Shown here: in pieces, positions 1 through 64,000 of the stretch
How the letters are laid out: the number at the start of each line of letters is the position of its first letter
How positions within the stretch are numbered: position 1 is the first letter of the stretch
From: Piromyces finnis finn
Taxonomy: Eukaryota; Fungi; Neocallimastigomycota
Assembly: GCA_002104945.1 (NCBI GenBank)
Contig: MCFH01000070.1
Span: forward strand, 124,001-188,000
DNA: 64,000 bases
Direction: 5' to 3'
The notes under the pieces: generated by a model
Seen by the model: only the letters and a program-made list of their open reading frames with translations
Database searches by the model: none
What the model was told of the DNA's origin: nothing
Made by a program: the position numbers and the translations under genes

Positions 1-3000
1 TACATTGTTAACTACATTTTCAACAACACCATTAATTTCAAAAGTTTATTCACAAAAATATAGAGTACCAATGGCATTAGATGCTCCTATCAATGTTGAA
101 TTTACAGAAAATACTGAAATGACTAATGAAAATGATAACCATACTGTTAATGATCAATCCAATTATTACAAACTTTTAATTACCATTACTAATACAAAAT
201 CTTTACCAGGTTTAATGACTGTATTACATCTCTTGAATAATAAACAAATAAAAGGTGCTAATAATCAAAGATTAATGGTTCATTCCCTTCGTGTCATGGA
301 ATTTTCGGAAAGATCTTCCTCTATTCAAATGGCAACAGATGCCACCACCACTACAAATTTAGATCCTATCTCAACAATATTAAGAACATTTGGACAACTT
401 AATAATATTAATATTATCGCTAATTTAATTGTTGCTAAACCTTCTGATTTTGCTTCAACTATATCATACTATTCTGAAAATTTCCGTTCGAACATGCTAA
501 TTATTCCTTTTGATTATAGTGAAACAAATATTGTGGGTACTGCCCAATCAGGATATTTAACATTAGCTAATATATTTGAAAATCCAAATAATCAATCATC
601 GACATCTATTCAACAACAACAACAACAACAACAGCTACAACAACAACAACAATTTAATCCCGCTCCATCTAAAACATTTAGAAATATAAAATCAGAGTAT
701 TTACCTGGAATCTGTCATTTATTAAAAAGTAGTTGTTGTCCTGTAGGTATTTTTATTGATCGTGGTTTTGGTCAAGGTCCTGCAATGATGGCTTTAGCTA
801 ATAATAATAATGAAATTAACTATGCTAATAATGTAACTAACTTTTCAACTATTAATCTCTATACTCAATCTGTTGTGATTATTTTTATTGGTGGTCCAGA
901 TGATCGTGAAGCTCTTAAATTAGCCACTCGTATAGCGAAAACAAATAAAGTTCAAGTAGTTATTAAAAGAATTAGACAATCGAGTGAAATGGTCAAATTA
1001 TCTGCTAGAGATCCTACAGATATTGATTATGATATTGGTCCTGAGAATTTAACCTTCCAAAATTCTTTTATTAAGAGTACTTCTCTTCAAACCTATCAAA
1101 AAATGCTTTCAACCTTATCTGAAAGAAAAAGTAATAATAATTCAAATAGGGCCAGTGTTATTTCTGATAGAAAGGCCTCCAATAGTTTAAATAAAAAAGA
1201 TATGAATAGTAATGATTATGAAAAAAATATTAATATTGGATCAGCAACACCAAGAGACGAGAGTAATACCAATAATAATGATGATGATGGAGCAAATGAT
1301 AATGATCGAGCAAGTAAATCAAGTTCCGGAAAAAATTCATTTGATTCTTTATCTTTATTATCAAAACCTTCTATTGCAGTGTCTATGTCTACTAGTGATG
1401 CTTCCTCTAGCAATTCAAATTCACATGAAAAACTTCCAGACGATAAAAAAGAAATAATGCCACCAAAAATTGATACTTCTTTACCTTCCACTAGAAACAA
1501 TACTCAACCATCATCCAAAGAAGTAACACCAGTGTCAATAAATATGCCAGATGTTCAAAATCAACCACCACCACCACAACAAAATAATTCTAATAATAAA
1601 ACGGCTGGTCTTATTAAGAGAGGAACACTATTAGGTAAAATCATTAGAAGTAGAAAGAATACAGCTGACAGTAATCGTCAATCTGTCTCATCGACCAAAA
1701 AAGGAGAAGAAAATAATGAAGAAGAAGTTAAGGGTAGTAATGAATCTTTCTCTATTGAAATTGAAGTTGATTCCTATGAAGATAGAATAGCATTTAAGGA
1801 AATTAAAAAATTGTTAAGTAAACCTAATTCTCATATTTCAATAGAAGATGTCATTATTAATTCAAAAGATCAATTAATTGATGCTTGCATTGATTTAGTT
1901 AATAGTATTGGTAAAAAAGATCTTCTTATTATTGGAAGAGAAAGTTTTATATCGGATAATAATGAGGTAAAAGAAAATGATATTGCTAATAGTAGACCAA
2001 ATATTGGTATGTATATTTTTACCTTTGAATCAATCATATATATATATGTATAATTCATCAAATATATAAAAATATTTTAATATGCTAATTTATATGTAAA
2101 TTAAATAAATATCATCCATTATTATCAATTTTAATTCAATAGAATTAATCAGAAGAAAGAGTGAAACGGGAACAGATATCAGTAGCAATGACCCATATGA
2201 CAATACCGAGAATAATATTCAAAAGACAGTATCTAGTTTTGTTGCCAGTCATTTCATTGGTGGTGGTAATTCAAGTAACCTTAATCTTCAAGATGAAGCT
2301 CGTTTAAGAACTATGGCGGGTCCACTTGGTTACCGTGCGATAATGGAATGTTCCGCTAGCATTATGATTGTTCAAGCCAGTAAATATAAAGGTTATGATA
2401 GAACCATGGAAGATATTACCGAAATGGAAGAAGAAAAACTTGAAGATAAAAGAGAAAGAATTAATAGTAAAAGTAGTCTAAAGAAATTTAATAGTTTCAG
2501 AGATCATATGAAGTTATCAACAGAAAATATTGAACTTAGAAATTTGTATAAAAGATCTAGTTCATTACGAAGTGGATCACGTTCAATACGTAGTGGATCG
2601 TTCCATAGTAATTTTAGAAATGGAAATAGTAATAGCACTATGTCAATAAGAAATGTAGAGGAAAGACAACCTTCCAATAGTAATATTAATTTAACAAAAG
2701 ATTTCGATGCAAAAAGAAAGGCTTCCATTGAAGAAGAGGAAAAACGTTCTACCAATAGTAATAAAATTACATTTGAAAAAGATAATATTATCATTTCGAA
2801 TCCTTCAAGTAGTCATGGTTCATATAATAACGAAATTAATATTATGAATAATAATGGTTTTTCAAGGTATAATACACTAAGTAAAAAAGATGAAATCGAA
2901 AGAGAACGTATAAAACAAATTATTAAAGATCGTGAAAGTTATCTTTTTAACGAAATACATAATATAGAAGGAGATATAGCTAGTTCTGATGGTTTTTACA

Positions 3001-3047
3001 TAGATAGTACAGATAATTTAGATAACGTTTCTGATTCAGGACTTTAA
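1..3047 (+). CDS. KHA1: 3' part of a CPA2-family cation/H+ antiporter (fungal KHA1 / plant CHX-like); gene begins before the window
   Basis: Last TM helix (TTFSTTPL), then the CHX/KHA1 cytosolic motifs LRVMEFSERSS, VGIFIDRG, IFIGGPDDREAL and LGYRAIMECSASIMIVQ. A GT-AG intron at 2007-2142 joins ORF 5..2053 in frame to ORF 2313..3047. Confidence 0.8.
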
Positions 3048-3656
3048 ATAACAAATATAATTAAAAAAAAAAAAAAACGATAATATAAAGTTATTATAGT
3101 AATTTCATTTAAACAATAGTTGTATTTTTTTAATATCAAATTTTACATTTTATATTTAATTTATTATATATATATATATTTTTTTATTATAAAACATTTT
3201 TCTTTTTTCTTGAAGAAAAAAATAGTAATATTATATAGAAAACGTAATTTATATATATTTATTTCATTATTATAACCTATTATTTAATCTTATTACTTTA
3301 TAAAAAAGAAATGCCTATAATTTATTTTTAATGTTAAATAATTCAAATTCAAATAGTAAACTTTAAAATTTATCTATTAATATATATATTAAAAATAATT
3401 ATAATATATAAAAATTAATTATATATTATGAAAAGAACAAAAAATAATCATTCTTATAAAATAGTGTAAAAAAAAAAAAAAAAAAAAAAATATTTAATAA
3501 AAAATAAAAAGTATCAAAATAATTGAGGTTTATAACAAATTGTTAATATAAAAATAAGAAAAAAAAAAAACCAAAAATAACTCTTCATTGATTAATTGAA
3601 TGAAAGTAAAACGTATTTATATAATAATAAATATATTCATTTATTTTTTTTTTCCG

Positions 3657-3668
3657 TTAGTTTTATTT
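3657..3668 (+). repeat. 5' target-site duplication of LINE copy 1 (TTAGTTTTATTT)
   Basis: Identical 12-mer at 7658-7669, directly after the poly(A) tail. Confidence 0.9.
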
Positions 3669-6600
3669 CCCAATCTGTATTCGACAAGGATAATCGAATA
3701 CAGATTATCCTTGTCGTGTTACTTTGCGAAACTATAGACACTTTTTCAAGAAAGCTGACGAATCAGTTCCGGGAATGAGAGGTTTATATTTAGGTTTTCA
3801 CAATTCATGTCAAGCCTCACTTGAAAACTTCTCTGGAAAGTATATTATTTCTATTTATACTTTTAGTCTCTGGAATAGATTCAAATGCTCGATTGGAAAT
3901 GTTTATATGCCTCATAGTCATCACAACATCTATGTTGATCATGCAAAGTTAGAAGTTCGCTTGTGGTTACAAACTCATTCATCCCATCCATCGATTCTTG
4001 TTGGTGATTTTAATATGTCTAAAGTAAAATTATCCAACTGGTTATCAACTAATGGATTAGGAGATTGGGAAATTCTTCCGCTTAGAGGGTCTACTATCTC
4101 TTGGACTCGAGGTGATCAATCTTCCGACATTGACCATGCTCTTATCAATTCGAAGATGAAAGATCTTATTCACTCAGGATCATTTATAAATAATTTTTAT
4201 CCTGTATCAGACCATAAGCCACTTCTTATTAATGGTAAAATTATTCCTATGGAAGATTTTTCTAATGACTTTAATGTTCCTAAGAAAATTCTGAAATGGA
4301 ATAGATTAAAATGTATTGAGGAAAAGGAATCTATTCTCAGTCATAATAAATTCCAAATACTTTCAGCAAAATCCAACAATCCTAATGTTTCTACAGATGA
4401 ACTTTCCAAAGAGTTTACTTCAACTGCTTTTTCAATTGCAGACGAGCTCAGTATTACTTCAGCAAATAATGTTATAAAGTCTTCATTTCATATTTCACAA
4501 CAAATTTTTAATCTCCAAAAAATCAAAATGAAGTTGTATAAGAGATTTAAAAAAGAAAGAATTTATGATATAGATGAATTTATTAAAAGAATTAAAATCT
4601 ACCGTAAACTCATTGATTACATCCACAAAAGATGTAATGAATTTAGGAAGCAAGAATATCTTCATTGGATTAAAACAGGATGTGAGTATATGAAGAGTCA
4701 TAATCCTAAGAAGGCCTGGAAATGGATCAAGAAAACTGCAAAAATTGGAAAAGATTCTTTCTTTATTGCTCAACCAATTAAAAATAAAAATGGAGAATTA
4801 GTTGTTGCTACGGAAGAACAACTAGATGTGTGGCATGATCATTTCGAAAATCTTGCATCAGACCCAAGTGGTGTAAGTCTTGATTTGGAGCATTGGTATG
4901 AAGAACCAACGAATAAACGTTTTTCACTTCCTATGCTTGATGAGTGGGATATCAACCAAGACATTAGTATTGATGAAGTCAAGTCAGCTATCCTCACTAC
5001 TCCAAATTATAAAGCATCAGGTCCGGATGGTATTCCAATTGAATTTTACAAAGCATTAGTTCCATCAAGTAATGATTCTAATAATGCTACAGATAATAAT
5101 TCTTCTGGTAATACTACTTCAGATAATGATGCTCATGGTTTAAATTTTATTCTTAAATTATTCAACCGTATTTGGGATGGAGATTTCCCCAACTCATGGA
5201 ATGAATCCAGTATTGTTTCTATTCCTAAGAAGGGAGATTTGACAGATTGTGATAACTATCGAGGTATATCACTTATCAATAATGGTATTAAGTTGATTTC
5301 CAAAATTGTCACCACTAGAATCTCAGAATATGGTCTAAAGAATAATTTCATTAGACCTGAACAATTTGGTTTTCGAAAAAAGGAAGAAAGTATTAGTCTT
5401 TTCATTTCAATCCAAGAAATATGCCGTAGACGTCAATTAGATAATAAAGAGACATATTTGGCCTTTTTAGATCTCAGGAAAGCATACGATTCAGTCCCAA
5501 TCGGTAATATTCTCCATAAATTAGATTGTTTAGGAATCCGAGGTAAGAGTCTACAATTTATCAAAAATTTATATTTAACATCTAAGGCTATTGTCAAATT
5601 AGATGGACAATTCTCGAAATCTTTTGATGTGAAGAAAGGAGTCCGTCAAGGTTGCCCTCTTTCTCCTATTCTCTTTAATCTCTTTATTAATGATATATTT
5701 AGAGAGTGCGAAGATCTAGGAGTCAGTTTAGGTGACACTCGATGCTGTGGTGGACTTTTTGCAGATGATATAGTTATTTGTGCTCCAACAAGAGGATGCT
5801 TAAAAAAGATGCTTAGAAGAGTTAATGAATGGGCATTGTATAATGAAATGGAATTTGGTATCCAGAAATGTTCAACGATGGTGATTCGTCCTGAATCAAT
5901 AGAAAATCAGAACAAGAGAGATCCAACATTTTACTTAGCAGGACAACCCATTCCAACTACTGATTGTTATACTTATCTTGGTGTTCCATTTGATAAGAAT
6001 TTGTCCCTTAAACCAGTAATTAAAGCTCTTAATAACAAGGTTTTGAAAGGGCTTTTCTCAGTCAGTAAATTCTTAAGAAATCCTAATATTCCTATTCCTT
6101 TCAAAAAACTAGTACTTAACTCACAAGTGATTAGCAGAGTTTCATACTTTGCACCATTACTTGGATCCAACAAAGCCAGGTCTAGGATTGCTCAGAAGCA
6201 TGTTAACAAAGGAATACGATGGGTTGCCGGAGTTCATAAAGCTGTATCGTTTATATCTTTATACTCTATTTCAAAAGATTTGAATATTCCTCCATTGTCA
6301 GCCAAATGTGCGTTAGCTCAGGTTAGATGTTTTAACAAATGGAAAAACTCAAATTGTATTATCTCACACCTTGTCAATTACATTCCTAAATTTAGAAAAT
6401 ACACGTGGTGCAAATCAAGTAGGACACTTGATAAAAAACTAAAGAAACATGGAGATGTTAAAGCAGTTAAAAACTTTTATTGGAAAGATCTCAAAGGGAA
6501 TTCAATCAAAGCGCAATATTATGATGATAATAAATTTATTGAAACTAAAGATTTTATTAAATTATGTTATGAGTACCCAGAGTTTGCCTATGGCTTCTAC

Positions 6601-7619
6601 TGGCTATTGAAAGCAAGAAGCGGATACAAGTTGGATGCTAGAGTTGCCAAAGCTGCCAAATTTGTTGATCCAGTTTGTCCTAACTACTGTCCATGTTGCA
6701 AGTGTGGAGATCAAAGTATTAAACATTGGTTATTAGATTGTCCAACATTTAGAGATATCCGTATTAAACATTATGATTCTATAGTCCAGCTATTAAATTT
6801 TTTCAGTCAACGTAATTCCAATAGTCCTATCAATAATAATGAAATTGATAATATCAGTAGAGATAGTAATAACATTAATACTAATAGTAACAATAGTAGT
6901 AATAACAATAGTAATAGTAACAATAGTAATAGTAACAATAGTAATAATAACAATAATAGAAATAATAATATTAGTAATGATAACAATAGTGAAGATAATA
7001 ATTCTAATTTAGATAGTAATTTAGTTAATGATAGTAATAGTTCTAATAATCCGGTGAATATTAATGTGTATGATTATTCTAGTGTGTGCAGTAAAATATT
7101 TAAATTCCTTCTTGGGGGAAGAAGTTTTAACAATATTAATTACAATTCAAGGGAATGGAAAGAACTTTGTAAGCGTCAGATTCAATCTGATACTAACGAA
7201 GGAACACCATTCTTGACGGTAACCGCGGAACTTCTAACCAAAATCATGCCTTTTGCTATTGGCCAGCAATGGACAATGTTCAAAAGGTTTGAAGCAACAT
7301 CCAAGAGCGTCAATGCTGAAGAAACAGTAAGACAGGCCAGGAGGGCCAGCGCAACCAATGGAGATCATAATTTTGTTCCATGACAAAATTTTGATCTTTG
7401 GCTCGGTGTCCCATTGGAAGTCAAATACAATTATTATACTTTAGTATGATAGTGGCTTTCTTACTTTAATTAAAATTACTAGAATACATTATACCCAATT
7501 TTTATTCATTTGTGTTTATTTAAACATATTTTTTTTATTTTTATTTTTATTTTAATTTTTATATTACATGTATTATAATTTTAATTAAATTAATAATAAA
7601 GTTTAAAATATTTGATGCC

Positions 7620-7657
<38 letters not shown>
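3669..7657 (+). mobile_element. Non-LTR retrotransposon (LINE, APE-RT type), 5'-truncated, copy 1
   Basis: Uninterrupted EN-RT ORF, ~240-nt 3' UTR with AATAAA at 7595-7600, A35 tail at 7623-7657, and a 12-bp TSD. A second copy lies at 50447-51912. Confidence 0.95.
3724..7383 (+). CDS. LINE ORF2: AP-endonuclease (N-terminus missing), reverse transcriptase, C-terminal CCHC zinc finger
   Basis: EN motifs GNVYMP, LVGDFN, DIDH and SDHKPL. RT motifs GPDGIP, YRGISL, FLDLRKAYDSV, GVRQGCPLSPILFN, FADD and YLGV. Zinc finger CPCC-x8-H-x4-C. Confidence 0.95.
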   Translation: MRNYRHFFKKADESVPGMRGLYLGFHNSCQASLENFSGKYIISIYTFSLWNRFKCSIGNVYMPHSHHNIYVDHAKLEVRLWLQTHSSHPSILVGDFNMSKVKLSNWLSTNGLGDWEILPLRGSTISWTRGDQSSDIDHALINSKMKDLIHSGSFINNFYPVSDHKPLLINGKIIPMEDFSNDFNVPKKILKWNRLKCIEEKESILSHNKFQILSAKSNNPNVSTDELSKEFTSTAFSIADELSITSANNVIKSSFHISQQIFNLQKIKMKLYKRFKKERIYDIDEFIKRIKIYRKLIDYIHKRCNEFRKQEYLHWIKTGCEYMKSHNPKKAWKWIKKTAKIGKDSFFIAQPIKNKNGELVVATEEQLDVWHDHFENLASDPSGVSLDLEHWYEEPTNKRFSLPMLDEWDINQDISIDEVKSAILTTPNYKASGPDGIPIEFYKALVPSSNDSNNATDNNSSGNTTSDNDAHGLNFILKLFNRIWDGDFPNSWNESSIVSIPKKGDLTDCDNYRGISLINNGIKLISKIVTTRISEYGLKNNFIRPEQFGFRKKEESISLFISIQEICRRRQLDNKETYLAFLDLRKAYDSVPIGNILHKLDCLGIRGKSLQFIKNLYLTSKAIVKLDGQFSKSFDVKKGVRQGCPLSPILFNLFINDIFRECEDLGVSLGDTRCCGGLFADDIVICAPTRGCLKKMLRRVNEWALYNEMEFGIQKCSTMVIRPESIENQNKRDPTFYLAGQPIPTTDCYTYLGVPFDKNLSLKPVIKALNNKVLKGLFSVSKFLRNPNIPIPFKKLVLNSQVISRVSYFAPLLGSNKARSRIAQKHVNKGIRWVAGVHKAVSFISLYSISKDLNIPPLSAKCALAQVRCFNKWKNSNCIISHLVNYIPKFRKYTWCKSSRTLDKKLKKHGDVKAVKNFYWKDLKGNSIKAQYYDDNKFIETKDFIKLCYEYPEFAYGFYWLLKARSGYKLDARVAKAAKFVDPVCPNYCPCCKCGDQSIKHWLLDCPTFRDIRIKHYDSIVQLLNFFSQRNSNSPINNNEIDNISRDSNNINTNSNNSSNNNSNSNNSNSNNSNNNNNRNNNISNDNNSEDNNSNLDSNLVNDSNSSNNPVNINVYDYSSVCSKIFKFLLGGRSFNNINYNSREWKELCKRQIQSDTNEGTPFLTVTAELLTKIMPFAIGQQWTMFKRFEATSKSVNAEETVRQARRASATNGDHNFVP

Positions 7658-7659
<2 letters not shown>

Positions 7660-7669
7660 AGTTTTATTT
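7658..7669 (+). repeat. 3' target-site duplication of LINE copy 1
   Basis: TTAGTTTTATTT, identical to 3657-3668. Confidence 0.9.
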
Positions 7670-7887
7670 TGTTTTTATTTATTTTTCTTTTGTATATTTA
7701 TATATTTATTATTATTATTTTTTTCCCTATTAATATTATAATAAAATATTAAAAGATTTATTTGTTATTTTAGTTATATATTAAAATGTTACTCTTATAT
7801 ATATATTACAAATAATAATGAAAAAAAAAAAAAAAAAAATAATAATAATAATAAATATGATTATGATATGTTAAAGTTATTTTTTTC

Positions 7888-8992
7888 TTAAATCCTTTTT
7901 CTTAAAATCTTTGCAATATATGGTGTTACCATAATAGTTATTAAAGATTTTGGTGGTGAAATGACTTGAGCAATTGCATAAGTTACAACCAATTTTTTAA
8001 ATAGCTTTTTTCTTTTAGTAGTCGGGTCGTCATTTTCGTCAGCTTTAGTTATTGATATTTCTGTACTTTCATTTTTTCTTTCAAGCTTTTTTTGTTTAGC
8101 TTCTTCAAGAGTTTCTTCAATATATTCAACTTTACCCTTAATTTTATTTATTACCCTTTTACCTAAATTGGAAATGTATTCTTTTGATTGCTTGTATAAT
8201 TCATCTGGATCGAGATCATAATATAATACTACTGCAAGAGTAGGAAAATAAAAGAGAGCAGTAAGAGAAAGGTATATTATAACAGCAATAATACCATATT
8301 CTCTTATAACATCCATTAAATTCTTTTGTTTTTCTTTAGTTTTATTATTTGAATTTTGCGAATATGCTTGTTCTTTATTCGTTGTGTTGCTATTACCAGT
8401 ATTTGTTTTTTCTTTATTATTATTTATGGGTTTAGCTTCTGTTGTATAAGTCATATTTTGTACAATATATTTAGTTGAGTTAATTTTTTGGTCGATAGTA
8501 CTTTTATTAAATTTTTGAAGTGAACTCATAAATCTTTTATTATAAATTGAGAAGGTCATAGTATTAATAATATCGTTATTATTAAGCTTTTCTTTTGGAA
8601 CATCAATAACTCCAAAAGTTAAGGACTCTTTATAACCATTTTTAGTAATATGTGAATTTAAAGTTGAATAAGAACATTTATTTTGAATTGTAGGTAATGG
8701 TCTGATATTGTTTAAACCTGTATTTAAATTTAAAGCTTTAGAGGAAACATTTCTTGAAATGTTTATATTAATACTTGATGGTTTATCCAAATTAATATTT
8801 TTATAATATTTTGATATGGTATTTTTAATTATATTTTTATTTATATTATCTTATTATTATAAATAAATGAAAGATAAATGAATATTTATTCCTATATTTA
8901 ACATATATATATTTAATATAAATAGATGTTAAAATGAAATTAAACTTACTATGTTTATATATTACTGTTATGATGTTCTCTCTACAAATCAT
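7888..8992 (-). CDS. FAM210/DUF1279-like organellar membrane protein
   Basis: IREYGIIAVIIYLSL...LVVTYAIAQVISPPKSLITIMVTPYIA resembles DUF1279. The ORF-track start is TTG; a likely ATG exon at 8950-8992 plus a GT-AG intron at 8850-8949 joins in frame. The N-terminus is basic, Ser/Asn-rich and presequence-like. Confidence 0.65.
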
Positions 8993-9418
8993 TTACAATA
9001 AATAATAATATTTAAAAGAAAAACTTTTAAAAATGAATAATTTTATGTACTATTAGTATTAGTTTTGAAATAATTATTTATTTTTTTTCAAAACATAAAA
9101 GAAAAAAGTTATTAGCCATTTTTTTAATTTTTAATTTTCCAATTATATACAAATATACAAATTGTATTTTTATATATATAATGATAAAATTTTAAATATA
9201 AACATTTTAAATAAAAAAAATGTTTATAAATTAATTTAATTATTATTTATTTAATAATTGAAAATTTTTATTTACTTAATTATCAAATTATTTATTTATT
9301 TATTTATTAAATTATTTATTATTTATTTATTTTAATTTTAAAATTTTTAATATATAATATAAAAATACAAAAATGTATAAAAAAAAAATTTTTTTTTTTG
9401 AAGCATATATATATAAAA

Positions 9419-9921
9419 ATGGCAATGAACGAACAATGCTTTAAAGAAATTCAAGATGTTCAAGCTGAAATGTAAATAAAAAATATTTAATTCTCTTATT
9501 ATAAAAATATATATACGTATATTTGTGTAATTTTTTTTAATGACAAATTTCATTTTAATTATTCTAAATTTGAAAGATATCAAACTTATAAATATTCGGA
9601 AGAGAATTTAACTAGAATCAATGAGATTTCTCAAGAAAAATATAAAGAAAACTTTGAATTATTTACAAAGCATACAAAAGAACTTCAACTTCTTAAACAA
9701 AATTTAGAAGATGTTTTTATGAGAATAAGGTATAAATTTATTAAAATTAAATGTTTTGTAAATATAAATATTAAAGTAAAAATAATAATTATATTCATTT
9801 AAAAATATATATAATTTGTACTTTATCAAAATATAGGAAAATTAAAAATAGTTTAAAAACAAAGTATCCAGAAGAATATCAAGAAGCAGAAAAAATGTTT
9901 CCTGAAATTGAAATTGACTAA
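9419..9921 (+). CDS. KXD1: KxDL-domain protein (KXD1/BORCS4-like), 3 exons, ~96 aa; missed by the ORF track
   Basis: Spliced product MAMNEQCFKEIQDVQAEIYQ...FTKHTKELQLLKQNLEDVFMRIRKIKNSLKTKYPEEY matches the KXD1 pattern F..HT..L..MK.DLD.IF.RIR.LK.KL...PE. Both introns are GT-AG and in frame. Confidence 0.75.
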
Positions 9922-11125
9922 TTTTTTTTATTGTATATAAATTATGGCATTTTTAAAACAAAATCTATTATTACTATGAAAAATAATTTTAACATATCCT
10001 TCCTTCACATATTTTTATAATATTTATCCATATAATTTATCTGTAAATTCAATTTCCTTTTCATACTATATTATTTAATAAAATATTTATATAGATATAA
10101 TATTGCTTTTTTTTTTTTCAATTTGTGAATTAATTCAAAATTAACTTTGTGAAAATATGAAATTTAAAATGCATTTTTTCAATTTTGTTTAGATTAAATA
10201 TGATTTTTATTATTTATTATTGTTTATTATTCTTTAAAAACATACATATAAGAGTATAATAATTATGTAATAATATTATTATTAATAATTAAAAAAAAAA
10301 AAAAAAAAAACACCTTACCTAGATAGAATTAACAAAATAATGGATACAATATTCCATCAAAAAAAAAAAAAGTATGAACATGATTTGAAATCTTTAAATC
10401 TATATTATATCACCTTCCTCATTTTTACTACTCTTTAATAAAAATATTTCTTAAATTCTTATTATTTCATTTCCAAGTTTAAATTTATTTAATGAATAGC
10501 TGAAAGCATCTTTCTTATTCCTACTAAAAGAAAAGGTAGAGTAAAAAGAAAATGTATTGAAATGTTGTACAATTTGATACAATAAATTTTTTATTTCAAA
10601 GTAAAATAAATGGTTTAGTTTATCACCCACAATTCATTTTATAATTAATAAAGTTTACTCTATAGATTGATCCATCTTTAAAAATACTAAAGAAATATTA
10701 GTTATTTGATAATAAATAATCAATATAATACTATTATTATTATAGAAAAAAAATTTTTTTTTTTTTTTCTTACTTTACTTTTTAAAAAAAAAAAATAATA
10801 ATAAAAGAAAAGATTAAACATCTTTTTTTTATAAAAAAAAAAAATACATAAATTACTTTTTTATTTTTTTTTAAAAAAAAAAAAACTTAAAAGTAAATAT
10901 TTTTTATAATTTTATATAATAGTAAGATAAATCAATAAAGTGTTTTATACTTTATGTTATAGATAAATATTAAATAATTAGAATAAGCTAAAATTAAAAT
11001 TGTAAATTTAATAAATAATTTTATAATTTATTAATTTCTTATTATATGTTTTTAAAATTTTATATTTATATATTATGTATTATAAAATGAAGATACTTTT
11101 TAAATAAATAAAAAAAGAAACAAAG

Positions 11126-12451
11126 ATGGAAGCTATCGATAATTTTGCTAAAAAGCAAACTCGTGTTTACATGTTCATGCCAAATTTAATTGGTAATATG
11201 GAATAACAATTAAAAATTTTTATATAATGGAAATAATTAAATAAAAATAAGAATTAGTTGTATTAATATAAGATATTTTTTTTAATAATTTCAACGATTT
11301 AAAAAAAAATAATAATAATAAAATTTATATATTTCTTATTTTTATATAAAAATCATTAGGTTACACCAGAGTTATTCTTGCTTTTTTATCTTTCCTTTTC
11401 CTTCCATGTTGTCCAATTACTGCTATGACTTGTTACTCTCTTTCTTGTATATTAGATGCTCTCGATGGTACTGCCGCTCGTCGTTACAACCAATGTAAGT
11501 ACTATTAAATTTAAAAATGTTAGGATATTATTTCATTTTTAACTTATTTCATAATATATAAATATTCATAAAATAAAGGTTCTCAATTTGGAGCTGTTTT
11601 AGATATGATTACTGATAGGTATGTTTTTTTTTTTTTAAAAAAAGAAAATAAATAAAAATATTAAAAAATTATATAACATATACTCTTATTAATTTACAAA
11701 TAATTCAAAAATAAAAACAGATTCACTTCCAGTGCTTTAATTTGTTACTTAGCTATGGTCTGGCCAAAGTGGACTTTCGTCTTCCAATTCTTAATTGCTT
11801 TAGATTTCAGTTCTCACTATTTCCATATGTACAGGTAAATATAAAATAAATTAAAAATTTATTTTAAAATATAAAATTAAGGAAATAAATTTTCATAATT
11901 AATTTAATGCTTAAATTATAATTTAAATATTAATAGTTCATTAGCTTCTGGTTCTCCATCTCACAAGATCTTAAAGGAAGATGCTCCAAAGATCTTAAAG
12001 TTATACTACTCCGACAGAGTAAGAAAAAATATAAATTAATATTAATTTAATCTATCAATATCAATATAAATATATTAATTTAAATAAATAAAAAATTCAT
12101 TTTTATTATATTGAATAACAGAGAGTTTTATTCACTGTCTGTTTCTTCAATGAAGCCTACTATGTATTATTATACCTCAGCTCTGCTTACTATGGAAGTA
12201 TGTTCAATATATTTTTCCCTCTTAGAATTAAAGTACTAGGAAATTGTTATTAATAATTATACCTTTTATTTTTTCTTTATTTTTAATTAGCTATTTTCAC
12301 TTTCCAATTCTGGGCTATCTTATCCTGGATCTTTTTACCAGTCTTTGTATTCAAGCAAAGCTTAAATGTTATTCAAATGTTAGGTGCTTGCTTAAACTTA
12401 CTTGAAGCTGATGAAAAGAAAATTAAGGAATCTCAAGAAAAGGCCAACTAA
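11126..12451 (+). CDS. PIS1: CDP-diacylglycerol--inositol 3-phosphatidyltransferase (phosphatidylinositol synthase), multi-exon
   Basis: FMPNLIGYTRV, the CDP-alcohol phosphatidyltransferase motif DALDGTAARRYNQCSQFGAVLDMITDR, and LDFSSHYFHMY, SHK and FKQSLNVIQM across GT-AG exons. Confidence 0.95.
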
Positions 12452-13308
12452 ATTAAATATTAGTTAAACATAACAATCATAGCAATTAATATATATAAAA
12501 GGACAAAAGTTGGAACGTAATATATAATTTTAATTATTTTTCTTTTTTCCTTTATTAAAAAATAAAGAAAAGTGAAATAATTTATTAAATTAAGAAATAT
12601 GTTAGCTATCTCTTTTAAAAAATAAAAAGAGAGAGATTAACGGAATTATAAATGATTGTTCCCAAAAGAATATTATTAATCCTTTTAAGCTTTTGCATTT
12701 AAATAAATAAAAAAAAATAAAAGCAAATAACAATATATATATATATTTTTTTTAAATTCTCAAATCTCTTTAAATATTAATAACTTTTTTCTCTCTCACT
12801 TTTTTTTTTTTTTTTTATTCTATTATTTTTTAAAATTTATTTTTTTATTTTTATTTTATTTTTTATTTTATTTTTTTTTTTTGCAATTATTATTATTATA
12901 AATATAAAAATAATATGAATTAAAAGAATAAGTTTATTTTTATTATCATAAAACTTTCTGCTATTCTTTTTATTATTATTACTATTATATAATACATCGT
13001 TTTTTTTTTTTTTTTTTTAGAAATTACTACTACTAATAATGATATCATTATTAATAGGTTTAAATTTATTTTACTTATTTTTATTAATTATTTTTGATAT
13101 CATGTTATTTATGATTATGATTATGTTTAGTTTATTTATAATTTAATTATTATTATTTTTTTTAATGTTTCATTATTTATAATGATACTTTGGTTTTTAA
13201 AATGATTTGATTTTGATTTTAGTTTCTGGCTTTTTTTTTTTTTTTTTTTTTTTCCTTCCTTTACTTTTATATTATAAATTAAATAGAGAGTCAAACGTTT
13301 TAATAAAA

Positions 13309-15322
13309 TTAGTTAGTCTTAATGTATTCATTAGATTTTGATAAATCTAATAATAAATCCTTGAATCTATCTAAATTCTTTTCATTATCATTCTTTGTCT
13401 TGAGAGAATTGAAATTAATATTCTTGCAAACAATATCCTTTAAATATATATAAATATTTTTGAAATTAAATAAAGATACAAATTAATTTCAAACTTTAAT
13501 ATTGACATTGACAGATCAAAATATAATACTATAATTATATATATATTGTTTAAAATTTACCCAAGTTAATTCATTTGGATTATTAGATTGTGGAATATTG
13601 TTTCCTTGATATAATCTATTGTTTTCAATTGCCTTGTTTTTCTTTTGATTGTAATCAGCGTAAAACTTTTCAATATCACTCTTTGCGCTAGCAATTATAT
13701 CATTGTGCTTAGTAGCGTTACGAGCATCACGTTCTTCAATAATCTTTTCTCTCTTTTCATTAGCTTCCCTTTAATAATTGAAAATTAAAAATTGAATATT
13801 ATCATTAGCCTTACTACAAATAATAAAAATGGTAATTATTTTATTTATAATACTAACTTAACAAATGGTGAATTTTGAACATCAACTTCAGTAATTACTT
13901 TTTCAACAAGACCACTATCGTTGCTGGTATTTTCTTCGATAGCTGGAACATTAACTTGACTCTATTTTATTTTTTATTTGAATATATATAAGGATAATAC
14001 TATTTAATTTACGATTTTTTTTTTTTTTATTTTTAATTTATAGCCATGTATATTAAATAAATTTATATTACAATAGTTTGGGAGAAAGAAGTATTGATTG
14101 GAGTTTGAATAGTTTGTTGAATATTTATTGGAGTTTGTGGGAAAGCACTTAATGGGGTTTGAGCAGCTGGAACAGCAGCTACTGGAGTATCTTGAACTGA
14201 TGACATCATATCTAATAATGGGTTTGCAACTGGAACAGATTGAGCTGGAGTAACAGCTTCAAAATTACCAAAATCAGCATCACCTAATGGAACTGCAGAA
14301 GCATCACCACCAATTGGTTGTGGCATTGATAATGGGATATCAATATTTCCGGTATTGAACATTTCAGCATCTAAATTATAGTTAATAAAATAATGCCATT
14401 TAAACAATTAATAATAAAAGAAAGAAAAAAAAAAAAACAATTGTTTAATCTTTGTATTATATATAATATTCATAAATATTTGATTAATTTGTAAAATTTG
14501 TTTAGTTTTTCCTTTTTTTTTTTTAGTTTATATCGAAATATCTTTATGAATTATGACATTGTCTTATTACTTTAATTTACATTATCTTTAAATAAAGAAT
14601 TAAAGTACTCAATTCGACATAATATGACTAATTTAAAAGAATTTATTTTTTATTTATTTATTTTTTTTTTTTTTTTTTTGTAGTAATGCATAATTCATGT
14701 TTAATAATTCATAAAAATATAAATATTATAATGACATCTTTTGAAAAGGAAAAAAAAAAAAAAAAAGGATTTAACTATTTTTTATTGTTATATAGACTAT
14801 CTAAGCATTTCCATTAATAATTGTTAATTCATGAAATGAATACTTTGTTTGTAAATATATAGAATTGAATGAATTGTCCATTGTATTAATTAATGATAAT
14901 TATTCTTCTTCATTCGTTAATATTATTATATTAAATAAACATTTTTTTTGTTGTGAAGGAAAAAGGTCATATACAATTACAATTGTTTATAACTTTGATT
15001 GATTCCCATTTATAATTTATATTTATATTTATCTATTTCTCACTAATTGATATATACCGTCACCAAGCATAGCTTGTTCACGAGCAAGAAAATCTATTTA
15101 TTTATTTGTTTATTTATTTATTTTAAAATTTATATATATAAATAATATAACAATATATAGTACAATATAGAAAAAAAAGAAAAAAAGAAAATGATAAATA
15201 TTAATAATATTTTTATATTATTATACATCTTTTTATTATTACTCTAATTATTAAAAACAATAAACAAAAATATATATACCGGCAGTTGGGTCAGATTCAA
15301 AAGCACCAAAATCGTCAGCCAT
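13309..15322 (-). CDS. CLC1: Clathrin light chain, multi-exon
   Basis: N-terminal MADDFGAFESDPTADFLAREQAMLG, acidic Pro-rich linker, heavy-chain-binding helix (EKREKIIEERDARNATKHNDIIASAKSDIEKFYADYNQKK) and C-terminal LDRFKDLLLDL. Confidence 0.8.
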
Positions 15323-16254
15323 TTTTATTTTATTTTATTAATAGAAAATTAAACAAATATATAATAATATTAATTTATAATATAATGTTATAAAATGGTT
15401 TACAAATGAAATTGATTTTAAATTTCCTTTGATTATTATTTTTTTTTAAAACAAAAAAAAAAAATAAATATTTTGCTTTAAATAGATATAAATAAAAAAA
15501 AATAAAATAAAATAAACAAAAATTATAAATACAATTTTTTTAATTACATTATTATTTTTAAATTACATTATTAATACATAATACAAACATAAATAAAGTT
15601 TACAACATATACTAATTATAAAGATTGAATTGAAAAAATTAGTAATAAAGTTAGTGATAAATATATATATATATATATATATAATTTTTTTTATAAATAA
15701 TATTTGCTGCTAGTTGTTTTTATAAACTAGATTTGTAAGCAAAAGTAAATAGTAATAATATATTTAACATTAAAAGTTATTAATAAATGGATTCTTTGAA
15801 AAAATTAGTTTTTAATTCAAGTATGAATTGTGTAACAAATTTTATTTTAAAATAAACTTTTCAACTTTCCAACAAAAACTACTTTTTAATACCTATTTTA
15901 TTTAATAAAAAGGGGATAATATATATGTTTAACAAAAAATATTCTATAACAACTAAATATCAATTATTTATTAACATAATAATACTAAATATACTATAAT
16001 CTTTTAATCTATTTTAGTCTATGCTATAAATTTTTTTTTTCAGTTATTTTAAATCATTTAATACTATTTAATCATATTTAATATGTATATTATATATATA
16101 TATATATATATATACATTTTCTTAAAAAGAAATAAAGATGATAATAAATTTTTATATTATATATTCAAAATTAATGAATGGTTGATGTTTTTTTTTTTTT
16201 TTTTTTTTTTTTTTAGGTTTTTCTTTCCACCCAATTTTAATTAAATGATTATAT

Positions 16255-19200
16255 TTATTGAACTGGTACTTCAGTGGATATTTCTTCAAAAGTTGATGAA
16301 TCCTTACTCATAACTTCTTCATCTGTCTTTAATAAAGAAATAAGTTCATTATATAATTCTTCATATTGGAAACTATTACCTGTAATACGTTTTATACGAA
16401 GAGCATATAACCTCAATAACCATACTTTACATACCTCCACTTCAAATTTTAAACATACAGTATTCAAATCATCGGATAATAAATGACATTCAAAAAGATA
16501 ATAATCTGGATTACGAATAAAATAGAAGCGATTTGGATATACATTCTTCATTTCGTATAATGCCCAACATAAATTTTGGAAAAGAGTATAAGGAGGTTTA
16601 CTTGTAGCAGTAGATTTATTAAAGTTTAAGCGAGTAGAACGTACAGTCTTTGATGGTTTATGAATTAAATGCCATTGTTCAATTTCTTCAAAGTTTGGAA
16701 GACCATCATCAGTAGGACTATTAAGATCATTATTTGCGGATCCGAATTCGTCTTCAAAGATTTCTGGAGAACCAAGTCCTTTTTCATTAAAAGGACTAGC
16801 CATTGATTTTGACATTAATCTTGAATCATGGTTAAGAGGTTCAGGTGTATTATCTTCATTAATACAATTTAAATTAGATGGTTGGTTAGGTTGACTATTA
16901 AGAGTCATTGGGATAGAAAATGCAGAGGATGCCTTTTTATTAAGTGGAGTAGGATAGTTAGGATTAAGTGGAGACATAGGAGCACATTCGTATTTAGAAT
17001 TAATATTATTTGCATTATCAACCTTATTTCTCTTTTTACCAAAAAGATTTGTAATACCATTATTATTAGATTTATTATCTGCCTTATTTTTTCCCAGTTC
17101 AATCTTTCCATTTTGTTTTGTATATAATGATTCATCATTAATTTGATTAACAGATTTTGAATAAGATTTTAATGGTTGAATACCATCATTTTTAGAAGAT
17201 TCTGAATTATTTTCATCATCATTGGTACTGCTATTGCTATTGGAATCTATAGAAGAAATGTTCACAATAGAATAATATCTTGGATTTACTGGATTACGAT
17301 CATCTACAGCAGCACTGTTGATTAAGTTTGGGGTGTTATTTATATTTGTATTTAAACGTAGGTAATGTCTATTAGCAGCTGAACTACTGGAGGAACGAGT
17401 GATATCGGATGTGGAATAATATTCTGAATTTCTTTTTAATCCTGAACTATTATTATTATTATTTATTGCACCTCCTCCACCAATACCATTACTACTTGTA
17501 TCAATAATGGATGCCGTTTTATTACGTAATCTTTGACTAAATGAAGAATCAACAAGAACTCCACCCCAGATATCCATATTTGGAATTTCGCAACTAGTTT
17601 TATTACGATAGGGAGATCTTGCACATTCAGGTGAAGCAGCAGCAGCAGGACTTTTACAAGAAGAACAACTATTTAATCTTCGTCTAATATCATCATAAAC
17701 AACACTTTTTCTTCTTTCATTAGATATTAAATGACAATCATTAATATTATTTTGAGATAATGCCATACTCAAATTCATACTACTTTCTTTTTTCTTTGGT
17801 GAAGTAGATTGTTCACGGAAAATATAAGATATATAACCATTTCCATTTGTAATACCTGAAACTATTTGTTCCATATCTTGAGCATTAATAGGGAAAATTC
17901 TAATTGGTTTTTCAATTTCTTCATAGTTTACCCATGGATCATCTCTAAGATCATTTATACCAGCTCTCTTTTCCGGGTCTTTAACAAAAATTTTTGCTAA
18001 TAAATTTGATAAGTCTATAGATTATTGAATATTTTTTTTTTAAAAAAAAAAAAAAAAAAGTAATAGAAAATAATAAAATAATAAAAAAAAAATTAATGAT
18101 TATTAAAAATATTCAAATAAAAAAAAAATATTATATATAATGTTAATCCGAACCTTTACTGAAATAACTTGGAACTTTATAATCAATTCTTTTAATTCTT
18201 CTATATAATGCATTAATACTTTTTCCATCAAATGGTGGTTTACCCGTCATCATAACATACAATATAACACCCAATGCCCATACATCAGATTTTACACCAA
18301 TATATGGTATACCAGAAATCAATTCAACAGCAGCATAATTTGGTGTACCACAAAAAGTCTAAATAATAATAAAAATAAAAATAAAATAATCATCATCATT
18401 ATAAATTTTTTCATATATAAATTATATTATATATTAGTGAAAAAAAATAATAGTATATTTTTCAATAAAAGAAAAAAATAATAATAATAATTTATTATAT
18501 TTACAGTCATATAATCTTTGGTAGATCCATCAAAAGTTCTTCCTAAACCAAAATCTGTAATTAAAATATTTTTATCCTTTGATAATAATAAATTTTCAAG
18601 TTTAAGATCACGGTGGACAACGTTTGCCATATGACAATGATCAATTGCAGAAATAATTTGTCTAAAGAATCTTCTTGCTTCACTTTCATTTAAATGTTTT
18701 TTTGTTAAAATATAATCAATTAATTCACCACCTGGTGCATATTCCCTTTTTTTTTAATAATATAAAATAAAAGTAATAATATATTATTTTATATATTTTT
18801 ATTTAAAATAATTTTATAAAGATCAATATATAAATTTAAATTTTTTTCGATTTTAGTAATAATTATAATGATAATAAATATGATAAATAACTTACATAAC
18901 AATTAAAGTTTCATCTTCACTTTCAATGACTTGATAAATTTTAATAATATTAGGATGATCTAAACGCATCATTAATTGTACTTCATTTTGTAAACGTTCA
19001 TAATAAGATGGAAGAGGAATAATAGAATGATCTGTTAAAAATATACTTTTATCATCAATGACATCTTCAATCTCTTTAAGAGGTGTACAAACATCATTTG
19101 TATCATTAACAACATGACTTTGTGAATTACTATCTAAAGAAAATTTTCGACTTCTAGTTGGAGGATTAGGAATAGATTTAATAGACGAATCAACTGAAAA

Positions 19201-20307
19201 TTTTCTACTTGGATAATTATTAACAGGTTCTCTATAAGACCTAGTGGAAGCACAAGATATCCTTTTTGAAGTGTAGCTATTGGAACAAGATTCACTTTTT
19301 CCTGTTGGTAAATTTATTGATTCTGGAATGTTTGTCAATTTATCGCCTTCTTCATTTATTTCACTATTTTCTGAAGTTTTTTTCGGATTTTCATCATTTT
19401 CATTTTCATTCTTTACAGTTTTCTTTTCTTCCTCACCTTCATTGGTTTCCAATTCTTCTGGAATGATTGATGGTTCATGAGGAATTTTTCTTATATCATG
19501 AGTTTCAATAATACTAGATTCTTTTGAATTTGTCGTTGACAAAGTATCTAAATCACTTTTTAATGCATTACTTGTATTTTTATCTTCATTAACAATGGAT
19601 TGAATTTTATCCTTTGATAAAGTATTATCATTCATCAATTCTTTATCATCCTTTACGTCAGAATTAGTATTTGCTTTTGTATCATTGGTCGTTTTCTCCA
19701 AGTTATCTGTCTTTTCATTTTCTTGATTGTTATCTCTATAGGATGGAATCTTTGTGTATTTTTCTTCAATATTATTTTTTTTATTAAAATCTATTAACCC
19801 TGGATTATCAACATTAATTTTTGGTGCACTGTGTTGATGAACTGCATTTTCTATTGCTTTCTTTCTTTTATATTCTTCATGTTCACGTCTTTTTTTATAT
19901 AATTCTTTATTTTCTTGAGTTTTTTTATTTTTAACTTCTAATTGTTTTTTATTGATAATTTTAATTGCCACCTAATATTTTAAATTTTCATTTTTTTATA
20001 CATTTTTTTTTTTTTTTCATTATATTGATATTAATATTATAGGTATAAATTTATTATTTATTGAAGGTATAAAAGAATTAATGTTTATATATAAAAAATA
20101 TAAGAATGTTATTAATAATTTAAATTGTATATTATTCATGTTTTTTTTTTTTTTTTTTTTTTTTTTTGAAAATATTTTTTTATTATATATAACATATACC
20201 TCTTCCTTTGTTACTTTATTATATGCAATTTTAACTTTAGAAAAGGCACCTTGACCAATTGTTTTACCAATTGTATAATCTCCAAAACTTTTTCTTTTTG
20301 ATAACAT
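16255..20307 (-). CDS. AMPK-related Ser/Thr kinase (KIN1/MARK-like) with C-terminal KA1-like domain
   Basis: [41 protein letters not shown] and DVWALGV. C-terminal [10 protein letters not shown]...[15 protein letters not shown] is KA1-like. Exons join through GT-AG introns. Confidence 0.85.
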
Positions 20308-21712
20308 TTTTTTTTATAGTTATTATTATTTGTTTAATTATTTCAAAATGAATATAAATTCTATATATTAATAATGACTTTGAATTTCATACAATGATAC
20401 TTTTATTTTATTTTTTAAATTTAATTTATTTCGATATAACCAATCTTATTGTTAAATGTTGACTTTTACTATTATTATTATTATAACAAAATTTATGTAT
20501 AAAATAAATATATATTGATAAAACAATTAAAATTTAAATCTTTTGTTTTTTTCCTATAATTACAACTTTTTTTTTTTATTACTTCTTTATATATAGGATG
20601 TTGTTGGCATTGACAAAATATTATGTTTTATTAACAAAATTACATTTAATAAATTTGAAAGAAAACAGTAACAAAAAAAAAAAAAAAAAAAAAAAAAAGA
20701 AAAAGAAAAAACTTTATGAAATATTAAAAAAAAAAAAGAATTGATAGTAATTATTAAAGTATTTTTTTTATTTAACTTTTTTAATTTTGAATCATAACCA
20801 TTATTATTCCTTTTTTTTTTTTTAAAAAAAAAAAAAGGAATAATAAAAAAATAAGAAGAAAAAGAAAAAGAAAATTAGAAAAAGATACCACACCTATAAT
20901 TATAATAAATAATGAATAAAACAATAGGTTATATTAAAGGATTTATTTTACTATAAGATTTTTTCCAAAAAAATAAAATTTATTTTAAAAATAATTTGTC
21001 TCGAAAACTTTAATCACCATTAAATGATGTCAAAGTAAATTTTATAAAATTTTTTTTTTCAAATAGAATAAACTTTGTCTTTCTTGGGAAATACATTATT
21101 TTTAATTCTTTAGGTTGACTATAATTATCTCAATATTATTAAATAATTATATTTAAATACAAATATATATAAATATATTTTTATAATATTAATAATTGTA
21201 TTATATTTGGTTTATTAAAAAAAATAGATAATAGTATTTTTAAAAATATCACAAATTATGAATATTTTTATTTGTAAAATATCAAAAAATCTTTTATTAT
21301 CAGTTGTTAATTATTAATTATATTATGTTTAAAAAATAATCAATAAATAAAAAAAAAAAAAAAAGAAAATTTTAAATAGTATTGATATATGTATATAAGC
21401 AAAAAGTTTTTTTATTAATGATATATTTTATGGTGTTTAATGTGTGCGATTATATATTTATAATAATTCAAAAAATATTAGTTTTTTTTTTTTATTAAAT
21501 ATTATTTGAAAATTATAAATATATATATATATATATGAACAATAAATTTTTTTTTTTTTAAAAAAATGAATTTATATATAAAATTGTACATAAAATACAG
21601 TCAAACCTCCTGTAAAACAAATATAAAATAAAAAAAAAAATCATTAGAATTATTTTTTTTATAATTACTTTTATTATTGGTTTTTTTGTTTTGTTTTGTT
21701 TTCTCTTTTTAA

Positions 21713-21749
<37 letters not shown>

Positions 21750-22245
21750 TGATAAAAAAGAATAAATAAATTAAAAATAAGATAAATAAAAAAGTGAATA
21801 AAATAGTAAAAGATAAAAGATATAAAAAAAAAAAAATAAAATATAAAATAAAATAAAAATAAAAACTTTAAAAATTTCTATAATACAACTAATAATTTAA
21901 ATTCATATAAAATTATTTTATAGTATAAATATCATATCATTATATATATATATATATATATATTTAATAGTATTTGTTTATCATCTATATAAATATATAA
22001 ATAAATAGTCTATTGTCTATTTTCTATGGCATAAATAATTATATATCTATATAATAAAAGTCGTACCAATTAAATAACTTGATAAAAATTTAAATATTGA
22101 AGGAAAAAAAAAATAAAATTAATAATTAGTGAAAGAGAAAAATACATTAAAAATTAAAAAAAAAAAAAAAAGAAAATAATTTATAAACTTTAAAAATTAA
22201 ATACATAGAGATAAATATGTCGATATTAAAGTTCATTTAATTATT

Positions 22246-25200
22246 TTAATTTAATGCTATTAAAGATGATTTGTTTAATGGGTTGGTGGTGGTGGTGGTG
22301 GTGGATTTATCATCTTCTATGGTAATATCTGATTTTTCTCTTCCATTTTCTAATTCTGTTGAAATTTCTTTTGCCTTTATACCAGTGGTATTTTCGGTTA
22401 CCCTATTTATTTGCTTTCCATTACCAGATAAACTTTCCGTTGTAGTAGAAGGAGATGGTGATACTAATGCTGATGAAGAAGAATCATTCTTTTTTACAAA
22501 AGTGCCATCGTTCATAGATATTGAACTAGAACCTTCAGAGATAGATTGAGGGGTTAATGGCATATCAATATTATTTTGTTCAATGGTCGAATGAATCTTT
22601 TTATTTAATGTATTGTTTATTGGATATTCTCTTTTTCTTTTCATACCTGTGTTGTAGGCATCTACCTTGTTTTTATTCTCCTTTTCATTATTTATTGGCC
22701 TTGAATTATAATTTTCAAGGACGTCCATTTCACCTTCTTCTTCCTCTTCTTCTTCAGACTTTTGACTCTTTGGTGATTGGGTTATGCTATTTAATATTTT
22801 TCTATTCTTCTCACTACTATCATCAATGCGGGGAGTACTGACAGCTCCTTCAACCATAATTTCTTCAATTTCATTTTCATGATCGTCTATTTTATCGGCG
22901 GTATTTTTGTTTGGCATACCTCCTTGTTGTTCATTGTTATTTTTTAAATTGGCATCATTGTCAATGCTATAATAATTTGAAGCTTTCCCTTGAGATAATG
23001 TGGTGGTAATTTCATCCATTACAACTGGTGTATCATTCTTCTTTAAATTAGAATTGGAGGTTGAAATGGAATTATATTCATTTTCTTGATTTAAAAGTAA
23101 GTCATTTAAGGATGATCCTCTTTTAACATAGTTATTGATTCTTTTATCATTACTGTCATTACTGCTATTGTTATTACTACCGTTGATATTTATGTTTTTA
23201 GAATAATTTATGTTGGATGAAGAAATAATGTTATTTGTATTACTATTAGAATCTTTTTTGTTATTGGTATTTATTGGGTTAAGATATGATGAGTTTATAT
23301 TACTATTATTGTTGTTATTACTGTTATTATTAATAGATATGTTTTTTTCGTTAGTTAAAAAATTAAAGCCGGGTAATTCGTTGGATTCAAATTGATTATT
23401 TGGATTTATTGGTGCTAATGAAGGAGAATTGGTTAATGGAAGCCTTGGGTTTAATTTATCTACTTTTGGTAAGGGTAAATCAATATTATTACTATTATCT
23501 AGACTTTTTTTGTTAGGTTGAATGGGACTAAAACGGAAATCATTTGGATAGGCCATTGAATCCGTAGTACTGTTGCCATGGCGGTGGTTACCATTATTAT
23601 TATATTCCTGATTCATATTTAAATTCTTGGAATATTCATTATTGGATGGGAAATCATTGGATGGACCATTCATTACCTTATCCTTGGAATTTAAAGGATT
23701 TAAACTATGACTTTTAGATGGGTAATCCATATCACGCTCTATATTTCCATTATTGTTATAGGAAAGTTCGGATTCATCTAATGAAGCGTGTTTTGTTGTA
23801 TTATTATATCTGGAGGTTGATGGAGCTAATAAAACTGGAGAAGAATTGTGATGTTGTATGGAATTTGGATTTCTATTTTTGATAGCAGCGCGATCTTCAG
23901 GGAATTTTTTACTCAAGGTATTAACCCAACGTTGTCTACATTGGTGATAAGTTCTACCAGGAATTTCTTCAGCAATTTTATCCCATTGTTTTGGACCCAT
24001 TTTCTTCACTAAGGAACGAAGTAGATCATCTTCATTGGTTCTCCATCTTACATAGGCAGAAGGTGAGACATGTTTAGTTTCCTTTAGTGTATGGTGTGAA
24101 TTTGAGGAAGATGTGGAAGATGGAGAAGAAATTGGTGTACTTGGTGAACTTGAACCATTCTTACCATTTGAATTTTTAGTATTTGTTTGTGGTTGCAAAT
24201 GTTGATAGTATTTTTGTTTTTTATTTTGTTGTGGTTGAATGGGTACAGAACCAGATTGTGAAATTTTTCTTGATCCTACCTTACCAGAAGTGTAGGTCGA
24301 TTGTTGTTGATAGGTATAAGAGTTCTTTCTTTTATGAAAAGTGCCACCATTCATGTTCATATTATCATTGGCGTTATTTTTAGTTAATTCATTATGATCA
24401 CCATCGTTCTCATTTGATAAAAGAGGATAGTCTTGATTTTCACCCATTGATACATCCTTATTGCTGTTATACAATGGTTTATAATTGTCCATACTATTAT
24501 TTCTTTGAACGTCCATTGGAATACTTGGTAATTCTACATTTTCTTGAGAGTGGGAGTGATTTAATGCAGGTAATACATTATTACGATTATTATCATTCAT
24601 ATAATTTTGAGATGAATTATTACTATTGTTGTTATTGCTGTTGTTGCTATTGTTGTTGTTGCTACTGTTGTTGTTACTACCATTATTTAACATTCTTGAA
24701 ACGTTAAATAATGAACTGGATGACATACTTGGATTTACAGCAATTAATTTATGACGCTTTGTTGTTTCATTATTATTGGTTTCTTTATGAGATGGTCTAC
24801 CCCTTGGACGATTACCATTTGTATTACCATTAGAATTCATACTATTTCTACCATTACTATTAAAGCTGTTATTATTCATTCCACTGGAATTATAATTATT
24901 CATCTTTGATGAGAAATTTACTGAACCATTTGGTATTATATTATTAGAATGGGGAATGGGTGAGGTTGGTGGAGTAAAAACAGCCATTGAATTGATAGAT
25001 GATCTTCTTCCCATTAAAATATCATTCTTCATATCACGTTTTTCTCTTGGCAAAATAGGTTGATTTCCATCCTTCATTGGATCCATTCTTATATCATTAT
25101 TCGAATAATCATTTTCCATTCTTAATGTTTGTTCAGCCAACATAAATAAATTTGCTAATTCATCTATAAATTCATGATTAATGTATGAATATTAAAAAAA

Positions 25201-27490
25201 AATGAATAAAAATACTATATAAAATTTTGATTTTATTTTTTTTTTTTTTTGTTTAAAAAAAAAATTACTTTGTGGCTTTGGACCTTCCCCATTACTAGGC
25301 ATCTGGTTTGGATAATACTTTGGGTTATTATCTATCATTGTATTATTATAATTATTATTGGGATATTCAAGACTATAATGGTAATTAAATTTTTCCTTTT
25401 TTATAAAATCATTATTAAACTTTATTTTATTTCTTTCTAGGTCATTTTCTTTTTTAAATAATATGTTTTCTAATTCATTATTCTTTTTACTTTGGAATTG
25501 AATTTCTTCAAAGTTATTCTTAATTTGATATAGAACACAAAATTTGTTAGAAAAAAAAAAAGTTACTTTATAAAAATAAAATTTAAGCAACACGTTTATG
25601 TACAATACCTTGTTATTTTCTTCGATAACTTTTTTAAGGGCTCCGATTTCATTATTAAGACTACTAATCTAATAAATATATAAATAAAAGACCAATAGGT
25701 TTATTAATTTTAAAATAAAAATAACACTATAGTATTAAATAATATTTTTTACTAAAATTTTAATTATTCATATTCTTTCATAAAATTAATGACTAATACA
25801 TAAAAAAAATGTGAGGTGTGAATTCTTAGTAATAAATAATGTAGTAGGCAATATAATTTAATAGAATTTGTGTTATGTTATCCTAGTACATATTGTAGTT
25901 GTGATACATTAACGTATTGTTACTTGTAATTTTTTTTTAAAAATTTTATCTATTGATTGATTTTTAAAAAATTAAAGATGTTACAACTTTAATATATAGA
26001 GTGTATGTATAGATCATATATTAAAACATAATAATTTATAATTCTGATATATGGATTATTTTCAAAAAAAAATTAAAAAAATTAATTATTTTTTAAAAAT
26101 TAATGATTGGCCCAATAATTAACTTTTTTTTTTCTTTTGTATAAACTTTAATAAATTAGAATTGGTAAGCAATTTATTTGAAATAGACTGTAATATATAT
26201 ATTCTATATATTATTTAAAATAAATTTTAAAATTTTATTTTTTTAATTTAAATGATTACCTTTTAAAATACCAAATTTTATAATTTAAAATTTATTACTA
26301 TCACCATATATATAAAAAATATTTAAAATTTTAAAATATTAGGTAAATTTTGTGGTGTCTTTAATTTTAATTGTTGGTTAATTTGTAAAAAGAAATTTCT
26401 TAATATGATTAGGGTACTAGAGGTGATAATTTGAAATTTTTAATTGTTTTTTGGATAAACTATAGGTTGGTGAATTGGTGTGGATGGTTGATTTTTTTAT
26501 CTATATGGAAATGAATATGAATAATTACAAATTTTATAGAATAACTATTTTTTTTACTTACAGATGCCTTCTTTTCATTAATAATTTCGTTTAAACTACC
26601 ATTTGAATTTGATAATTTAATACGTTCTTCATCGCATCGTCTTAAATTTTCTTCCACTTGTTGATAATTATTGTTTATTCTTTGTAAATCTTCTTTTAAG
26701 CACTTATTTAATTCTTTTAAATTTAACACTTCCTGATGTATGTCATAATACTTTTCTAAAATAATATACTTGTCATCCTTCTCCATACTTTTATAAATAT
26801 CAGAATCCATAACCTAGATTTTATTTTAAGAATTTATTTAGTTTTTGATTAATACGAGGATTCTTTTTATATAACTATTGTTTTTACACCATACCTTTAA
26901 TTTTTTATTTTCATCTTTGGATTCTTGTTCCGCTTTGGTATTTAGAAGAAGAAGGAAAAAAAAAATACAATCCATATAAGAATTTAATTGCTATCCTGAT
27001 AATTCCAAATATTTAAATATATTATTTTTTTTTTCTTGTACTCACTCTTAGTTGAAATTTCTCTTTTGCTTAAACATAAATATAAATCCCAACCCTGACT
27101 AGGAGAAAAAGACTTTATCTAAATAGCATAAATACAAAGATAAAGAAAAATTATAATAATGAGAATTTGTTTTTCTGACTTTTTTATTAAAAGACCTTGA
27201 TAATATATATTAATTTCATTATACAATAATTTGGTTTATACTATAAATTCAAAATTATAATCAATTTTTTTTTAATGTATTCACGGATACATAGAATAGA
27301 GTATATTACTCTCATAAAATAAAGAATAAGGAATAAAAATATTAAAATATATATATATATATTAAATATTTACTTTTTCTTCAATTAATTTAAATATTTT
27401 ACTAAAATCAGTTTTGGTATCCAAGCTAAAATGCTGGTTAGTATCATTTAAGGATTCTACGTGCTCATTATCTGTTGTTTTTTTACACAT
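22246..27490 (-). CDS. Myb/SANT-domain putative transcription factor with N-terminal coiled-coil exons
   Basis: One Myb repeat, WRTNEDDLLRSLVKKMGPKQWDKIAEEIPGRTYHQCRQRWVNTL, in the 965-aa exon. Upstream exons (~25270-25510, ~25610-25670, ~26560-26815) splice in frame. The probable ATG is at 27490; the small exons at 26900-27310 are not fully resolved. Confidence 0.7.
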
Positions 27491-29897
27491 TTTTCAAAAT
27501 ACAAGTTCCTTTTTATTATAAGCAATTTATTTATGTGAAAGTTATAGTAAATATAAAAATTGAAAAAAATCAGTTATGTTAGCATTAATATTCAATGAAT
27601 ATAAATTAAAATCTCATGAATAATATGTATGATATTAAGTTGTTGTTATTGTTGTTTTTTTTATAGATTTTGGATAAAATTACAATTCAAAAAATAAGAT
27701 AAATATTGCTGCATATATATCACTCGGTAAAACTATATTATCTAAAATGTATATTCAAATTTTAAAATACAATAATAAATAAATTTTTAATTTAAATTTT
27801 CTTATTATTTCAATTAATAATACTTTTTAATTATAATAATATTATATATATATATATATTTTTTTATTAATAACATTCATTATTCTTACTTTTTATTTTA
27901 ATATTTGGTATTATTATATATAACTTTAAATCTTAAATTTAACTTTCTTCTTTTATTTCTATTTAAATAATATATAATAATATATATTGCTTATTTAAAC
28001 AAAACTTTAATATAAAAAGAAAAAAGATAAAAAAAATAAAAGTTATATTATATATATAAAATATTATAGTTTTAAGATTTCAATAAGAAGTCCACTCTTC
28101 AATTAATAATAATGATAGAAAAATCCTTTTTTAAAGATAGATAATTTCAATTCCTATCAAAAAAAAAAAAAAGTTTCTTTATTATTATTATAATTTTAAA
28201 ATTCCTTTTTTTTTAAAAAAAAAAGTCTTTTTTTATTATTATCTATATGAAATGTAAATTATTTTGTGAAAAAAAAATAAAAAAATTTTTTTGACTTTTT
28301 TTTTAAAACAAAAAAAATTTTTAAAAATTATAATATATTTAAAATATATATTAATATATTTAAATAAAAATGAAATAATATATCAACAATTTAAAAAAAA
28401 TTGAATTGAAAAAAAAATTTAAAATAAATTTAAAAAAAAAGAATCTATTTAAAGCGTATTAAATATAAAAAATAATAATAAAAAGGAATTTTTGGTAAAA
28501 AAAAAAAAAGAGGTTTTTTCTTTCTTTCTACCATAATTTATATTTTTGTAGTAATAATAAAAAAAACTATTATATAATAAATAAGAGTATTCGTAGTTTA
28601 AATTGATAATATGATGTTCCTTTAAAAAAATAGTTCATTATTTTTAAAATTTTATAAATTTTTTAATTCAACTTTTTTAAAGTTTTTTTTTCTAATATAA
28701 TTTAATATAATTTAATATATGATTTTAAATTAAAATTTTAAAAGTAAAATGTTGGGAAAAAATTACCAACAAAGAATAAAAAGGTAAACTTTTTAAAAGT
28801 TTTGTAACTTGGTATAACTAGCCTTATGAATTATACAAATTTGAAATAAAACAATAAGATGAAAGGATGAAATATTATTACATCAATACTAATATTATTT
28901 GGTATAAAAAGAGGTGTTAGAAAAAAAAATGAATTACACCAAAATTAACAAATAAAAGTTTAAACCATTTAATAAAAGATAATGGGTATATTTGACTATA
29001 TATAGCATAGCTTAATTTTGAAATCGTCAACAGTATCTATTCTTTACATTACTCTAGAGTGTACCTTGATACATCAACAATATCATTTACCATGAATATT
29101 AAACACTATGTGCTATCAAGTCACTAGCTGTTGCTTTATGATATAATTTTAAAATTTAAATACATGATAACAAAAACTTTAAAAAAATTTTTTTTTAAAA
29201 CTTTAAAAATATTATTTTAAAAGGGAGATAATTGAAGCTGCTGTACCAACATAAAAATAATGGAAATCATTCAAAATAAAATATTGAGATACAACACCCT
29301 TCCAAAAGTTGGTTAGTGGTACTTTTTTTTTTTCTTTTTTGAAATAGTGTTATTATTTAAATAAAAAAAAAAAAAAAGGTATTTTATTATTTATTATCTA
29401 TAATGTATTACAATGTATTACATTAACCATACTTATGTACAATGTTTTTTTAAAAGTTTAAAATTTATAAAATTGAAATTTTAAAAAATAGTTTTTTATT
29501 AATTTATTTTAATTTATATTTGGATATACAGAAAGAATAAAAATTTTAATTTAAATAATATATTAAATATTCTTTTAAAAAGGATTGGCTTTTTTTTTTT
29601 TTTTTCCTATTCATCACTATCAACATTTTTTTTTACCTACAATAAATTTTTATCAAATAATAAATTTGGGAATAAATAAATAATAATTATAATAAAAAAT
29701 TATAAAATAAATATAAAATAAAAACAAAACAAAAAATGTATAATTTTTAAAATAATTATAAACTTTTAACCAATAAAATATTTCCAATTTTATCCAATCA
29801 TTTTCATAAATCTTTTTTTTAAAATTATTAATTCATAGAATTTATATAGCCAAATTTAAATAATAATGATGGAATAATGGAATATTTTATGACAATC

Positions 29898-29929
29898 TTA
29901 TTTATTTATTTATTTACTTATGTATGTAT

Positions 29930-30000
<71 letters not shown>

Positions 30001-30108
30001 TTATTTATTGATTTATTTATTGATTTATTTATTGATTTATTTATTGATTTATTTATTGATTTATTTATTGATTTATTTATCTATTTATTTATTTATTTAT
30101 TTATTGAT

Positions 30109-30147
<39 letters not shown>

Positions 30148-30160
30148 TTGATTTATTTAG
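29898..30160. repeat. (ATTT)n microsatellite with interspersed ATTG units, ~260 bp
   Basis: Direct reading of the sequence; it produces the spurious YLFI ORFs at 29920 and 29924. Confidence 0.95.
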
Positions 30161-32418
30161 TTAGCTATTAATTCAACGATACAACTATGAATTAATACAT
30201 TAAATATTATAGATCAACTATTAAAACAATTGTACATTAATTGTACATTAATAGTATGTTTTATTTAAAAAATTTGAATAATAAATTTTCCTTTTAACAC
30301 ATAATTATATAAATATATTATATATATTTATTTTATTAATAAACAAGATAAACAAGTTACACTTATTTTCATTTATTTATATAATAAGATATTTTACAAA
30401 ATTAAAATCACTTTCTTAAAAATATAACCCTCATTTATTTCTACAATAAAAAAAAAAGTATTATTTCGATATTTCCTCTTTTAATTTTTTATTTATATAT
30501 ATATGTAGGCATTACTTGCAATTCAATAAACCTCACTTTTTAACAAATATAAATACCAATAATGTTAAAGTCTTATTCACATACAATATTATCTCATTAT
30601 CTTTCCTTAGAAAATAACTTATTTTTAAATATCAATGTCCAATGCATTAAATTTAACTGCTCTCTACCTACTATTATTCTAATGGGGTTCTTATAATAAC
30701 AAAAAAAAAAATTCTTCACTCTTATTAATTTTTATTATATGTTCATTTTAAATTGTATCAGGATAAAAATACTTTTAATTCTTTCAGTTCCATTAATATT
30801 CCTTAAAAATATTTCTAAAAACTTGTTCAATTCTATGGACGCAAATAATATCATTGGCAATATCAAATATACGATTTATCTAAAATATAATATATTTCTT
30901 TCTGTTTTTAAATAATAATCAAGAAAAGAAGAATTTAACATTTATTTAATATTTTTTGTTATAATGTTTTATTTAAGTTTGTTTTTGTTTTATATTTATA
31001 TATATATAATTTCTGGAATATCCTTTTAATTGTAGATTAAGAAAAAAAGAAATAAATTTGAAAAAGAATAATTGAATTTTATTTTCTTTCCATATATTCC
31101 TTTTTCTGTAGTGTTAAACTTTAATTAATAATAAAAAATTCATTATTCAAATAATGAAAAATAATTAATAAAAAACTTATTATTAAAAAAAAATTAGGAT
31201 TAAAAATTTTCATAATAAATAAATAAATAAATAAAAACAATAAAAAAATTAAAATAAAAAAAATTAATATAAATTTAGAAGGAATCATCAACAACATCAA
31301 CAAAAAAAAAAAAAAGGTAAATGAATAAGAGTAAAGGAAAAAGAAAGTCTTTATTACTTACAAATTTTATAAATATATATATATTATTTTATTTAATATA
31401 CACTATATACTTATTATAAATATCATTTTTAAAAAATGTATCATACTTTTTTATTTTAAAAACGTTTCATTGAAATAAAATTATAAATAATTAATTTTAT
31501 TACTAACATTATTACTAATACACCATTATTTTATACATTTTAATATTGTTAATGCTATCATATAAAGTTGTTCCAATTTATTTCTTCTAAACCTATATTA
31601 TTAATAGAAAATTTTCAAATATACCATTTCCATTTTAGAATATTACCAAATCAACATTCTATCTTTTTTTATTTTCTGTCACCAATTATTTTTGTTTAAA
31701 AAAAAAAAAGTAAAATAACACCATGGTAATTATTCAAGTTTATGTTTTAAAAACTAGAATGAAATAACATTATATATTTAAGGAAGAATTAAAAATTGAA
31801 TGTAATATCAATAGAAATTCAAGTTTTAAATGTATTAAATGAAATTTCACCAATTCAAAACACAAAAATGCCCAATAAATATTATAAATATTGAAAAAAA
31901 AAATGTTTAGAAATATAAAGTATGATATATATATATATAATTAAATAAATAGGAAAACAAGTATACTTGGACTTTTAACACCCCAATAATATTGGATAAT
32001 ATTACTTTTGCAAATAAAAAATTAAAAATATGATATTATAAAATTTCAAATGTCATTTTGAATATGGAAATTATAGATATTCATTCAATAATAAACAACA
32101 ACAATTTTAATTCAGTTTTCTATATATGATATGAATAATTACCCTTGAGTATTTTTAATTTAAATGAAATTTATGAAATTTTATTTCATTTCATTGTTTA
32201 ATATGTCAATCCTACACTACATTTATTTATTTATTATTAATTGGAAATGAAATAAATAAATAAAAATAAATGAATAAATAAAAAGCAAATAAAGAGGAAT
32301 TTTTGTATCAATAACAATAACTCATTATATTTAAACCTTTATATATATATATTATTACTATTATTATTATTATAATTTTATAATAAATATAAATCCTGTG
32401 GTCGATGGAATTTTACAG

Positions 32419-33758
32419 ATTAATTTTATGCTTTTAGTTTCAAGGTAAAAAAAAATAAATAAATAAACCCTTATTCCATAAAAGTTTTATAATGTATGCA
32501 ACTAAACGTTTTATTATTTTTACCATATATATAATATATATGGTTAATATATAATGTTTGCTTATAATAAAAATCACTTGTTTATAAAAGACAAGGAAAA
32601 GTTAGACTTACCAAATGGTAAATAAATATTAATGTTGATACAAAATAGTATATTTTATAAGGGTATATTAATAAATAATATTATATGTTATTCGTTATTT
32701 ATACTATTCATAATAGGTTTAATTCAAATTGGACCACAAAGGAAAGATCAAAGATTGTCAAGGAAGTTAGTTCTTTAGTTCTTTCAAGACGTACTAAAAT
32801 GTGCAATGTAAATAATATTTATTATTTTTTCTTTTCAAAAATCAATACATTGTTTTCATCACTTTCATACACATGTCTAATTATTATAAATAATTTAAAA
32901 AAAAAAATAGGTTATTGAATACAAAGGTATTATTAATAATTTTAATAAATAAATGATTTTACTTTTCACAAAATTATTAAATTTCCAAATAATTATAATA
33001 AATATAATAAAAAAAAACTATTGAAATACGTTAACTTAGAATTAAAGATTGTTTACAGAAGGTAATCATTAATATTTATAAAATATACAATATTTTCTTT
33101 TTATTTAAAAAAAAAAAAAATCTTTTCAAATAATAATAAATTTTTCTATATATACATATATATAGATATGCTAGTTTATTCTTTATTGCTGGTATTGATG
33201 CTAATGATAATGAATTACTTTGCTTAGAAATTATTCATAGATATGTCGAAGTATTAGATAGATACTTTGTAAGTAATAAGGATAACAAAAAATTTTTAGC
33301 AATTGTAATAATAACAATAATAATTATATATATTTATATAGGGAAATGTTTGTGAATTAGATCTTATCTTCAACTTTAACAAAGTAATATTTAAAATAGT
33401 ATTAATAATTACACTTCAGTATCATTTATATTTATAGCAATTAATTATTTATGTTTTCTCTTTATTTTTTTTTTTTTATGTAAAGGCGTATTATATATTA
33501 GATGAATTATTAATAGCGGGTGAATTACAGGTACGTGTAAAAAAAAAAAAAGATGGAAAAATGATTTTATTACTATTAATAATACTAATTTGTTTCGCTT
33601 TCTTTCCTTTTTTAAATATATATATGTATGTATGTGATACCAAATTGAACCAATAATAATAATAACAATAATAATAGGAACCAAGTAAAAAAGCAGTCTT
33701 AAGAGTAATTGCACAACAAGATTCTCTAGCTGAAGGAGAAGAATATAGTGTACAGTAA
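32419..33758 (+). CDS. APS1: AP-1 adaptor complex sigma subunit, multi-exon (start-codon exon not located)
   Basis: [19 protein letters not shown]...KIVYRRYASLFF...[55 protein letters not shown], closely matching the fungal sigma-1 type. Confidence 0.92.
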
Positions 33759-34603
33759 TAAAGGAAATGTCAATTATTATTTTTTTTTTTTTTCTTATTT
33801 TTCTAGTCATTAATAAATTGCTATGAAATTCGTGGATAAATTACCATATTAAATCATTTTTTATTATACTATTAATAATAATAATAACAACAAAAATGAT
33901 AAAATGAAAAGAATTTTTTTTAAAAAAAAAAAAAAAATAAAGGAAAAAAGAAAAGAAAAACTATTATAATTGGTTTATTATAAATACAAAAAAAAAAAAA
34001 AAAAAAACTGTAATCCTAGTAAAATTATGTATAGTGATTATAAAATATTATATAATAATAATAAATAATAATAAATATATATTATAAATCCATGTAATAA
34101 TATAATAATAAATAAATAAAATATCATTATGTAAAAAAAAAAAAAAAAAAAAAAAGGCATATTTAAAATGTTTAATGATTGTAAACATTTGAAATTCTAA
34201 TATATAAATAAATAAAAAAGAGAGATTGTTAATAAAGTTTTATATGAGTTATAAAATACTCATTAAAAAGCATATGCCTATACACTATATATAGAGTTGT
34301 ATTTGTTTAATATTAGAAAATGAATTGGCCTGGGGAATAATAATGAATTATGGCCAGCCGGCCGGTGTCAAAAAGGATAATTTTTAATAGAAAAAAAAAA
34401 TGAATATTTTTTATAGGAAAATAGAAGAAGGTGAAAGATCAAAAATAACATATACATTACATTAAATAATGTACATTAAATACATTTTTTAATTATTACA
34501 AAATAACCTTTTACCCTACAATTTATATATGATACACATTTTGATTATTTATTTAAAATATTCTTTTTTTTTTTTTTTTAATATAATTTATAGTATTAAA
34601 AAA

Positions 34604-34634
<31 letters not shown>

Positions 34635-35079
34635 TAAAAAAATATATATACACACACACCTACACAAATAAACCTATAAAAAAAAAAAAAAAAAAATTGA
34701 AATCCTAGATATATTCATTTATTGAATTGTTCAAAAGGGAAAAAAAATACATATAATATATATATCAAATTTTTTATAATATATTCCTTTATTAATTTAT
34801 AATAATACATCTGGCCTATCCCACTTTTGGAAGCTATTAATAAATATATATATATTTTTACAAGAAAAAGATTTTTAAATTTATTTGTTAAGAAAAAACA
34901 AGAAATAACAAATATATCAACAATAAAGAAATAAATAAAAAAAAAAAAAAAGTAGTTTTTAATAAAAATTTTTAAAATACACTATAGATATTCAATATCG
35001 TTAAAATAAATAATATAAACTTCTTTAGTAAATAATCATTAGAATTTCACGAAATAACAAAAAAAAAAAAAAATAAAAA

Positions 35080-35400
35080 ATGGAAGGATCTAAATTTGAA
35101 AAACTTAATATTCAAGCTATCGTTGAAAATAATCAAAAAGCTCAAACCATTCGTATTGTTATGTCTATATTTGGTGGTTTAGCTGCTGGTGTTCTAGGTA
35201 TTACTGGTTTCAATGGATTTTACTTCTACATTGGATTAAATGTAATCATTTTAATCGCTTTATTAATGAAATCTAAATTCCAAATAACTAAATACTTCAA
35301 TGGAAAAATGGACATATTATGTGGTGATCTTTTTTCAAATCTATTATGTTATATTATGTTTTGGTGTTTAGGTTACGCTTTAATCAATGTTTATGAATAG
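35080..35400 (+). CDS. EMC6: ER membrane protein complex subunit 6
   Basis: 106 aa with three hydrophobic segments; NN...IRIVMSIFGGLAAGVLGITGFNGFYFY and LFSNLLCYIMFWCLGYALINVY match EMC6. Confidence 0.9.
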   Translation: MEGSKFEKLNIQAIVENNQKAQTIRIVMSIFGGLAAGVLGITGFNGFYFYIGLNVIILIALLMKSKFQITKYFNGKMDILCGDLFSNLLCYIMFWCLGYALINVYE

Positions 35401-37098
35401 ACAATTTTATCTCAACCCTGATGAACAATGATAACAAAAGAGAGAAATAGTAAAATAAATAAAAAAAAAAAAAGAAAAAAAACAACAATTTAAATGATAA
35501 TAAATTTAAAAAAGTTTTTTTATTTTTTTTTTTTTTATTATTATTAATTTATAATAAAAGTAATGACATTTTATATATAAAATATATATAAATAATACAT
35601 TAATTATATCAAAGTATCCATTTTACTATTTATAATAGTCATATTAAATACAATAAATAATTATAAACATTCATGAGGATACTCAAATAGAAAGAATAGA
35701 TAGCCATCATAATATAAATAAATTCACAATTATCATAATATTTTACAAAATAAATATATAAATAAATAAGCAAATAAATAAAAATAATAATAATAAAATA
35801 AACAATAAAAAAAAAAAATAATAATAATAAAAAAAAAGGAAAAGAAAATAGCAGCTTATATTTGCACAATTTTTTTTATTATAATAAATATTATTTATAT
35901 TTCGTATTTAAAGATGTATCATGAATTCTAATAAACAATCCTTGTTCTATTAGTATTTTATATCCCTTTTATATAAATAGTACCATATATTACAAAAGAA
36001 TAATTAAATATTATAATTAATCTATTATATATAATGTTTAGGATGAATAATGTTTATTGCTATATATAATGCTTAAAAAAAAGAGTTGATTTTTAATATT
36101 GGTTTATAAAATAGATTAATATTAAAAATATATATATATATATTTTATAGGATAGATTTTTTATTATTATTAAAAGTTAAATATCATACAAAAACAATAT
36201 TTTTTTTTTATAGATTGATTAAAAAAGAAGATAATGAAGAAAAAAAAAAAAAATCAAGTTTTTTAACTATGTAGTAAAAGGAAAAAAAGAATAAAAAAAT
36301 TTTTTTTTTTTTGTTCCTCATTGATATTAATATTGATGTGCCAGTACGCTCTAGAAATGAATAAAATGAGAAATAGGGTAACATACCTATTACTACTAAA
36401 ATAAAATAAAAAAAAAAAAAAGGAAAAGAGGAAAATATATTCATATAAATTTGTTTCATTAAAAAAAAAAAAATTGAAAGTTGAAAAAAAAAAAAGTCTT
36501 TTTTTTTATTTACTGTTATTTTATTATATAGTATTATTATTTTTATAGTTTTTTTTTTTTTAAATTTATTTTTATTTAAATGAAAAAAAATCCTTTTCAT
36601 CTATTTTAAAATAAAAAAAGAAAAATAAATAGAAAGAAAAAAACTATTTATTATTTTTAAAATGATATTAATGATGGCTATCGAATTAATTGTTTTATTA
36701 TTACTATGAACAATTTTTTTTTTTTTTAAAAAAATATAAAAAAAAAATATTAAAATTAATTTATATATCTTATGAAAGAAAAAATAGATATGAAAAAATA
36801 AGTAGGAAACGTTTCGTTATATAATCAATTTATATATATAATATATATATATTATAATAAAATAAAAAAAGGAAAAGGGAAAAGCGATTTTAATTTTGCT
36901 AATAAAAATAAAATAAAAAAATTTATATAAAATAATCGTAACAAAGAATACCCAAAATTCATTGACTTTTTTTTTTTTTTTTGTATATACCACAAATTAG
37001 TCTATTCTACGTAATGAAATAAATTAGAGGAAAAAATAAAAATATGAATTTTTTTTTTTTCTTTCATGATTGTATTCTACCTTTTTTTGAAATTACTT

Positions 37099-40000
37099 TT
37101 ATATGAGACGGTCATTACTACCAACTTTTTCATTAGATGAATTAATGGTGATAACAGTATCTTTTGATTTTTGTTTCATTTCTTGTTGTTTTTTGGCTTC
37201 CTTGGCTTTTTGTTTTTGTTCCTTCTTTTCCTGTTTCATTTGTTGTTTTTTACTTTTTCTTTCTGCCTTATGTTTAGCTTTGGCTAATTTTCTTTCTTCC
37301 TTTGTTGGTAAATTTAAAATGTCTGGAATGGCTTCATTGTTATCCTTAAAGAATTTATGAAGTCGCTTGACGAATTTCTTGTACATCTTTGGATGATAAG
37401 CCGCCATGACTTCTGGATGATCAGCAAAACAAACAAAGAAAGCAGATGCAGAAATTTCTACTACAATAGCAATCATAGAAAGCATAACATAGCCATAAAC
37501 AAAACCAAAAATACCTAATACTGTACTTAGGAAGAAGGATAATTTATACACAATAAAGGCTAAGAAGAAACCTACAAATCCAATAATAAAGGAACTGACA
37601 GATTTACCTGTTCTCATGACACCATCAATGATATCGTTATTGACCATCATTTGAATACCATTCTTTTTAACAATCTTTGATGTTTTAACAGACGCTTTAC
37701 AATAACTACTACCATAAACAGCAACAATAACAAAAGCATTGGAATTGTAGACTTGAAGAACGTATTCTAAACATGATACAGACGAGAGAATAATGGTCTT
37801 CAAAATTACACTATCTGTATTCTTACCCTTTCTGTAAAGATAGTTAAATACTCTTAAAGCTGCTGTAATAAGAGAACCAAAACAAATAGTACCAAAGGAT
37901 AAAAGTGCTCTTCCTGTAGAATAGATCGTTGGGAAATGAACAGAAGGATGATTATCACGGATGACATATTCAGGATTAGTACTAGTGAAATAGTACCAAT
38001 TAGCTGTTACACCAGAGATAGCTACAGCCATAACATTTTTACCAACTTCAAAGGTCCAGAAGAAACAAAGAATAAGTAAGAAACCAGTAACGGAATAAGA
38101 AACAATGTAGCTAACGACTGATGGTTTATTAAAGGTAATAAAGGCAGAAAAGATTAATAGGAACCAAATACTACTAAGTATGAAAAGAATAAAGGCCAAT
38201 ACGAATGGACCCAATTGGCGGTAGAGAGAAGTCATTGTGGTACGTAATAAAGATGAAGCAAACCTAATTTTATGTCTAGTGAAAATGTACCAGAAAATCT
38301 TGATAACAAAATAGATACTGATGATAATACAACCAATGTAATTTTGAATAATCAAATTGACTAAAATCAAGATACTCATATTGATAAGTGAAAAAGCAAT
38401 GGAAATGTAAACAATTTTGGAAGTAATGATAATAATTAAAGCCATCCAAACTAAACCAATAGCAGCATTACTAATAATAATCCATACTAATACTTTTGTA
38501 AATGGAATAAGTTTCTGGTGTAAAGTATCAAGGGTATCTTCAAAAAGACTGGTTGCTAAATCAAGAGAACGTTTTTGTAAATCTTTACAAAAAGAAGTAG
38601 CTAAGCCAGATAAGAAACAACTTGATGGTAAAAAATCACCATTAAGAGCGCCAAAGAAAGATTTTTGAAGACAACGATCATTAATATAGAGGCCAAGATC
38701 AACACCAAGAGCATTTTTTGCACCTTCTTCAATAACCTTTAAAACATCATTAGAGGATAAAGTAATAAGTGCGACATTGCGAAGACAACCTGTTGATGCA
38801 CTGATTAAACGTTCGGAACGATCATCATCACTTCCATCCGTATTGTCTTCAGCAGTTAAAAATTGGTTTATACAGCCATTAAATATAGATGTAACAAGTG
38901 GAGTTGAAACTCCAGCCTTATCTAAACCATATTTAATACAACCATTAAGTGCTACTGATTTATTATCATCATCAGCAAGTATTGGTTTAATACATTGGGA
39001 TTCTAATTGGGTAATATCGTCAGTGTTAACATTAACACCAGCGGTTTGAAGAGCTTCATTGACACAAGCCTCAGGATCCTGTTCATCAGCACATAATTCC
39101 CATATTTTTCCAGTATCAACAGAGTTTGCATTATCTTCAACTTCAAGACCAGTACTTTTTATCAATTCGGTAATAGCATAGTCAACACATTTAGCATGAG
39201 AACTCTTTTCGTTATTAACCATTGGTGATATACAAGAATTAAGTAATTCATCTGTTTTATCACTAACATTTTCACTCTTACCAAAAAGATTGACAGCAAA
39301 ACGTATGCATTTGTCAGCAGCAGATTTGTCACCATCAATAATGTACTTTACACATTCATCGTAGAATCCAGTGATTGTGTTAATGGTTGTATCACTGACA
39401 TTAGCTCTTCTATACAATTCTGAGTTAAAATCTCTCTTTGCTTTATTATTTTCTCCTTTAACAACTTCGTTAACACCGAAAGAAAAACAACGACCTTCTG
39501 CAAATTCATCACCTGAAACTACAAATCCAAGACAATTATCATAAAAAGTATCGGATACCTTACTGGTGGTTGAAGGCATATCATCGGGTAATGCAATATC
39601 TGTAACAAAACGACAAAAAGTAGTTGGATCTGTCAGATTATCACGGTCTCTCCAACCAACATAACCGATACAAAGGGTGAGAGCAAAGAATAAAATTCCA
39701 AATATAAAATCACCACTAAATTTTCTCTTTGCATGGTGTAACACTGGTAAATTGTGAAATGGTTTTGTTCTATCTTTTTCTGATTTACTGTAAGCACTAA
39801 AAGTAGACTTGGTTTCATCCTGACTACTATAAGCTTGAATTTCTTCTTCATCATTAAGAGGAGTTGCATAACCATAATTTGATGGTTGTTGTTCAGTTCC
39901 ATTTAAATTGTAGTTATTATTTTGACTTGATTGTGATTGTAATTGAATATTTATATCCTCATTAACAGCATATTGATATTGTGGTTGGTAATTATTATTA

Positions 40001-40251
40001 CTATAGTTATTGCCATTATCATTGTATTGATATGCTGGAGAGTTATTCGTATTAATATTAGCATTGTAATACATATTATTATTTTGATTTATTGGCATTG
40101 GCATTGGCATTCCAAATGTGGGTGCGGAAGGTGAATAATTTGTATTTATGCTATCATTCATCTGATAAGCAACATCAACAGATGGAACATCGCTTTGATC
40201 TTCATCATTGTTAGTAGGAGCTAACATTGGGTATTTGTCTGAATATTCCAT
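37099..40251 (-). CDS. PNS1: Choline transporter-like (CTL/SLC44/PNS1) family protein with a greatly enlarged first extracellular loop; single exon
   Basis: ATG at 40251. TM1 follows the DFIFGILF motif. The C-terminal half carries SGVTANWY, SFGTICFGSLI, YNSNAFVIVAVYGSSYCKAS and SASAFFVCFADHP, which are typical of the CTL family. Confidence 0.85.
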   Translation of the reverse strand: MEYSDKYPMLAPTNNDEDQSDVPSVDVAYQMNDSINTNYSPSAPTFGMPMPMPINQNNNMYYNANINTNNSPAYQYNDNGNNYSNNNYQPQYQYAVNEDINIQLQSQSSQNNNYNLNGTEQQPSNYGYATPLNDEEEIQAYSSQDETKSTFSAYSKSEKDRTKPFHNLPVLHHAKRKFSGDFIFGILFFALTLCIGYVGWRDRDNLTDPTTFCRFVTDIALPDDMPSTTSKVSDTFYDNCLGFVVSGDEFAEGRCFSFGVNEVVKGENNKAKRDFNSELYRRANVSDTTINTITGFYDECVKYIIDGDKSAADKCIRFAVNLFGKSENVSDKTDELLNSCISPMVNNEKSSHAKCVDYAITELIKSTGLEVEDNANSVDTGKIWELCADEQDPEACVNEALQTAGVNVNTDDITQLESQCIKPILADDDNKSVALNGCIKYGLDKAGVSTPLVTSIFNGCINQFLTAEDNTDGSDDDRSERLISASTGCLRNVALITLSSNDVLKVIEEGAKNALGVDLGLYINDRCLQKSFFGALNGDFLPSSCFLSGLATSFCKDLQKRSLDLATSLFEDTLDTLHQKLIPFTKVLVWIIISNAAIGLVWMALIIIITSKIVYISIAFSLINMSILILVNLIIQNYIGCIIISIYFVIKIFWYIFTRHKIRFASSLLRTTMTSLYRQLGPFVLAFILFILSSIWFLLIFSAFITFNKPSVVSYIVSYSVTGFLLILCFFWTFEVGKNVMAVAISGVTANWYYFTSTNPEYVIRDNHPSVHFPTIYSTGRALLSFGTICFGSLITAALRVFNYLYRKGKNTDSVILKTIILSSVSCLEYVLQVYNSNAFVIVAVYGSSYCKASVKTSKIVKKNGIQMMVNNDIIDGVMRTGKSVSSFIIGFVGFFLAFIVYKLSFFLSTVLGIFGFVYGYVMLSMIAIVVEISASAFFVCFADHPEVMAAYHPKMYKKFVKRLHKFFKDNNEAIPDILNLPTKEERKLAKAKHKAERKSKKQQMKQEKKEQKQKAKEAKKQQEMKQKSKDTVITINSSNEKVGSNDRLI

Positions 40252-41258
40252 TTTTATTAAAATATATAATAACAAATATGAAATTTACAATTAATTTAAT
40301 AGTATTAATAAATTTTTCCTTTTATTCTATTCTTAAAAAAAAACTTTAATTTCCTTTTTCTTTTTTAATTTAAAAGTATTTAATAAATATATTATCTACT
40401 ATTTATGTATTGTTTCAATAATTATTATTGTTGAATTATTTTTTTTCTTTCTTTCTTAAAAAATTAAACAATTACTATTGTTATAAATATCTAAAGTTTA
40501 ATTCTATCTAAAAAATATAATTTAATTATCTGAATTTAATAATATTTTAATTATTGATTATTATTATTTTAATTGTGCGCTTTTAATAACAAAGAGTATT
40601 ATATTATATCTCAATAAAATATACTATCCAAACAATTACTTTTGCAATTGTTCTTTTTAAAAAGATAATATATATATAACAATACAATATTATAGTTAAT
40701 TAAAACTATAAATATCGTTTTTGCTTTTTAGAAATTTATTATTTAAAAAGTTATTCTAAAAATTTTACAAAGAAAATAAATTATAGGTAAAAATGATTGT
40801 TTTTATATACCCTTAGGTGAGGCCTAAATTGGATTATATTCTATTATATTTTAGTTGATTGTTTTAAATATATGGGAAAGTATATTGGTATTGGCAAATA
40901 TTAATGGTTAAGTTTCAAATATATTATTTTGGTTTAATTAAAAATATTGATGTAGAATTTTTCCAAAAAAAAATATATATATATATATATTTATATATTT
41001 ATATATATATAATATATAAAAAAATATGAAAATTAGTTATTTGTTATTAGTTATCGCATTACTAAATGATTATATTTATAATTGTGTGAAATTATTTTAT
41101 TAGTAATATCTTTTGTTAGATACTAATAAATGAAATCATTATTTATTATTTGAATAGCATAAAACTTTTTTTATGACATATTCTATAGCATCATATAATA
41201 TTTCTTGTTTATAGATAGTACGAATAATAAATATTATATACATTTAACTCTTAAGTAC

Positions 41259-41328
41259 TTTTACTTTTCTAATGATTATAATAATAAAGATTTTTACTTT
41301 TCTAATGAATATAATAATAAAGATTTTT
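41259..41328. repeat. 33-bp tandem duplication, 2 copies
   Basis: The unit TTTTACTTTTCTAATGA(T/A)TATAATAATAAAGATT recurs with period 33. Confidence 0.8.
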
Positions 41329-43605
41329 AAAAAGCAAGTTTTTATATATATTAATATTTCATACAATATTAATTAGCAATTCTTTAAATATTCTTTTTTT
41401 TTTTTTTTTTTAATAGTTATTTAGGTAATTTGTGTCAAGACTTTTTTTCTTTTACTTATAATTACCCCATAACACATAGTAAAATAAGCATTGAATAATG
41501 GTTAATTTCATAAACTTAATTCTTCCCATTGATCCATTATTGTAACAAAAGATAAATCCTATTTATAATAAATTTTAAAGTCACTTTTTCTTATTGGTAA
41601 TTTAATATTAATTATAAAAAAAAAAGAATCAAAACTTTAATTTATATAAAATGATATTTTTATTAATTTTTATAATTACAAATATATTATTAATGTATTG
41701 TAATATATCAATTTATTAAATATTAATATTTTAGTAATTAGAAAATGTAATATATTTTTTTTACAATATTAATTTGTGAAATTTTTTTTAAAACTTTAAA
41801 AAATACTAAAAAACTGCTTGGCACTTTGGCACTACCTACTACTATTAAATGAGTTATTCATTCATTAATAAATACTTGGAAAATAAAATAAGATAAATCC
41901 TGCAAAAAATTAGTATGAATTCAAAAGGAAAAACTAGTGATACTATTTTATATCATAAACTAAAAGAATGAAACCATTGATAATATCAAAAAAATAGTAC
42001 TACTAATCTTTCCCTTTAAATTAAGAATTTATAATGATTTTTAATATCTTAAAAATTATCATTTTTTAAATTTAAATAGTAAACTAATCACCGCATAATA
42101 AATTTACTGTACATATTTTTAATAGAGTGCCACTTAAAAACAATTATTTTTAATCTATTCGTTAAATGAAATTCAGAAATATCTATAAAGTTCATTAAAA
42201 ATAGTATTACTTAATAATAATTATAAAAAAAAAATGATGAATCATCAAAATGCACTAAATGTATTACTTTATATTTACTACTACATTACATAAAAAAACC
42301 GAAAATTATTGAAAAGTGTTTGATGGATGTACCACTTTATATCACATGATCAAATCATTTGTCGGATTTAATCACCAATAATGAATAAATTTTAAAGAAA
42401 AAAAAAAGGTATGAGGCAGGCAGAGTTTATAATGAAATGAGATAAAGTATTGGTAGTAATGAATTTATAAATAAATATTATAAATACCTCAAAAGATGGT
42501 TTGCCATAAAAACTGTCTAGGTATTTAACCACCAAAAATTATTTATTTATTTATTCACTACTTTTTTGAAATTTTAATTCTATATTTATTCATTCATTCA
42601 TTAAAGTAATTTCTATTATTATATAAATATTCATTTAAATTTATTATTCAATTTATTGAAATTATTATTATTTATTCATTGACATTTTACAAATGTTGAC
42701 AAATCTACCATCAAAAAATGTAGAAAATGAATACTACATAAAAATATAACTATAATTCCTACTAGCTAGGTGAGAATTCATTTTTTAGAATAAATATAAG
42801 AAAAACTTATTGGCTAATTTCATCTATATATTATATATATTATATAGGCTATCGCGATAAATGGATGGTAAAATCCTAATATTCTTTCCTCATAATAATA
42901 CTAATAATAAACTATTATCATTACCAAAGTTTATTTCTATTTATTTATTATTTGTATTACATGAATATAATAAAATTATATTAAATGTTATTTTTTATAT
43001 TATTTTAAATGAATTTATACTCTATTATATGTATTTAATTAAATAAAAATAGATGCTTATCATATATTATAATATATAATTATTATTACTATCTTCTTTT
43101 TTAATTAATGTTGTTATACTATAAATATTATATGTGTTAAATATATTGTAATATATTGTAATTCTTGAATTCTATTGATGGATTTAATAATTTTATTAAA
43201 TTAATATTAAATTAGTTTAAAAAGAAAGAATGAAAAGAAAAAATTTTAAATATATATTTTAATCTAAAAAGTATATTATAATAAATTATACATATATATT
43301 AATTTTTAACATTTTTTATTATGAATTAATATAAAATTCTTAATTTATTTTGTTTATTACTAAAGTAAATCATGCCTCTTTTTTCTTGTAAAATAATTAA
43401 AAATATATATATTTCTAATATTTTTATATATTAGAATATACTGATAATATAATAATAATATATAGTTTATTATTATACTTTATTAATAAATTAAGGGTAA
43501 TAATAATATTGATTCTTTTTAAATGTTGATATTTATTTATTTATTTATTTTTTCATTCATTGAATTAATTAATGAGTCAATTACTAATGATTTATTTAAT
43601 TAGTT

Positions 43606-43606
<1 letters not shown>

Positions 43607-43665
<59 letters not shown>

Positions 43666-43667
43666 TT
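43607..43667. repeat. (ATTT)n microsatellite
   Basis: About 15 perfect units. Confidence 0.9.
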
Positions 43668-44526
43668 AATAAGAGTAAATCATTTATTTTATTCATATTT
43701 TAATATTGCCTCTATAAAAAAAAAAAGCATTAAATTATTAGATTAGTACTGTTTCTTTGACCGCTATCACTCTATTCATTCTCTATCTTTGCTTTTTTTA
43801 AGATGTTTCCTTTTTTAGTTTTCATTATATATTGCATATGGCAACCTATTAAAATCTGGTTTACTTTTCTATTTTATTATTACTAATAATTATTAATTAT
43901 TCCATTAATTTGTTGAATAATTTCATTATATATTATTTCTATATATTATTTATATATATTATTGATTAATTAAACATTTTTATAAAAATTTTTAGAATTG
44001 AAAATTTGAAAAAAAATTTTATATATATTTAATATTATTTCACTTTTTTTTTTTCGATTTTTTTTTTTTTAAAATTTTGAAAAATTTTGAAAAAATAATA
44101 GGCCATTTTACTCTTTATAATTAAAAATAAAGTATAAAAATTTAATTTTATTATTTCATTGTTATTAATAAAATATAGAAAATATCTTTATAAGGTGAAC
44201 TTTAATATATTAAAATAATTCTTAAAGACATTTATCAACAAAAACTATTAGGATTATAAACACTAAAAATTTTGTTTAAAAAAAAAAATCAATAAATAAA
44301 AAAAACGCAAATATCATAAAGATTAAAATAAAAAAATAAAATATACTTAAATTATTAATATTAATACATTTATACCCTAATATTATTATTAATTATAAAG
44401 TATAATTCCAAAAAAAAAAAAAGTAAAAACAATATAAAAAGACGGAAATATAAAATTAAACTTATTAAATTTAATAATATTTTTATATTTTATATTAAAT
44501 AAGACATTTTAAAATAAAAAATAATC

Positions 44527-46220
44527 ATGAAATTCTATAAAAATATATTACTTCTGGCTAGTTTACTAGTAGCAAATGCTCACTATGTAAAAAGAGATTT
44601 TACTAAAAAGAAATATGAAATATATAAAAATGCAGTACCTACTAGTTACGAACAGATTGTTAAAGATGCTAATAATCCAAATAGAGTTATGAAATTAAAA
44701 AAATTTGAAGTAGATGCAACTGAAGATTTATTTAAAATAAATAAAGGAAAATATAGTAAATCTATTATTAATGATCCATTCAATCTTAATGTACATTGTT
44801 ATTCAACAGAAGATTGTGAGAATTATCCAGCACGTATTCAAGAAGGAGCTTACTTCATTGCACAAACATTTGGTAAATATCCATATAAAAATTAAATTTT
44901 TTAAGTATTTTTTAACATTTGAATAAAATTAATAAAAAAAAAAGGCAATTATTTTAAATTAAAAAGTAATCCAATTTTCTTAGACTTTAGAACTATATTA
45001 ATAGATATAGAAATTTATTATTAGAAATTTATTATTGTTTTCTCAAATAAACTTTTAAATATTAAAATGACAATTAATTAAATATAATTTTTTTTTTCAT
45101 ATATAAATTTATTATTATGATAGAATTTTATCAAACAGTAAATGTAAATGTAACTATTTTCCCATTCTGTAGATATATGCAAAATGAAAGTGGTTGTGAA
45201 TCAGTAATGGGTATTACTTATCCACCAACATTTATATCATTATCAGAAACTAAAGATAGTGAACCTTTCCTTTACCCCCAAGCATTAGTTAAACAATTAG
45301 ATGTTGATTCTGATATTTCATATGATCCTATTGATTTCCTTATTTATTTAAATAGTAGTTATAAACCAATAGAATCACAAGATAACAGAGCTTTAATTGC
45401 AGCTCATGAAATTTTACACGGTTTAGGTTTCTTCCATCAAATTAATCCAATTAGTGTTTATCTTAACAATTATCAGAATTATTTCAATAATGATTTTGCT
45501 CTTCCACCAATTCGATATGAAGAAACTGAAAATACCATTGCTTACAATGGTTGGACACCATTCTCTATTTTTGACAAATATATTGTTAATAGTTCAAAAC
45601 CAGATGAATATTTATATGGAAAATTAGAAAAATACAAGACTCACGAAGTTAATTTCGAAATTTCAATTAAAAGACCAACGACTCAACAATACAATAAATT
45701 TATGTCTACCTTCAAAGCTTTAGAAAATGATGTAGAAGCTAACGCCGGTGGTATTGAAGTTGCAAACCTTTTCTCAACATTGAATGCAGTTGGATTTAGA
45801 ACAAAAGATGGAAAAGTAGTTGAATTACAAACCTTTGATGGTAGATATGAAAGTGCAAGTAGTATCAGTCATATCAATGTTCCATTCAAATGTAAAAGTA
45901 GTAGTACCTGTACTGTTACTAATGCATCTATTAATGAAAATTATTTAATGTACTTTACTGTTATTAGTAAAGCATCCACAAGTAGATTAGTTAATGCATT
46001 TAAAGAGTCAAAACACGAATTAGTTGGTTCTGATATTGTTAGAATTATGTGTACTCTTGGTTGGAATGAAAAAGGAAGTAGCTCTGACAATAACAATTAT
46101 AGCAATAATGTATATAGTTTTTCACAAGAAAATAATAATAGTAGTGGATCAAGACACCTTGCCACTCCATCATTTATCATCATGATATTATCCTTTATTT
46201 TTTTTATATTTCGCTATTAA
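44527..46220 (+). CDS. Secreted, probably GPI-anchored zinc metalloprotease (HExxH, metzincin-like), 2 exons
   Basis: Signal peptide MKFYKNILLLASLLVANA followed by KR. A GT-AG intron at 44873-45123 is in frame. Motifs AHEILHGLGF, SSISHIN and a downstream LM; Ser/Asn spacer and hydrophobic C-terminal tail. Confidence 0.8.
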
Positions 46221-46706
46221 AATGAATCCATATCACCCATTCTAAAATATATATTTACTATTATTTTATTTTTTTAAATAGTTTATTTTTTTTAATTATC
46301 TTTTTCTTTTGATTTCTAAAAATTTAATTTCTAAAAAGAAAAAAAAAAAAATAATAATAATATTTTTTTTTATTATACTTTTTAGTATTTATTTTCTTTT
46401 TCCTTTCTTTTTTTTTTTTTTTTTTTTTTTTCTTTAAACGATACATTAATAATGTAAAATGATATTTAATAACTTTAAAATATATATATATATATAACTT
46501 TCTTTTTAAAATTATTAATAAATAATATCTAATGAAATACCAATATAATATAAAAAAAAAAAAAAAAGTCAAATGGTAATAGCGTCATAAAACTCTGAAA
46601 GGAAAATTGAAAAATAGAAAAAGAAAAAAGAAAAAATGATAAATGATATCTATCAAAAAAAAAAATATATATATATATATATATATCGTTATGCATTTAT
46701 TTATCC

Positions 46707-46737
<31 letters not shown>

Positions 46738-46844
46738 CTTAATATAACTAACAAAATATATATAAATAATCACATTTAATAAATAAAATATTATTAACAA
46801 AAAATAAATCTATAATTGAAAGGAATATTAAAGCATCCTTTGGA

Positions 46845-46881
<37 letters not shown>

Positions 46882-47556
46882 GGGATCTTTTAACGTTTAT
46901 AAAAATTTACTTTTTTATGTTTTCTACATACCCTAAAAAAGAAAAGAATTGGATCATTTTAGGGATCCTTTTTTTTTTTAAACCATCAATTTTGGTAAAA
47001 AAAAAAAAAAAAAAAAAAAAAGGAAAAATGATTATTATTTAATATTTTTTTTTTTTATTTATTTATTTATTTATTTTTAAAATTTTATTCTCTTTTTTTT
47101 TCTCCTCTTTTTTTTTTATATTATTATTATTATTATTATAATTCATCATGACATTAGTTTTTTAATTATTTATCATTTAGAATAGTTTACTCTTTCTATA
47201 AATAATCCAATAATTTCTATATAAACATCATAATAAAAAACTAGATAAAAAAAAAAAAAAAAAAAGAATCTAAAAAAAGGAAAATAAAAAAAAAAAAATT
47301 GGTGTTAAAAATGGTATGTTAGATTTTACTGATAATAAAATCTGTAATTTTTAAATTATAAAATTTATATATATAAACTAAAAACTATAATTCTTTTTCT
47401 TTTTTGATATTACTTTTAAAAAAACGATAATTAGCCTTTTATATATATATATATACTTATTTATATATATTTAAAAGATATATATAAATAAAAAGGTTAT
47501 TGCAATGTTCATAAGAAATTAAAAAAAAAAAAAATGGAATTAAAAAAGTGGTTTAT

Positions 47557-48672
<1,116 letters not shown>

Positions 48673-50444
48673 ATTTGATTATATTTATACTAGCAAAATA
48701 ATAAAAAAATATATAAAGTAAAAAATAAAAATAAAATAAGAATGTTAATATATTTAGATTATTATATTTAAATAAATAAATAAAAAAAAATGTTAATATA
48801 ATAACAAAATTGATATGAGATTTTTTTTTTTTTATTATTATTATTTACAATTTTATTTTATTGTTTATTATTTTTGATTAATAAATATTTATAAAATAAG
48901 TTTTATTTAATTCTATTTATATATTTATTTATCGACGAATACAAATATTAAAAATGAATAATAATAATATATACTATATATTTTTATTTTTGTTATTTTT
49001 TTAAAATTTATTTTAGTATATCTACCTTAATAATACTTTTATCTTTATTACTATAAACTATAAACCATAAATTGATTAATTTTTATTTTTTTTATTTGAT
49101 GGCTTTTATTTATAAATAAATATTTTTTTTTTTTGATAATTTTTAAAATATATTTAAAATATATTTTATAACTAACTTTTAAAAACTTTTTATTTATTTA
49201 TTTTTTTTTTCTTTTTGAATTATTACTGTTATTTATAATCTTTTACATATTCTTTATCCATTATTTGTTGTTTTTTTTTTATTTTGTTTTACTTTGCCTC
49301 ATTAAAACTAAATTCATTATTTTTACATCTTCTTTAATATTACTTTACAATACTATATATTTTTAAATTTTAATTTAATCTTTTCAAATTATTTTAAAAT
49401 TTACCTTTATTTTTTTTTATTTATTTACAAAAGTTATTTTAAAAAGAAAAAGGGAAAATTTTATTTATATAAACCCTTTTGAATTTCTATATTAAAAATT
49501 AATATAGTTGCATTAATATTTACCAAAATAATATAATTATTTCATTAAATCATTATTATAATAAATTATGAATAATTATATCATCTATGGATTATGGATA
49601 ATTTTTATTATTGGATTTCACTAACAAAAAAAATATTTTTTAACTTTGATTATATTCTAATATATGTTAATAATTTATTATAATATATGTTAAAGTATTC
49701 TTTGGCTTAACGATTCAATGTTTGAAATAGTAATAATTAAATTGTAATTATTATAATAATAAAAATGATTTTTTATTTTTTTATAATTAAACTTTTTATA
49801 TTTAAATTAAAATCAATGATACTTTTGATTAAATTTATTACAACTACATATTATTTATATATTAAATTAATTATAAATATAAATTAATTTTCTTATTCAT
49901 TTTTTGCATCACAAAATAGATGACCTCTTGAGATCTATAGACCGACGACGAATGTTTATTTTTAAATGCTAATGTATTATAATGTAATGTAATGTTTTTT
50001 AAAAAATGTATTTTTATTTTAATTAATTTTTCATCCATCCATTGTGATATTTACCATATAAAGAAGTTTGACAAAAAAGGAAAGAAATTATATTAAATTA
50101 AAATGACTTTATCCTAATTTAGTAAATACGGTGATTACTAACATAAAACATTTTTAATCAATTACAATAAATACAAATATATATAAATATTATATTATAA
50201 CGATAAATAAATGTGTCTTCAAACATTTCTCATTAGTTTACCTATTTTTAATTTAAGCAAAGTTAAATTTATTACAATCTATATATTCAAATGAAAAAAA
50301 AAAAAAAAAAGCCTTATTTTATAGAGTAAAAAATAATTTATAAATAATAATTCAAAATTAAAATTGGAATCAAAAGAATCTTATTATGTATTAATTTATC
50401 ATTATGAATACTCTTTATTTACTTTTGAATAGTTATAACAAATG

Positions 50445-50446
<2 letters not shown>

Positions 50447-50482
<36 letters not shown>

Positions 50483-51912
50483 GGCATCAAATATTTTAAA
50501 CTTTATTATTAATTTAATTAAAATTATAATACATGTAATAAAAAATTAAAAATAAATAAAAATAAAAAAAATATGTTTAAATAAACACAAATGAATAAAA
50601 ATTGGGTATAATGTATTCTAGTAATTTTAATTAAAGTAAGAAAGCCACTATCATACTAAAGTATAATAATTGTATTTGACTTCCAATGGGACACCGAGCC
50701 AAAGATCAAAATTTTGTCATGGAACAAAATTATGATCTCCATTGGTTGCGCTGGCCCTCCTGGCCTGTCTTACTGTTTCTTCAGCATTGACGCTCTTGGA
50801 TGTTGCTTCAAACCTTTTGAACATTGACCATTGCTGGCCAATAGCAAAAGGCATGATTTTGGTTAGAAGTTCCGCGGTTACCGTCAAGAATGGTGTTCCT
50901 TCATTAGTACCAGATTGAATCTGACGCTTACAAAGTTCTTTCCATTCCCTTGAATTGTAATTAATATTGTTAAAACTTCTTCCCCCAAGAAGGAATTTAA
51001 ATATTTTACTGCACACACTAGAATAATCATACACATTAATATTCACCGGATTATTAGAACTATTACTATCATTAACTAAATTACTATCTAAATTAGAATT
51101 ATTATCTTCACTATTGCTATCATTATTAATATTATTATTTCTATTACTACTATTGTTATTATTACTATTTCTATTATTACTATTACTACTATTGTTATTA
51201 TTACTATTGTTATTATTACTATTGTTATTATTATTATTGTTACTATTACTATTACTGTTATTGCTATCTCTACTGACATTATCAATTTCATTATTATTGA
51301 TAGGACTATTGGAATTACGTTGACTGAAAAAATTTAATAGCTGGACTATGGAATCATAATGTTTAATACGGATATCTCTAAATGTTGGACAATCTAATAA
51401 CCAATGTTTAATACTTTGATCTCCACACTTGCAACATGGACAGTAGTTAGGACAAACTGGATCAACAAATTTAGCAGCTTTGGCAACTCTAGCATCCAAC
51501 TTGTATCCGCTTCTTGCTTTCAATAGCCAGTAGAAGCCATAGGCAAACTCTGGGTATTCATAACATAATTTAATAAAATCTTTAGTTTCAATAAATTTAT
51601 TATCATCATAATATTGCGCTTTGATTGAATTCCCTTTGAGATCTTTCCAATAAAAGTTTTTAACTGCTTTAACATCCCCATGTTTCTTTAGTTTTTTATC
51701 AAGTGTCCTACTTGATTTGCACCACGTGTATTTTCTAAATTTAGGAATGTAATTGACAAGGTGTGAGATAATACAATTTGAGTTTTTCCATTTGTTAAAA
51801 CATCTAACCTGAGCTAACGCACATTTGGCTGACAATGGAGGAATATTCAAATCTTTTGAGATAGAGTATAAAGATATAAACGATACGGCTTTATGAACTC
51901 CGGCAATCCATC
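50447..51912 (-). mobile_element. 5'-truncated copy 2 of the same LINE family
   Basis: T33 run at 50447-50479 (poly(A) on the minus strand). The 3' UTR and the last ~400 codons are nearly identical to copy 1 from ~6208 onward. No clear TSD. Confidence 0.95.
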
Positions 51913-52394
51913 ACAGACAAAACGGCATGTTAAAACATGCTTTTTTTTAACCAGATTTATTGATGGAGAGTTTAGAATTCGCTCTTGAAACGCCCATATA
52001 TAAACTTTAATTTTTGAATAGGTATAAAATCAATGATAAAAAACTTTTAAATTATAACATTTCTTAACAAAAAACCTTTTATCCATCTTTGATATATACA
52101 TCCAATAATATAACACTTCCAATTTTTTTTAAAAACTTATACGTTATAAAAATTAAAAACACAAAATTATAATAATTTTTTGATTTATATTTATTTCTTT
52201 AATTTTTTTATTTTTTATTTGCTTTGCATTTCTTTTTTTAATATTTGTTATTTTTGTTATTTGTTACATTCTTATTTTTTATTTGTATCTATTCTTTTGT
52301 TGTTTTGTTTTTATTTTTCTTCTTATGTAATGATTTTAGTAATACTTATTTATTACTACTTCAAATTTAGCACACTTTGTAGATGTTAAATTTT

Positions 52395-52499
52395 TTAACA
52401 AATAGTACAGCATGATAAACTAGAGGAACCTATAACTGGTTCAGAGTTTGTTGGTTTTGATTCATTATTTAAAGCACTTGAAGCACTTTGATCCTGGCT
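52395..52499 (-). other. Putative cryptic in-frame C-terminal extension of TPI ending in a CaaX motif (SQDQSASSALNNESKPTNSEPVIGSSSLSCCTIC*)
   Basis: 34 open codons directly after the TPI TAA. 36 of 102 nt are G/C, with only 5 of 34 third positions G/C, which is a coding-like pattern. Confidence 0.55.
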
Positions 52500-53538
<1,039 letters not shown>

Positions 53539-53659
53539 TTTATTAATAAATATTTATAATTTTATAATGTTATAAAATTTAAGTGTGAAGAAAAAAAAAT
53601 TTAGATCTCATTCCTTAGTATATATATTTTGAAAAAAAATTTTCAAACAAACTTTAAAT

Positions 53660-53670
53660 TGATTGGATAA
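53660..53670 (-). promoter_or_regulatory. Candidate CCAAT-box element TTATCCAATCA upstream of TPI1
   Basis: 122 bp upstream of the ATG. The same 11-mer occurs at 63324-63334 and 29790-29800. Confidence 0.35.
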
Positions 53671-55095
53671 TATTTACTTCATTATTTTTAAAATGTATTT
53701 TTTATCATTTTTGCATATTAAATATTATTGGATTAATGTATAACTTAATATATTAAGAATAAAATAGTAATATATTATTTTAAATACTTTAAATATTATT
53801 TATTAGAAAAGAAATTTATTAGATACATTTATATTAAAAATTATATATTCTTATTAAAATAATATATATAAATAATTGTAAATAAAAATTGAACTTCAAC
53901 CCTTTCAAAAAAAAAATTGTAATAATATTTTAAATATTTATATACAGAAAATGAGAAAATATAATTTTATATATTTTTTTTGAAAAAAAATGAAAGTGTA
54001 ACTCTACAACCATGATAATAACATATAATAAATATTTAGTAATACTTATTATTAGTTGTTATTAATAAAGCTTTTAATTATAATATTATTAAAGCATTTT
54101 AATAATCAGTCATCTGAATATATACTAAAAATTTAAAATAATTTTTTTTCTGGGAAAAAAACTTATTCTATCTTTACAATTTCTTTTATATTATTTTAAT
54201 AGTTGTTAACTTTAATTGTATTTTTGATTTTTTTTTTTTTTTTTTTGTTTTGTTTTGTTTTGCAATTAATTATGGCTATTAATGTTATTAAAATAGCATC
54301 TTAGTTAAAATTCTAAATATATCATATTATTGTATTTGAATTGTTCAATAAATATCAATCCTTGTATAATTATATATTTATGCAATACTTGCTATACTAT
54401 ATATTTTTATAAACCTTTCCTTTTGTTATTATTATTTTTTTGTTATTGCTACAATATAAAAATCAATCTATTGTATTTTTTATTTAATGATTTTTTATGT
54501 TCTTTATAATTTCAAAGTGTATGTTATTCTTATTTTCACTATTAAAAAATAAAGCTTTGACATTTTTGAGATCTAAAAATTTACATAATTTAACCTAACC
54601 TAACCCTATTACCAATAATAATTTAATATTTTTTTTTTAAATAAATTATTTTAAAAAGAAAAATAAAATCTTTATTAAAAAGTATTTGCAATAGAATAAA
54701 TTACAATTTGTTGATATTTTATAAATAGATGCAAAAATTCATTTTTTTTTAAAATATATATAAATAACAAAAATAGTCTTCTTATTTATAAATAATAAAT
54801 AAAATCTGTTATTAAATTATTTAGAGCAATCAATACTTATTTAATTCTTTTTTTTTTTTTTTAACAAAGTATTATTCCTTTTCAAGCTCAAACTATTTCT
54901 TAAAATCGTATTTGCTCACTTATTTTTAATGAATGAAATTTAAGAAAGAAAAAATTACACAGATATATTCTACCAAATTTTATTTTCAACGCTTTATTTT
55001 TCTTATTGAAATAATAATATCTATATTAAAGGTTTAATTGGTGTTTTTTTTTATTCTTTCTTTTCTTTTTGAAAAAAAAATTCTAAATAGTCTGA

Positions 55096-59761
<4,666 letters not shown>

Positions 59762-59937
59762 GAATATTTACTTTTTTTAAAAAATATATAATTTCTTTAT
59801 ACTAATTAAAATCGTAAATAAATAAAAAATCTTTTCCATTTTTTTTCTTTTCTATTAAAACTAACTATACAAAATAAAATCTTTCTAAAAAAAAAAAATT
59901 ATAAATATATATATTTATTTTATTTATTTATTTATTT

Positions 59938-59983
<46 letters not shown>

Positions 59984-60154
59984 TGATATGTAAATATTTA
60001 TATAATGTTTTCTAAAATTATTAAAAATGAAAGTAATCTAAAAATTTTTGTAATAAATAGTTTATATTATATATATCGTGTGTTTTATCACTTATTCATA
60101 AAATATTAAATGAAATAAAATGGTAGTACACGTGAATATCTATTACCATTTCAT

Positions 60155-63100
60155 TTAACAACGAGATTCATTTAATTTATATTGAATGAATGCTCTTAAA
60201 TTATATAAAGTTTCGTCAGCACGATCACGTAATTCTCTCTTCTTTCTTTTATCAATAGACTTAGTGTTTCTTTGTACAATTGGATAGGATTGCTTTAATA
60301 TAGATAAGTAACCACCATTAACAAATACTGGTCCATCATAATCGTATGACTTATCACCATAGGCATCATATATACCATTTAAAGCTTCACAAACAATTTC
60401 CATATTCTTACAGTTAGATGGAATGTTTATTAAAAAGTCACCAATTACCTTTTTATTTTTATTTTAAATATATACATATTTAATTAATAATTTCGAAACA
60501 AAATATTTAATTATCAAAAATTAAGTTTTAAAAAATGTTTTTTGAAATTTATTTTCATACCTTATTTAATGAAACATTTCCTTGAAGTTTAGCAAATAAA
60601 CCTAAGACACCAACACAACGAACTCTTAAATCATCGGTTATGTTAACATTATTATAAGTAGCAATGAGTGATGATACTTGTTCTTCAGATGGGATCTTTT
60701 TTTTTTTTTTTTTTAGAAAATAAAAATTGCTTAATTTTTATATTTTATATTAAAAATTTAACGAAGATATATATTTATTATAACTACTTACAATCTTAAT
60801 TTCATTCATATTTAAACTGTCTACAGCACGAATTATTGACCACATAGTGTTTACAATACTTTCAATTATATCATTTAAACTATTCTTTTCTTCATTATTA
60901 GCTGATAATAATCCTGAAGCTTTACCAGCTAAACCATAAAGCCATCCCCACATATTTTTAACATCATTAATATTGTTAACATACCATTCTTTTGGCATCA
61001 TCATTAATATATTGTTTAAAGCATTTATGGATCTTAATTGGATAATATTGGTATTGTTAACATATGATGAAGCGTAATTTTTAACATTGTCATTATATTC
61101 ATAGAAATTTTCACAATATGTAATAATTTTTCCAATAATACCATTATTTATGATATATTTGCTTCTTTCATCATTAGCATTATCATTAATATCATCTTCA
61201 TTTTGCATTTCATTAATTCTATCCATTTCTTCGAGGAAGGCATTTTCTTCATCTTGTTCATCCATTTCCATACCTTCATCCATTATTTCTTCATTATTCA
61301 TACCATCTAATTTTAAAAATTAATATTAAAAATTAATTAGCAATTAATTATATATATTATTAATTATAATATTGCTTTTTCTTTTTCTAACAATAGCTCT
61401 TTATTCTGACAATTTTTATTTAATTATAAATAATAAAAATCTTATAATATACCATTTAAATCTTCTGAGCAGACATTAGCTAAAATTTCTAATGAAAGTT
61501 GAATAATTGTTAAATGAGATTCTAAAACCTTTGCTCTTTCCTATTTTAAATTTTAATATAATTATTTATTTATTAATTAAACTATTTCTTTATTTAAAAA
61601 TATTTTTTAGATATATAATTACATAAGTTGGTTTTCCTTCATTATCGATTAATTCTTTGTTTTTAAGATTCTTTGTTTTTTGGACAATTTTTTGATCTTC
61701 AATTTTCTGTATAAATAATAAAAATTAAAAATTAAAATTTTTATTTCGGATTATATAATAATTTTTATCAAATCGAATAAAAGAATATTTTTAATATTTA
61801 CCATTTTTTCAGCAAGAGCAACCATTTCTTTGATAGAGTCAGAGGTCTTGTAATCAAGACATGATGAAATTGAATTGAATATAATAGAATATAATTCATC
61901 CATTGAAAATGAAATAATATTTCTAATATTATACAATATACTTGAACTAAGAAGCTTTAATAAAATTCCATTATTTTCCCATTCATTAGCAATTGGAATT
62001 TGACCAGAGGCAATTGTCTTTAATACATTAATATAGTCTGGAGTTTCAGTGAAATATTTGTAAACGTCTTCATTTTCTTCTGTTATAGTATTTAAACATT
62101 GAGCTGCAACATTTACTAAATTAAATGGTAACTTATCAAGTGCTTTTATAAATTCCATTAAAAATTGAACAATGTTGCAAGAAAGAATATCTTTTGTAAA
62201 TTTGTCAGAAGTTTCACTATTTAAATTATATATATTATTATTATTATTATTATCACTATTATTATTTAATTTTATAATTTGAATTTTAATTAAACCTTTC
62301 GGTTTTATATTATTTATATTACCTCATAGTCCAGATAATGTTAATAATTTGTTCAGAATAATCATAAGCTATTTTATTTTCAAACTTTTTAGTTTTAATA
62401 TCTTTATCATTATTATCAATTGGGATTAAAGTATTTGAAATTAAAGCATTTATCTATTTTAAAAATATTAAAAATTAATAAGATTATATTTTTATTAAGT
62501 TTTATAATTATGAAATGGAATAAAATATAAAAACCTTTGGTAATAATGGAGTAATTGATCCTAAGATATTTCTGTTATATAATTCTAAGCAAATAGTGTT
62601 ATCAACATTAATTAAATTTCTAAATTAATGAATACGAAATTTTTAAAAAAAAAAATAAATTAATCAAATTTATTAAATATTTCATTATTATTATATATAA
62701 TCTTTTTAATACATTAGAAAATAAAATAAAACGGCAACAAAAAAAAAAAAAAGGTAATATAATAAAAAATAAAATAAATAAAAACCTTAAAGCACCAGCT
62801 GCTTCTATAACAACCTCATTTGTTGGATCTGTTAATCCGTTCATTAATTTACCAAGTAAATTATTTTTTAATAAATATTTTCTAGCTTCATCATTTTGAA
62901 TAAGATTTGCAACACCAGCTGCAGCCCAAGCTCTTTCATTAGCATCAGTTGATGACAACTAATTATTATTATTTATTATTATTATATTTAACATTTTTTA
63001 ATATTGTAAAAAAAAAAAATTAATATTTTCTTGTTGATAACTTTGTAAATATTAAAATAATTATTATGTTTTATAAATTTGTTGTTATATACTTTTTCAA

Positions 63101-63233
63101 TTAATGGAAGGGCATCAGCAATTTTTTCTTGAACATTATCATTTATATCATCAATTGAATTTAATACACTTAAAGGATTTGTTGCAGTTGGTCTCTTTCT
63201 TCTTTTAAGTTTTTTGTTATTGACTTTACCCAT
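60155..63233 (-). CDS. SYO1: HEATR3/Syo1 (symportin 1, uL5/uL18 import adaptor), multi-exon ARM/HEAT protein
   Basis: Basic N-terminus MGKVNNKKLKRRKRP; LSSTDANERAWAAAGVANL...EVVIEAAGALRNL; acidic insert; C-terminus EALNGIYDAYGD...IDKRKKRELRDRADETLYNLRAFIQYK. Confidence 0.85.
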
Positions 63234-63323
63234 TTTGTATGTCACTTTTAATAATCTAATATATTTTTTTTTTATTTTTTAAATTTTTTTTTTAAAAAAA
63301 CATTAATATATAGTAAGCCACTT

Positions 63324-63334
63324 TTATCCAATCA
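63324..63334 (+). promoter_or_regulatory. Candidate CCAAT-box element TTATCCAATCA upstream of SYO1
   Basis: 91 bp upstream of the SYO1 ATG; identical to the TPI1 upstream 11-mer but in the opposite orientation relative to its gene. Confidence 0.35.
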
Positions 63335-64000
63335 ACATCGAGTATTTAAATGATTTTTTATATTTTAAATATAATTAAAATTTATAGTTTTTTTAAAATA
63401 GTATTAAAAATAATATATTATAAATATTAATAATAAAATTTATACACTAACCCATGATATAAAATATAAAGATTATAACCGAAAAACTAAGAATTATTGT
63501 CATTATGCCATTATAATAAAAATATAATAATCATACTTACGGTCACTATTAATATTATATATATATGCATGATGCTAATATTACGATAAATTTAGTAGTA
63601 TTTTATTTTATTAACTTAAAATATATTTATTATAAAAATAGTAAATTGCATACAAAACATAAATTTTTATTTTCCTCAAAATCCTAATAATTCATTTTAT
63701 TAGATATATTTTATTTCGTTTTTTTATGAATAACAAAATAATAAAGCAATAAACATCAAAACTCAATATATAATTGTGAGTTTTTATATTTTATTTTTTT
63801 TCTAGAAAAATAATATATATAAACATTATTAAAGTTTTGCTTTTTTAAATATTTATAAATAAATATTTATTAAGATAAAAAATTCTATTCAAATAATTTG
63901 TAGATAAAACCTGTTTTTATCAATATTTGTCAATATTTATTTATTGTAATATGTAACATGGTACGTGAAGAAGGTTCTTTATAAAGGTCTAATGTTTATT

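Follow-up and report, generated by a model that had tools for sequence, protein, structure and literature searches.

Behind the stop codon of the TPI gene of Piromyces finnis, the reading frame continues into a short tail with a CCaaX end, and this tail is kept as an open frame with its CCaaX end intact across diverged lineages of anaerobic gut fungi. The gene is located on the minus strand of the window, a term used here for the whole stretch of DNA that was analysed (64,000 nucleotides). The best reading of the tail, judged from sequence and held by us to be fairly probable, is that low-level readthrough of the stop codon gives rise to a minor, lipidated and membrane-tethered TPI; translation of the tail, readthrough as the route to it, its lipidation and the target membrane are the parts of this reading that we infer.

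The TPI gene is composed of three exons, and its spliced open reading frame (747 nt) encodes a protein of 248 amino acids with the C-terminus ...IINARL. Exon 1 (53517..53538, minus strand) starts with the ATG at 53538 and encodes MARKFFV-G, exon 2 (53252..53341, minus strand) is flanked by GT..AG introns, and the coding part of exon 3 (52503..53134, minus strand) carries the Pfam match and runs to the end of the protein. The two introns are 175 nt (GC 10%) and 117 nt (GC 15%) long, and both are of the GT..AG type. Comparison of exon 3 with Pfam family PF00121 aligned positions 35-244 of 245 (E = 8.5e-87), and a protein search with the same exon gave 96% identity to an anaerobic-fungal TPI cluster (P0001), which is a 90%-identity cluster of 59 members; the next matches were found at 73% identity. 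The members listed for P0001 include Neocallimastix californiae, N. lanati, N. sp. 'constans' and Piromyces sp. E2, and the last of these is the closest among the relatives listed, with 6 residues differing between its TPI and that of the window. The TPI coding sequence has a GC content of 45% (GC3 42%). Downstream of the gene, a 377-aa open frame (50717-51850 of the window, minus strand) is rich in Cys and His over one stretch and has a long low-complexity run of Asn and Ser; a Pfam search of this frame gave no family. A reverse-transcriptase ORF (L013:1431-1847) was observed downstream of the TPI B copy of N. sp. 'constans'.

The first stop codon of the gene (TAA, 52500..52502, minus strand; next base A) was read directly from the sequence. 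Behind it the TPI frame stays open for 34 sense codons (52499-52398) ending in ...SSLSCCTIC and followed by a second TAA, just as the first-pass annotation had stated. The tail starts with a hydrophilic linker of 28 codons rich in Ser, Asn, Glu and Pro (52416..52499, minus strand), followed by a Ser-Cys pair (52410..52415, minus strand), the Cys of which is a candidate palmitoylation site, and by the CaaX box C-T-I-C (52398..52409, minus strand), a candidate farnesylation signal; the second stop codon (TAA, 52395..52397, minus strand) lies immediately 3' of the box. The base composition reported earlier for the tail was reproduced: G and C make up 36 of 102 nt (35%), as compared with 16.5% over the 200 nt further downstream and 10-15% in the introns, and they are distributed over codon positions 1, 2 and 3 as 11, 20 and 5 of 34. 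A third-position G/C count as low as that of the tail was obtained in 0.17% of shuffles. Because 8.4% of shuffles of the tail's 102 nt were likewise free of in-frame stops, the open frame in one genome alone is not significant, and it is conservation in other genera that raises it above chance. A within-window null for post-stop open length was unusable, as just three long GC-rich open stretches are present there. The tail was assigned to no family in a Pfam search and, in the window, contains no in-frame ATG. Among the gene models of these fungi that were listed, the complete annotated TPIs all stop at ...INARL and lack the tail. One catalogued TPI (P0130, 247 aa) has a divergent C-terminus, ...LKNPNLQVMI, which equals an L022-type tail in the +1 frame (L022:776-810) and most likely results from an assembly or sequencing frameshift near the stop.

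For the comparison with other anaerobic gut fungi, the DNA around TPI proteins was taken from genomes and from spliced transcript assemblies, and the frame past the stop was read. The intact lineages are the window, Piromyces sp. E2, N. californiae copy A and three lineages from transcript assemblies (L022, L023 and L029). The tail of Piromyces sp. E2 (L001:3031-3132) has 34 sense codons and ends in SCCTIC, as does that of the window; 33 sense codons and SCCVIC were read in N. californiae copy A (L002:3099-3197), 31 and SCCTIC in L022 (L022:779-871), 36 and SCCNIC in L023 (L023:775-882), and 33 and SCCTIC in L029 (L029:788-886). All six tails therefore fall within 31-36 sense codons (linker 25-30) and end in S-C-C-(T/V/N)-I-C, and in each of them the second stop stands straight after the final Cys (five TAA, one TAG). 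The first stop of these lineages is TAA in five and TGA in one, with A as the next base throughout; in the full comparison, each of nine TPI sequences has a stop at this place (TAA in eight, TGA in one, always with A behind it). Synonymous divergence in exon 3 among the six intact lineages ranges from 0.085 to 0.28, and Neocallimastix is placed on the longest internal branch of the nucleotide tree. Alignment of the TPI 3' flanks across genera, which had been proposed together with the extension, supported it: frame, length class and terminal CCaaX are kept in six diverged lineages. The TPI 3' flanks of the chytrid outgroups Gonapodya (L042) and Polychytrium (L043) carry no CaaX or PTS1 tail after the stop; as far as sampled, the tail is specific to anaerobic gut fungi. 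The annotated 255-aa TPI model of Gonapodya prolifera ends in ...PLHDILSSA (L042:2479-2508), unlike other TPI C-termini, and its last exon may have been mis-modelled. A metagenome scan with a DNA pattern of the tail, in a collection evidently without fungal metatranscriptomes, returned one TPI contig of the N. californiae type and six chance matches without an upstream ORF.

Constraint on the tail was assessed from indels, from substitutions and from base composition. Its length differences require at least three indel events and are all multiples of three; two of these indels fall within the first five codons past the stop, so that the frame is kept from the stop onward. In the linker, at least 66 substitutions were counted by parsimony, none of which creates a stop, versus an expectation of 4.1 (P = 0.016) that rests on about 6.3% of single-base changes in the linker creating a stop. 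The other two sense frames of the tail contain 1-5 stops per lineage. Six columns vary within the terminal 21 nt (S-C-C-a1-I-C-stop), and the motif tolerates change at each of them (P = 0.0016): they are the third positions of Ser and of Cys, the whole a1 codon and the last base of the stop; a recount of the same columns with the last 9 nt removed gave P = 0.0076. The S-C upstream of the CaaX box is invariant in all six intact lineages, with only synonymous third-position changes. The order GC2 > GC1 > GC3 was found in each of the six tails, and GC3 (10-21%) is at the level of the non-coding background. As a test for dN/dS below 1, pN/pS was computed for the whole ungapped tail; it was 0.61, which is not significantly below a column-shuffle null of 0.79 +/- 0.19 (P = 0.14). 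Since the value is not significantly below the null and the antisense frame that shares the tail's third positions gave an equal one (0.62), substitution ratios alone are no proof of coding. The linker is thus constrained in frame, length class and composition but weakly in sequence, as for a disordered spacer, and the strong constraint is that on the last six codons of the tail.

Loss of the tail was observed in two groups of TPI copies. Neocallimastix possesses two TPI paralogues that are 2-3 residues apart (CDS pS = 0.19): copy A (L002-L011, L036) keeps the CCaaX tail, and copy B (L012, L034, L044-L053, L056) keeps just a recognisable remnant of the tail DNA. In the remnants of copy B and of L054/L055 the CC pair is gone and GC amounts to 14-20% (14% in copy B). 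Two to four in-frame stops are present in the remnants of L034 and L054/L055; in L012, a Neocallimastix B copy, the remnant frame is open for 44 codons. L054 (827-920) and L055 have four in-frame stops in the linker and still carry C-N-I-C plus stop at the end, and in L054 the upstream Cys, the candidate palmitoylation site, is replaced by Tyr. The TPI protein of L054/L055 equals that of Piromyces sp. E2 over exon 3, with pS at about 0.2. The tail decays where constraint is lost; as copies A and B have diverged about as much as genera (pS 0.19), unconstrained tails decay within that time. Because these two TPI copies are tail-less, the tail is dispensable, at least where another copy exists. 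Both Neocallimastix copies, A and B, were observed to be abundant in metatranscriptomes.

The end of the tail was examined as a substrate for lipidation. A Cys is located four residues from the C-terminus in all six tails, and the stop follows directly after C-x-I-C; a1 is T, V or N, and a2 = I and X = C are invariant. In the S-C-C common to all six lineages the second Cys adjoins that of the CaaX box, and the linker ahead of it is flexible, non-basic and rich in Ser, Glu, Asn and Pro. In CCaaX ends of the Ras2 type, the Cys beside the CaaX Cys is palmitoylated. A complete screen of CXXX motifs in yeast showed nearly any residue to be accepted at a1, with D/E/K/R restrictive at a2 and K/P/R restrictive at X; Ile at a2 was favourable in a Ras-based assay, and CKQC, in which X = Cys, was 100% prenylated (PMC10320760). 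The CaaX box of the TPI tail passes these rules for yeast FTase, a2 and X both being permissive; the general rules were applied, the exact motifs CTIC, CVIC and CNIC not being found in the papers on the yeast CXXX screen or their supplements. The Ras-like, farnesylatable CaaX with X = C recognised in the first-pass annotation was upheld in so far as its conserved and variable positions fit the specificity of farnesyltransferase (PMC10320760), the lipidation itself being a prediction.

The tail is part of the TPI mRNA. Spliced transcript contigs (747-nt CDS, intron-free) include the first stop and the entire tail and reach 150-400 nt beyond, and one of them terminates in a poly(A) run 358 nt past the first stop. 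A poly(A) site upstream of the tail, which had been named as an outcome that would speak against the extension, was not found, as the transcript contigs run past the second stop. The first stop is intact in all of more than 40 transcript contigs, which are consensus assemblies in which a minor edited or spliced fraction would not show. The tail as the terminal exon of another gene was rejected: the upstream neighbours of TPI differ (an INTS14-like gene at 55096-57243 in the window, Sec15 in the N. californiae contigs) and are on the opposite strand, so that, there being no in-frame ATG in the tail either, it is not an exon of another gene. Alternative splicing across the stop was rejected as well after all in-frame GT..AG pairs had been considered in the six lineages, none of which combines a conserved acceptor with an intact enzyme. 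The donors of the pairs that span the stop are all inside the conserved TPI coding sequence, and any such splice would cost the enzyme its last 16 residues or more, among them the GGAS stretch that binds phosphate. The 33-nt GTTAAC...CAG interval pointed out earlier (52526-52494) is present as described, but as a splice alternative it is not conserved and has no AG in Piromyces sp. E2 or N. californiae. These results, together with a frame that is kept from its first codon, favour readthrough as the source of an extended protein.

Features known to raise readthrough were sought around the first stop. A readthrough-stimulating RNA structure within 120 nt past it was rejected (consensus fold of -5 kcal/mol, two weakly covarying pairs), and the window contains no tRNA genes from which a suppressor tRNA could derive. 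The earlier assessment of TAA-A as a weak signal was borne out: UAA-A, or UGA-A in one lineage, is not a known leaky context. Leakiness in Ustilago maydis is conferred by UGA-CU, and readthrough drops there when UGA is replaced by UAA (PMC4207609). Since the context is not recognised as leaky and no conserved structure follows the stop, readthrough at the TPI stop is likely to occur at a low level. Few cytosolic proteins are as abundant as TPI, so that a small readthrough fraction could be enough. The codons of the tail are AT-ending and unoptimised, against a GC3 of 42% in the coding sequence, which would fit rare translation, and retention of the stop in all nine sequences, with TAA to TGA as the sole change, suggests that a constitutive extension is selected against.

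On the favoured reading, the TPI mRNA of Neocallimastigomycota would encode two proteins. Nearly all ribosomes would end at the first stop and release cytosolic TPI; a few would continue past it, one residue being supplied there by a near-cognate tRNA, and would append about 30 residues of flexible, hydrophilic linker ending in S-C-C-a-I-C. The CaaX Cys would then be farnesylated, the last three residues cut off and the new end methylated, after which palmitoylation of the adjacent Cys would leave a minor pool of active TPI dimer tethered to a membrane. In the TIM barrel, helix 8 has its C-terminus on the side of the fold that points away from the catalytic loops and the dimer interface. This placement, together with the finding that U. 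maydis Tpi1 is expressed with C-terminal extensions and as GFP fusions (PMC4207609), makes an active tethered TPI dimer plausible. A more far-reaching proposal, which we regard as doubtful although worth stating, is that a stretch of glycolysis is tethered by lipid anchors, with a TPI-GAPDH module at the plasma, flagellar or hydrogenosomal membrane to which TPI would be recruited, through a farnesyl plus palmitoyl anchor of the Ras2 type, via readthrough of a nominally strong UAA-A stop. On that proposal, TPI would be the first core enzyme of metabolism in a cellular organism to have a prenylation signal exposed by readthrough of its stop codon.

The 3' UTR also contains elements that point to functions at the level of nucleic acid, and these were weighed as a different cause of the conservation. 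An inverted repeat, TGTTAAA-AAA-TTTAACA (52384..52400, minus strand), lies over the last Cys codon and the second stop; its GTTAA/TTAAC stem is predicted in six of eight sequences, both tail-less Neocallimastix B copies included, and may be a nucleic-acid-level cause of part of the conservation of the last 9 nt (ATT-TGT-TAA), which extends to synonymous sites. About 40 nt past the second stop, a perfect 7-bp hairpin, AGTAATA-AATAAG-TATTACT (52338..52357, minus strand), is present as a single exact copy in the window and in seven of the eight TPI 3' UTRs compared, tail-less paralogues included; it is possibly a TPI-specific element for mRNA stability, localisation or 3'-end formation. A TTTAACAT block in the UTR is conserved and non-coding and is likewise kept even in tail-less paralogues. 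The tail itself could accordingly be a conserved RNA element of the UTR, acting in stability, localisation or 3'-end formation, with its open frame and CaaX-like end a coincidence; the block and the two small hairpins, a whole-tail pN/pS that is not significantly under the null, and the 8% chance that a single sequence of such composition is open all agree with this. Such an element, however, does not predict indels in triplets only, the absence of stops from one frame over at least 66 substitutions, the GC periodicity, variation confined to synonymous and a1 positions, or a TAA to TAG change that preserves the second stop. In L023, moreover, the nucleotides upstream of the motif are rewritten and S-C-C-x-I-C plus stop is retained, and the tail-less copies retain the UTR hairpins yet lose the Cys-Cys codons. 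We therefore consider an RNA element in place of a coding tail to be unlikely, and slightly more so than the production of a real extended TPI by a route other than readthrough.

Such routes are minor alternative splicing and a change of the stop at the RNA level by A-to-I editing, which acts on stop codons of certain ascomycetes and of hepatitis delta virus. They gain some credit from a stop context that is not a known leaky one and from assemblers that give the dominant isoform, so that a rare junction or edit would be missed in contigs; fungi are also known to add targeting signals to glycolytic enzymes by splicing (PMC4207609). Weighing against splicing are the cost of every GT..AG pair, the want of a conserved acceptor and of an AG for the 33-nt candidate in two of the species, and a frame that is open, with triplet indels, from the first post-stop codon, which an internal acceptor would not need. 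Editing of UAA to a sense codon would take two edits, and the stop is intact in the more than 40 transcript contigs; taken together, these routes have a small share of the probability. A somewhat smaller one still falls to a tail that is translated after readthrough but serves as a degradation or quality-control tag or as a Cys-rich end for redox chemistry or metal binding. Readthrough products are commonly made unstable by the peptides that 3' UTRs encode, and three Cys in the last five residues could do other chemistry, but a degron or metal site needs neither a Cys exactly four residues from the end nor an immediate stop, and the farnesyltransferase-like pattern (a1 variable, a2 = I, X = C) would be left unexplained. 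Resemblance of the tail to a Ras hypervariable region plus CCaaX, and the two lineages proving that it can decay, would also suit a relic in decay, left by an ancestral longer TPI or by the capture of a Ras-like C-terminal exon and separated from the enzyme when a nonsense mutation arose recently. This origin is very improbable: the first stop is common to all lineages and hence older than their divergence, the intact lineages took at least 66 substitutions and several indels with frame and motif unbroken, and in unconstrained copies of similar age as many as four in-frame stops arose and GC fell by half.

Freitag et al. (2012) reportedly described cryptic isoforms of glycolytic enzymes that fungi produce by readthrough or alternative splicing and send to peroxisomes. 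The TPI tail resembles such isoforms, U. maydis Tpi1 among them: it belongs to a fungal TPI, an abundant cytosolic enzyme, is conserved in frame past the stop and has a sorting signal as its last residues, which would give a minor second isoform from one mRNA. It differs in its end (-IC of a CCaaX motif rather than an SKL-like PTS1), in its stop (UAA-A or UGA-A, not UGA-CU(A)) and in its length (31-36 residues, longer than in those isoforms), and it is known from sequence alone. It is readthrough of the stop codon that provides U. maydis Tpi1 with its targeting signal (Stiebler et al. 2014, PMC4207609). With Ras2 of Saccharomyces cerevisiae (...CCIIS) the tail shares a flexible hydrophilic linker and Cys-Cys-a1-Ile-X at the extreme C-terminus; unlike in Ras2, the motif is borne by a TIM-barrel metabolic enzyme instead of a small GTPase, stands behind a stop codon and has X = Cys. 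Yeast Ras1 ends in CIIC. In the large antigen of hepatitis delta virus, the stop is removed by ADAR editing of UAG, and the resulting extension of 19-20 residues ends in a farnesylated CXXX; the short and long forms of the antigen have different roles. Suppression of the TPI stop would similarly unmask a short extension with a C-terminal prenylation signal, although the TPI tail is cellular and the route proposed for it is ribosomal readthrough rather than editing.

In the literature found, a readthrough extension with a prenylation signal occurs once, as a prediction, in Drosophila Syx17: its extension was predicted to carry a farnesyltransferase signal, as one gene among hundreds (Dunn et al. 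2013, PMC3840789). The TPI tail would likewise be a product of readthrough in a cellular gene, with a prenylation signal predicted at its end; Syx17, in contrast to TPI, is a SNARE and already a membrane protein, and no phylum-wide conserved CCaaX was reported for it (PMC3840789). A survey of Arabidopsis gave no conserved isoprenylation site in any readthrough extension (PMC9293766). Our literature search found no paper on the TPI tail, on prenylated TPI or on readthrough in Neocallimastigomycota. The best-supported reading of the tail is that it follows the principle of the fungal readthrough isoforms, with a lipid-anchor signal in place of PTS1.

Readthrough is already known to send glycolytic enzymes to peroxisomes, and a conserved lipid-anchor tail would, if this reading is true, add membrane tethering to what it can achieve. 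Such a tail would also imply that, for a very abundant parent protein, selection is able to preserve a functional extension behind a 'strong' stop, and it would provide a handle on the spatial organisation of glycolysis in organisms that live entirely on fermentation.
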